NCBI GenBank assembly: GCA_001179505.1
Contig: CDMY01000666.1
Coordinates: 124,001-188,000, forward strand
DNA: 64,000 nt
Direction of reading: 5' to 3'
DNA from: Vitrella brassicaformis CCMP3155
Lineage: Eukaryota; Protista; Chromerida
Shown here: positions 1-64,000 of the stretch, piece by piece
How the letters are laid out: each line of letters opens with the position of its first letter
Numbering within the stretch: position 1 is the stretch's first letter
Made by a program: the position numbers and the translations under genes
The notes under the pieces: generated by a model
What the model was told of the DNA's origin: nothing
Databases searched by the model: none
What the model saw: the letters and a program-made list of their open reading frames with translations, nothing else

Positions 1-298
1 TAAGTACCTGCTTACAACACTCTTACACACACACAGACCTACCTACCTACCTGTACAAACAAATCCACACAGACACACAGACAGACACCCATTCTCAGCC
101 ACACGCTGCAGCGGCCAGTCGACTCCCTGTCTCGGGCAAAAACAAAAAAGGGGCTATATATATTTGTATATACCCACGCACACAAAGCCATAGATATCGA
201 CGGCCCAGCACACACAGTGACGCCCCAAAAAGCACGTCCTCGCTTTATCAATCGGTCCGGGTGAACGTCCAAAGTCAACACGGGCACGGGAATGCCGC

Positions 299-396
299 CT
301 AGCATGAAGTCGCTGTCTTTGCTGCTGGTGCTGCTGCGTCAGGCTTGGATATGGCTTGCCTGACGGCCTCCAATCGGCCAGCAGCCAACTCACCCT

Positions 397-431
<35 letters not shown>

Positions 432-3400
432 CCGACACACAGAGAGGGACTCGCTGTGTGTGTGTGTGCAGGGGCTCCTGTGTAGGTGTGTGTCTGACCG
501 ACCTTTCGTTGGTTGACAAAGAAGAAGAGCAGCACCATTGGCAGGGCTACCATGACCAGCAGATACAGGAAGATCCACCGCATCTCGCCCGTCGTCTGGT
601 ACAACACCGCAGTCTGATCGTTCAGGCCAGGACACACACACACACACACACACTCACAGATGCGCGCACCACCACACGGCCATCATCCCAGTGCACGTTG
701 TGTGCTGTCTTGTGTTGTCTTACCACGAGTGGCCCCATCCAGCTGCTGCCACGGTCAGTCACGGCATAGAGAGCGAAAAACTCTGCCTCCTGCGACCCAC
801 CAAAGCACCGACGCATCACACAACCACACCTCTCTCTGTGCTTGTTTGGTGGCTGACCTTTCCCGGCGGCAAAAACTCGGCATACAGAGCCCGTGAGAAG
901 GACACAACGGCCCCCAGGCCGAACCCATGCAGAACGCCGAAGAGGTAGGCCTCCCATGGGTTCTTGAAGCCGACGGTCGATCCCGGGACAACCCCGAGTG
1001 ACCCCCACAGGGCGATGAACAGGTAGATGGTCAGCACCACTAGCACCATCGATTTGGTGCTCAACCTGCGGAGAAAGATGGGGAGGGAGGGGCACGCGGA
1101 TGTACAAGTCCAATGAGGGATGAGTGAGTGAGTGCATTTCTGGGTTTACTTGAGTCGTCGTTGGAGCCAGAGGAAAAATATGCCGCCCAGGTTGGCGCAA
1201 ATAAGGATCAGGAAGATGATGAACAACAGGGCCACAGAGCTCAGACACAGCTGCAACCATACACATAGGCGGCATGTCTGTCGGTCGGTCGGTCGGTCGG
1301 TCTGTCATGGTGCACGTTCTGGTTGTGTACCTCGCTCTGCGCCACCAGGACACCCACAGAAGCGATCGTGTTATACGAGTCAGAATAGAAGTAGAAACAC
1401 AACTGACAAACACAGACACCCACACCCACAACATGTAAAAGCAAAACCATACGTGAGCCCTTTCTATCCCTCCCTCCCTCCCTCCCTCCCTCCCCGCTCA
1501 CCAGCATCATGAGCACTTGATCATACATCCTGGCTTGACAAATGATCTCCCACGTCCCCTTCCACCCCATCAGCCACACCCACCCGCCGGCTCCCTTGAG
1601 CGGCGGGCCGCGGTGGGCTCGCAGCCACATGAACGTCGGCACCGAGAAACACAACCACCACAAACCTGCAGTGATACACAGGGGTGGACAAATATCACAT
1701 TGAATAGCGATGTTGTGCGGGGCTGTGTGGTCTTCGTACCGGACAGAGCGGTCGACAATCGGTCGGCGAGTCGGCCGTTGTCGTCATTTGTGGCCGCGAA
1801 TTGCAAAGCAGCAGCTCCGACCAGACACAAAAACGCACCCGCCTGCAGCGCACCGACAATGGATCATGATCTGTGTGCGGCCGGTTCGAGATGAATGTCG
1901 ATCTGCTTGTGTGTGATTGCCTCACGTTTCCGATGGCGATGCCCAAGGTCGACATTTCGTTAGAGACATCCTCTGCCCTCCGCATCACCTCGAGCACCTC
2001 CTGTGTCAGCTGAGGGGTGCGAAATGCCTTCCGACGTTTCTCTAGCTCCAGCTCGAAAGACTGAGGAACATGGAATATGCATCAGTGCATATGTCTGCTA
2101 CGGCTTGCTGTCGTCTCACCCCTTGTTCCGTCGATGTGTCGCCGTCATCGGCCTTCCCTTTGTTGGCATCCCGCCACCGCCTCCCAGGAGAGAACAGCCC
2201 GCCCAGCGACCGACTCACAAGCTCAAACGAGGGGCTGGCCGACACGTACGACCGCCTCGGCGTCCCCTCATGCGACCGGCACGCCCGCGGCTCACATGCC
2301 TCTCGCACTCTCTCCGCCATCGCCCCGCTGCCCTTCTCTGTCAGCGAACGTGTGAGCAGTCCGGTAAAGTCAGTAGCAGCGGCAGTCGCCGGTTGGTCTA
2401 GCTGGGGATGTTGGTCTCGGCCTTCGTGTGCTGACGGCTCGGCTCTGCGGACCTTTGGGTGCAGCTCGACAAGGATGGGCAGGAAGGCATTATAAAAGAC
2501 TATGCTGCTGCCGAGCCCCACATTGATTGTGATGAGAAATACGCCGCCGAGCCAATAGAGCGACGGGCGGTCGAGGAACACGATGCCGATGCACGGCAGG
2601 GCGCCTGCAAACACACAGACAGGCGCATCTTCGTCAAAATGTGGGGTGGGTGGGTGCATGTGTGTGCGGCATTGAGTGCCTGCGTGGTACCAATGAGTGT
2701 GAAGATGATCATGAGGTTCTTGCGCCACCTGCCGAAATCGCCGTATCTGCCGAAGGTGATGAAGACGAACACCTGGGCCACCACACTCACTGAGATCATT
2801 GTCGTTGCGAACGATATGGCCTGTATCTCCACGCCCAAAAACTCCACGCCCTTCTGCTCGATCTCGCGGTACGCCCCCTCGCTGCCGACCCATTCCAGGA
2901 TGCCTCGGCCGGGTACACAGGCGGTGCACGTGGCGGGTGTGTCGCAGCCATTCCTCCCGCACATGGCATCATCGCTGCAGCTCTGCAGAGAGGAGCCGTA
3001 CGCATAGCTGTACACACCCACACACCCACACACACACAGAGAATTGCATGTCAGATGGCGCCTTACGCATTCTGTCGCTCACTCTTCGGCCATTGACTTG
3101 ACCAGGATCGGAAGGAACAAGGCGAGGGCCACCGTATAAATTGGGCTGTTTGCCCAATCAAACATGTACCTGCCCAAGACAGGCAAACAGACGTGAAGTC
3201 GCATCCCAGCAGATCAACCCAGCAGCGCACAGACACATCACAGGCAGCCACACCGCGCACAAAAACGATGTGAGTCCATTCGTACCAGCCGACTCGTTCC
3301 TTGGACAGCCGCCGCCCGCAACACACAATCTGCTCCTCTTCCTCCCCCACCACCGTTGCGTCCGCATCCTGCCGCCCTCCGCCCGCAGTGCCGATATCGA

Positions 3401-3518
3401 CCGCAACACATGTGTTCAGGTCCGCAGCAGCTGCTTTGGCGGAGCCACCGTTCCTGGGCGTATCGTCATTCGACGGGCTGCTTTCATCAGTGCCAGCAGC
3501 AGCGGGGACGACGTCCAT
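299..3518 (-). CDS. Atg22/UMF1-family major facilitator superfamily transporter (multi-exon)
   Basis: Spliced hydrophobic exons: QAISFATTMISVSVVAQVFVFITFGRYGDFGRWRKNL, LYWLGGVFLITINVGLGSSIVFYNAFLPIL, DVSNEMSTLGIAIG, NPWEAYLFGVLHGFGLGAVVSFSRALYAEFLPPG. These match the Atg22-type pattern (FYNAFLP; SRALYA..PPG). ATG at 3518; last exon GELAAGRLEAVRQ... ends with TAG at 299-301. Confidence 0.8.
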
Positions 3519-3990
3519 AGAGGAACCCAACGGACACAGAGCAGCCACTACGAGGCACCGAGAGCCAGTATCTCTGCACCTACACAAAGCACACAGCTCA
3601 ATTTGAGAGACCGTCAGGCTCTGCCTGTCGTGTGCTTGCGCTGAGTGCTCTTCTCTAGACTCGCATCTCTACTCTTCTGCGGTGTGTTCTCACGTGCGTG
3701 TTCACTTGAGCCGCGTCGGATTGGCAGATCAAACGGGAAAGCGTAAAGCGTCCAGAACAGCAAACGTGTGTACACGGTCTATGAGGGGGAAGTTCACGCG
3801 CTCTCATTCCCGGCTCGCAGGTCTGCGAGCTCAGCTCGCATCCAGGGTTCTTCTCGACGTTTCCCCCTCCTCTTTCTCCCGATTAAGCGGCCCTACTCTG
3901 TTCATTGTGGCGTCAAGGTCGGTCAGCGAGCGTCCCCCAGCCTGACATCGAGCCGTTCTTCCCCCACTGCCATATTCAGCGCCTCTCACC

Positions 3991-6900
3991 ATGTTTCAGA
4001 TGTTCGGTGCGAAGGGCGCCGACAAGGGGGCCTCGCCTGGCAAGGTGCGATCCGAGAAAGTGCTGCCTGCCAACTTCGAGGCTCCCAAGATTCGACTGGG
4101 TGCGAGCGGGAAGGCCGGAGGGGGGATTCCGAAGCTGCCTCCTGCGGCGGCTCGGAGGCAGTCTCAGCCGACATCGGTGGAACAGGGACTGCTGAGGCCC
4201 GCCTCGGTAGAGCCACAGGTAAGAGACACGAGATGACCATCCAAACTTGTTAATGAGGTGAAAAATTGGAACTTGCCTCAGGGTGCTTCCCCCTCCACGA
4301 GCCGTTCCGAAGCACCCTCCCCATCCGTCCCCCCATCCTTCCACGCGCCATCACAGCCCACGGCCCAGGGCTCGCTCTCCCAGAGGCTACGGGAGGGTGG
4401 TCTCAAGATGAACAGAGCAACGACACTGACGGCCCTGGGCGCCTCGCCCTTATCCGTGAGTGGGGGTGCTGAGGACGCGGCTGTCCGTCTGCAACCCAAG
4501 GCAGTCCCCAGCATTCAGACGTCGGGTGTCAAGCAGGAGGGCAGGGGGGTCGTCATCAAGAGCCCACGGACCTTTTCGCTTGTACGACCAGGTGAGGGCT
4601 CTCGTGCGAATATTTTCGCTCATCTTTGTGCATGTCTCTCTCTCTCTTTCTGTCTCTGTCTCTTCCCCTCATGCACACTACCCACAGGTGAGGCGCCTGT
4701 GGTTGCGTCTCCGGCAAGCCATTACTCCAGCTCCACCGACCCTCGCCGATCGAGTGCCTATGACTCCACCACAAGGTCCGAGGCAGAGAGGAGAGTGTCC
4801 TCCTTCTACTGGGCCCCTGGAGCGCGACAGACCTCGCCCACGGCACTGCAGCACTTTCAGGAGCCAAGCTTTCAGCTGCCTGGTGCTCCACAAGACATGC
4901 GGGGTACGGCGCCCCCGCGAATGGGCAGTTTCCCCGCCATGGCTCCCGTGATGGGCATGCCGCATGGCGGCTCGCCCAGTGGCGTACAGGCCGTTGGCGT
5001 GACTGCTGTCGGCTCCTTGTCGCCCTTGGGGGCCACCATGATGAGCACTCAGGGGTTTCCGATGGCGGCAATGCCATATGACGCACGCAGAGGTGAGGGA
5101 GGCTGCACTACAGAGACTCTGAATGTGTTCCTTGGCTCGCACCGGGCGGGTGTGCAGTGTCGATTGGTCAAATGACGGTGACGCCCGACCGGATCATCTC
5201 CCAGCTAGAGGAGGAAATACGGAGGAAGGTGAGAAGGACAACTTCACAACAGCGACGGATGCCTATGAGTGACGGACATCCATGCCTTGCTCCCCCATTT
5301 GATCCGATCCATCAGAGTGAGGTCATAGTGGATTTGCAGGAGTCGCTGCGCCGATACACGTTCGCGCGGACCCAGTCATCCATGGGGGCGGAGGAGCCAT
5401 CGCCCTCCATGCGCAAGGACCATCGACTCAACAGGGTAAGCAATACCGCTGACGAAAGCCGTGGGTCATGTGTAGTGTCTCCTTCTCTGTCTGTATGTCA
5501 GAGCCAGCAGATGAAGTATGAGCAGGAGTGGGATGATATGGTTGAGGAGATCACGGCGCTCAGGACGGTACCCATCCACACACGCAGACAGAGACACTCA
5601 TGCGTATCTCGCTGTGACCGATCGACGTGGTCTTTCTTTCGTCAGGAGCTGGAGAGGGCTCGCAACGAGCTTGACAGGAGCAAGCAGGTCACGGCGAGGA
5701 CAGAGACACATTGGCAGGGACAGATGGAGGGTCTCAAGAAGGTCAGCATCAAACAAGCACGCACACATTCAAATGTTTGGTGCTGCCTTGCGCTCGCTGC
5801 TTTGACTGCAGGAGATCGAGACTGCAAAGGTCCGTGAGGAGATGTTGCAGCGGGAGTGCCGCAAGCTCAAGGAAGAAATGACCACGCAGCGACAATCAAT
5901 CGTACCACACATACACAATACACACTGACTGCATGACACCCGTTTGTGTGTCTGTGTGCGCAGGACCGTCAGGCGTCCATGGGTATTGCAAGCACACTGC
6001 CGAAGCCAGTCAAGGTGGAGATGCCCAAGGAAACTCCACGAGACGCGAAAGCGAGGTGCATTGCCTCAAACACGCCTCTCTCGACTGTTCATTCGGACAC
6101 GATGTGCATTTATTTGCGTTTGTCAGGCTCGAGCGAGCGCTGGAGGACAATGCCGCCCTCCAGTCACGCCTACTTGACTTTGAGCGGCAGGTGGCCAAGC
6201 TGGAGGACGAACGAAGGCACCTCGACAAAGAAAAGGTCAGAAAGGCCAACACAGAGAGGGCTGAGAGACGAGCACACATTACCTTCTGTCGTCTTTCTTC
6301 AGAATGAGTTGAAGGATCTGCTGGACGCCGCCCGCTCCCTCACACACCGCGGCGTATCTGTCACATCAACAGCCGGCCATGTGCCACGTAAGACACGACC
6401 CTTTGCTTCTTAACTGACGGCATTCTATTCTTCCTCTGCCCTTTTCAATGCTCTTCAGATGGTATAGCGGAGTCCAAGAGCGTCTCGCAGAGTGCATCGC
6501 AGACGCCCTACGCCACGCTCATCCCACGCGACCTCTCACTCACAGCCGAGCTTGAGACGGCCCGCAGAGGATCCCAATCACAAGCGACAGACAGAGGCCG
6601 CAGCCCCCACCAGAGCTTCCTCTCCACAGGCTCAGCCGCAGATGCAGCTCTGGAGGCCACGACCCCCAAGCGTGTGAGCATCACCGTGCCTGATGTGGCC
6701 AGAGCTGAGACAGGGTCACCCTCCCGGAGGGCGGATGCTGGCGAACAGGGGGTGACGCCCAGGGATTTGAAGCTATTCTTCTTGAGTGTGGCAAGCAGTG
6801 TGTTTGGCAGAGACCTCGAGGAGGGGGAGCTCGAGGGAGGAGAAGACGCAGGGGGAGCAAAAAAGGTGAGACATGGAGGGGCATCCATTGCGAATCTGTT

Positions 6901-8110
6901 TCTTCCCTTCCATCAGGTTACTCCCAAGCCCTCCAAGCCTGCGGTTCCAAGGTTGGATTTCGCCAAGATCCAGCCTAGACCGGAGACCCACGAGTCCGTC
7001 CTGCGCCGTGTCAGAGAGCATGCCACGCCATCAGCGCTCGGCAGCCGCCGCAAGGCGCCGCACACCACTCGGCACGCCCGGCCGCTGCTTGTTGGCCAGG
7101 ACACTGCCCGCTCCCTCGCCTCCACGCTGCCGCTGCTCTTCAGAGACCGCCTGCGCTCGCTGTCGATGGGCACGATGGAGGGCGCTGAGGAGGACACGTC
7201 GTCGCGGGCCTACACCTCTCGACAGCATAGCGAACTCACCAATATATCGTCCCCGCGTCTCAACGAGCAGCTGTACGTCCTGGAGGCGCTGCACGCCAAG
7301 CTGGACGACATGCGGGAGGCGGAGGAGGTCATCATCCGCAAAGAGGGGGTGGCGGGGATGGCGGGTATGGCTGGGGAGGAGGGCCGCCCCCTGACATTCG
7401 CAGAGACACTGCGTCAGCTGCTGGCCGAGAACGAGTCCCTCAAGAACAGGCTGGAGCAGCTGAGCAGAAAGAAGAGACCCTCCATCAGTGTGCCGCCCGA
7501 ACCAAGGAAACCAGAACCAGAGGAGAAGCCGGAACGCCCGGCCGTGCCGTACGATGCCGAGAAGCGGCTGCTGCGTCGCCAGGTGGAGTTGCTGCTGGAG
7601 GAGATGGGCGAACTCAAGGCACAAACGGACCGATCCAGACCGAGAACCTTCTTTGTGCCCCGCTCACAGGGGCCGATGCCTGCAGCCTTCGCCACCCCGC
7701 CTCCACCAGCCACCACGTCCATCCCCCCATTGCCGATGTTGCCGCATGCCCAGTCACCGCTGAGGCCGCTCATGCGTCCCCTGCCCTCACCCGAGAGATA
7801 CGAGAGACACTCGTGTCAGCGGGTATGCTGCCCGAGGGAGCCTCACAAGGCAGTGGTGATGCTCCCGCCTCGCTTTGCATCCCCATTGACGGCCCGGCTG
7901 GCGGCGCCGCAGCACCAGCCACTGCCGCAGCAGGGCGAGCAGCACGAGGTCGAGAGGAGCAGGGCGAGCAAGTGCTGCGGGCGGCAATCTTCGAGGGCGA
8001 GACAGGGCAAGTGGGACAATACAGTACGAAGGGGCTCAGAGGGAGTCGTGAGGGAAAGGTGGGTGGGGGACCTGAAGAGGGTCCGTCGGTCGTCGTGTGG
8101 ATGGAAATAA
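3991..8110 (+). CDS. Large hypothetical coiled-coil / low-complexity protein (multi-exon)
   Basis: ATG 3991; GT-AG introns join heptad-rich exons (IISQLEEEIRRK, QELERARNELDRSKQ, LEDNAALQSRLLDFERQVAKLEDERR). The exon from about 6459 runs in frame into the 478-aa ORF ending at 8110. Confidence 0.7.
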
Positions 8111-8404
8111 GCCATTCTGTATCTAGGCAGACGTACACACACTTTGTCGTTTTTCTCTGAGTCGTGTGGAAATGAAGAAATGGTGTCTCTTGCTTCTGTT
8201 GATGGCCTGGCCTTAGTGTGGTCTGGTGAATGGTTGATGTGCCTTCATCGATAGGACACGGCATGACCCGACACATATGGCAGATGTCACACACTGTCCA
8301 TTAACTACATCTCATCAAGTCTGCACATCTATCAGTCCTCACTCACTACCGTCCGCCGAGAATAATCAATTCTACCCCAAGTCATCCTCCACTCGCCTCC
8401 ACAC

Positions 8405-9959
8405 TTACATCGACTGCAGATGCGTCACCAGGGTCACGAAGCAGCAGAATACGTCAACGCAGAATATGGCACCGTAGACCATGTATTTGAATTCCTTCGC
8501 GTCGTCGCCTTTCAGGCCGTCGGCAGCTATCTGGATGAGGAGGCTCGTATCGGACACGCTGAGGCACCGGCGGATGGCTTTCCACAACTCATCCATCGGC
8601 GGGCACAACAGGGACTGGCACACCCAGGCACACAGCACCATTCAACAGGACGAAGTGGGCATCGGGAGGTGTGCATACGTGTGTGTGTGTGTGTTTTTTT
8701 CTTTCTTTCTTTCTTTCTTTCTGTCCGTCTGTGTGTCCTACCTCAGTAATATCGAGGAAACAATAAGTTGGCCACATGACGAATTGCAGGATGGCCTGCG
8801 CAAAAGGAAATCGCGGAGGGCAGACACATGCGTCGTTGTTTGCTGACGACATGCCCCTCACCCAATATAGCCCTCACCAGTAAGAAGCGAATGGGGGTGT
8901 GGAGCAGGAAGACGAAGACGAGCATCTCGTTCGTTGCCATCCAGGTGTCCAGCAACCGGCGGTAGCGTCCACTCTCATGACGAACCAAACTGTAAGTGAC
9001 ACAAGCCATCGAGCGTGGATCAATCGCCTGCCATCCATACAGCTCCCGTACTTGGAAGAGCAAATTTGATTGTGTCCCGGATGGCCACGGCGATAGCACT
9101 GGAGGCACATGTCCGAAAGACAGCCAGAGTGGCAGCCCCACCTGAGACAACGGCATGCACAGACAGATGCTTCGGTTTCCTGTGTGTTCCGCCTGTCTCT
9201 CACGCGAAATTGCAATGGCGGTCGTAACAGCCCGAGCCACCGTGCAAATGACATACATCGTGCGCAGCGACTTGAAGGCCTGCTTGTTGTATGTAATGGG
9301 TCATGGCTGATAAGATCGTCTGCACTGCGCCTACTTGTATGTGGCCGGGGCTGCCGCAGAGGAAACGCAATCTGCAGCCAAAGACACAAAATTCGCATCA
9401 TCCCCTGCCCTGCAGCCACGTCCATGCCCTCCTGCACACATACTCCGTGTAGGCGAGCGGTGCCGTCATCATCCAGTAGCCCGCAGCCGAAGAACCAACG
9501 ATCCAAGCGATCAGCACCACAACCAGAGGCAGCAGGCCAACGCTGCAGATGCTGAACACAAAAAGAGAAGACGCATGGACCATTCCACCAATGGCATGGA
9601 TCTGAGCGCAGTTGGTCCATCGACGAACGTGCTGCTTTGCGTACTAGTAGATCTGAAGATCTTTCTGTACGGCGTTCGCTTGCCCACGGGTACCCGGGGC
9701 CTGCAGATCAGTGCCGGGCTCTGGATCTGGCTGCATCTTGAAACCCTCAAGGACCGCACGACATCTCTCGCGGCCATGATCGCCGAAACGTAAACACTCG
9801 CATCCATCTATATACCTCCTCGGCTGCCTTGGAGTCGCCCCCTTTCTCCTCCTTCCCCCGCCACTCGTAAAACAGAAGTCGCCTAGCACTTGGTAGGTTT
9901 CGAATCGCCTCAGTCTGCCATTCTGCAAGGTAGAGAAGGCCATGCAAGAAGACTAACAT
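8405..9959 (-). CDS. Hypothetical multi-pass membrane protein with a Cys/His-rich loop
   Basis: A hand-built model of about 9 exons with GT-AG introns gives ...YYICSVGLLPLVVVLIAWIVGSSAAGYW...CLSDMCLQCYRRGHPGHNQIC...EMLVFVFLLHTPIRFLLAILQFVMWPTYCF...YGAIFCVDVFCCFVTLVTHLQSM*. The start codon is uncertain. Confidence 0.5.
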
Positions 9960-9987
9960 CGTCCACCACCACCCAATCGTTTCTTCC

Positions 9988-11499
9988 ATGCATGGCGTGC
10001 AGGATACGATGACGATGGTGTCGGCTTGTAAGATGCCTCTCGTGCTGTCTATGGCGCTGCTGGCTGTCGGTCTGATGGCCGCAGTGATGCCTTCCAACAC
10101 CCAAAGCGCTGCCGACGGTCAGCAAACGCAACACAACAATGAGACATGACATGGGGGGCATCATACGTATGGGTACGTATGGGTATGTATGGATGCATCT
10201 GCCGCGTTGTGGCTGCAGTGTCGGCAAGCCGCTATCTAGCCCTGAATTCGGCCGATAATACCAACAGCACTGAAGGGGCTGACCAGGGTACGCCAAAAGC
10301 ATCTCCACACGGATGCCTTCGTGTTCATGTGTCGATGCATCTGTGGGTGTGTTGTGTTGCAGAGTTTGCCTTGATGTCGTCCACGCATGCGTCGCTCATC
10401 CAGCTGCAGCTCAATCACGCCCACGCCTCAATCACTGCCGCCCACAAACTCAACATCGCCGCCCACCAGCTGAGCGTCGCCGCCGTAGACGCCATCGACA
10501 GCGCCCTCAAGACACACGCACTCCAGCCTTCGGGTGGGTCAGTCGTTTGCATGCATTCCAAGTCCGTCTGTGCATGGCTCCCTGATTGTTTGCAGGCAAG
10601 TGCACAATATACGTGACGCACGGCGGCCAGGAGAGCGTCTCTATGGAAGCTGTTGACGACTGCCCCGGCAACGAGAAAGTGTGCGCGGCCCATCAGATTC
10701 ACTTTAACTGGTCGTGGTTCACGCTCGTCCTGGCATATGTCGGGAAGCTCAGAGTCGAGGCAACCCCCATCCTGGCATCTGCGTCGACAAAAATACCCGC
10801 GCCCAAGACCTGGTAGGCATGATGAAGGGGAAAGAATGCCAAAATCCTTGTTGCGTGTTGTTTTCGATTAGTGCGAGAAAATCTCCACTGAGCAATGTCA
10901 CACGCATCCACACACACCCAGAGACAGAAAGAGACAGTGCCGCATCTTGTATTATCTTGTGTTGCAGCGGCGAAGTTCTTCCGCATCCCCATAGGCGATC
11001 CGTTGATCCAGCCCGCCTACGCTTTCAGCGCCAAGTACGCGAGCGGCAAGAACTGGGAGCTCGGCCAGATGCCGGAACTTGTTCAAGGTCAAGGTCGGGC
11101 GCAGTATTGCTGGGCGGAAAAAGGCAAACTCGACTCTCTCTCGCGCCTCGGTACAAAACGCGCCGATGGCCGACCAAGCGCCCATCTCAGCTCCTGCTCT
11201 GTGTGTGTGTGTGTGTGTGTGCAAAAGGGTCCGACTGCGAGTTCGAGAACAGAAACACTGGCGAGCCGGTCAAGATCAAGCCCTGCGCCGCAGGCGAGGT
11301 GTGCCTCATCAGAGAGGGGGCAGACTCTGGGAGTAATGGTCAAGGCAAATGCATCTTGGAGGAGAAGGTGAAGGACAAGAGGGTGGAGGGCTTCCCCCAT
11401 CTTCCCGACGTGAGGGGCAAGGGCGGCTGCGGCGGGCGGACGTGGATCTACGAGCTGGTTGACGCTGCAACGGGAGAGAAGGGCAGATTCCTTTGCTAG
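9988..11499 (+). CDS. Secreted cysteine-containing hypothetical protein
   Basis: Signal-peptide-like first exon (M)PLVLSMALLAVGLMAAVMPS; in-frame ATGs at 9988, 10009 and downstream. Later exons GKCTIYVTHGG...CPGNEKVC...WSWF and CEFENRNTGEPVKIKPCAAGEVCLIREG...RFLC* (stop 11499). Confidence 0.65.
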
Positions 11500-11949
11500 C
11501 CAACACACACTCACATACGCGCACTTACAACAGCGGATGGATAGACTACATGGGCAGGCCTGCATGCAACACACACATCCCCCCTGACACCCCCACAAAA
11601 CACACGATACACAATGCATGGATGTGCTGATGGATTTCCTTTTCTTCTGTCTTTGCCGTCTGTTTCAACAAACATCACACGCTAACATCACACACACAGC
11701 TGCCAATCGTTCCTTTTGCCGTCACGCGTCGGTCTGGCTGTCTGTTGCGTTGTGTGTATGAGGGATCCGGGACGCATCATTGGCTGTACAGACACACATG
11801 GTTGTTTTGAAAACACCTGCATGGATGGACATCGATAAAGTGGATACAGCGGTTGCAATAATGATGTCTCACACATACCAACATATTCACACACGCATAT
11901 ACACAGACACAGACACAGACACACACACATATACACAGAGAGTTGACGC

Positions 11950-12900
11950 GAAGGCATTGATGACAGGGTCTTGTCTTCCTCTGCTGCACTGGTCGATCTC
12001 ACCGCACTGAGCCCCTCACACGCCTCGGCCGTCTTACTGCACACGCTATACACACAGAGAATCCACATATAGAGACCCTTCCAGAACTGTAGGTTGCAGT
12101 CATCCTTCGTATACGTTAGCGCATATACGGTCGGGCGTTCTACCAAGCGAGGCACGCGGATGGTGCTGGGCGAGCAGTTGGAGTTCGTGGAGACGCAGCT
12201 CAACCTAAGCGAGCGCAGTGTCTGGAAGTGGATGTGATGCCGTATATGTTGGGGAGAGACGTTGAGTGACGCTTCACGATACGGGGTGAATGCTCGTTGA
12301 CGTATAGACGAAATGGATACACAAGTGCACTGAGGTCCACACGCACACACAACACACACACACACCAGACACCAGGGTCCATGCGGGTACGCATCGATCA
12401 CACGTGTGTGTGTTGGGGTGAGGGTGGTGAGTATAGCATACCCAGGTTGCGTATGGTGGGGTGAGGCAGTTGTGTGCACAGCCCACGTAACCACCACACG
12501 CACATCCAAGTCACAGCCACACCTGTCCCATAAACACACGACGCAACATAGCACACCGAAATGAACCACAGAGCCAAACGAGGAGAGGTGTGTGGGTGAG
12601 TAAACGGTGTGTCTCCCGAATGTCCCCCCTCTTTCTCAACACTACCGGACACGCAGATACTACCTACGTGCAGCCGCGAGGCCGCCGGCATCCCTCCGGC
12701 TACTAAGGCATGTATGGCATGTATTCTACAGTGGCGTCTACAAAAACAAGCTTGGCCTCTTCGTAACAGAGACGTGCAATATGTGCAGGTACAGCGACAC
12801 GCGTATACACAGGGAGAAGACGGCACAGCTCAGCAGCAGGGGCTCTACATGTGCGTGGGCTGAGAGACCCACCTTTCCCTGCACATGCATCAATGCATAA
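11950..12900. other. Unresolved coding-like segment (possible small spliced gene)
   Basis: Stop-free stretches with coding-like composition on both strands (minus: TIRVPRLVERPTVYALTYTKDDCNLQFWK; plus: VFYSGVYKNKLGLFVTETC) and an intron-like CA/TG hairpin at about 12335-12420. No consistent gene model could be built. Confidence 0.2.
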
Positions 12901-12925
12901 ATGCACCACTGGAAGAGCAGCACTA

Positions 12926-14375
12926 TTAACCGCAGGATCGTTCGACGCGGACACGGAATGAGGACGGCCTGGGAACCGGCCAGTGGGGGAACACGTCTCG
13001 GAGGAAGTTGAGACATGCGTTTCGTCTCGCTGCGCTGTTCTTCAGTAGAAGGGATTCCCTGCCCTGCGGACCAGCCAGGATGGATACATCTTCAACGATC
13101 ACACCTGAACACACCATGAGAGAGATGCCATTCATGGATGCAACAAGGAAGGGGCCGTCTGTTGCCGTGTCTCACTCACATGCCTCCTGTTCGTCACCGC
13201 CCAGGTGCGCAGCAAGCCAGTTGATGCACATATCTTCACAATTACGTTCGCGACTCATAAGACTAACCACCGGCCTGCGTATTCGAATGGTGGTGAGGGA
13301 GAGGGACAAGTGGATAGAGAAATAGGGAGAGGGACAGGTGGAGAGGGATCCATCCAATGGCCTGCCCTCCCTTGGTGCCTGCCCTTGTGGTCGCGCTCAC
13401 TGAGGGATGAACTCCATGTATTTCTCGAGCACCGCTGTCGACATAAGAGCCGCGCTTGTGAAGGCAAGGTTATCGTCTTTCCTCGAGTAGGAGTAGAACA
13501 GCGCCTGTGAGCCTTCTTGGCATCGATAAATCGACCGCCGATGGGACAAGCCACTAACCACTCGTCTTGGGAACAGTCGCCCTGCCAGCAGGAGCTTATG
13601 GATATCATCTTGCCAGAGGAAGAGAACAAGAGAGTGGTGCATTTAGACAGCCCTTGTCATCCCATCTTTCTTGCCTACCGCAGCCAACAGACCTGTCGTC
13701 ATCCAGCACAAGTGTGAATGGGCTGTCGATGTACTCGGCAACATAGAACCTCTCGCCCAGCCCCCTCTCGCCCGGAAGGACTCGGGCTTTGGTCGAGTTG
13801 GCCTTCATAAGCTGCTCTTCCAGCGCCGCTCGGAAGTCGTCAATAGACTGGTCAGCGGGCACCCATGTGTCAAATACGATCTCTTTGATGTAGATGCACT
13901 GCTCGAGGGGTGTGAGGAAATGCTTGACCCTGTGTTTTGCCCTGAAGGGCCCCATTGTTATCGCTGCAGTCACCGAGCCCTGCATGGAAGAGAACAAAAA
14001 TCGTCGCTTCGTAGCAGTGAACGGCTGACTGGTCTGACGATGTACCTGCAGGTTTTCTGATGCAGCGTCTTCTTTCTTCAGGCTCAACGTTGTTTGGCGT
14101 CTGAATGTTGTCCTCCGTTGGAGAGACGACCGTGGGCTGCAGGGCCCAGAAGCGGGCTTCCACTGGTCGAGTGTTGCATTTTGCAGTGCAGCGTAGTCGT
14201 ATCCTCCTTGTTGGTCCATCGCTTCAACTTCGTGTTTGGGTGGCAGTGTTGTTTCTGATAGGAATCTTGCTCGTGCTGTTGTTGCCGTTGACTTGACATG
14301 TGTTCTGAGGTAGTCTACGAGCAACAGCGTGACGACGACTCCCGCCAGAAGCGCCACTGCAACGTGTTTCGTCAT
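12926..14375 (-). CDS. Glycosyltransferase family 64 (EXTL2/exostosin C-domain-like), copy A
   Basis: Type II anchor MTKHVAVALLAGVVVTLLLV; ERFYVAEYIDSPFTLVLDDD (DxD motif); RNCEDMCINWLAAHL (GT64 NCEDI.MN motif); RRNACLNFLRDVFPHWP (GT64 R..CLN.F motif). Confidence 0.85.
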
Positions 14376-14495
14376 CCCGGTGCAGACATCCGTTGAGGAA
14401 TGAGATGAATGTGCTTAGCCTACGGCCCCACCCATTCCGCGATCCGATCGCGCGGGCCCCACAAAACGGTGCTGCTCTCCCCCTCTCTCCCGGCG
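14376..14495. promoter_or_regulatory. Probable bidirectional promoter between the GT64 paralogs
   Basis: Only 120 bp separate the divergent ATGs at 14375 (-) and 14496 (+). Confidence 0.5.
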
Positions 14496-15901
14496 ATGCT
14501 CAGTTGCGGGAAACTTGCTGCTGTTGCGCTTTTGGTTCAGATTATCGCGCTTTCTGTGGTACCGTGTGTTGTGCTCGTGCGGCACGTTGGCCTTCTCCGG
14601 GATCTTACGAAGGCAGCAGCATCGGCAGCCACAGAAAATATGGCTGCTGTCGAGGGATACGATTACTCGTCGCTGGAGGGCTCATCGCTGGAGCAGTGGA
14701 TCCCTCAGTCCAGCAGCCATTGGCAATGTACTCGAGCGGTGTCCCTGAGGAGGAGGGACAGATTCACCCGGCCAAGCACGCTCACTCTGAACAAGGACGA
14801 CACTCCAATCAGTGACCTTCAGGTGCGTGACAAGAATGCGTGAGACGATCCTGAAGTCGATTCCTCCACGTTTCATGATTTCCAATCCTTCCCTTCGCGC
14901 AGGGCTCGGTGACTGTTGCGGTTCGGCTGGGGCCCTTCAGAGCAGAATACTGGGGCAAGCATTTCCTCACACCCCTCGAGCAGTGCATCTACATCAAAGA
15001 GATCGTATTTGACACATGGGTGCCCGCTGACCAGTCTATTGTTGACTTCCGAGCGGCGTTAGGAGAGCAGCTTATGAAGGCCAACTCGACCAAAGCCCGA
15101 GTCCTTCCGGGCGAGAGGGGGCTGGGCGAGAGGTTTTATGTCGCCGAGTACGTCGACAGCCCATTCACACTTGTGCTGGATGATGATAGAAGCATGAAAT
15201 GCGGTTAGGTGGCCAAGCAGACGCACAAGCAATGTACTTGTGTTTTCATTCATTTTTCATTATCAGCTGAGATCCACAAGCTCCTGCTGGCGGGGAGGCT
15301 GTTCCCAAGACGAGTAGTCAGCGGGCTCGATCACCGCCGTTCCATTTATAAGTGCGGCAGCTCAGACGCCCTCTTTTACTCGTATTCACGGAACGACGAC
15401 AATCTTGCCCTCACCTGCGGCGCTCTTCTGTCGACATCGCTCCTTCAGTCGTACACACAGATCATCCCTAAGTGAGCGAAAACACAACACATCGTCGCAC
15501 ACACACAACACGTCCTTCTGGAAGAATGAATGTCTCCCCCTCCCTGTCTCTCCCTGTGCCTTGATACACGCAGGCCGGTCGTTGGTCTCATAAACAGAGA
15601 AAAGAACTGCGAAGACATGACTATCAACTGGCTGGCGGCTCATCTCAATGGCGACGAACAGGAATCATGTTAGTGAGACACAACAGCAGACATGGCCGCC
15701 CTCGTGTTGTGTCTCTCATGGTGTGTGTCTCCAGGTGTGATCGTTGAGGATGCATCCGCACTTGTCGGCCCGCAAGGCAGCGAATCCCTGTCGAGAACAA
15801 ACACCGAGGCGAGACGCGATGCATGTGTCAACTTCCTCCGAGATGTCTTCCCATACTGGCCGGTACCCAGGCCGTCCTCCTTCCGTGTCCGCATCCACTG
15901 A
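14496..15901 (+). CDS. Glycosyltransferase family 64, copy B (inverted paralog)
   Basis: Anchor MLSCGKLAAVALLVQIIALSVVPCVVLV; FTLVLDDD; KNCEDMTINWLAAHL; RRDACVNFLRDVFPYWP. Exon organisation parallels copy A. Confidence 0.85.
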
Positions 15902-16745
15902 TGCGGTTATTGATGGGTGACTGACGTGCAGTGTATGCACGTAGATGTGTCTTGTCCATGACGGGAGAGGAGAGGATGGTTGGTAGGTGCTTGTTGGAGG
16001 TAGGCTAGGTGGAGACCTGATGGATGACGATCGTCTCCTGTCTGCGTATCAATATTGGATAATGTGGATGAGTGTGTAGATGTGTCAATCGGCCGGTCCA
16101 TTCGTATATATGCGGACGTGTACGTGTGCGCGCATGCATTAATGGCCGTTTTCCCTGTTGATCGAGTTTGTGGCTGTCTGTGATCATGTGTATACGTATG
16201 TGTTGGACACTCAATTGTGTGTGTGCACCACCTTCTCTTCAAGTGCACATTCGTTGACGATGAATGAGCTGGACCTTGTGCACCGAGAGCGCTCGTCCCC
16301 TCACACACTGCATTTTTCACGCATGGTGATGAATAGTCCCCCCCACACCACACCACACCACACCAGACCACACGCAACCACACCACGCACCATCAGCTGT
16401 CCGGCACACACAGGTAGATTCCTTACCCACTTCGTTAAGCACTAGAGTGTCAAAAGACTGCGTGTGCCCATCCGTCCATCCACACACGCACACGCACACG
16501 CACTCACCGCCGCGACCGTCGGGAGAATGCAGATAACAGATTGAGCGCTGCCCGCTCGGCCGCACTCATGCACGCAGAAGCGGCCAGCTCTGTCTGCACG
16601 CACCAAGCAGTCAGCCCTCCCTCGTGTGTGTGTCTGTTAGTCAACCATCCAACTTACGCACACATGCAAAACGTGCATTGAAAGCTGTGCACCCACCCCT
16701 CCCTCCCTCCCTCCCCTCGCTCCCTCCCTCCGTATTTCTGTCTGT

Positions 16746-19265
16746 CTATCGCAGGCCGAGGGGCACAAATGTGGTGCCGTTAAGGTAGCCCACTTCCCGC
16801 CAGAGGAACGACAGGTCGTCCATTGACGACGCCCCACTGCTCGTCGGCAGCCCATGTGTGGCTGACTCCTCCCTCCTGGCCTTCTCTACTATCTCGCGCA
16901 ACCCCACACGCCGCCCGCCCTCACTGCCGATGGCAAAACACCGGCAGCGGGGCAGCGCCTCCCCCATCCCCAGCACCTCCCCGCCCGCCACGCCCTCAAA
17001 ACCGCCCACCACCGACCGCAGAAACAGGTCGAGGCATGCATTCATACGGCGGCCGAACTGGGTGTTGGTGGCAAATCGCATGTGTGGGGCTGGGGGGACA
17101 AACAGGAAGCGGCGCAAGAGAGGCAGCACGCTATCCTCTAGCACAGCGGGGTGGCGGAAGAGGCCTGACTGGTACACGAGAGCAATATCGCACAGGGCAG
17201 CATTGATAACACCCACAATGCGGTCAGGCAGCCCCCGCAGATACACGCCATACATGGAGGCTACCGTATGTTTGCCCTCCCTATCCTTGTTGTTCCGCCG
17301 GTGCGTGAGCGTGTGCAGGCCTTTCGATGGGTCGATGCCCAGATGCAGCGCCTCCGCAAGGCCCGCAATCCGATGGCTATCATCCAAATCGCACGCGAAT
17401 CGCGAATCCCCCTTGGGTCGGGCGAAGTACTGCACACACGAGGCACAGATACGAAGAAACAGGCACAGCCGTCACTCCCAGGCGCCACTGCCGCTATCCC
17501 ATTCACTCCACCCCTACTTACCACACGGACGTCGTAGCCTTCACGGATGAGTTCTCGAAGCACGTCGACGGACCCGACCTCCATCGCAGCACACCACCAC
17601 TCGTGCAGGCGGCGCTGCTTGGCAGTGCTCGCATCCAGCAACGGCTCCTGGACCTGCAAACACACACATACACACACAGATGGATGGATGGATGAATGGA
17701 CAGATGAGTTCCATTGGATGTACCCGCCCCTCCCTCGCGTGTGTGTGGGGTGGTGTGCGCACCTCTAGTAGCTTGCGGGCGCCCCCATCCATCATGCAGC
17801 GGAACGCCAAAACGCAGCCCTTGGTCTTGACTATCCCCTGACGCACCTGCACACACACACACACACACTCTCTCTCTCTCTCTTTCACATGAATGCATTG
17901 GCGCAGCCCCACACGCTGGTTCCATCATAACGTGCATATGTCACCTGCTCTACTGAGCCGACCCAGCTATCGAGCTCCGTCGTCAACTCCACCACCAGGC
18001 CGCTAAAGGCCCTCGATGTGTCGATATCGATATCGCTGTGGCAGCCCAACGAGGCCATGAGGGCGTCGGCCGCAGTTTCCTTCCACCCGCACCACAGTGA
18101 GCGCATGTGCCCCATCACTGACAGGGCCAGCTCTCGGTCCACACGCCTCAAAGCGGTGGCCAGTGCGTGCTTGAGGCAGGCCACCACCAGCTCCCTCCTG
18201 TGGCCCACGTCATCCGCCCCGGTCATGACGTAAGACCTCCTCCGCAGCATCACGTCCATGACGCGCGCAGCCCCACTCGGCTGCTCGGCTGCGAACTCGA
18301 TGACCGACACCTCGGGCCGATTGGGATTGGCCTCCGCGTATGGCTCCGCGCCCTCCTTCATCAGCCGAGAGATGACGGCCGCGTCAGGGTGCTCCTTGGT
18401 GATTTCCTCGGCTAGCCGGTGCGTCTCGTTGGGCCTCTGGGGTGTCGGGCGAGGGGGCCCGTGTGGGCCGTACACTATATGTGGACGGGCCGGCCTGGGA
18501 GGCTCGCGGGGAAGAGCTGCATGACAAGACAAGACACGCCATCAGACACAATGAGATGAGATCCTCGTTCGCAAGGGTGCGGTGCTCATATCGGTGGTGT
18601 TGTGTGTTCTCACCTTCCGCGTTGGGTGCTGTGAGGGAGGATGACCGTGCGACAGATCCCATCCTCCATGACTTGCGCATGCGGGACCGAAATATGCGCC
18701 CTCGCGTCGCCCCGTAGAGTGACATCTCATCGTCGGATATGTCACTGGGGGGCGAGCGATTCAGTAACGACGCCTTAGGGTGGTCGTTGCCCGACGGAGG
18801 CCTGGGCTCGGGCGTACGGGACCTTACAGCGGCGGTCTTGGCGTCCCCTGACACGAAGACCATCAGCACAACACACGATGGTGCGCTGCCCCTTTCTGTC
18901 TCCCCATTTCCTGTTCCCTCTGACCTGAAACCACGCTAGATCTCCTGAGGTCGATGGGCATCTCACAGGCAGGGCAGCGCTCCTGTCCCTCTGCCGATGG
19001 CTCCCCTCTCGGGAAGCGCGGCACTGCAGCCAACCGCATCCTGTTGAAACACTCTGGAAACACCACCCACACCAGACCAGATAGAGGGCCAACACCGCAA
19101 ACAACCATTTCTGAATACCAGGTGCTGCTGAGTGTGCGGCGGCTGACCTTCACACAGGCAAACGTGGCGGCAGGGATACAGTAAAACCACTGGAGGTCTG
19201 GGGCACCGCATGCACGTCCTCGGCGAGGAAAACTTGAGCTCCCGAAGACTTTTCGACCCCATCAT
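16746..19265 (-). CDS. RING-HC finger plus ankyrin-like helical-repeat protein (putative E3 ligase)
   Basis: Splicing gives CMRCPRPPVVLLYPCRHVCLCE|ECFNRMR...RCPACEMPID (C3HC4 RING). Downstream ankyrin-like segments (ISRLMKEGAEPY; GSVDVLRELIREGYDV) and a C-terminal block FRHPAVLEDSVLPLLRRFL...RVGLREIVEKARREE. The 5' end is uncertain. Confidence 0.7.
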
Positions 19266-19660
19266 CAGAAAGAGGACGTCGTTTGCTAAAAAAAGCAAAG
19301 CAATGTCTGTCGTTCACGCGGCAGCGGCTTCAGGGAGCACCCTAGGCGGCCTGACGGCCAAGTCCCCCCTCGACTCTCTTCCACTTTAGCTCGCGCTTCT
19401 GCGAGCTTGAACGGCTCCAGAGGAAAGATTCGTAGAGCACACATCAGCGGGAAGGCATCAAGAAAGCACGCAAGGTACGCGAAGGCATCAAGAGAGCACA
19501 GCCTGTCTTGGGCCTGTCTCAATGCAACGTCGATGCTGTCTGTGTGTGGTGTGTGGTCAGTGAGCATCAAGTGTACCGTCAAGAGCTGGCGAGTCTGGAG
19601 GCCCACAGGAGAGCCGAGGGATGCTCTGCCCCTCAACGGCGCTCCCGCACTGTCCCGCTG

Positions 19661-22600
19661 ATGTCGCCGTCAGCCCCCCAGACACTGCCCCTCCCCCTCC
19701 CCCTCTCTCTTGTGCTGCTGCTGCTGTGCTTGCTGAGTGCGGTGGCACAGCCGCTGGCCGAGTCGGGCGACTCCGAGGAGGCAGCAGGCATCGAGAGCTA
19801 TGACGTCCCGGTGCGGCTGAGCTACAGGGTCGACAAGTTCTATGGCATCGACCACACGGCGCCCAACCCCTCGGCACGCACATCGCTCTTCCGGCTGGAC
19901 CTCTCGGTGATCCTCCACTGGTCAGACCAGTACATCTCCCACCTCTACGACTCCTCTACCGGCACACGGCAGCCTGCCAACCCCACTGAGACCCTGCTTG
20001 ACGACGTCGGGCGGTCGTCAGGGGGCGGGGCGGCTGAGCAAGCCGAGGCCAATGCGTCGTCGGGTGCGGCCGGCGCCAGTTCGGCGTCGGGCAACCTCGA
20101 GTCGTCTGAGTATGCGTCTGAGGAGGACTACGGCACCTCGATCGACGAGGAGACGCCCAAACCGGACCAGGGCGGTGAGAAACCCAAAAAGCAAAACCTG
20201 AGGAGTGGTCAGAAGGAGGGAGACCATGAGGCCGCGGGGGCGGCGGGTGGCGGGAGCAATACCACTGCGAGCGTCAACTCGACGGAGAGGAACGGTGTGA
20301 CGTTTCTGTCGCCCAAGGACGTGTGGGACTTCCTGCAGAAGGGTCTGATCTGGGTGCCTGAGGTGCGCTTCGTGGGCGGGGCGGTGACGAGCTCTCCCGT
20401 GTACAACGCCACGGCCATCACGCGGAACGGTGACGTCTTTGCGCTGTACAAGTTCAACAACGTCGAGACCACAACGCTGCTGTCGTCGCTCAACTACCCC
20501 TTCGACACCCAGACCCTCAAGCTCAAGTTTGTCGTCACCGACCCGCTGCCCAACCTCCAATACGAGTACCTGCACAAGATACACAGCGACCCCCTCACCA
20601 TGGAGGCACGTCAGGAGGGGCACTCCTTCCCACCTGGGCCGCAGGGACCCGGCGCACAGCAGCAATTCGGCACTGGCGCCAACAACGCCCCCGCCGTGAG
20701 AACGGAGGAAGACGGCCAGTCGACGCCCGTCTTTGCGGTGCAGAAGCGTCGCGTCATCCGTCTGGAGATCGTCAACTCGCTGTCGGAGCTCTTCTCCCAC
20801 CTGCACCTCAAGCACCTCACCGGCCCCATCGACGACGTCCTGCTGCCGGGCGACCTGCCTGGGTGGGGCAACGACTACCTGAGGGGCCAGGGGGTGGAGA
20901 CGAGCGACCCGCGGCCCCACGCCATGATCCCCGACGAGTGGCTGGTGCAGGACGTGTCGGCCCGGCTGAGCACCATGAAGGGCGCCAACTCGGTGTGGAC
21001 CACACTCATGCCCAGCCCCCTGCTCGAGGAGGTCCTCAAGATGTCCAGAGGGGGCGTGCTGGCCGGTGTCCCGCCCCCCGCCACGCCCTCTGAGATCTGC
21101 TACATCCCCCCAGAGGCCGACCGACCCATCAGCGGCGTCACGCTCGGTGCGAGGAGTGACGGCGATGCCGACGAGGGCGCCACCAAGAGCAAAGCCACCC
21201 ACCCTCCCTGCGGTGCGGTGGAGCTTCGTGTGGTGGTGAAGCGTCACCTGCTGCTGATCATCCACCGGCTGATCCTGCCTCTGGTGTTCCTGACGCTGCT
21301 CAGCTGGGGTGGTTTCTGGCTGGGCCCGTCTGTGTACGCCAAGGAGGGGCAGTGGGCGGGGCGTCTGGCGATCCCGGTGTTCGCATTTTTCCTGATGCTG
21401 ATCTTCCAGAACTACATCATGTCGCCCCCGCAGATCCCCGCCGGCGTGCTGACGCGGGAGACCTGGCTGCACACCTTCATGATCTTCACCCTCTACTACT
21501 GCCTCATGGCCGTCCTGCAGACCGTCCTGGCGTACATTCTCACCGAGAAGGTGTCGGCCATCGTCGGCGGATGGCTCGACCGCCTCTCGCGGCTCGTCTT
21601 CCCACTCGTCTATGTGCTCTTTCTGGCGCTCTCATTCGCCCTCACCAACCACCCGCAGATCCTCGCCCTGGTGCTGCACATCGCCTTCGGCATCATGCTG
21701 CTGTCGCTGCTGGGGACGTCGCTCTACTGGGCGGCGCTGTTCAAGCGGACGGCGCTGCGGCACCTGGTGGACCTGGCGGTGAACGACAAGATGATGTGCC
21801 GGCCGGAGGTGTGCGGGGACGTGCAGGAAGCCCGGAAACTGTTTCGATACCTCGACCCTGCCGGGAGATTCATGTATGGGGAGAGGGGGGGTGGCTGAGG
21901 GACGCTGCACATATGTATGGCGGGTGACGTGATGTTGTTGTTTCAGATTGTCGCCGCATGACATTGTGGATGTGTTGCGATATGGCGGCGTGGATCTGTC
22001 TGAGCGTGAGCTGGAGCTGCTCGAGGATCGACTCAGGGACATCTGTGGGGACTACATCAGCTACATCGAGCTATACAGACACGCGCCGGTAGGCGACACA
22101 CACACACAACACACGACACCAAGCACAATGGTCATGGGTGTCTATGTCTGTCGTCTCTCTCTCCCCCTTTCAGGTCATATTCGGTTCTGGTCTTCGTGAG
22201 GCGGCCAAGCGTGATGTCACCTCCTCCCGCCCCGCCCGCAACGTCACGTCCGTCCGCGGCCGGCGCCGCCGCAACAACAACTCGTCGAGCGGCAACGACC
22301 AGCTCGACTACCCCCAGAAGCAGGCCAGCAAGTCGCAAGCCGCCGTCCACGGCGCCGACTTCATCGACGCCACGGCGAACCTCTCGGCCGACCTCACGCG
22401 GGGCTTCCGGTCGTCCCTGAGCAAGCTCTCACCCAACCGGCCGCCCGCGTCGCCCCTGCCCGGTGCCAAGGGCACTGGTCTGGGCGGCCGGCCGCGAGAC
22501 CGTGAGCTGATGGAGACGGTGGTGCATCCCTCGCCCTCGCCCACCCAGGGGCAGCGTCAGGGCCGGGACGAGTCGAGTCCCCGTGCGGTGGCGTCTCAGT

Positions 22601-23988
22601 CGCCCTCACAGCAGTCGTCATGGACCTCCCGCGGGACGGCGTCTCCCGTGACCGACGGCCGGTCCATGGAGCAGAAGGAGCGCACCGGCGGTTTTGAGCG
22701 GCCCGGGTGGCGCGCTGACGAGGTGTGCGAGGGCAGCCCCAGCTCCCTCGCCATGAGCTCCCCCTACAGCGGGCAAAACGAGGCCATGGCCGCCAACCAG
22801 CACCAGACCGGCGGGAACGGCACTGGCTCCAACTCGTCCGTGACCTTCTCAGTGACGCCGTCGGTCGAGTCGTCGACATTCATGCTGTCGTGCTCGACAC
22901 CTGGATCGCACCCCGTGTCGCCCGGCCACTCCCCGCCGCACTCGCCCACATCCACACCGTGGATGGCCACTCCGCGGACAGCACAGCAGCAGCCGCAGCA
23001 GGCAGGAGCAGACAAGGGCGGGGCGTCCGCTAACGACTGGCAGAGCCGCCAACAAGCCAGCCAGGCGGTCGGCACCAGCGCCCCTGTGGTCGCCCATGTG
23101 CCCCGCGAGGAGACGCCCTCGTCATATTCGTCGTTCGGTTCGCTGAGCCGTTGTCGGCAGCGGGACCCCAACTCGTCTCCCCTGGTCGGCCCCCATCGGC
23201 TGGTCGAGCGCCGCCCCACTGTGGCGATGGAAAGTGCGCTGCAGTGGGCTGCAAAAGAGCGCCAGACCGCCAGTGGGACCGGCGAGGGCGGAGGCGGACG
23301 GGAGGGCCAACACGGAGAGTCTCTGTCGCCGTGCTTCCGGCCCCGTGAGCGACATCCCGAGCGGACCGAGCTGGTGCGTCAGCGGCTGTCCTTGCCCGTG
23401 GACATGCTCATGCGCAAGTCACTCAACGAGTACGCCGCCGAGCTGGAGCAGCGCGACCACATCGCCGATGGCGACGATGTGGGCAGCCCCCTGCTGCGCG
23501 ATGGCAGCCGCACCCTCTCCGCCGACCGCCATGGCTCCTCGAGTGCGGCCAACCGGTCTCACTCGACCCCTCGGACAGCCATGACATCTCTTGCCATGCG
23601 CAAGCGCGGCCTGTCCATCAACATCGAGACACCTCCCGACCCGCCGCCCACGTCACTCACCAGTCCTCGTCGGAAAGGCAAGAGGGGGCGAATCGGATGG
23701 CTCCTTGATGGCGAGCAGGGCGGCGAGGGGGGCGGCGCTGACATGGACGAGGGCAACGGCGTTATGCGGCTCCGTGCGAGCGTGAGTGGTGCGCGTGGCG
23801 ATCGCACGCCGCCGTCACGTGTGGCCCAAGGAGAGGAGGGCACTGGGGGTGCGTCTGCTGGGAGCGCCCCGCAGTCGCCGCATGGGCGCACCAAGGTGAC
23901 GCCTTATGAGGGGCCCGAGGGGTCGATGATGACGGCTGAACAGCTGTGGGGAGGGGAGATGGGCAGGGACGTCGTCACAGAGGTGTGA
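19661..23988 (+). CDS. Pentameric ligand-gated ion channel (Cys-less, GLIC/ELIC-type) with extra TM helix, EF-hand pair and long disordered tail
   Basis: Signal peptide; loop A IWVPEV; Pro-loop LNYPFDTQTLKLKF without Cys; pre-M1 VVVKR; M1 RLILPLVFLTLLSWGGFWL; M2 GRLAIPVFAFFLMLIFQ; M3 FMIFTLYYCLMAVLQTV; M4 WLDRLSRLVFPLVYVLF; extra helix ILALVLHIAFGIMLLSLLG. Two introns near 21875-21947 and 22089-22172 yield ARKLFRYLDPAGRFILSPHDIVDVLRYGGVDLSERELELL...GDYISYIEL, joined in frame to the 616-aa ORF ending 23988. Confidence 0.85.
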
Positions 23989-23989
23989 A

Positions 23990-26900
23990 CTCATCTGTAG
24001 GGGGGTGGGAGGGAGGGAGGGAGGGAGGGAGGAGGGAGGGATAAGCCTGTCTGTCTGGATCTGAGTCTGTTTCTCATCGACTGACTATGTGTGTGTGTGG
24101 GGTGGGGTGGCGTGTGCCTCCATGTGTGTGTGCATGGGTCGCTCGCGTGATTTGCCATTTTGTTAAGGGCTGGCCGTGTATACATACGTGCATGCGTCAT
24201 GACGTCTGCATTTTTGCATAGGACGGGAGCAAGGGACGGGGCGGGGCGGGTTGCGGCGGGGCCAGGGGGGGTTGCAAATTAGTGAGGTTGGCCAGCAGAA
24301 ACAGACTACCACGGCACCAGCAAGTTGTCTGCACGTCCACGCAGCTGTGACAAGGGCTCACAGAGATAGTAGACGACGGGCAGCCGGACACGACACGAGG
24401 GTTTTTTTCATTCACTGGGTCGTCGACTGCCTGACTGACTGACGACTGATGGCTCCATCCGTCATCCATCCGTGTGGTTGGCGTCGTGTCCATGCGTTGA
24501 TATCTGACTGACTGCATAGATAGCTAAGACCTGTGGATGGATGGTTGGACACGGGGCGGTGCTCATTCAGTCAAGCAAGCCTTCGTGGCTGAATGGCAAA
24601 GCGTGCGTGCGTGGGTGCGTGAGGGGGCCCTTACTACTACCTGCAGATAGACAGACTCACACACTCACTCACAGAGAGACGACTCCTTGCTGTACATGTG
24701 TTGCCGAGGTGCCTGCTAATGGTGTGTCCAAATCTTTTCTTCTCTGACCGACCGGCAGCCTTCCTTGCCTAGACAGAAAACAACTTGACACGTACATACA
24801 ATCCACACATACAATCCATACAAAACACACAATGCGTAATCGCTTCCATACCATAAGGTCGGCACTGACTGCACAGCCAGCACAGAGGGGTGCGGGAGGG
24901 CCGGTCTTTTGTGCGTTTTCGTCGGTCGTACTTTCATACAATGTCAATAGACAGATAGACACAACAGGCAGGCAGGCAGGCAGGCCAGCTTCCCTTTCTG
25001 CTGCTCCGTCAGGCAACCCGCTGCTGCAACCAACCCGTTTTTGAAATGATGATGACCTCTATATGGATCTCGATGGATGCCCGTCGGGTGCCCGGTGCCC
25101 GCTCCCTCTGTGTGTCCTCGTCTGTGTGTGTGTGTGTGGGTGGGTGGTGGGTGTGTTCATGTGGTGTGGTGACGGCTACATGCTTACATACATACATACG
25201 TACGACAGGTGGATATGCTGTGCATGCATCACTGGCTCGGCACAACAGAGGATAGGAGAGGAGAGGAGAGGGAGGGGGGAAATGTCAGATGGATGTGTGG
25301 ATTGGGGGGGGGTGGGGGGGTGGATCGGTCGGCGCGGTTCTGTTTTCCTCTCGTCGATCGGTCCCTTTATTCATTCCTTCTGTCTGTCTGTCTGTCTGTC
25401 ATCTCGTGTTTGTTTTGTTGCTGTGTTGTGTTTTGCCGCCGGCCGGCCGGTATTTGTATCTAAATGGATGAGTGGCAAGCAACCAAGACGTCTGACTGTC
25501 TGTCTGTCTGTCTGTTTTCATGAATACTGCGGTCGGTCGGCCTGGTCGAAGACGAATGCCCGGATGCCCGGATGGATAGATGGATGGCTGGATGGTTGGT
25601 CTTTGGCGCCTCCCTTTTGTGGACGGGAGGTGCCGGCCGGGCCGTCTGAACGTTTATGTACGTGTCGTACGTGCGTGCGTGCATGTGTGCGTCGGTCGCA
25701 TCTAGTCATCATCATCTATCTCCCTAGGTCGCTTTCTCTCGGTGCCTGCCTGTTTGCATGTCTGTGCCTGTCTGTCTGTGTGGCATCTCTGTCTGTGTCT
25801 GCGTGTCTGGAGCCGTGTGGTGTGGTGTGCGCTAATCAATCAACAAGGGTGGTAATTACACTGGTACTACTGACTGACTGACTCACTGACTCATCGTGAC
25901 GCGGTGACAAGGCAGCTAAGTCCGGCCGTCACGCGCACACACGTCCATCCATCCATCCATCCCTGTCCGCCTGCACGCCTGCTTTCCTGTTTGTCTGGAT
26001 CCAATCAGTCACATCAATTTGCAGGTGGCTGGCTGGCCGACTACCCACCTTGTCCGTGCACTCACCTCACTCGCCGACCGACTGACCCCTTTTGTTGACG
26101 ATTCGTTCCATCCTTGCCCTGCCTTGCTGTGTGTGTGCGTGCGCGTGATGGATGTGTGTGTGGATGGTGGCTGCCTTTGTGGCGGTGCGGTGGTGCATGG
26201 ATGTGTGTAGATGAGTGCGTGTATCCGTGTGTGTGGCCCTAGTACAGCGTTGTTCGTCACGTCTAGTCACTCGAATGGATGGATGGATGGATACACCACA
26301 TGGGGAGAGGGAGAGAGAGCAGCGGTGGGTGGACTCACACACACATGTGCTACGTGTGCACAGCTGTAGAGCTCTCATTCACCCACCTCACAGAGACACA
26401 CACACACACACATTCATGAGGCTAATGCTCTCAACGGAGAGGAGAGGACCACTCTGACTTCACTCACACACAAATGCTGGCGACCGGTTTTTGGGTATTG
26501 CTGTCACTCACTCACTACTGACTTGCTCTCTCTGTGTGTGCATGGCTGCCTTGTATCTTACCGCCTTCCCTCCCTCCCTCCCTCCCTCCCTCCTTGCTGT
26601 CTCTTTTTCCCCTTCTTGTTGGTCTGTCTCGGCGTCTCTCTCTTGGCGTGTCTGTCGTATGGCCGCCAAGAGCTCTGGTTTAATCCTCCGTGGCTGTGAT
26701 GTTCTCCCTCCCTCTCTCTACCTGTGTGTGTGTGTGTGTGTGTGTCTTGCATACTCAGTGCACCTGTCTGCCTGTCGACCTGCCTGCATGCATCAACCTC
26801 ACATGCTGCCTTCCTGCCTTAGCGGACCGGTGTGTGGCCAGCACCCACCCCATCTGTTCTCCACCTGGCTTTGTCTGTCTACCGATTTCTCAGTCCTATC

Positions 26901-27650
26901 GGCCCACACCCACTCACTCCTTGGATCCTCTCTCGCTTTATTCGTCTGTCAGGCTGTCTGTCTGTCTGTCTCCTCCTGCCGTCCGGTAATGTGGATGTAC
27001 ACGTACGTACGGACGTCTGTCTGTCTGTCTGTCTTGCCTGCCTGTTCGCGCCTGCCTCTGTCTGTCGACCACAGCGTACCATTCCATTCCTTGCCCTCCC
27101 TTCCTGAGCTGAGCTGGGCCCTCCCCTCTGCGTACTCATGGTGCACACGCCATACACACACACATACATACACTTTCACAACTTCACACATACGTGGCGT
27201 GCCTTTCTGACCTCACGTGTGTCCATACCTCTCGTGTGCGCGCGTGTGTGAGTGTGAGCGTGTTCCTGTCTGTGTGTGTGGTGTGGTGTGTGTGTCAAGT
27301 TTTTCATTTGTACGTGGGGACACGGTGGGCCGACTGACTTGACTGACCTGACTGACTGTCTTCTCTGTCTGTCTGCGTCATTACTTTATCACTCCACTCA
27401 TCCATCCCATTACATGACCCACCACTGATGGTCGACGAACGAACGGGCGAATGGGCGGGCGGACAGACGGAGAGATGGAGATGTGGAGGAGGCAGCGCTG
27501 GTTGTGTGTGTGTGTGTGTGCGTGTGTGTGTGCGTGTATATGTATGCGCATGTGCATACATACATACGGAGACTTCACACGCGCTAGAGTGAATCCGTCG
27601 GATCACAACGTACCTTGACATGAGAAAGTCGCCATGATCATCGATTGCAC
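23990..27650. repeat. Microsatellite-rich non-coding tract
   Basis: Dense (TG)n, (TCTG)n, (GATG)n, (CAGG)n and (GGGA)n runs; ORFs here are repeat-derived (VCLSVCLS, HPSIHPS). Confidence 0.75.
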
Positions 27651-27654
27651 TCCA

Positions 27655-28881
27655 TCATGTCACCCCCACCGGCTCACCCATCGATCCTCTCACATAGCAG
27701 GAAGCCATATCAAGTGTCTCCAGCAATCGCCCCACACCTCGATCAGCTGCATGCAAATCTATCAGATACTCGTTAGCCCAGAAGTCAGCTTTGACTCGCA
27801 TTCTCGCGATCACATCGGGAGTGTACAGGCGGATGACGGCGCATGAACAATGTCGTCTGTGAGCAGAACCATTGACGAGACGCCGATGCATGAGCGTGTC
27901 CATGGGGATGAGATAAAGATGACGAGGAGATGGGAGGGAGAGGGCCAGGAGGTCGAAGTCACTGTCTTCGTACATTTGGCTTTTGCGACGGCCATTCAGC
28001 GTCCCCGCACACTTTTTGAGGATCACGTGCAGAGAGTTTGTTTCCGATCGAGCATATGCCGTCTTGTGCTGGACTCGAAAGCGCCTCCCTTCCCACACCC
28101 ACACACCATCGACAGTTGTGTGCTCATGGACAGGCAGCCGAAAGAAAGAGATGCCTGCAGTCGTCAATAGGGGGTCCCACGCTCTCACCGAGGCTTCTCC
28201 CTTCTGATGGCTTGCCGAGCGCTGCTTCATGATGCCCCCCAATGGAGATTTGATGAATAATGGGTCCGCGTAAGCCCTCGTCAATCTGTCAGATAGCGCG
28301 TCGGGGCCCTCCAAAGCTGTCGTGCATCGAAAGCCAGGACAGTCCCATTGCCCGTTCTCGAATACATGGATGTCCCCGCATCCTCTGACTGCGGTAAGCA
28401 TTGTCCCGCAGTACAGCCAGATCCGGTAGTCTCTGAGAGCCACACAGACGACCGGCATAGTGGGATATTGGTTGGTTCGCCGAAAAGGCCAAGACCGACC
28501 ACGACAGCCATTCTTCTCCTTGCATGTCTTCACTTGAACAGGCAGCCATTCATCCTTCTCCACACCAAGCGGCCGCACTGCAAGGTCCGCATGTGCATAC
28601 TCGTAAGTTCTTCTGACCTCCAGCTGTGTCCTCAGCAAGTCCACAACACACTGCACACCGGAATTGGCAATAAGAATGTTGGCTGAAGCCTTAGAGAAGA
28701 ATCGCCCACGGCAGAGAGCCACACCAGTGGGAGCCACAGGTTGCCGTGCAGGAGGCGACCGAGGAAGGGCCAGGATTGCGCCAGTGCAAATGTGCAAAGG
28801 GCCCACCAGCAGACGTCTGGACACGTTGGAGGTGGCGTGTCGCATCATCATAAGCGAACGGGCGGGATCGCTCGCTGCCAT
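27655..28881 (-). CDS. Intronless tandem PD-(D/E)xK nuclease-like protein (I-Ssp6803I/PDDEXK_5-like) with putative mitochondrial presequence
   Basis: 408-aa single-exon ORF. Domain 1 ADLAVRP...WLPVQVKT; domain 2 E...VDGVWVWEGRRFRVQHKTA...YEDSDFDLLAL...LYLIPMDTL. The N-terminus is Arg/Ser/Ala-rich with almost no acidic residues (SRRLL...RGRFFSKAS). Confidence 0.8.
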   Translation of the reverse strand: MAASDPARSLMMMRHATSNVSRRLLVGPLHICTGAILALPRSPPARQPVAPTGVALCRGRFFSKASANILIANSGVQCVVDLLRTQLEVRRTYEYAHADLAVRPLGVEKDEWLPVQVKTCKEKNGCRGRSWPFRRTNQYPTMPVVCVALRDYRIWLYCGTMLTAVRGCGDIHVFENGQWDCPGFRCTTALEGPDALSDRLTRAYADPLFIKSPLGGIMKQRSASHQKGEASVRAWDPLLTTAGISFFRLPVHEHTTVDGVWVWEGRRFRVQHKTAYARSETNSLHVILKKCAGTLNGRRKSQMYEDSDFDLLALSLPSPRHLYLIPMDTLMHRRLVNGSAHRRHCSCAVIRLYTPDVIARMRVKADFWANEYLIDLHAADRGVGRLLETLDMASCYVRGSMGEPVGVT

Positions 28882-28923
28882 ACCTCGCAGCTAAGCTCGC
28901 AGCCGCTCTTCTAAAAGGCAACC
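28882..28923. promoter_or_regulatory. Very short divergent intergenic region (bidirectional promoter candidate)
   Basis: 42 bp between ATG 28881 (-) and ATG 28924 (+). Confidence 0.45.
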
Positions 28924-30516
28924 ATGCCGACAGCCAGCTGTGCAGCATGCGGTCAAGAAGAATGCAGCAAGGTCAGAAATTGCGATCATTTCATGTACAT
29001 ATCTTCTTTCTCATGCGCTGCCCTCGTTGTCAGTGTTGCGCCAAGTGCCAGCGGGTCTGCTACTGCTCGAAGGTCAGCAGAGAGATCTTTATCTTCGCGA
29101 CGTCGGCATCCATCCCTCTTTTGTCTGCGCAGGAGTGTCAGGTCGCTCATTGGAAGGCAGGGCACAAACACGAGTGCGGCGGGATGAAGCAGGCCACAGA
29201 AGGAGCCACACCTGCAGCTGACACATCTACTGAAGCGGCCTTATCAAAGGAACAGCCTATCTGCAGCATCTGCAAGGAGAACAAGGCGGCCATGGTTGGT
29301 GCCATCGATGTTTGAGTGTGGCTGGACCATTGCTGTTTCCTTGTGAGTGAGTTTGTGTGTGTGTGTGTGTGTGTGTGCATCAGCGTGTCAAGTGTGAGGT
29401 GTCTGCTGGCGATGCGACAGAGTCCGACACGCTCGACATATGCTCAGCGGTGAGATGTCTGCTGCCGCACAAGACGGCAGCTTCTTGTTTGTTCTTGTGT
29501 GCATGCTCTTGTTTCTGCAGGAGTGTTTGGGTGTGATAGAGGAGGCGACAGCCAAGATGATTGAAAGCCAGACGCCCGGCTGGTCGCTGCACCTCGAGAA
29601 GTGCGCCGTGTGTGAAGAGCCCGCCACTGTGGTAAGACCTGCACGGACGCAGCACTCATCGACCTGCTCTTGTGATGTTGTCGTAGCGTCGCTTTGGTGT
29701 GTCGTGTGACGCTGACAGTGGGCATGTCGTGTTCGACTTCGAGGACTACTGCTCTGACGTGAGAAAACGCACACTCATATCGACAGCTTGGGGATGGTCT
29801 GTGTGTATGTCCATGTGCATGAATGCATTGATGCAGGGTTGTTACAAGATCGACTGTGACCTAGCGCAGAAGGACATACGGCGCATGCACCGGGGCGGCG
29901 GCTCTAACATGGGCGGGCCGGACATCCACACAGACGAGAATGGCCGAATCGCCGACTTGCTCAACATGGCAAAAGCAGGTACCGTTCAAGAGCCACAAAA
30001 AAGAAATGCGGTGATCTCTGTGTCGTGCATGCAGGCCACGTGATAGAGCTGCGCTTCAAGTCTAACATCACCAATCTGACCCACCGGCTGTTCCACCAGG
30101 CGGCAGCCGTCTACACGGGGGCGCAGCGTGTGATCGACCAAGACGCATCACGTGCACATGCCGACATCGAGCAGCTGGTGGCCGACCTCAAGACCCGCAT
30201 CGCCAGCCTCGAGACAGACCTGCCGACTAACCGCGGGATATTCAGTGAGTATGGCGAGGTAAGTGCCCACTGTGGTGCACACCGAGCATTTGAGTGCGTG
30301 TTGCTCATGCAGGCGGTGCTCGAGTATGCTCTCCTGAGCAACTTCTTCGGCTGGATGGACAGCGGGGCGTATGAGCTTGTGCTGGCTGGTGTGTCGAGTG
30401 TGAATGCCGTCGTCGACACCAAGGCAGATGAGCTGGTGTTCGTGCTGCTGCCTGGCTGGGACTGTGAGCAGGTGGTATATACGTCGGGAGGCTTTTTGCG
30501 TCGGTGCGGCGTGTAA
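28924..30516 (+). CDS. zf-MYND domain protein (multi-exon)
   Basis: Spliced N-terminus CAACG...CAKCQRVCYCSK|ECQVAHWKAGHKHEC is a canonical MYND finger; further CxxC pairs (CSICKE, CAVCEE); helical C-terminal exons; stop 30516. Confidence 0.8.
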
Positions 30517-31208
30517 GGTCTAAGATACACGGTGACTGACTGTCACTTGGGTGTACTAGGTCTATTCCATGTATGTGTGTATGTGCATAGCTAGATCAGA
30601 TCCGTGCATTTATCGGTTGTGCTATAGTCCTTCGTTTCTGCATCAGACTTCAGCAAGGAAGTGAATCATCTGTCCGTCCCCCCTCTCTTGCTCGCCCATC
30701 CACACATAGATAAACCATTGCCACACGTCTGTCGACACAGACAGACAAACAGACTCTCAAGGAAGCTGCGATGTGCCATACACGGCCGTCTCCAGGCGTT
30801 GCTTTCCTCTCTTCAGTCCCTTTCTGTTGCACTGAAGGCAGCCCAATGGCATGCCAGCCAGGGTTCTTCTGCCGCCCACCGCCTTGCAGGTCCCGGCCCG
30901 TCTCGGCGGCAGGAGGCGGGACGCGCCATGCCGATGCCGATTCACGGCTCCGTCTTTCCGTTTCTGCTGCCTCGGGGCTGCACCACCTTCTGAAGTCCTC
31001 TCCTGGGCGGCGCGCCAGCTGTCACGAAGACCAGCCGAATGTAGAGGAGAGGGCACCACGAACTCCCCAGGAAGAAATTCCACACGTGGCGCATTGGGGA
31101 GGGAGGAGGAGGGCAGCGAGACGCGGGAAAGCTCGCAGACTGCGGTAAACTCGTTGATTTCTAACGGCTTTTTCTCTTCACCAAAGCAGGGGAGGCACCG
31201 TGGCGGGA

Positions 31209-32585
31209 ATGAGGAAGGCGACATCCACGTCGCTGCCGCCGCGCCCCAACCGTCCCAGCCGGGCGACCTCGCTGTTGTGCTTCGTCCGCCCTCCGAGAGC
31301 GCCGTTCCATGCAGGCCTGGCGAGGAGCGGCGACAGCGATAGCCTGGTCAAGCCCGGCAAGGCCGTCAGGAGCGACGCCCTGCCGCCCAGGCAGCCCGCC
31401 GCCAAGAGGGGCAAGTGGCGGAGGGCGGCTGTGTCGGTCCCACCGCCCATCCAGACGCCTACTGCTAGGTCAGTCAGTCAGACATTGTGGAATGGCCGAG
31501 GAACACTCGTGTGAAGCGAGATTGCTGTACCATATGCTCTCTGTGTGTTGTTTGTTACGATGGTTCCTTTTGTGGTCAGGTGTGTGCCGTGGGTGCCCCT
31601 GACCCGTCCGAAGCGGGCGTTGGGGAGCAGCAGCAACAGCACCGCTCGCCGCCGGCCTCGCGCGCGGTCTCGTGAGCCGCATCGGCCTCGCGAGACCCAT
31701 CAGAGCCTCAAGCGGACGACCAGTCGATTCCGGTCCCTATCGCTGACTCTGAGGAGCTACTTCAACCCCTCGGGCAAGTCCACTCATGCCGTGTCATCCA
31801 CCTCAACCACTACTGCTGGGACGCCATCGCCAGGTGCGCAAGGAAGAAGCCACGATCGATCGACGCGGAGGCACAGCTAATGTCGTGTGTGTTGTGTGGT
31901 GTTGTGTGGTGTTGTTTCAGATTGCAGCAGTCGGTGTTCGTTCCTGAGTGGTGCTGGCGATCTGACGGTTCGCCCCCCCAAGCTGCTGCTGCCCATCCCC
32001 ATCAAGCGCACCATCACCGACGGCCCCCGCGGCCCCTCCCTCCCCCCATGCTCCCTGCAGCAGATCACCCTCCCATCCGTCCCCCCATGTATCGGCCTCA
32101 CACCCACCCACTCATTCGCCTGCGGCTTCTCGAGTGACCCGCGAGTGTTGTGGGAGCACCCCCAGCCCATCCCCCTCCCACCCACACCCGCCATCCACCG
32201 GCTCCGCGGCGGCCGCGGCCGACATAAGGCGGTCGACCTGGTCTTCTTTCAGAGGAAGAGGGAGCGGTCCACTGACAGGGCGCCCAGCACCCAAGGGGGC
32301 GGCCCACCGCCAGCCAGCGCCAGCGGGGCCGGGGGCGGTGTTGGCGTGTCGGGTTCGATTGGCGGCGGCGGCGGCGGTGGTGGTGGTTGTGGCGGTGTTA
32401 GTTGTGTGAAGCCGCCGCAGCCGCCGCAGAAGAGCGAGGGTGAGTTGGTGGTGCGCCGGCGGAGGGGCCGGTACGACATGGGCAGGCGAAGTATTTCTGT
32501 CGACCGGGGCGGCCGCATCGTCGCGGGCAGGCAAGTGCCGCTGGACCACATCACGCTGGCGCAGATGGCCGGGACCAGGGAGTGA
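31209..32585 (+). CDS. Low-complexity Pro/Ser/Gly/Arg-rich hypothetical protein
   Basis: Three exons joined by typical GT..(TG)n..CAG introns; the last exon reads to TGA at 32585. It may extend 5' to about 30830. Confidence 0.45.
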
Positions 32586-32589
32586 CGAG

Positions 32590-35500
32590 AAGAACACAGC
32601 ACAGCACAGTGGCACGGCACACAGAGAGACGCGCAAGCCAGAGAGAGAGAGATAGGGAGGGAGGGAGGGAGGGGCTGTGTATGCCTGATATGGGTGGTGG
32701 GTGCGTGGGTGTGTGTTATTATCATTGGGAGGGGTCTGTGCTGCGCTGTCAAGACACAGAACGAAATCGGGCTGGTGTTGAATTGCTTTCTCTATTTCCA
32801 TCGACTGATCGACCGATTTGCCCTGCCTGGCTGTCGGGCTTTCCTATCATGCCACCCTGTCATGCCCTCCTCTTATTGTGCTGGCTACTCAACGATGGTA
32901 GCGGCACGCCTCACCTGTCTGTCTCTCTGTCTGCCTGTCTGCTGGCTGTCTGTCTGTCTGTCTGTTTGGCTGTCTGTTTGGCTGTCTGGCCCCCTGCCTG
33001 TGAAGTTAGAGAGTGTCTGTTTGTCGCCATTCCTTTCTTGGGTGATTCCTATGAGTGAGTGAGTGTGTATGTCGTGGTGCGATTTCGTCTCGTGCACCTT
33101 GAGGGCAAGGCAGAGCGGAGCGGGGTAGGCGGTTGGGCGAGTGATGGATGGAGGGAGGGAGGGAGGGAAGGCCAAGCCAGCCCCGGCAATGCACGAGGGG
33201 CGAGCGGCCCCCTCCGCTCCTTATTTAAATGATGACGACTGATGAGTGATGACCATGGATGGATCGATGCATCGATGGATGGACCACACCCTTTTGCTGA
33301 CCGGCAAGCACACTCACACACATCACATTCACCCACGCGACGCCCCTCCGCCCGCTTGCTGCTGCGCCTTTCTCTTTCGCTTTCTTCCACACACAACACA
33401 CACACGCGCACGTGGGTGGGGGGGCGACCGAGTGAGCGTATGATTGTACGTGTATAGGGATGGGATTCTCTCTGGCTTGATGGATTGATGGATTGATGGA
33501 TGGATGGATGGATGCTGCGCTGTGTCGCGTTTTGGCAGCTTTGAGGGCGGGGAAAGGAGAGGCCAGGGGCCTGAATCGATGCGCGCAGGGGGGAGACACG
33601 AGAGACGCGGGACGACCGGGGGGAACGGGCATCCACGTGAGAGAGAAGAGATTTGGAGGGAAGGAGGGAGGGGGAAAGGTTCGGAGGGGGGAGGGGCCGC
33701 CCACCCACACCCACATTGCATGCATGCATTGCAGTCATTGTGGTGTCCATCACCAGCTGCCCCGACGCCACCAGCACACATCACACGTCACCGTCACACA
33801 CACACGCACACACCCACACATGACATGGCACACACACTTATCTCGCTTTGATGAACGGTTCACCATCACTTGTACATGTGTCTCGCCTCACCTCCCTGTG
33901 TGTATACCTATACGTGACCAGCAGCCAGCCGGTTGGTCCCCGCTCCCCTCCCCCTCCCTCCTCTTTCCCCCCTCCCGGGCTGTCATGTGCTCGTCGTGCT
34001 TGGCTTGTAGGGCACTCCTCACTCTCTCCTTCTGTGGACTACGCTATACTGGACTGCTGTATCCTCATGTGTACATGTGTGTGTCAGGAGACTTGCGAAG
34101 ACTGTGGATACGGACGAACGAAGACAGGCCCACTTCGGTTTTTGGTTATCGATCGCGGTACATACCATACTCTTCTCTCTCTGTGTGTCTGTGCATGTGC
34201 ATGTGTGTGTGTATCTGTGTTCCCGTGTGCGTGAATATCGTCCCCTGCCCTCCCTCCTTGCCTTGCCTTGCCCATGCCCCACTCACTGACCCCTATCTGC
34301 ATGCGTCATGCGTACCTACATCAATACACGTGTGTGCGTGAGTGTGTGTGGGCGGGCGGCCGGGGGGCCGGCGCAGCCTATATGTGCTGCCTGACTGCTT
34401 GCCTGCTTGCCTGTCTTGTCTGCCTGCGTAACGGCTGCCTTCTGCGTGTCTGTCCGTCTGTCCATTTTGTGTGGACAGACAGACCGACAAAGCCTCACAC
34501 AGCAGAGAAGTTTGGTCAGCGCTGGTGGAAGAAAGGAAGGGAAAGAGAGAGGGAGGGGTACATATGGATTTCGAGACAGATCGACAGATCGACAGCCAGC
34601 CAGCCAGCCATACAGACAGCCAGACAGCCAAGTTTTGCCTACGTGTATATATGCCCACAGCATCATGATGTATGTGTGTGTTGTGTGTTGTGTGATTGTA
34701 CGCGATGCCTGCCTGCCTGCCTGCCTGGATACCTACCTGCATATTGACAGACATCACACAACAGATAGATCGGCCTAGTTTGACCTGCTGGAGCAGAGAG
34801 AGAAGAAAGACAGAGAGACAAGTTGACAGACAGACAGACAGCTGAGGCATTCGTCGTGTATGTGTGTGCATGTGTGTGTGCATGTGTGTGCGCGCGTGGT
34901 GACAGTCTTAGTTTGTTTCATTCCTTTCATTGACTGAGTGATTGATTGATTCCTTCGTTCGTTCGTACAGCTGACTCCACCCACCTGACTCCATGGACTG
35001 ACTGACTGAGTGACTGACTGGTTGACTGAGTGAGTGACTGATTGGATTGCTTGACTGGCTAGTTTGGGGCACGATGGGGGCTGGATGCTGCGGAATGGGA
35101 TGGAATAGGATGCTTGATTGGTGGCTGGTTGATGCAGGCAGGAGTGCCCGCCATGCACACGCAGGCACAGCACACACAGCACATAGACAGACATTGGTGT
35201 TGGACTCATTGTGTAACGGCGCATCGATGGACACTGGGTCGTGTGAGAGCCTGTGCGTTGGGTTGGAAGCTTCGTCGGTTTAGCTGCCACTGTAGCTAGC
35301 TGGATGGATGATGGATGATGGTGCTGGTGGTGGTGGTGCTGCTGGTGGTGGTGCTGGCCGGTGGCTGTGGGCGGCGGGGCGGGGGAGGACACGGACGTGG
35401 TCATGGTCGATCGGGCGTGCGGCTCATGCATTCGATCACGTGTACACTCACTCGCTGAACGACCTCAATCCAATCGATGCCTGGCTGTCTGTCTGCCTGC

Positions 35501-35650
35501 CATCTGGATCGCTCGGCATTCATGTGATGATTCATTCCCCTAGCTACGCAGTCGCTTGCAGGTCCACGCATGCGCCACACGAACATCAGCCGTGTCTCTC
35601 TCTGTCTCTATCACATGAGGACTATTCACAAAGCCAAAGCCACACTAAGA
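32590..35650. repeat. Microsatellite-rich non-coding tract
   Basis: (TCTG)n, (GATG)n, (TG)n, (CAGA)n, (GCCT)n and (GACT)n runs; only repeat-derived ORFs. Confidence 0.75.
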
Positions 35651-35664
35651 CAGACAAGTATGCA

Positions 35665-37809
35665 TCAGGGCCGTTCACAGCCACCTGCCAATCGCCATGC
35701 CCATTGGGCACTGAAACACACACGCACACGCACGCACACACACCCCACACAACCACCCATACAATACACACGAACACGTGGGTGGGAGTCGCAAGACTTT
35801 GTTCCCCTCACCTGTCGTGTCTCCTTCTCAGGGATTATGACGTCCATGTAAGGATTGTCGTGAGGCGTCAGCGGGTCGGCGGGCCGGATCACATGGTCCA
35901 TGTGACGATACACAAACGGATCCTCACGCTCTCGCTCGCGCCCCCCAATCTCATCGTCTCTCCTGCTCTCCGACATCCTGGTCCGCCCCGCAGACCTCGA
36001 TCGCCTCCTCTCCCCTCCCGCCATCTCGCTCCCTGTCGCTCCTCTCCGATTGGCCGCTCCATTGGCGTGTTCGTCGTGTCTCTGCCGCCAGTTGCTGGGC
36101 GATAGCCAGTGGGCGGCTTGTGTGAGTTTGCTGCCGATGGGTGCGAGGGCGCCGGCCATGTCTTGCCAGAAAGGGTGGGAGAAATCGAGCTCGAAATCCT
36201 TGTCCCATAGGCTGCAGAGACCCGCCCGGATGACGGGCGCCGCTGTGCTCGTGCTGGAAGGCCTCTCGTGTCTCTCAATGGGCTCTGCGTTCGGTCCAAT
36301 CTGGCTAAATCTTGCCGATACTGTGTGTTGGTCCTTGTCTATCGACGTCGGGGGCGAAGATGGCTCGGGAAAAGGAATTCCACGTCGATCATTTCTTCCC
36401 TCGCCAAAAGGAGAAGAGAAACGGTCCAGGTGCGTATGTCGCCCATACGACGGGCGCCCCAGCAGCACACAGTCCTCATCGTCGCTGTCCGCTTCATCCA
36501 GGCAGGCAGGTCTCTCCGGCAAAGTCACTCTGGGCTTCAGAAACATCTCCGAGTGGGACGCGGAGCGGTCAATCGACGCCGCCCTCAGGTCCGGCCTGCT
36601 CGGCACGTTCGAGCTGGACGATGCCTCCCGTATGGTGCTTAGAGCAGCCGGGAGGCCGTCGGCCTGGAATGCAGAGGGCGACAGGGGCGGGCTGCGGGGC
36701 CGCTCTGGCGGGACGACGAAGAGAGGCGGGCCGTATTCCACCACAGCAGGGGGAGGATGGCACGCCAGTGGGACAGCAGCGTGTGGATAGGGGAGCGGGT
36801 GAGGTGGGGCTTGCATAGGTGCAACGACAGGTGCTGGACCATTCTGCCCCACCAACGACTTGGCCTCAATAAGGGCGCGCACGAAGGCATTGTCGGGTAT
36901 GGGAGGGGTCCTTGTGAACGGCGGCGGGTTGTGGAAGGCGCCGAGAGGGGGAGGCTGAACAGACAGAAAACTAGCGGTGGGCTGCGGCGGGGCGAAAGCG
37001 GGCATCGGGTGCACGTCTCCTCCCCCACAACCGCCACCCGTCACAGTGTGTGGCACCACCGGAGCCCGCTGCTCCCGAACTCGCTCCAGAGATGCCCGGA
37101 ATGGCGTGAATGCTCTCTGGTCGGCGTTTGTGCGGGTGTCGGCTCCGCTTGTGATTCGGGGTCTCAGTGGCGATATCGATTCCCGCTGCAGCTTGGCCTG
37201 AAAGGGATGAATGGGACTCCCTTTGCCGCCCGAGTCGCGCTGAGCGGTGCCCCGCTGGCCGGTAGGTACATTTGCACTGCGGGCAACGGCGTGCGGCGCT
37301 GTAGGAAGGTCTGAGGACGCTGTGCGATTGGCGGAGTCGAGTGTGTCTGCGGTAGAGTGGACGAGAGCCCTCGCGTCTGCTCCACCAGCAAGGCCGCGCT
37401 TCACGGTCTTCTCCTCGCTCGTCCTGTGGCTCCTCTCGCTCGTCTGGCGGGCACGCAGTTCTTCGAGAAGTTCATCAGCTCCCTCAAAGGCATCGTGCAT
37501 GCGGCGTCGCGGTGAGATGTCCCTGTCCATCGATTTCAGGCAGCGGTTTGGTTCAGCTTGAGACGGGGGCGGAGCGGGGGCCTTTGCGAGCTTGAGAGAG
37601 ATCTTCAAGGAGCTCTGATAAATCGATAGATCTGCGTGGCGAATCGGTTGATGATGCGACCTTTCGCTGCTGGGCGTGGCTTGTCCATCGCATTTCCCTG
37701 ACAGGTGAGCAAAGGAGCATACGGATGGCGGTTGACCACACGCCCTCGCCACTGTTGCTGCAGGGCCTTCTTCGTTGCGTGTGTCTTTTGGGCCACTGCT
37801 ATCATCCAT
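35665..37809 (-). CDS. Hypothetical Pro/Ser-rich, largely disordered protein
   Basis: 740-codon open frame with coding-like core (MDRDISPRRRMHDAFEGADELLEELRARQ; WDKDFELDFSHPFWQDM). Probable introns near both ends; start (37809, 37860 or 37887) uncertain. Confidence 0.55.
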   Translation of the reverse strand: MDDSSGPKDTRNEEGPAATVARACGQPPSVCSFAHLSGKCDGQATPSSERSHHQPIRHADLSIYQSSLKISLKLAKAPAPPPSQAEPNRCLKSMDRDISPRRRMHDAFEGADELLEELRARQTSERSHRTSEEKTVKRGLAGGADARALVHSTADTLDSANRTASSDLPTAPHAVARSANVPTGQRGTAQRDSGGKGSPIHPFQAKLQRESISPLRPRITSGADTRTNADQRAFTPFRASLERVREQRAPVVPHTVTGGGCGGGDVHPMPAFAPPQPTASFLSVQPPPLGAFHNPPPFTRTPPIPDNAFVRALIEAKSLVGQNGPAPVVAPMQAPPHPLPYPHAAVPLACHPPPAVVEYGPPLFVVPPERPRSPPLSPSAFQADGLPAALSTIREASSSSNVPSRPDLRAASIDRSASHSEMFLKPRVTLPERPACLDEADSDDEDCVLLGRPSYGRHTHLDRFSSPFGEGRNDRRGIPFPEPSSPPTSIDKDQHTVSARFSQIGPNAEPIERHERPSSTSTAAPVIRAGLCSLWDKDFELDFSHPFWQDMAGALAPIGSKLTQAAHWLSPSNWRQRHDEHANGAANRRGATGSEMAGGERRRSRSAGRTRMSESRRDDEIGGREREREDPFVYRHMDHVIRPADPLTPHDNPYMDVIIPEKETRQVRGTKSCDSHPRVRVYCMGGCVGCVCVRVRVCFSAQWAWRLAGGCERP

Positions 37810-37880
37810 GGCGCCTTCAACAGATGGGACGGCCTCCCTCCCCTTCTCTCTCGCCACCATAATCGGGTCGGCAGGGGCAG

Positions 37881-40570
37881 ATGTCATTCATTACACGTGG
37901 GTGGGCGTGCTGTCATCCATCCTCTTCTCGTCTGCCGGCAGGAATGTGTGTCACCGGCTGGGGCCTCACCCAGCCAAGAAATCGGACAGAAGATGCGCCT
38001 TCTATCTTTTCCTGGTCGCCGGCCTGCTGCTGGTGGCGGCTGTGTCATCTCTGCCCACCCCTTTCCATGTGAGCCCGCCCATAGTGCCATCGCGACGAGT
38101 GGCCGTGAAGCCGCCACGGGCGATGAGCGGCGAGAGCACCGCAGCGGGCACCAATGTGACAGCCAAGGGGATCAGTAGGTATCCGCCAGAGGTGCAGGAG
38201 CTGCTTTCGAAGATGCGATGCTCCACTGATGGCATCTGGCCACAGGTCAGGTGGGCGGGGGGNNNNNNNNNNNNNNNNNNNNNNNNNNNNNNNNNNNNNN
38301 NNNNNNNNNNNNNNNNNNNNNNNNNNNNNNNNNNNNNNNNNNNNNNNNNNNNNNNNNNNNNNNNNNNNNNNNNNNNNNNNNNNNNNNNNNNNNNNNNNNN
38401 NNNNNNNNNNNNNNNNNNNNNNNNNNNNNNNNNNNNNNNNNNNNNNNNNNNNNNNNNNNNNNNNNNNNNNNNNNNNNNNNNNNNNNNNNNNNNNNNNNNN
38501 NNNNNNNNNNNNNNNNNNNNNNNNNNNNNNNNNNNNNNNNNNNNNNNNNNNNNNNNNNNNNNGGGGGGGCAGGGGAGGATGGGCGGGGTGCAGATGCTCT
38601 GTTCATATCTCTGTGTGTGTCAGGTGATGGTCTGTCTGTTCGAGGGCCTGCACGCGCTGGTCTCTCATCGTTTTGAGGTGAAAAAAACATCACACACACA
38701 CGTGCCCAAATCGGTCTCTCTCTCTCTCTCTGTGCATGCACTCATTTGCCGGCAGGAGTCGAAGCGTCAGCTTACGAATCTGGTGGAGATGGCCTCCTCC
38801 GATCTGCGTGAGGCCCTCAGCTGCGGCCTTGGGGTGGCCACCGTATATCGAGGGCTCGCTCACGCGTACTGCGCAAATGACGACCTCGAGGCAAGGAACA
38901 AAAGCCTGTACCAGGAACCTTACACCATCACGCCATCAAAGGCTGCTCCTGTTCTATCTTTTCATGCAGGGCCATGCGCGTCTGCGGGCCCATCAGGTGT
39001 GTTTGCGCCTGCTGCATTTGTCGATGGACTTCGTAACTGAGAGTTTCGTCAAGAGCGGCAACTCGGGCGCCTTCATCGACGAGTCGTCTTGGCCCATCAC
39101 CATAAAGGAGCTGGTCGACGAGCTCAACAGCGTGGCCGGCACACTCACACACGTATATATATCATGCCCGAGGAGAATGGCGGGGGCAAGAGGTGCACAA
39201 TGCTCCCTTGTGTTGTGTGTGTGTCAGGTGATGAGGGCCCCCGCAGGCCATCCAGTGCGCTTGCCCGATGTGCCGCAGACGTATCGTGATCCGTCGCTGA
39301 AGATCGGCATCGTCAGTCTGTGTGCATACCCGCCGGACCACCCACTGCCGCCCCTCGCCATATCCAACAAGGTCCGCCGCACCCAGATCCCACACACACC
39401 CAATCACCTGTGTGTGTCTCTCTTCATGCATTCAGGAGTTGTACGCGTCTTATCATGGCTACCCTCTGTATGTGGAGACCAACAGAATATTCCCCGACCG
39501 GCCGGCCGCGTGGGGCAAGATCCGCCTCGTGCAGCAGGCCATCAGGGCCACCAAGACCAGTTCCACGTCGCTGCCTCTGCCGGCTGTGGATTGGGTATTC
39601 TGGATGGACTGCGACAGCTACTTCATGAACTTCAACATCACACTCGACTCCATACTCTTGCGATATGCCGGCACCCAGAGCCTGGACGGCACTGGCAGCA
39701 GCAGCGACACATATGAGGTGGACCCGTCAGTGCGTCTGCTGGTGACGGAGGACGGGTCGATGCTCAACACGGGGGTGTTCTTCACCAGGGCCACACGCAC
39801 CAACTGGGAGATGCTGCAGCGGGTGTGGGGGGAGGAAGACTCACCGTTCATCAACCACCCATGGTGAATACATGGGCAAAAGCGAGCCATGGACGCATCT
39901 GTGCACTCATGTGTGTGTGTCTCTCTCTGTTTACTAGGTGGGAGAACGCGGCCATGACGTGGGAGCTGCTCAAAGACCTGCCGAGAAAGGCCTTGAATAT
40001 CGACTCGGTGAGCGGCGATACAAATGCGAAAATAGACATCACTGCCTGCCTGCCTGCCGCCCTTACACACAGGATTACGAGCCGAGTGTGGGTGGAGATG
40101 GCTCCCATGAGGAGCTGGTGAGGGCCTCTCTGTCGTTTGTATATCCCGAGGGCGTGCTGCTGGTGCCCCAGTACGAGTGGAACTCATACCACCCCATAAC
40201 CTCACGGCTGCTGATGGACACCTGGGAACCAAACAAGTTCATCCTCGCATTCTCCGGTCAGCCACAGCCAGACCAACACCACACCAAACGAGACACCACT
40301 GCAAACAGCTGCACACGCACCCCTGTTTGTTTTACGTGTGGTCCATCCATGGATTCAGGTGTCCCCAGCAGCAGCAGCCCAGCGGTGCTGCGGCACCTCT
40401 TTCTCAACTACTACAGGCAGGCCTGTGACCTCAACCCACCCGAGACTCTCAGCAAGCGGGCCGAGGCAGCCGCCTGGACGAGTGGGGCGGTGCCTTCCCC
40501 TGTGGACAGCTGCCGGGAAGTGGTAGACAGACACACACTGCCGCTGCCGTGGGCAGACACGGCCGTGTGA
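37881..40570 (+). CDS. Glycosyltransferase family 34 (GMA12/MNN10-like), interrupted by an assembly gap
   Basis: Type II anchor FYLFLVAGLLLVAAV; ELYASYHGYPLYV...RPAAWGKIRLVQQ; DWVFWMDCDSYFMNFNITL (DxD); LVTEDGSMLNTGVFF; PWWENAAM; EWNSYHP...WEPNKFILAFSG. These are GT34 hallmarks. Confidence 0.85.
38263..38562. other. Assembly gap (300 N)
   Basis: N run flanked by poly-G inside the first part of the GT34 gene. Confidence 0.99.
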
Positions 40571-40798
40571 TGTGGTGGGAAGACGTGATGGCGTGATGGA
40601 TGGATGGATGCATCGATGGATTGATGTGACGTGTGTGTGCGCGTGATGCGACGCAATTGATGCGACGAATCCAGTCAGCGGAGAAGACTCTCCGCTTCAT
40701 GCATTCGATCATGATTTCGATGTACGGAATGTGTGCATACAGCATAACCAGAGCGACAGCGACATAGAATATGGCATGGCCGAAATGCACGACGTAAG

Positions 40799-41311
40799 AT
40801 GTCGTGCCGCCGCCACCAGCGCGAGCTCAAGGAAGAAGCCCCCACTCGCCCCCCGTGTGGAGGAAAGAAGAAAAGAGTCAAAGAAGCCACAGCAGCGGCA
40901 TCGTACAGCATTGTGCAGCATCATAAAGACAAGATGGACGTATTGGCCTTCTTCATGGGGGTTTCGATGTTTTTCTATCTCCTCTTCGGTTTCATCGAGT
41001 ACACCGGATCCTTCTTCCTCGAGACCGTGCAGCTCAACCCCCACATCCCACTCGACGAGCACCTTCAGGTCATCAGGCGCTGATTGAGCCCGCAAGAAGC
41101 TCAGCTAACTGACTCACTTACCCAGCCAATTGATACCATGGTGGCCGTGCCGTTCTTTGTGACGACTGTTGCGGTGGTGTGGGGCGGAATGACGGTTGGT
41201 GGATTGGTGATGAGCATCATCATGGCTGTGTGTCAATTCCTCGACAACCAAGTCGACTTGTCGCTGTGGGACAGCGTCCGCATCGCCTGGATCCCCTCGT
41301 GTGAGTGGTGA
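40799..41311 (+). CDS. Probable exons of a small membrane protein
   Basis: C/G-ending codons encode hydrophobic helices VLAFFMGVSMFFYLLFGFIEY and VAVPFFVTTVAVVWGGMTVGGLVMSIIMAV, joinable by a 57-nt GT..CTAAC..CAG intron. A strong GTAAGT..CAG intron on the minus strand at the same spot makes the strand ambiguous. Confidence 0.3.
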
Positions 41312-42274
41312 GGGACGTGCGCCGACTCAAGTAAGAAATGCGCTCTCTCTCTCTCTGTGTCTCATTCTCTCTCTCCCTCCATGTCTCCGTCCTGTTATCC
41401 TTCCCTTTTGACCCTCAGACCTTTGAGGGCCTTGGGGCTCGTCTCTTCTCGTTCTCGTCCAGTTCGTCCGAGTCGTCACTTGACTGGCCGAGGAAGGGAC
41501 TTCGTTTGGTGCGGGGTTTCCATCTTTTCTCTCCGTTTTTGAGGGCAGCGGCAAATCAGTCCAGCAGAGATCAAGCCATGAGCCCACAGCATGATGGTGC
41601 TGCTTTGCGGTGGTTCGCGGGGCGTGGCTAATGGGCACTTTGTGGTGGACACTTTGCTCGGAGAAACAAAGAAGCTGCGCAGCATCCCGGGTATGGCCCT
41701 CGTTGATCCCATTGCATGAGTGAGGACGGCCTGGAGAGACACACCAGGTGAGACTGCCTGCCAGGCAACCTGCATATTCACACCTCTCTGCATGGCTGTG
41801 TGTCTCCTCCTCCAGCCTTTTGCCGAGGAGCGGCTGAGGCCTGTCCATCCTCTCTGACTCAACGCACATCAAAAGACAGGAAGGTCCAGAGGCCGAGCAG
41901 TTACAGCCCAGAGGGACGTTATGCGACCCCGTGGCCGTGATGATCGAAGACGGGGGGCCCAATGTGTAAAGCAGCCACACACCCCTAACGAGACATGACA
42001 TGGCTGCGTGCCGACCAGACGCCGATAGCGCCATCCTTGGCCCACTATCGGCGCCTCGAGCCCTCTTTTGCTCCGGCCGCTGCCACATAGGCCCGATCGT
42101 GTCAGCGCGTCAGCGCCCGTCAGTCTCACAGCGAGTCATCACCATTACCCTCAAGAGTCGCCTGCCGTCACTCATTCGAATGGACAACAACGGTCAGCGA
42201 ACCTTCCGCCTTAGCAGCTCATGTCTCTGATCCCCGCCCCATATCCCCCCTGGTCCTATCGTGCCTGAAGGGCT

Positions 42275-43339
42275 ATGTCGGCACTGAGCAGCCTCTCGCC
42301 TTCCAGCACCAGATGCAACCGAGAGACTGCTTCTCTATATGAAGGCGCGGCACCGTCGCCAAGCGGCCAAGAAGGCACACACGAGAGGGCCCCGGCTGAG
42401 GCAGTGGGGGCCGCCACTGCGGCCATCTCATTCACACGAGCAAGCTACCCTGCCGGCAGCTCAGCTAGCCAATGGCCATATGATCTCGGCCTGTCTCTAT
42501 CGTCGCTGCCCTCATCTGGCCACTGCTTACGCCTCGGTGATGGCATCACACAAGGGACGGCAGCCCCAGCCAGCGACCCACTGATGTACCCACCGAGTGG
42601 CGGGTCCGCCAGATGGGGCGATGCTGAGGATGCGCAGCTCCCCCCGCCCAACCCTCCACTCATGCGCAGACCCACGTCGTCCCAGTCGTTTTATGGCGTG
42701 TTGGTCCCTGACATCACTCTTCGAGGGCCCCCTCTGCGGCAAGGCAATCAGCGGGACAGCTGTAGGCGCGAGAAAGTCGAGTTCCCTCGGAGCCTTGCCG
42801 ATCGATCCGTCGCGGCCTCACGAGGAGAGAGGAGACGCGAAGCATGCTGCAGATGTCTCACTGCCCCCGTCTCGCCTCTGTCCTTGCCGTGTCGCCCGCC
42901 CTTCCACTCTGTGTGGACGCTTGGGCAACAAAGTCTACCTCACGGTGACGTCCCCCCGATGCCAACCAAGTCATTCTATGGGGCTGCGGCATATTGTCGG
43001 TGTGCTTCAGCAGCCCCGAGAGACACAAAGGATCAAGTCCATCAGCAGGGGACATCCCGCCGCCTCACTTGCCCGGCAGAGACCTCCCCTCTCCGACGGC
43101 TCGACACGACTGTGCGCCCGGTGACAAGGCAGCGGCTGCGTCGTGTCTCCGTCTGCGACAAGGAAGGTGATAAGGTGCGGCCCGCCGGGCCTTTTGGCTC
43201 TCTGCCCCCGTCGTCTCCGTGGCGCTGCCGACACCATCCCACGGCAGTCTTGTGTTTCGCTTCGTTGCGGAAAATGTCCCGTATGGGCACTGCCGTTGTG
43301 CGTGAGGGCATGTTCATTGCTGGGAGTGTTTTCCCGTGA
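42275..43339 (+). CDS. Intronless hypothetical protein (354 aa)
   Basis: Long ATG-initiated ORF without microsatellite content; no recognisable motif. Confidence 0.4.
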   Translation: MSALSSLSPSSTRCNRETASLYEGAAPSPSGQEGTHERAPAEAVGAATAAISFTRASYPAGSSASQWPYDLGLSLSSLPSSGHCLRLGDGITQGTAAPASDPLMYPPSGGSARWGDAEDAQLPPPNPPLMRRPTSSQSFYGVLVPDITLRGPPLRQGNQRDSCRREKVEFPRSLADRSVAASRGERRREACCRCLTAPVSPLSLPCRPPFHSVWTLGQQSLPHGDVPPMPTKSFYGAAAYCRCASAAPRDTKDQVHQQGTSRRLTCPAETSPLRRLDTTVRPVTRQRLRRVSVCDKEGDKVRPAGPFGSLPPSSPWRCRHHPTAVLCFASLRKMSRMGTAVVREGMFIAGSVFP

Positions 43340-43809
43340 GAACGTGTTGTTTGCTCGGGAGGGCTATTTCTCTGTGTACGTAAGTCAGCCAGATGCCTGT
43401 CGATTCATGTCATCCTTATTTGCTTACACACTCACTGACGCCCCAGCCTTTGCTCAAACGGCGCGTCTCTCTTGTGGTGTCGCGTCTATGAGGCGATTGC
43501 ATGTTTGTTTGCTTTCGTTGTATCTCTTTTTCGTCTGGCACTTCTCCTGCTTGGGAAGGGGAGATTTTCTTGACGATTAGTGGGTGTGGGTCGAGGCCGT
43601 GTTTGTGCTTTGTGCTTTTGGCCCTTCCAAACAGAGACGCCTCGTGTACATTAAACGCACATGCGCAGCGGCATGCAGTTTCTTTCTGCGGGGATTTCAT
43701 GGGTGTCATTCACGCAAAACAATCAGCTGTAAGACGCTGCTGCATTGAGTGTACGTGTCTCTGATCGGTGTGTCTCAACATAAACCATATGTACACACAC
43801 CCAGTAACG

Positions 43810-44068
43810 AAACAAAGTCATCCTCGCATTCTCAATCAGACCCCCCCGAGACACTCACCAAGCGGGCCGAGGTGGCCGCCTGGACGAGTGGGGCGGTGCC
43901 TTCCCCTGTGGACACCTGCCGGGAAGTGGTAGACAGACACACACTGCCGCTGCCGTGGGCAGAGGCGGCCGCGTGATAAGCTAATGGGGGCGTGAGGGGG
44001 ATGGATGGATGGATGGACTGGTGTGACTTGTGCGTGATGCGACGAATCCAGTCAGCGGAGAAGACCTG
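43810..44068 (+). pseudogene. Duplicated, internally deleted 3' fragment of the GT34 gene plus part of its 3' UTR
   Basis: 43810-43833 resembles 40231-40254 and is fused to a copy of about 40435-40690 (PPETLTKRAEVAAWTSGAVPSPVDTCREVVDRHTLPLPWAEAAA* versus PPETLSKRAEAAAW...WADTAV*). Confidence 0.85.
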
Positions 44069-44518
44069 GCTTGTCCGCACCATCGAATTCGATGTAGCCG
44101 TGTGTACGTGTGAGATGCGACACATTCAGTGTGAGATGCGACACATTCAGGGTTCCTGAGTTCATTCACTCCATGCATGTCGATATGGTCTTCACCAAAA
44201 AAGTCTCACATGCCAATCTGTCGACATGGCTGTAAGTATGTCTGTCTGTCTGTCCATACATTCACACGTTCAAGGCAGCCACGGGAAAAAGGGACCGACT
44301 TATAAGAGATCCACATCATCGCATGAAAACCCTTCCCTCTTCCGCACCGCCGGCCGCCCACAATCCATCGCACAGCGAGCCGCATACCTGACAGAACACG
44401 GACAGACGACAAAAGGGAAAAGAAACACGACCCTCATTTCAATTCCCCCTCTTCCCATGAAAGGGAGTCGCCGCATCGCACCTGGTGTGTGGTTGTGGTC
44501 TGTGCAGCTCGTCGCCTG

Positions 44519-45362
44519 TCAACCGAAGAGCATCTGAAACTGCTCGTTCGTCAGGGCGTCGCGCATGAGTCTGGTGGTCTGTGGGTGGCGGGATGGCCCC
44601 CGCTCTCCGCGCACCGCCCTCTCCGTGGTCAGCACCGCCACCTCGATGAGTAGGCCCTCCCTTTCCAGGTGCAGATAGGCGGCAAAGTCATGGCTCGCCT
44701 GGTCGCCGTGCAGGAACACCTCCCTGGTATGTTGGACTGGGAGTGTGTTGCTGCACTTGGTCGCAATGGTGTGGCGATTGAGGACGGGGGGCGGCTGGCT
44801 CACCAACTCCAGGAAGGATCCAGCGTCGGGCCCATGAATCGTCTTGCGGGTCGCGATGCTGAGCTGCATGGGGACCCAGTGAGGGAAGGGCACCAACCTG
44901 AATGGACGAACAGGCAAAGGAGGGAGAGGGAGGGTGTATGTGTGCGCTTTGGGGCTGCTCTCTGCTTGCCTCATCGTGATGGCATCACTGAACGACGCGT
45001 AGGTGTCATTAGTAAGTGCAATGCCCACCACACAATGAGGGCAGAGAAGCACTCCCATCTCGCTATGCGCTTGCTTACCTGTGCACGAGGGATCATTGCT
45101 GTTGAACGAGTTGCGATCTCGCGGGCGGTCATGCAGTCTGATGGGCACACCGCCCAGCTGCCCATCTTGCAGCACACCCGCGGCAGGCTGGTAAGGCATG
45201 GCCTGTGCACCGCGATACAGGCGATGGCCGAACAGCAGATACACCTTGATGCTGTCGGGGAGGCGGCTGTAGCTGGGCGTCGAACGCACCCTCTCCATGT
45301 CACTCGCCGACAGAGTGAGCGGCAGCGGCTCCTTCACACCTCTGCCGGACAAACCACACACA

Positions 45363-45394
<32 letters not shown>

Positions 45395-45771
45395 TACACA
45401 CACACACAGAGTGACAGTGAGCTCCGATGCCAATGTGCACTGTGTGAAAGCACTTACCCGCAGTGGTTGGCGATGCGCACCCGCCAGGCCCACTCCTCCC
45501 ACCCACGTATCCTCTCCAGCAGGCACATCAGGAACAACAGACAGCCCTCACCTGCCTCCGATTCCACAGCAAAGACGTCACTCAGACGCCGCTTCTCGAG
45601 AAGACGGCTGATCTGCCGCACAAGGAAGGCCGGGTTGACCAGCTGCCGGCCTCGGCGGTACGCGCAGCGGTAGGCCGCGAGTGTATCTGACGTCGAAAGG
45701 CGGTCGCCAATGGCTCCACGGGGGCCGTCAGGAAGCGTCGCAATATAGCATGTTTGTAGTCCGACAGTCAT
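44519..45771 (-). CDS. Hypothetical protein (lineage-specific family)
   Basis: MTVGLQTCYIATLPDGPRGAIGDRLSTSDTLAAYRCAYRRGRQLVNPAFLVRQISRLL..., GT-AG introns with (TG)n, final exon ...QFQMLFG* at 44519. Confidence 0.6.
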
Positions 45772-46028
45772 CGCGGCTTCTGGAGGGTTGCTTGGCCTTT
45801 CACAGAGCGCTCGCTTGTTGTCAACGAAGGAAGGAATGCACAGCGATCCTGTGCGAGCTTGAATTGGAGATCTGATGCCCCTGGGCAATACTGTCAGTGC
45901 TGTCGGCTTCGCGCATCGTCCGCACCGCTTTCGCCTTCCGCCTCCCTCATCCATCGCTGCTCTGCACCCACCACACACGGCCCATCAGCTGGGCTCACTC
46001 GTCAGCCGCGGCCCACCCGACAACAATC

Positions 46029-46680
46029 ATGAAAGCCTGGCGGACGGAGAAAGAGCGCCTCGAGGACGACCTGAAAGAGATCAACGAGAAGCTGGCAACG
46101 GAAGCAGACGACGCATGCCGGTCGCAGCTGCAGCAGGAGGCGCGTGAGCTGGTGCACAGACTGGCCAACGTGTACCGGGATGAACACGAAGATGATGATG
46201 ATGATGATCCGCCGGCCCTGGAGGGGCTGGATGACATCCCTCAGGTGCGTTCGCCACGACACGGATGGTCACATATGTGTCTTTCTGACGACAGTCTCTA
46301 TGTGGTTTGGTGTGGTGTGGTGTTGTTTTGTGTGGTGTCGTTGATGCCCACAGGTGGAGATCGACGCGGGGGTGTTCAAATATGCATTGATCGAGGCCAC
46401 GGACCCGTCGACCAAGGAGCGGAAGCCCTTCATCCGCGGCAGCACCGATGCGTCCTACCACTACCAGGCCGCCATGATGGTCACAGACAGACTGGATGCC
46501 CTCGGCATCGATTACGAGGTGACAGGAGGCGGCCGCATCCGCCACTCGCCAGCCAATAAGGAGATAGAGATCTACGGCTACTCCAACGCATACGGCCGGG
46601 CGGACCATGCGGTGACTGCTGAGCTGTGCCAGCAGAAGTACCCCAACTACAAAGTCACCTGGGGCAACTATGGCTACTGA
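46029..46680 (+). CDS. PHPT1: 14-kDa phosphohistidine phosphatase (Janus/Ocnus family) with N-terminal coiled-coil and acidic extension
   Basis: IPQ|VEIDAGVFKYALI...FIRGSTDASYHYQ...VTGGGRIRHSPANKEIEIYGYSNAYGRADHAVTAELCQQKYPNYKVTWGNYGY*, the family signature (G.FKY, YH, GGGRI.H, YGYS..YGRA.H). Confidence 0.92.
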
Positions 46681-47619
46681 TGGCAGAAGGACAAGGGCAG
46701 GGAGGGGAGGGGACGGCAGGGGAGGGAGGGTGGATGGACGCCTTAGAGTGTCGTGTGATGTGCATTTTGCCCTTTTGGTGATCTGCCGGATTGCCGGACA
46801 GACGGACAGATCAATCTCAATCAATGTGCTGCCTGTGGTTGGTGCGTGTGGGAGACCAACTTTCTTGCGTCGTGTACAGTGAGTAAAAAGGCTTATCAGT
46901 GTGTCGCTTTCGCTCAAATCGGAGCTTTACTAACACATGAGTGTGGTGGTGTGTCCATCCACCCAGCTGTCCATGCTACAGCACACCATGCGTCAATTAG
47001 CCTGCACGATGCGCACAACGACCTCTCACACTCACACAATCAGACAGCATTCAGACATACACCCGGCACGGCACACCCACAGCACTCCCACACGAGGGAT
47101 GCACGGGGCAGCCATGCCAAAAAACGGTCACATCAATCAGGCAGGCAGGCAGGCAGGGATGGGAACGTGCCGACCGCTCGGCCGTCTCCTCTCATGTGTG
47201 TGTGTGAGAAGAGAAGAAACAGCCGAACGGTTTGCGGCACCCCCTAGAGTGAGCAAACACTTCCCGCCCGCCCGTCACACACAGGTCAACCGAAGGCCGT
47301 CATGGCCAGCTCCACACACACATGGCATGGCCGGGCAGACACACCCACATGTGTGTGTGAGGGCTGGGGGGCAAAAGTGTTGAAACGACAGCCAGACGGT
47401 AACACAGCAGGAAGACGCAACTCTGCTACAGACGTACGCCGGTCAGTCAGTCGAGCACACACACACACACACAGCTCGTGCCCGCCCCCAGATAGAAGGT
47501 GAGTGGATCAATCCGTCCACAGCTCTCCCCTGTCGCCCCAAGCTACAATCCCCACTTCTCCCTCCCTCCCGCCCTTCCCACCCCGCCACCCTCGCCCTCC
47601 CCCCGGTGTGTGTGTGTGT

Positions 47620-48117
47620 CTAGATTTCTAGTTCGCGCCACTTTGAGAAGACCATGAATTTGCCATTGTCCCTCATGCGCCACCAGAGGCGGAAGACGAC
47701 GGTGGCGTAGCACATGGGGATGGCGGTCCAGAGCATGAGCTCCGTCCATGCGCGGGCGCCCAGTCCGCCCCACTCGCCGCGGTCCACCTGCCAGAACCAC
47801 AGGTTGAGCCGCGGGTCCAGCGATTTCTTGGGCTTGGCGTTCCAGTCGCTCAGGCTCGTCTCCCCGTTGTACTCCCACCACTTGGCCATCGCCTTCTTGA
47901 CGTAGTGCTGGTGGTTGCGCCAACCGTTCCGAATCAGCCAGTACGCTGGCCCGCCATGACGCGGCAGCTGCACAAACACACACAATCCACACAGCACCGC
48001 ACGAAGCAGGCAGAGAGAGGGAAGGACACGATGAGGGGTGAGCTGGCGGTGTGGTTTGCGCTTCTTTCCGTAGCAGCGTACCATAGGCGGCGCGAGACGC
48101 ACATTGCTGACCCTCAT
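47620..48117 (-). CDS. Small single-TM, Trp-rich protein with mitochondrial-type N-terminus
   Basis: Two exons: MRVSNVRLAPPM|LPRHGGPAYWLIRNGWRNHQHY...WTELMLWTAIPMCYATVVFRLWWRMRDNGKFMVFSKWRELEI* (about 127 aa); strong C/G codon bias. Confidence 0.75.
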   Translation of the reverse strand: MRVSNVRLAPPMVRCYGKKRKPHRQLTPHRVLPSLCLLRAVLCGLCVFVQLPRHGGPAYWLIRNGWRNHQHYVKKAMAKWWEYNGETSLSDWNAKPKKSLDPRLNLWFWQVDRGEWGGLGARAWTELMLWTAIPMCYATVVFRLWWRMRDNGKFMVFSKWRELEI

Positions 48118-48282
48118 CTTGCCCGATGAGGCCCAGCCCTCAAACAACACCTCCCCCTTCGCAAGCTCGCAACTCTCACTCCCGCTTTTTTCTTCCCCTT
48201 TTCTCCAAACGTCGCGATGCGCCAGAAGATGTGCAACAGCCCTTGAATCAGCGCGCGAAATCAGCCCACTGATCTACCCATA

Positions 48283-49928
48283 ATGTCTGACGTCCGCGAG
48301 CGGGACAGGGAGAGGGAGAGGGAGAGGGATGACCGTGATGCCGCATCTGACGGGGGAAACAGGCGGCCGAGAGATCACGATCAAGACGATGAACGAGACG
48401 ACCGCCGTGAGGAGCGGCGAGAGCGTGAGGGTGACAAGCACCGGGAGAAGGAGAGGAAGCGCAAGAGGAGATCTCGGGACGAGTCGAGCGATGAGTCATC
48501 GTCGGAGTCCGATGATGATGTCAGCAGGAGCGCATCGGACAGCGACAGCGAATCTGACAGCTCAGAGTGAGGGAGTGAGTGAGTGAGAAGACGTATACAC
48601 AGACATGCAATGTCATTCGTTGTGTGTGTGTGTGTGTGTGTGCTTACATGTGTGTGCAGGGATGAGCGGCGTCGTCGGAAGCGTCGGAAGAAGGAGAAGC
48701 GTGACAAGGAGCGGCGGAAGGAGAAGAAGAAGGACAAGAAGCGCAAGAAAGATAAGGACAGGAAGAAGAAGAAAAAGAAGGACAAGGGGGACAAGGACAC
48801 CGCCAGGGCGGGGGCGGGTGAGTTTCTTACCACCAATCCACACACGCTGCCACACACAGATGCACCGCACCCGCTAGTTTGCCATGTCTGAGTGTCTTGG
48901 GCTGTGCTGTGGTGCAGTGACTGATCAGTGGGGCAAGTTCGGCCAGCTAGTCGAGACGGACCTGTGGCGGAAGCGGCCTGAGTTCCAGCTATGGCTCATG
49001 GAGGTCAAACAAAAGACGCTGGAGGAACTGTCCAACTGGGTCAGGGAGCGAGGGAGGCAGGGACCCCCGGGCAGTCAGTGCTCACATACATGTGTGTGTT
49101 TGTGTGTTTGTTCGTGTGGTGTGTTCTGTGCAGGAGGAGAAGCAGTTGTTCCGCGACTACATGGAGGACTACAACACAGCCACACTGCCGCACCGCAAGT
49201 ACGCCAACACCACCACACACGTGACCAGCACGACACAGCAACATCGCACTGTGTCGTGCGTGTTTGTGTGTGTTTTGGTGTGTGTCAGGTATTACAGCCT
49301 GCAGGACTACGAGGCCGAAAAAGCCAAAAAGGTGAGACACATGACATACCCGCTATGTTCATACGCACATTGTCGGTGTGTGTGCATCCGTCCACCAGCC
49401 GCCCAAGAAGCGCGTGGAGGAGCCCTCCAATGTCGTCTCGTTCGACGACGAACGATCCAGAAAGTAACACACACGCATCACACACTGGGGAGAGCGGACG
49501 GCGGAGCCCTCAATGCCTTTCTGTCTCTCTCTGCTGTGTGTGTGTCGTCAGGGAGGAGATCCGGAAGATCCGTGACGCGCGGGCCCGTGAGGCGCAGCAG
49601 GAGGCATTTGCTGGCATGGACGAAGAGAAGGTATTCATGCATACACACATCCGCAGGGCACTCGTACGAGCGCCACTGCATGTCCTCTCTCCCTTCCTGT
49701 GTGTGGTGTGTGTCTCGGCGTGTGTGGTCAGGTGGCTGCGATGCGTCGGCAGCAGGGGCTCAAGAACCAAATGCAGACGCTCTTTAAGTGAGACGACTAC
49801 CAACCACACCGCATCAAAGACCAGAGAACGCGCTGGCCATGCGTGTGTGTGAGACTGTGTTTTGTAGGATGGGTCGGTATGACGAGGCCGAGAAGATCCA
49901 GAAGCTGCTACAGCCGGATGAGAAATGA
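48283..49928 (+). CDS. Conserved nuclear RD/K/S-rich protein (SREK1-like annotation class, putative RNA-processing factor)
   Basis: RD/SD/K-rich N-terminus; conserved core WGKFGQLVETDLWRKRPEFQLWLMEVKQKTLEELSNW|EEKQLFRDYMEDYNTATLPHRK|YYSL; ends MGRYDEAEKIQKLLQPDEK* at 49928. Confidence 0.85.
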
Positions 49929-50401
49929 AGCATGTCGTCCGTCACTGTGGCCGGAGGGAGGGAGGGAGGGAGGGAGGGAGGGGTGTGTATGCTGCACTCT
50001 GATGTGACCATGTGCAACATGGACGACTGGTTGAAATGGAATGACGTGAGGCATGGAATAAAGCCGACAGAGTGCGTCTGGTCTGCGCGTGCGGGGAATC
50101 AAACATTAATTCCATCTTGCTCTCTCTTTCACTGCTGCATTACATCCCATCCGTTGTCACTCTTGTGCCATTGAGCGATTCATGCGATGACGGCCACCCA
50201 TCAAGCTCTCTGTCTGTCTGTACAGTGTTGCTTTCCCTTGATCGCTCTGAGCCTCACCCTCTGTCTGTCCCTCTGAGCATTCCTGTTGCAGGCCGCGGGG
50301 GTGGGGAGGAGGGACAATCTGTCAGTCAGTACACAGACGCCGCAGCTGATGCAGGCAGCTACGAGTGCTGGCTACATCTAGCATCATGGGTTGGTTAAGA
50401 T

Positions 50402-52410
50402 CTATCCCTCCTGCTCCTCACAGCCGCCCTCCACCTCTCCCTCCGAGTCATCGCCCTCCCCATCGCCATCGCCATCGTAGCTATCATCATCCGCTCCCAC
50501 GTTTGTCGCCACCTCGGCGGCCTGCACCACATGCTGCTGATAGAGGGCCTGCAGACGCTCCTCATCCACACGAGGCCGGAAATGGAGGAACAGAAACCGC
50601 ACCGCCTGCGTGATTAAGACACAACCAGACAGTTAACAAGCTGACAGTGTGTATTCGCTACGCGTGGGATGCAGGTGACTCACCTGAATTGCGATCCCAT
50701 GTCATTGTGTGTCTGCAGCGCTGCTACCTTGTCCACGCCGCCGGCCTGCACGGAGGTCAAAGAAAGATAGCCGTGTGGATGTTGGTCGCTCCCCATTATG
50801 CTCTCTCTCTCTCGTTGTCTCACCTGCTCTAGTAGTGTGCAGTAGGGGTTGTCGGGGAGGCCCTCGTTGGCCTGCTTCTGACGACCCACACTGCACACAC
50901 GAATGCAACATGCCGGCAGCAGACATGAGCAACACACAAGCAGGTGGGCGTTGGACCTACCTTAGTACGTCATCCAGCGCTGAGAGGATGGACTCCAACA
51001 CCTCACCGTCATCTTCGGCGCCATTGAGCAGGTCACATATGGGCCGAATGCCGCCGCACTCAACCACATAGTCAATCTGCACGATTTAGCGGACAGGTAC
51101 ACACCCGCCCACACAAATGTGCCACACACGGCACAGGAAATAAGTCGTGTGTGGCCGGCTGGCAAACATACAAACCTGTTGCTGCGATCCTCTGACTACA
51201 ATACTGCCGATATTCGCTGCTGCCCTCTTCTTCAGGTCGGCATCGCTGTCCCCGCTGGCCACCAGGTCAACCAGCAGAGGGACCAGGCCGCCATCGATGA
51301 GCGTCTGCACATGGGCAGTGCTGCCTGCATCCAATCAGCCCACCCAAACAGCACAGCACCCTACACATGACGTGGGTGGATCTATGTGTGTAGCTGTCTT
51401 ACCTAGAGCCAGGAACTGCACTATCGCACAAGCGACAGCTTTGATCTTTGGCTCGGCCATCTGCAGCAATGGCTTGATCGACGCGACGGCGCCACACTCG
51501 ACCAAAGCGTCAAGGTCAGCATCGGTACCTGTGGGGCAGGCAGGACACAATGAGCCATGTACGCAGCCAGTGATGGTGTTTGGTGCACTTTCACGGAAAC
51601 TCACCTTGCTCATTGAATTGAATCACAAATTGTTGCAGCGCCCCTCGTGCGCATTGCAGCACATTGTCGTCCTGCTGCGGCGCGGCGATGAGACCGACCA
51701 GCACCGGCAGGAAGGGCACCAACTCGGCCAGTGGGACAGGGTGGGGCGAGTTCTCGGAGACACTCCACAGATAGCACAGCAGGTAGGCACTCCCGGTCAG
51801 CACGGCGACGTTGCTGCTCTCGCGCATCGCCTTCAGCAGCGGCTGCAGGACGCCGGCGGCCAGCACGGCATCGCGACAGGTCGATGACTCCGTCGTGATA
51901 ATGCACAGCGCCGCGATGGCCGCTCCACGCACATTGTCATCGGCTGACGACACGAGCTGCACCAGGGGCGGGACGGCACCCGCATCCACCACCAAATCGC
52001 TATGATGCCTCGCCAGTCTGCTAAGGGCCAATGCTGCGGGTTTCTGCACCTTGTCGCACCCGCTCAGCTGCTCGACCAACACAGGCACCAGACCCGCATC
52101 GATGGCCTTCTCCTCGATTGTGCCAGCCATGTGCTCGATGAGGAGCAGCCGCGGCAGCAGTCCAATGGCGCTGATGCAAAGCTGCGGATCACTGGCCGAG
52201 GCGGAGGCTATCAGGTTGCATATGTCGGTCATTGTGGCGGCAATGTCGGCCTCGACGGCATCCAGCCCTCGCTGCTGCACTGACTGGTCGTACGCCTCCT
52301 TTGTCCTGTTGGATTTGTACAGGTCCCTCGCCTTGTTCAGCACTGCTTGGGGTGAGGGATGGCCATCTGTGGTGCTGACGGCCTCTTCTGTGCTGCCCGA
52401 CGACTCCATC
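50402..52410 (-). CDS. Divergent importin-alpha-like ARM-repeat protein (no IBB domain, degenerate NLS-binding residues)
   Basis: ARM repeats AIDAGLVPVLVEQL, VVDAGAVPPLVQLVSS, RDAVLAAGVLQPLL, IDYVVECGGIRPICDLL, NPYCTLLEQAGGVDKVAALQTH; acidic C-terminus; ATG 52410 follows a 5'-UTR intron. Confidence 0.8.
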
Positions 52411-52841
52411 TCGTCAACCTGCGAAGGCCAGCACACATACAGACCACGCGGAATGGTCCCATGGCCGTCTGTCCTCCTGACCTGTCCACGTCCGCAATGT
52501 TACGCTGCTCGCCCAGATCTCACGACCGACACCTGACCTGAGAACCAGCGAGAGAACGGATACATGATGACACGAGATGAGATAGATCTGCAGCAGGGAT
52601 GCTTTCAGTCACCGTCGTGTGTGCAGGCTGTGATGCTGGAGGCTCACGGGACCGACGAAACGCAACGGAAGCGGGGGAATCAGCGAGCCGAGGACGACGA
52701 TCGAATGTATGCCTTTCACACTTCTTTCTGGCTGTGTGGCCGCAGATCTGGACCTACGGTGCTTCAGCAGCCACTAACAAATCTTCTTGTCAAGCTTCGT
52801 GAAGAAAAGCGGTTGACGACTGATGACGGACTCATCTGCTG

Positions 52842-53773
52842 ATGGCGGGTTGCGGCAATGAGGGAGATGGTGACGTCCGGATGCCGGCGGCCGTCAAGGA
52901 GAGGCTCGCCATCTCTCACTACTTCGAGATCGAGAACATTGGTCATCAGGCGGACAGCCGGGTCATCCAGTCGCTCTTCGGCGGCTGCACATTGGTGACG
53001 GAGCCTCTTATTCATCTAGCGGAGCGTCTGCCGGCCGCCATTGAGCGATGCCGAGAGGGAGGGGAAGAGGAAAAGGAGAGGGAGGGCGGCCATGTGTGTG
53101 GCTACACTGTGGATGAGACTAAGGGCCCGGCCTTCATCCATCGCACTGCGACGGTCTTCCCTGCGGCTCACATCGAGGGACCATGCTATATCGGACCAAA
53201 TGTAAGTGACCGAGTGCACTGACCAATATGCTTATGCTCATGTGTGTGTGTTTCTCTGGTGTGCAGGCGACTGTGGGTCATGCTGCGTACGTCCGGAGCA
53301 ACACGGCCATGTGTGAGAACGCCATCGTCGGCCACTCGAGCGAGTGCAAGCACTCCATTTTGCTGCCCCACGCACACGCCCCGCACTTCAACTACGTCGG
53401 CGACTCGATCATCGGCTGGCGTGTCAACCTGGGTGCGGGCACCAAGCTCTCCAACCTGCCCATGATGAGCCTCGAGGACATCAACACACAGCAGCAGCAG
53501 CACAAGACACCTGCTGACGTCAGAACCGTCAAGATCAGGATCAAGCCATCGCCGGGAGAGGATTGCGACTATGTGTTCGACACGTCGCTGGTGAAGATGG
53601 GGGCCGTGCTGGGCGACGGCGTGCAGACGGGCTGCAATGTGGTGTGCAACCCGGGTGTGTGTGTGGGGCGGGGGACGCTGGTGTATGGTGGAGTGTGTCT
53701 GCGGGGCGGATACTATGCCCCCAGACAGATTGTCAAGCTGAGACAGGAAATAGAGATCAGCCAGAGGTGGTAG
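52842..53773 (+). CDS. Stand-alone left-handed beta-helix acetyltransferase (GlmU C-terminal / LbH_G1P_TT_C-like)
   Basis: Hexapeptide repeats and family motifs IEGPCYIGPN|ATVGHAAYVR..., HAPHFNYVGDSIIGWRVNLGAGTKLSNL, KMGAVLGDGVQTGCNVVCNPG; one intron at about 53202-53266; no N-terminal nucleotidyltransferase domain. Confidence 0.88.
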
Positions 53774-53953
53774 GGACCAGTAGATGTAGCTCAGCAGTGA
53801 TTGACTGACAGCGTTGACTGAGCTGTTAGAACTCTTCTACTACCTACTGACTTGCACGAGAACCATTTAAATATTTATCTGTTCATCACATCGACAACCC
53901 CACAGCGGAGAAACGATTTACAGCATTTGTAAACGGATTTGAAACCACTTTCG

Positions 53954-54228
53954 ATGCGGGGCGTTTCAGCCTTCTTCAGCGCCGTCTGGGTGGCCATTTG
54001 CTCGTTGGTATGGCCCGACCTGAAGCAACTGACCGTCCCTCAACTTGCGAAGCGCCTCTCGAGCCGGTTTTCCTTCGTCAGCCTCAGTGCCCTCCGTGAG
54101 CTCAGTCGACGGCTGTGGTCAGATCTCGGACGCTGGTGTATGGTGGAGTGTGTCTGCGGGGCGGATACTATGGGCCCAGACAGATTGTCAAGCTGAGGCA
54201 GGAAATAGAGATCAACCAGAGGTGGTAG
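53954..54228 (+). pseudogene. Chimeric remnant: importin-alpha 5' fragment fused to the LbH gene 3' end
   Basis: 53954 to about 54110 is a diverged copy of the importin-alpha start (MRGVSAFFSAVWVAICSLVWPDL...), joined at about 54128 to the last 100 bp of the LbH CDS. Confidence 0.8.
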
Positions 54229-54723
54229 CTAGGCACCAGTAGATGTAGCTCAGCAGTGATTGACTGACAGCGTTGACTGAGCTGTACATGTTAGAAATCC
54301 TCTACTGACTTGCACGAGATCCATTTATCTGTTCATCCCATGGCAGCCTTGGACCCCCCTAAGCGATTTACAGCATTTGTAAACAGATTTGTCTGAGGAG
54401 ATGCGGGGCGTTTCAGCCTTCTTCAGCGCCGTGTGGGTGGCCGTTTGCTCGTTGATATGGCCCGACCTGAAGCAGCTGACCGTCCCTCAACTTGCGAAGC
54501 GCCTCTCGAGCCGCTTTTCCTTCATCAAGATCAGACTGAGTGCCCTCCGTGAGCTGCACCGGCGTGTCAAGGAGAATCGCCACGCGGCCACCGACGCCAT
54601 TCATGCGCTGCCGGTGCTGGTGCGGCTACTCAAGAGCTGCCAGCCCATGATTGTGAGAGAGGCGGCCAGATGCCTGGCAGCCATCGCCATCATCGCTGCT
54701 GACGACCTCGATGCGGCTGCTGC
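54128..54723 (+). repeat. Near-identical direct repeat of 55117-55712 (LbH 3' end, spacer, importin-alpha 5' part)
   Basis: Offset 989 bp; only one substitution noticed by eye (gcagccatc versus gcagctatc); ends at the N gap. Confidence 0.9.
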
Positions 54724-55023
54724 NNNNNNNNNNNNNNNNNNNNNNNNNNNNNNNNNNNNNNNNNNNNNNNNNNNNNNNNNNNNNNNNNNNNNNNNNNNNN
54801 NNNNNNNNNNNNNNNNNNNNNNNNNNNNNNNNNNNNNNNNNNNNNNNNNNNNNNNNNNNNNNNNNNNNNNNNNNNNNNNNNNNNNNNNNNNNNNNNNNNN
54901 NNNNNNNNNNNNNNNNNNNNNNNNNNNNNNNNNNNNNNNNNNNNNNNNNNNNNNNNNNNNNNNNNNNNNNNNNNNNNNNNNNNNNNNNNNNNNNNNNNNN
55001 NNNNNNNNNNNNNNNNNNNNNNN
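54724..55023. other. Assembly gap (300 N)
   Basis: N run between the duplicated units. Confidence 0.99.
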
Positions 55024-55217
55024 ACACGTCGCTGGTGAAGATGGGGGCCGTGCTGGGCGACGGCGTGCAGACGGGCTGCAATGTGGTGTGCAACCCGGGT
55101 GTGTGTGTGGGGCGGGGGACGCTGGTGTATGGTGGAGTGTGTCTGCGGGGCGGATACTATGGGCCCAGACAGATTGTCAAGCTGAGGCAGGAAATAGAGA
55201 TCAACCAGAGGTGGTAG
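55024..55217 (+). CDS. 3' part of a further LbH acetyltransferase copy (5' part lost in the gap)
   Basis: TSLVKMGAVLGDGVQTGCNVVCNPGVCVGRGTLVYGGVCLRGGYYGPRQIVKLRQEIEINQRW*, differing from copy 1 at A>G and S>N. Confidence 0.6.
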
Positions 55218-55389
55218 CTAGGCACCAGTAGATGTAGCTCAGCAGTGATTGACTGACAGCGTTGACTGAGCTGTACATGTTAGAAATCCTCTACTGACTT
55301 GCACGAGATCCATTTATCTGTTCATCCCATGGCAGCCTTGGACCCCCCTAAGCGATTTACAGCATTTGTAAACAGATTTGTCTGAGGAG

Positions 55390-57619
55390 ATGCGGGGCGT
55401 TTCAGCCTTCTTCAGCGCCGTGTGGGTGGCCGTTTGCTCGTTGATATGGCCCGACCTGAAGCAGCTGACCGTCCCTCAACTTGCGAAGCGCCTCTCGAGC
55501 CGCTTTTCCTTCATCAAGATCAGACTGAGTGCCCTCCGTGAGCTGCACCGGCGTGTCAAGGAGAATCGCCACGCGGCCACCGACGCCATTCATGCGCTGC
55601 CGGTGCTGGTGCGGCTACTCAAGAGCTGCCAGCCCATGATTGTGAGAGAGGCGGCCAGATGCCTGGCAGCTATCGCCATCATCGCTGCTGACGACCTCGA
55701 TGCGGCTGCTGCAATGTCCGCTCTCCGGCAGCAACTCTCGTCCCCGCATCTCGATGTGCGCGTGCACGCGGCAAGTGCGCTCTGCCGCATTGCAACTTCA
55801 CGGCAAAGGGTGGGCGTCAACATGGCCTGTCTGCTCGGCGTCATTTCCGACGGACTCAAAAGCGGCGATGCAGCCATCCAACTCGAGGCCGCCGCTGCAG
55901 TTCGCAAGCTGGTCGCCATCGAAGGAGTGCCGCCCATCCAGGAGGCCATCGATGCGGGTGTCGTTCAACCACTCGTGGGGTTGCTCAGTGACTCGAGCAT
56001 GCCGAAGGTGCAGTTTGAGGCGGCGTGGGCGCTGACCAACATCGCTGGGGGCACATCGGAGCAGACGCAGGCCGTCGTTGAGGCTGGTGGCATTCCGCCC
56101 CTCATTCAGCTGCTGTCGTCTGATGGTGACGCGCGCGACCAGGCCATGTGGGCACTGGGCAACATCGCGAGCGATGGGCCACTTTCGCGCGACCTGGTGC
56201 TGGCAGCGGGCGTCATTAAGCCACTGGTCGATCTGCTGCGCGAGAGCAAGAAGGTGTCAATCGTGCGCTCAGCCACCTGGACGCTCTGGAAACTGTGCCG
56301 TGGGCGGCCCCAGCCGCTCTTCGAGTTGGTGTCGCCAGCGGTGCCGGTGGTCGCAGAGCTCATCAAGACGCCTCAACAAGACGCTGAGGTGCTGATTGGC
56401 GCGTGCTGGGCACTGTCATACGTGACCCACGGGAGAGCTGACGAGGACATCGAGGCCGTGGTGGGCAGTGGTGTGTGCGGTCGTCTGGTGCAGCTGATGG
56501 GCCATGACAGCCGTGAGATTCAGCTATCTACAGTGAGTACCGTCGGCAACATCGTCGCGGGTACATAAACGCATACACGGAGGGCTGGGTTGAGGAGAGG
56601 GAGATTAAGGTGGCTGGTCAATGCGTGCCCTGATCTTGTGTGTGTTTGTGTGGTCTCAGGCAATGATGTGCAGACACAGGCAATGATCGAGTGGGGCGCC
56701 ATTCCTGCTTTGCAGGGGCTGCTGTCGTCGCCCGTAGTGCGTATTCGCAGGCAGGCATGCTGGACGATCTCCAACATCATGGCTGGTGGGTGAGCTCAAA
56801 CAAACAAAGCAGTGGGGACAATGGCGTATCTGTGTCTGGTCAGGTTCACGTGAGCAGCGTCAGGCGGTCATCGATGGCGACGTGGTGCCGCAAGTGATCA
56901 CCACAGCCACCACAGACGAGCCGAACGTCAGGAGAGAGGCACTGTGGGCCATCATCAATGGAGTGTTTGGGCGGATCACAGCAGCAGGTACCGATAAGAC
57001 CACCTGGAATGAATGTGCTGTAATGTCATGGTTGTTCAGGTGGAGTATTTGGTTGCGAGTGGTTGCGTCGGGCCGCTGTGTGATCTGCTCGCCGACGGGA
57101 CGGAGGTCGCAATGCTCAGAGGCTCACTCAATGCAGTCCACAACTTTCTGCGGTGCCCTTTCTATCACAACACAAACACCACAACACAAGGCACAGAACA
57201 CCGTGCTTATGCATCCTGTCCGTATGTGTGCTGGTGTCTCTCTTTTCCACAGAGTGGGTGCGCAGGTCCAGGCGCGCGACGGCCTCCCGCACAACCCCTA
57301 CCGCAACCTCCTACAACAGGTAGGTCACATGCGGGCGAAAACAGAAGGCGCCCATCTGCTTGTCGTATGTAGGCCGATGGAGTGGTCAGGCTTTCGCAGC
57401 TGACGCACCACGCCGATGAGAACATACGCACCCTGGTCTGTCGACAGGATGTTTCCCCGCGAATGTCCGTGCATCCACTGGCTGCACTTGTGTTCCTCTG
57501 TTGCATTGGTTCAGTCGGTCGAGGCCATGGAGGCTATGATGATAGAGGAGGACACCGACGTCGGCTCAGAAGGCACCGACACCACCAAGACCAGTGACGG
57601 GGAGGACGGCAGCGAGTGA
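55390..57619 (+). CDS. Importin-alpha paralog with IBB replaced by a hydrophobic N-terminus and extra ARM-like repeats
   Basis: Canonical repeats PPIQEAIDAGVVQPLV, QFEAAWALTNIAGGTSEQTQAVVEAG, DQAMWALGNIASD, ACWALSYVT, RRQACWTISNIMAG, NPYRNLLQQ; acidic tail; stop 57619. Confidence 0.9.
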
Positions 57620-57864
57620 TTGCGGTCTGGGGTGTGTGATGATGTTGTGATTTCTGCCTTGCGAGAGCTGAGGAACATTTGTTCTGGATGGACCAATGTT
57701 CGCACCGTGCATGGACTGACTGCCACACGAATCGACACGACTAAATGATGACAGAGACAGCCCTGTCGACCATACCAATCCACAGAGCCACAAATCATGC
57801 ACCCTATCAGAGACACGCCCACCCACACAAACCACACACACAAAGACCATCATCTATCATGCAC

Positions 57865-58362
57865 CTATCGCCTGCGGAACTTCAGCCTTTCTCGCGCCAA
57901 ACCATATTTCCTCTTTCTCTTTCGACGCACCGACGGCTGCTCTTCATGCCACATTATATCCCTATAGGCCCCGTCTGCCCACGAGCCATACACTGCCTGA
58001 CCAACAGCACCAACAGCAGCACTGTGGCTGAACACATCGATCAAAGCGGTCCCGTTCGGCACCATCGATGGTGTCTCGGTGGTCGTGTTTGTCGTGTTTG
58101 CGCCTCCCAATTTGATTTCCTCCCCCTCCCTCTCTTGCTCCACCTCATCGGCAATCTCTTTCTCGGTGGGTACGGGGCAGAGCCCATAGGTCACCTGAGC
58201 GGCCCTGAAATTGCCGCCAGCCTCCAGTATTCTCGATTCCGAGTAGAGTCTGCACTCGATGGTGAGCAGGCCGCTGTCTGGTGTGTGTTCGGGGTAGTCG
58301 AAGAAGACCTCATAGCAGCGGACCGTTTTGCCCAGCAGCTGCTGCATGCGGACCATGCGCAT
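57865..58362 (-). CDS. Possible last exon of a small hypothetical gene
   Basis: Open frame MRMVRMQQLLGKTVRCYEVFFDYPEHTPDSGLLTIECRLYSESRILEAGG... preceded by a CAG acceptor; no consistent upstream model. Confidence 0.3.
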   Translation of the reverse strand: MRMVRMQQLLGKTVRCYEVFFDYPEHTPDSGLLTIECRLYSESRILEAGGNFRAAQVTYGLCPVPTEKEIADEVEQEREGEEIKLGGANTTNTTTETPSMVPNGTALIDVFSHSAAVGAVGQAVYGSWADGAYRDIMWHEEQPSVRRKRKRKYGLARERLKFRRR

Positions 58363-58764
58363 CCTGAGACACCGACGTATACACAAAGAGACAGACAGGC
58401 AGACAGACAAACCATCAAATTCATTCACAGAGATGCGTCTCTCGTTCGTCAGCCGGATCGACCGACCTGCAGAGCATGTCACACCATGTGTCTTGTTCTC
58501 GCCTGTCCATGGTGAGAGCTGTATAAGTGCATGCTGGCACGCGTGTGAGAGACAACCAGTTGTGTGCCCCTTTCTGATGGTTGCCTGCCTTCTGTTGGAT
58601 CTGGGTCCAGGTGTGTGTGTTTGTGTTTCGTGGGTGGATGTCTCTGGCTGTAGGCTGGCCAGCCATGCATCAAGTCAGGCACAACAGCATTTTCGGCATG
58701 TATTGACCATCACGTGGTGTGTCTGATTGCAGCAGTCTCATCCTGGCTCGCTGTCGTTCGCTCC

Positions 58765-61700
58765 TCACCTTCTCCTCTTCATCTGTGTCTCGATCTCCGC
58801 GATCCTTCGGTCCATCTGCAGCTGTCGCTCGTCCATCTGTATCTGTCGCTCGTCCATCTGTATCTGTCGCTCTCCAATTTCCTTCAGCATCCCTTGCAAG
58901 ACTGACGACCACCAAAAGACCGACTCGACAGCATACCTCAAGGGCACAAAGAACGCGTGTCTCTTTCCCACCTGACAACATGTTCGATTGGGAAGACAAC
59001 ATGCCAGCTGCTGCAGAAGAATTGGTTTGCTGCTCCCCTTTGAACTGTTTCAGGGCTGCACACATACATGTAACAAGAGACATTCCAGATCAGAGGTATA
59101 CTGACGTGATAATATCTCACCTGTCATGACGTCAGAGGAGGTCGCGTTGTGGAAATCCGCTGAAGTGATCCAGTAATCGATGTCCTCCCTCGATCCACGC
59201 CACTCGTCACACTGTCGGACTTGCACCAGCTGTTGCACGTGAAGGCAACACAGGGGGAATGCCAGGATGGCGAAGGGAATGACAAGGATGAAGACCATGG
59301 CGTTCCACAAACGCTTGCCGAATGTGCGGGCCTGGGGGGATACAGTGTGCACGCAAAGTCACTACCTGAGTCTTGCCGTGGTGCTCACTTGGCGAAAGAA
59401 GAGGCAAAACAGGAGACAATCTGTGTTGTCCAGTGCGATAAAGTAGTTGTCGTATCGCATTACGTCGGGAAGACGCGCGAGGGCCGAAAAAATGAAGACG
59501 GGCGTGAATGCAAGGACGAAAAGGAGCCCGTCGATGACGTTAAAGATCAACAACAATGCCCAGAAGGCGATGCAGCCGAAAGTGGTCTCGTATCTGACAC
59601 TCTCGGTGACAGTGTCAATTACTCCAAACCGTTGTTGAATGAAAGTGATGAGGCGATCTAGTGGAGCCGATACGACCAAGGCTGCATGCAGAATAACCAG
59701 GGTGTGGATGCACAAGTGCGTATCGATGGGGAAATCATTGATGTTCGCCACGAACCAATGAGATTGAATGGAGGAGGCAGCCGCTCAAGCTTGGGCATTG
59801 ACAGATACTCATTCAGCACACGAATGCGCAGCAGCCTACCGACACCAGAAGTCATCATCAGCACGTCGTCACTGCCCGTGGCGTCGTGTGTCTCACTTAC
59901 TCGTATTGGGAATTCTGTGTCCGCTCGATCACCGAATAAGTGGACGCCTGATAGACATCACACAATGGCATCAATAGACCCTGTGCACTCCATTGTAGGC
60001 CTTCTCGCTGCGCCTTACCATGATGGCGATGAGCAGGTTCAGCTATGTGAGCAGTGGATAGAGACACGAAGCAAACATGGAGAGTCCATTCGAGCCCTTA
60101 CAGGTAGCTTTCATGGCAACGGCTTACGAGTATGATGGACGAGAGGATGGCGTAGATGAAGAGCAGGACGGCGCCCAAAGTGTCATGGTTTTCAATGCAG
60201 TTGTTCAGTGGAGTCTCGATCTCGCCAAGGCCGGCGTAGAAGCTGCAAACATAGACAGGCAGACAGTCAGATGTGTTTGGATGCCTGCCGTCCTTCCTTA
60301 CAGTGTGAGTGTGGCTTTGCCGTATGTGCCGAAGAACTCATGATTTGCGTCGGACGAGAGAACGGTCAACACTCCGGCGAAGACCAGCAAGATGTAGAGG
60401 TACACCATTAGGAACATGCTGATGTCAGACAGCATCTTCACAACAGCTCTGATCAAGGGAGAGAGAGACGCAACATGAGACACGGAACTTGGCGGTAGGT
60501 TTCTAGAATTTGCTGACAGGATGAGCGGCCCGATGTTTCGATGCAGGCTTGCTGTTTGCAGAAGGCGCAGGGCAAACAGGAGGGCGATGGCAATGCCTGC
60601 GTATGTCTCCGTTTCCGACGACCAGCCGGTGAAGTGGATGAAGAGGAAGACGACGATTGACAAAGATGACAAGAGGTCGATGTAGTTCCAAGTGTCTGCC
60701 CAATACGATATCCTGAGCCGGAGAGCCTAGTGAGCACATGGGCACATTAATGATTCTCAGTGAGTACATTTCGTCCCTCCTTCCTCTCTCCCCCCCTCCT
60801 ACTTGGTTGATTTCGAGAAGTATGAAACCAGCGCCTGTCGCCAAACAGCCGCAGAGCCATACCGACTGCCCCATCAATGTCAACTCCATGTCGCCGTCTC
60901 CTTTCATCGTGTCGATGTACAGGAAGTGGAAAATGATGCTGTCAGACAAAGGGATATCATGTGGATTTGCATGCTTTTTTGTGCTCCCATCCTCACAGGC
61001 AGAGCATCGACAAGACGCGGCTGAAGGAGACATTTCGGGGCGAAAACCTTACGCCCCAGAGCCTCTGCAAAGGGAACTCTTGCAACTCGTACCCTGGATA
61101 TGCTTTCTGCCAATGCCGTGTGACGAGAGAGATGCAGTTGGCTGTCTCGACCACAGCAAAAGAAGAAAGAGACACAGTGAAGCGATAGCATTCTTCGTGT
61201 ACCAACGGTTGTGTACTCTGTGTGACTACTTGCAGAGCTTCAGCAGATTGAATGCCGTAGAATCAGTCCATCTCCCAGCCCACTAGTGAGCGTTGAAAGA
61301 TAAATTGATCTGACTGAGCGCACTGACTGGCCGCGAATGACTGAATCAAGTCACTATGCAAATCGTGATTCGTGTCGGTGTCTCTCTCTTCTTACCTCCA
61401 TCCAGTCTCCCACTTTCGCCAGCTCCCTGACCATCAGACAAAACACAGCATCATCATGCCTCCCTGACCATATCCTGGCATCCCTTGATAGGAGGGGTTG
61501 CTCGGTGAGGGAGTCTCTTGGCCGTTGCTGCACCAGCTGGCGGATGTATGAGCAAAAGCGGATGCTATGAAGGTTGGGGAACTTGGAGCGATGTCTCAGG
61601 TACTGGGCCATGGCGCCTTGCAGAGAGGGCAAGATCATCGGCAGCATGTCATCCATGAATATGCGATCGAACTTCTCCCTCATCAAGAGCTCCGCAATGA

Positions 61701-64000
61701 CAAACCCGCCGGCCTCTCGCAACATCGCTGCCAGAGCCCTGGGATTGTGCGTGATTGCATAAACGAGAGGCGTCCGTCCTTCCTGTATGGACCAAACAGG
61801 AAAAAAGGTTCATCGCAGACCAGAAATTGTTGAGATGATAAAATGCAACGGCGCGGCTTACTCTGTCCGCTTTCGATAGCACATCAGGGTTTTTTTTTAC
61901 TATCCACTCCACGATTCCTGCGATTGCAACTGAATGAGGAGAGACAAGCATAGATACTTCAGCTCTAAGTATATGAGCTTTTCTAAATGACCTGCTCGTC
62001 GGTATGCCAAACTCGTAGGGCCGCTCGTAGGGCCGCCCGTAGAATATTCTTTTCTTTGCTCCCAAGGTACCGTATGCAAAGGGGTTCTTCCCGCCTGATT
62101 TTACCATTTTGTTGCTGCAAAAAGAAGAATAGAGGCGCTTATACCTGGTCTTGCAGTATCAGTCCTTCCACTCCAGCCTCCTCAACAAGCGTCTCCAACA
62201 TCTGTAGTCCTTCGTCTCCAAGAGAGGCTGCCATATGAAATGCACTATGGCCGAACTGTTTCACAGGGGAGAGAACATACACCATCAAAGCAAAAAGCCA
62301 CAGTCGTTTCTCACAGTACATTGTCTTGCACACGCCATAAATTAGGGTGCATCTTCAGCAGCGCCTTCACGGATTTCACAGTGTCGGACGCTGATAAACA
62401 GCAAGGCTCAAACACAAGGGCACTTGACGTCTTTCGCTTTGCTCACTTGCTACATGATGAAGTGCTGTAGCTCCCTCCGAATCTTTCACTTCGAGCGCCT
62501 CCGGTCCAGCGACCTCAACAAGCGCCTCCAAGGCCTGTAGTCCTTCTTCTTTTTGACAGAGTGCTTCCTGAATGGCCCTGAAGCCAGACTGTGTCACAGG
62601 ACAGAGAGTGAATACAGTCAAATCAAAGAGGCACAGCCATTCCTCACAGTACATCATCTGATACACGCCATAAATCAGGGTGCATCTTCAGTATCGCTTT
62701 CACCACTCCCGCATTGCCCGACGCTGATTGAAAGTAAGGCTCAGGTATATCGGCATTTGGTGTCTCTCGCTTTGCCTCACCTGCTGCATCATGGAGTGCT
62801 GTTGCTCTCCACGATTCTCTCAGTTCGAGACCCTCTAGTCCAGCGACCTCAGCAAGAGCCTCCAGGATCTGTACGCCTCCACTTTCACGTCGACTGGCGG
62901 CTTTGTGGAATGCAGTCTGACCCTGTTAATCCGCAGCTCACAGAAAGCAGAAAGGATTGGACAGACAACTTCTAAAAGCTCTCTTCTGAGCTCACAGAAA
63001 CATCAAAAGAAGCTCCACCGGTCGAACGATAAGTTTTAGAGCCATCAGTAGTGATACGCCAGAGATCAGGGTCCATCCTCAGCATCGCCTTCACCACATC
63101 CACCGAGCCCCGCTCTATGGACACCAGCAGAGTAAGCAGCAAATTGTGTGTCATCCTTTGCTCACCTGCTGCTGCAATATGCAGGGGAGTCCCATTCCGC
63201 TATCAGTATAGCATACACGGCGTGACACAGCAAGTCATCTAGATGTTTCTGGGCTGTGTAATGTTGTACCTTATCCTTCAGGCGCAGCAAGTGGCTCCGA
63301 TTGTCGAGCAGCATCTCAAAAACCTCCGAGTTTGAACATGTCACTAAGCCAAAAGATTGACCATCTCATACGTGGTGATGCATTGCCATGTCACCGCGTA
63401 CTTGCGGCCAAATGGATGGCAGAGTGTGTTGCTTCGTATTTCTGTTCGCCCCATTGCCATCTTCCAAACCTCAAGGCTTGCTCGATCTGTTCAGGAGACA
63501 GATCGGGAAAGGCCGCTTCCAGTGCAGCCGCATCTGACTCCTCGATGGCCTTCTTGATGTTCTCTCTCAGGGATGCCACCTGTCGATAAGCGGCAGGATA
63601 CACGTGCGAATAGAATGTGCGGTCACGCAAACCTGCCGCAAATCAGGCTTCTTCTCTAACATCCACTTGACCCACTGGACCACTCCTTCATTCCATCTTT
63701 CTGAAGACGTAAAGAGCAAAAAGTGATTCCGAGTGCTTCTTGCGACGTGTCTCAATATGACGACCTTCTGCCGTGTCAAGTGGGAGCTTTCCAGACTCAA
63801 GAGAATCGTAGAGATGGGGGAGGGACGACAAAGAGAATCAAGAGAAGAGAAGATGCGTAGTGTCTCGTACATTGTCTCTCATCTCTAGTCCCTCCAGTCC
63901 AGCGGCGTCAACAAGCGCCTCCAGAATCTCTGGGCCCTCATCGTCGTACCGCCGCGCTGCCATGTGAAATGCAGTCATTCCATCCTGTCGATAACACGTA
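58765..64000 (-). CDS. Ankyrin-repeat TRP-type cation channel (5' end beyond the window)
   Basis: Ankyrin exons (GMTAFHMAARR, GQTAFHKAAS, GHSAFHMAAS); S2-S3 YWADTWNYIDLLS; S4-S5 LRLLQTASLHRNIGPLILS|AVVKMLSDISMFL; pore EFFGTYGKATLTL..ALGE; S6 IYAILSSIIL|LNLLIAIM; TRP box 2 LPPPFNLI; C-terminal coiled coil. Confidence 0.85.
58810..58872. repeat. Three 21-bp tandem repeats encoding heptads (QIQMDER) in the TRP C-terminal coiled coil
   Basis: gtccatctg(c/t)a(g/t)ctgtcgctc repeated three times. Confidence 0.9.
62140..63985 (-). repeat. Tandemly duplicated two-exon ankyrin modules
   Basis: Recurring exon A (VKA.LKMHP.LWRV.D) and exon B (G..AFH.AA...GLQ.LE.LVE.AG.EGL); the flanking intron sequence is also similar (about 62290-62410 versus about 62630-62750). 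Confidence 0.8.

What the first reader, a model, noticed from the sequence alone, without database searches (positions are those of the whole stretch)
27655..28881. Nuclear-encoded, organelle-targeted tandem homing-endonuclease-like (PD-(D/E)xK) protein
Seen: an intronless 408-aa ORF with a presequence-like N-terminus and two nuclease-like repeats (AD...VQVKT; VD...EGRRFRVQHKTA...YEDSDFDLL...LYLIP). Known: the group I intron homing endonuclease I-Ssp6803I (PDDEXK_5 family) has, as I recall it, the same D...VQVK...Y...DFDF...FYVFP pattern and acts as an oligomer; myzozoan mitochondria have highly fragmented genomes and rRNAs and use RAP-domain proteins of a related fold. Inference: a domesticated, internally duplicated selfish nuclease imported into the mitochondrion, possibly for mtDNA fragmentation or recombination or RNA processing. 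No mobile-element boundaries were seen around it.
Basis: partly seen in the sequence, partly recalled or inferred. Interest (0 to 1): 0.75.

Follow-up and report, generated by a model that had tools for sequence, protein, structure and literature searches.

The report
Giant-virus-type double restriction-fold nuclease gene
This intronless nuclear gene of the alga Vitrella encodes a protein made of two restriction-enzyme-like domains; the unnamed family is otherwise found in giant viruses and a few related protists, and the Vitrella protein carries an organelle-import-like leader where the viral proteins have a zinc finger.

Summary
Window 27655-28881 (-) is an intact 408-codon, intronless ORF in Vitrella brassicaformis.

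A high-confidence model (pLDDT 93) has two PD-(D/E)xK domains. The N-domain matches SPARDA DREN and restriction enzymes (Z about 9). Both keep a near-invariant D...QxK.

Three things are new:
- The two domains are anciently duplicated homologues, not a local repeat.
- The architecture defines an unnamed family of 557 representatives. Those whose setting was examined, and all full-length structural relatives, are Nucleocytoviricota proteins with an N-terminal zinc ribbon. Nuclear copies occur in Vitrella, Chromera, Alphamonas and Symbiodinium, some fused to AP2.
- In Vitrella it is a birth-and-death family: 7 loci, 4 with one disabling lesion each. The window copy is intact, constrained (dN/dS about 0.2-0.3, dS saturated) and at best weakly transcribed.

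Organelle import rests only on leader composition (8 Arg, 1 acidic residue in 71). Homing-endonuclease status is not supported: there is no intron, intein or element boundary. The helix-1 glutamate is missing or displaced in the Vitrella copies, so catalysis is uncertain.

The scan had already noted another giant-virus-type nuclease family, of a different fold (HNH), elsewhere in this genome.

The parts
27655..28881 (-). Complete intronless ORF, 408 aa plus stop. It encodes the two-domain restriction-fold protein.
   Evidence: The exact protein is called on Logan contigs collinear with the genome. No public protein model of 224-714 aa close to this ORF was returned; the best hit was 52% identical.
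28681..28881 (-). N-terminal leader, residues 1-67. The composition counts quoted here cover the first 71 residues, up to the N-domain profile start: Arg-rich and acid-poor, disordered in both models. It stands where the viral relatives have a zinc ribbon.
   Evidence: In the first 71 residues: 8 R, 1 K, 1 D, 0 E; highest 12-residue hydropathy 1.72. pLDDT below 50 for residues 1-73. Viral N-termini carry Cys/His zinc-ribbon motifs.
28258..28680 (-). N-domain, residues 68-208: a divergent PD-(D/E)xK domain not covered by any Pfam model.
   Evidence: VIA-align: SPARDA DREN 9qcc_Y Z 9.4, NhoI Z 9.2, Eco15I-N Z 8.8, RecU Z 6.8. Homologous to the C-domain by hhalign, P 84.5%, E 6.9e-6.
28528..28587 (-). 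N-domain motif D99 ... Q116-V-K118.
   Evidence: D in 79 of 82, Q in 78 of 82, K in 81 of 82 sequences. The helix-1 Glu column (E in 63 of 82) holds Ala72 here.
27685..28221 (-). C-domain, residues 221-399: an I-Ssp6803I / MepB-like PD-(D/E)xK domain.
   Evidence: 2ost_A Z 15.4, rmsd 2.6 A, 148 of 148 residues aligned; MepB Z 11.4; Hjc Z about 9. Profile versus PDB sequences: MepB E 3.8e-7, 2OST E 2.5e-6. Pfam PDDEXK_5 23 bits, below the threshold of 26.1. phrog_5018 E 6e-8.
28063..28110 (-). C-domain motif D258 ... Q271-H-K273.
   Evidence: Each residue is present in 81 of 82 sequences. Y304 is invariant and D308/D310 are near-invariant. The helix-1 Glu column (E in 74 of 82) holds Gly228, with Glu229 next to it.
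28882..28923 (.). A 42-bp spacer between the ORF's ATG and the likely ATG (28924) of the divergent, spliced, MYND-like gene on the + strand.
   Evidence: ORF list and sequence. Spliced contigs of the + strand gene in runs X1 and X2.

Best explanation
The ORF is an intact nuclear member of an unnamed family of two-domain restriction-fold (PD-(D/E)xK) proteins.

Shown:
- Each chain carries a divergent N-domain and an I-Ssp6803I/MepB-like C-domain.
- The two domains are ancient homologues of each other, and both keep D...QxK.
- The full two-domain architecture is otherwise seen in giant-virus (Nucleocytoviricota) proteins, which have an N-terminal zinc ribbon. It also occurs in nuclear genes of Vitrella, Chromera, Alphamonas and Symbiodinium, whose N-termini are leader-like or AP2-like.
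- In Vitrella it is a lineage-specific birth-and-death family. This copy is intact and under purifying selection.

Inferred mechanism: it binds, and probably cuts, double-stranded or branched DNA. I-Ssp6803I and the SPARDA DREN domains work only as four-domain assemblies, with two active and two structural domains. Two chains of this tandem protein would supply four domains, with the C-domains the likelier active pair.

Inferred, at about even odds: the Arg-rich, acid-poor leader that replaces the viral zinc ribbon imports the protein into a mitochondrion or plastid.
For: Fold:
- AF2 model with pLDDT 93.1 and pTM 0.87.
- Foldseek top PDB hit 2OST, E 1.2e-7, TM 0.80 on the target.
- VIA-align gives separate matches for each domain.
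- Profile against PDB sequences: MepB E 3.8e-7, 2OST E 2.5e-6.

Family:
- 557 representatives at E <= 1e-3, most with N- and C-domains in the same order.
- Two relatives lie on contigs that carry giant-virus marker genes: Pox_A32 and Pox_VLTF3 on one; UDG, dUTPase, a protein kinase and RING proteins on the other.
- Full-length structural matches are limited to Aureococcus anophagefferens virus, Klosneuvirus, Hyperionvirus and Nucleocytoviricota clusters of the ESM Atlas.
- Named eukaryotic members.

Ancient duplication: hhalign of N- against C-domain, E 6.9e-6.

Motif conservation.

Four-domain working unit of the closest relatives: PMC3384342 and bioRxiv 10.1101/2025.04.08.647717. The isolated DREN domain is monomeric and inactive.

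Constraint and turnover: dN/dS 0.19-0.29; genus-specific clades with support 96-100; pseudogene lesions.

Leader. The same character is seen in the Alphamonas, Chromera and P0014 relatives.
Against: - No biochemical or localisation data exist.
- The helix-1 glutamate is E in 63 of 82 N-domains and 74 of 82 C-domains, but is Ala72 and Gly228 here, with Glu229 adjacent. From memory, it is catalytic in Hjc-type enzymes. Catalysis may therefore be weakened or lost in the Vitrella clade.
- The Pfam PDDEXK_5 score is below threshold.
- RNA evidence is thin. Two short contigs at depth 4-6 in one RNA-like run and none in a second, against 13-60 for the neighbouring genes.
- The ORF is absent from the public protein set at 224-714 aa.
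- No targeting predictor was available. Arg/Ser/Ala-rich disordered N-termini are common in GC-rich alveolate genomes.
- The dimer-of-tandems assembly was not modelled.
Confidence: 0.62

Rival explanations
1. A domesticated nuclease is imported into the mitochondrion (or plastid), where it is needed for organellar genome fragmentation, recombination or junction resolution, or for RNA processing.
For: - Leader composition here and in every intact chrompodellid copy; it replaces the viral zinc ribbon.
- The C-domain also resembles Hjc and RecU junction resolvases, Z 7-9.
- Purifying selection.
- Family members are present in the Alphamonas transcriptome.
Against: - Four of seven Vitrella loci are pseudogenes.
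- Paralogue clades are genus-specific rather than conserved orthologues.
- Expression is weak.
- The helix-1 Glu is lost or displaced.
- None of the 30 relatives whose source was looked up is apicomplexan, although apicomplexans share the fragmented mitochondrial genome. That was only a sample.
- There is no localisation evidence.
Confidence: 0.25
2. A selfish or dispensable nuclear gene family. These would be free-standing endonuclease genes related to giant-virus genes, through gene exchange whose direction is unresolved. They duplicate and decay in the host genome without a host function, and the window copy is simply a copy that has not yet decayed.
For: - The recent copies are multi-copy, intronless and scattered beside unrelated host genes.
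- Four of seven copies carry a single nonsense or frameshift lesion.
- dN/dS is about 0.45 among the closer copies.
- Expression is low and the gene is absent from the public annotation.
- AP2 fusions in relatives resemble the modular endonucleases of mobile elements (from memory).
- Another giant-virus-type nuclease family was noted in this genome (an unchecked note).
Against: - There are no terminal repeats, target duplications or shared flanks.
- The family is old in the lineage. The most divergent Vitrella copy matches in several frames, as if it had acquired introns, and the genera form separate clades.
- The leader-like N-terminus is maintained across genera.
- dN/dS of 0.2-0.3 for the window copy indicates constraint.
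Confidence: 0.3
3. A catalytically dead nucleic-acid-binding protein. The restriction fold would be kept as a DNA- or RNA-binding scaffold, as in RAP-domain proteins or MepB, and not as a nuclease.
For: - The helix-1 Glu is replaced in the N-domain and displaced in the C-domain in all Vitrella copies. P0006 has no Glu there at all.
- The strongest sequence-profile hit to a solved structure is MepB. I recall it as a nucleic-acid-binding protein without a demonstrated specific nuclease role.
Against: - D...QxK is strictly kept in both domains.
- The same Q-for-acid substitution occurs in I-Ssp6803I, an active homing endonuclease (alignment; its activity per PMC3384342).
- Glu229 lies directly beside the displaced position.
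- No RAP match was found.
Confidence: 0.2

Closest known systems
I-Ssp6803I (PDB 2OST), group I intron homing endonuclease of Synechocystis; Pfam PDDEXK_5 (PF11645)
   Same: The C-domain superposes on all 148 residues (Z 15.4, rmsd 2.6 A). It shares the motifs D...Q-x-K, Y..DFD and (F/L)Y(V/L)(F/I)P. The enzyme works as a four-domain assembly with two DNA-contacting and two structural subunits, which a dimer of this tandem protein could imitate.
   Different: I-Ssp6803I is a single-domain, roughly 150-aa protein encoded in a bacterial intron. This gene encodes two fused, diverged domains plus a leader, is free-standing in a nuclear genome, and scores below the PDDEXK_5 threshold (23 against 26.1 bits). 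The helix-1 Glu is displaced.
Unnamed Nucleocytoviricota proteins (e.g. UniProt A0A076FH51 of Aureococcus anophagefferens virus, A0A1V0SIJ8 of Klosneuvirus, A0A3G5A8P9 of Hyperionvirus; ESM Atlas 'hypothetical protein' clusters)
   Same: Same two domains in the same order. Full-length structural match with TM 0.66-0.76 over about 290-350 columns. HMM E-values from 1e-20 to 1e-11. Same conserved residues.
   Different: The viral proteins are Lys-rich, start with a conserved Cys/His zinc-ribbon module and keep the helix-1 Glu in both domains. The Vitrella protein is Arg-rich and has a leader in place of the zinc ribbon. No function has been described for either group.
SPARDA DREN nuclease domain (e.g. 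PDB 9QCC)
   Same: Best structural match of the N-domain (Z 9.4). DREN is active only as an I-Ssp6803I-like tetramer of two active and two structural domains.
   Different: DREN is fused to APAZ and partnered with a short Argonaute in bacterial defence. No Argonaute context is evident here. The window protein has no PADLOC hit.
MepB (PDB 4LQE; Pfam MepB-like PF08877)
   Same: Strongest sequence-profile hit among solved structures (E 3.8e-7), structural Z 11.4. Relative P0117 passes the MepB-like threshold with 37.5 bits.
   Different: MepB is a single-domain bacterial protein. The window protein itself gives no MepB-like hit.
Archaeal Hjc and bacterial RecU Holliday-junction resolvases
   Same: Same fold, Z 7-9 on the C-domain. 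They act as dimers on branched DNA.
   Different: The similarity is much weaker than to I-Ssp6803I. They are single-domain proteins and carry E-x-K rather than Q-x-K (from memory).

Membership tests
PD-(D/E)xK (restriction-endonuclease-like) superfamily | Core alpha-beta-beta-beta-alpha-beta fold | tested here: met
   Both domains match. C-domain Z 15.4 to 2OST; N-domain Z 9.4 to DREN and 9.2 to NhoI. Foldseek probability 1.00. Model pLDDT 93.
PD-(D/E)xK (restriction-endonuclease-like) superfamily | Asp before strand 2 and (D/E/Q)-x-K in strand 3 | tested here: met
   D99/Q116/K118 and D258/Q271/K273, conserved in at least 95% of 82 sequences.
PD-(D/E)xK (restriction-endonuclease-like) superfamily | Acidic residue on helix 1 that contributes to the metal site | tested here: inconclusive
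   The column is E in 63 of 82 N-domains and 74 of 82 C-domains. The window protein has Ala72 and Gly228, with Glu229 adjacent.
PD-(D/E)xK (restriction-endonuclease-like) superfamily | Metal-dependent phosphodiester cleavage | not testable with these tools
   Needs a biochemical assay.
Pfam PDDEXK_5 (PF11645) / I-Ssp6803I-like | Score at or above the Pfam gathering threshold | tested here: not met
   23.0 bits against 26.1; E 8.7e-5, residues 240-332. Relatives score 16-24 bits.
Pfam PDDEXK_5 (PF11645) / I-Ssp6803I-like | Significant profile and structural similarity to I-Ssp6803I | tested here: met
   Family profile against 2OST: E 2.5e-6. Z 15.4 over the whole chain.
Homing endonuclease (functional class) | Encoded in a self-splicing intron or intein, or as a mobile free-standing gene beside its target | tested here: not met
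   Free-standing nuclear ORF, 42 bp from the start of a spliced host gene. The only flanking repeats are microsatellites. Paralogue loci share no flanks.
Homing endonuclease (functional class) | Cleaves a long cognate site in alleles that lack the element | not testable with these tools
   Needs a cleavage assay. No candidate target is known.
Unnamed giant-virus two-domain family | Collinear N-domain plus C-domain | tested here: met
Unnamed giant-virus two-domain family | N-terminal Cys/His zinc-ribbon module | tested here: not met
   Absent from the window protein and from all the Arg-rich, eukaryote-type members examined. Present in viral-type members.
Organelle-imported protein | N-terminal targeting peptide | tested here: inconclusive
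   The composition fits: net charge +8, 1 acidic residue in 71, disordered. No predictor was available. The hydrophobic stretch at residues 24-39 is too weak to call a signal peptide.
Organelle-imported protein | Organellar localisation | not testable with these tools
   Needs tagging or organelle proteomics.
RAP domain proteins (PF08373) | Match to the RAP profile | tested here: not met
   No RAP hit even at E <= 10.

The most novel reading that the evidence does not exclude
Myzozoan algae (chrompodellids and dinoflagellates) share a two-domain I-Ssp6803I-type nuclease with giant viruses. They exchanged its zinc-ribbon DNA-binding head for an organelle-import leader in chrompodellids, or for an AP2 domain in dinoflagellate-like lineages. 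That would create a self-contained four-domain (dimer-of-tandems) endonuclease that acts on organellar DNA, and would be a candidate for the enzyme behind the recombination-driven, fragmented organellar genomes of this group.
Probability: 0.15. Interest if true: 0.85.

Novelty: new variant of a known kind. Interest (0 to 1): 0.58.

Why it matters
The restriction fold and I-Ssp6803I are well known. The fused two-domain family is not. It has no Pfam model covering the N-domain, no name in UniProt or the ESM Atlas, and I found no paper describing it.

It is common in giant viruses: 557 representatives at 50% clustering. It has repeatedly changed its N-terminal module between zinc ribbon, AP2 and import-like leader.

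- For giant-virus biology, it defines a widespread candidate nuclease with a built-in version of the two-active, two-structural domain assembly recently shown for SPARDA.
- For alveolate biology, it adds a virus-related nuclease family with possible organellar targeting. That makes the old question of what cuts and recombines myzozoan organellar genomes experimentally approachable.
- If it proves to be a decaying selfish family, it documents virus-host gene traffic in chromerids.

Tried and rejected
- BLASTP of the N- against the C-half found no similarity. Only profile-profile comparison showed the homology.
- AF2 on the 4-sequence alignment gave a useless model, pLDDT 43, replaced by the 82-sequence run.
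- The word-indexed protein search found only Vitrella paralogues. Repeated with an 18-sequence eukaryote-type alignment, it added nothing. These blanks reflect the method's limited reach, not absence.
- The search for related loci failed: A2 was too diverse, and P0034 found no close relative in IMG/VR.
- The primary I-Ssp6803I structure paper (PMC1864971) is not held. Its catalytic residue numbers (E11, D36, Q49, K51) are therefore from memory, consistent with the alignments.
- Recent viral insertion (an endogenous giant-virus region) was rejected. The neighbours are spliced host genes, the ORF's GC is 56%, like the window, and the Vitrella copies form their own deep clade.
- Direction of virus-host transfer was left open. 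The split has support 75, the tree is unrooted and a composition warning was raised.
- The L003 rows in the dN/dS table are out of frame and were ignored.
- PMC9651163 describes Symbiodiniaceae genes related to Marseilleviridae 'restriction endonucleases'. I could not establish whether that is the same family.
Full report
**Observation.** Window 27655-28881 (minus strand) is an uninterrupted 408-codon ORF with an ATG start. The genome is Vitrella brassicaformis. The exact 408-aa product is called on two Logan contigs that match window 29375-27511 at 100% without gaps. No public protein model of 224-714 aa close to this ORF was returned; the best hit was 52% identical. The locus therefore seems to be unannotated.

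**Fold.**
- Pfam gives only a sub-threshold PDDEXK_5 hit on residues 240-332 (23 bits against a threshold of 26.1).
- A 4-sequence profile touches just one solved protein, 2OST, at E 0.2.
- The exhaustive HMM search with that profile returned 557 representatives at E <= 1e-3 and 151 at E <= 1e-10.
- An 82-sequence alignment built from those hits (A2) raised the sequence evidence to MepB 4LQE at E 3.8e-7 and I-Ssp6803I 2OST at E 2.5e-6.
- The same alignment gave an AlphaFold2 model of residues 68-408 with pLDDT 93.1 and pTM 0.87.
- Foldseek ranks 2OST first, at E 1.2e-7 and TM 0.80 on the target.
- VIA-align separates the two domains. Residues 221-399 align to all 148 residues of I-Ssp6803I (Z 15.4, rmsd 2.6 A), to MepB (Z 11.4) and to Hjc (about 9). 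Residues 68-208 align to the SPARDA DREN domain (Z 9.4), NhoI (9.2), Eco15I-N (8.8) and RecU (6.8), and to EcoRV, PvuII and DpnI (5-6).

**The repeats are ancient.** BLASTP sees no similarity between the two halves. The N- and C-domain profiles do align, with their E..D and Q-x-K elements in register (hhalign P 84.5%, E 6.9e-6). HMMs for each domain hit relatives only in the corresponding position. The duplication therefore predates the whole family and is not an event in this gene.

**Conserved residues.**
- D99, Q116 and K118 are present in 78-81 of 82 sequences. D258, Q271 and K273 are present in 81 of 82 each. Y304 is invariant.
- Gln in the second 'acidic' position is also what I-Ssp6803I, an active enzyme, has (alignments; PMC3384342).
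- There is a caveat. The helix-1 glutamate column is E in 63 of 82 N-domains and 74 of 82 C-domains. In every Vitrella copy it is Ala or Ser in the N-domain and Gly in the C-domain. Glu follows one residue later in this copy, and there is none in P0006. Catalytic competence of the Vitrella clade is therefore uncertain.

**Who else has it.**
- Named relatives are six further Vitrella proteins; Chromera velia proteins, including forms of 700-1044 aa with the unit repeated; four Alphamonas edax transcriptome proteins; and one Symbiodinium protein.
- Most of the remaining listed hits are Lys-rich, roughly 380-aa metagenomic proteins with a conserved N-terminal Cys/His zinc-ribbon module.
- I examined the setting of two of them. 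One contig carries Pox_A32, Pox_VLTF3, DUF5832, DUF5899 and Pol X. The other, of 156 kb, carries UDG, dUTPase, a protein kinase and RING proteins. These are giant-virus contigs.
- BFVD gives full-length structural matches only to Aureococcus anophagefferens virus, Klosneuvirus and Hyperionvirus proteins, all uncharacterised.
- The ESM Atlas gives TM of about 0.75 over about 290 residues, only to 'hypothetical protein' clusters that are 94-100% Nucleocytoviricota. Single-domain PDDEXK_5, NUMOD1+PDDEXK_5 (phage) and MepB clusters match the C-domain alone.
- Some Arg-rich relatives carry sub-threshold AP2 hits ahead of the nuclease unit. One of them, P0117, passes the MepB-like threshold.

The variable part of the family is thus its N-terminal module: zinc ribbon, AP2 or a leader.

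**Phylogeny.** A quick maximum-likelihood tree of 90 sequences gives genus-specific clades: Vitrella 96, Alphamonas 97, and Chromera plus two unknowns 100. The Arg-rich, eukaryote-type sequences fall on one side and the zinc-ribbon viral type on the other. That split has support of only 75, the tree is unrooted, and composition bias is flagged. A shared origin with giant-virus genes is clear, but the direction and number of transfers are not.

**Dynamics in Vitrella.** There are seven loci, all beside unrelated host genes, with no DNA similarity beyond the ORF.
- The window copy and L001 are intact single ORFs.
- L014 (P0006, the most divergent copy) matches in several frames, as if it had introns.
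- L002 has a frameshift.
- L003 has a stop plus a frameshift.
- L012 and L013 each have one nonsense codon at otherwise conserved positions.
- dN/dS of the window copy against its paralogues is 0.19-0.29. dS is saturated, so this is qualitative only. Among the closer copies it is about 0.45.

This is a birth-and-death pattern. The window gene is one of the constrained survivors.

**Context and expression.**
- Only (GT)n/(CA)n microsatellites flank the gene.
- Its ATG lies 42 bp from the probable ATG (28924) of a divergent MYND-like gene.
- Runs X1 and X2 carry contigs that skip introns of that neighbour, so they behave as RNA.
- On the ORF, X1 has only two short contigs (27718-27934 and 28433-28678, depth 4-6) and X2 has none, against 13-60 for the neighbours. 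X3 and X4 are collinear DNA.
- Expression is therefore weak or conditional. Contigs cannot rank levels, so this is soft evidence.

**Leader.** The first 71 residues, up to the N-domain profile start, hold 8 Arg, 1 Lys, 1 Asp and 0 Glu, against 10.4% acidic residues in the rest of the protein. They are disordered. Their most hydrophobic 12-residue window averages 1.72, which is not a convincing signal peptide. The same character recurs in the other Vitrella, Alphamonas and several Chromera copies, without sequence conservation between genera. That is what targeting peptides look like. No predictor or localisation data were available, so I put organelle import at about even odds.

**Mechanism (inferred).**
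- I-Ssp6803I is a tetramer in which two subunits contact and cut DNA and two are structural (PMC3384342).
- SPARDA DREN domains form the same two-active, two-structural tetramer. [quoted passage not shown]
- A chain that already contains two such domains would need only to dimerise to rebuild the four-domain unit.
- The C-domain is closest to I-Ssp6803I and has a glutamate adjacent to the helix-1 position. It is the likelier DNA-cutting member. The N-domain lacks that Glu in Vitrella and Alphamonas and is the likelier structural member.
- In the viral proteins both sites look complete.

**Verdict.** The fold assignment and the I-Ssp6803I relationship are confirmed. 'Homing endonuclease' and 'internal duplication' are not supported. 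Mitochondrial import and a role in organellar genomes remain an untested inference, weakened by pseudogenisation, weak expression and the altered helix-1 position.

The main added finding is that this is a eukaryotic branch of a large, unnamed giant-virus family of fused double restriction-fold proteins. That suggests such nuclease genes are a recurrent class in Vitrella.

Noticed in passing
window 28924-31000 (+): A divergent neighbouring gene with a MYND-type Cys/His pattern. Its probable ATG at 28924 is only 42 bp from the nuclease ORF's ATG. RNA-like contigs show exons at 29131-29294, 29520-29630, 29837-29974, 30031-30256 and 30311 onward. One contig skips the two middle exons, which may indicate alternative splicing.
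   Followed up: partly
window 26000-27493: A well-covered transcript-like contig (depth 13-60 in the RNA-like runs) ends at 27493, about 160 bp downstream of the ORF's stop. It lies in a region full of (GT)n and GTCT repeats. The laid contigs leave out 27146-27297, which may be an intron or a repeat the tool skipped. The gene was not identified.
   Followed up: no
P0007-P0013, P0015-P0017 (Chromera velia, e.g. Cvel_25860, Cvel_1798): Chromera has proteins of 650-1044 aa in which the N-domain occurs twice, about 450 residues apart. This looks as if the whole two-domain unit had been duplicated again in one chain, giving four domains in a single polypeptide.
   Followed up: partly
P0149 (Symbiodinium sp. 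CCMP2456, CAE7727060.1): The gene model joins an AP2-like N-terminus and the nuclease unit to a histone deacetylase domain (PF00850, E 9e-49). This may be a real fusion or a merged gene model.
   Followed up: no
L010 (ENA contig, 70.8 kb) around 8001-9200: An Arg-rich relative (P0157) lies on a densely packed, seemingly intron-free contig with Snf7, RING and Tudor-like genes. It may be a GC-rich giant virus or a compact picoeukaryote.
   Followed up: no
L014:3001-4500 (Vitrella, P0006 locus): The most divergent Vitrella paralogue matches the family in four pieces in different frames, and its gene model removes about 294 nt. Either introns were acquired after a long residence in the genome, or it is another decayed copy.
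   Followed up: partly
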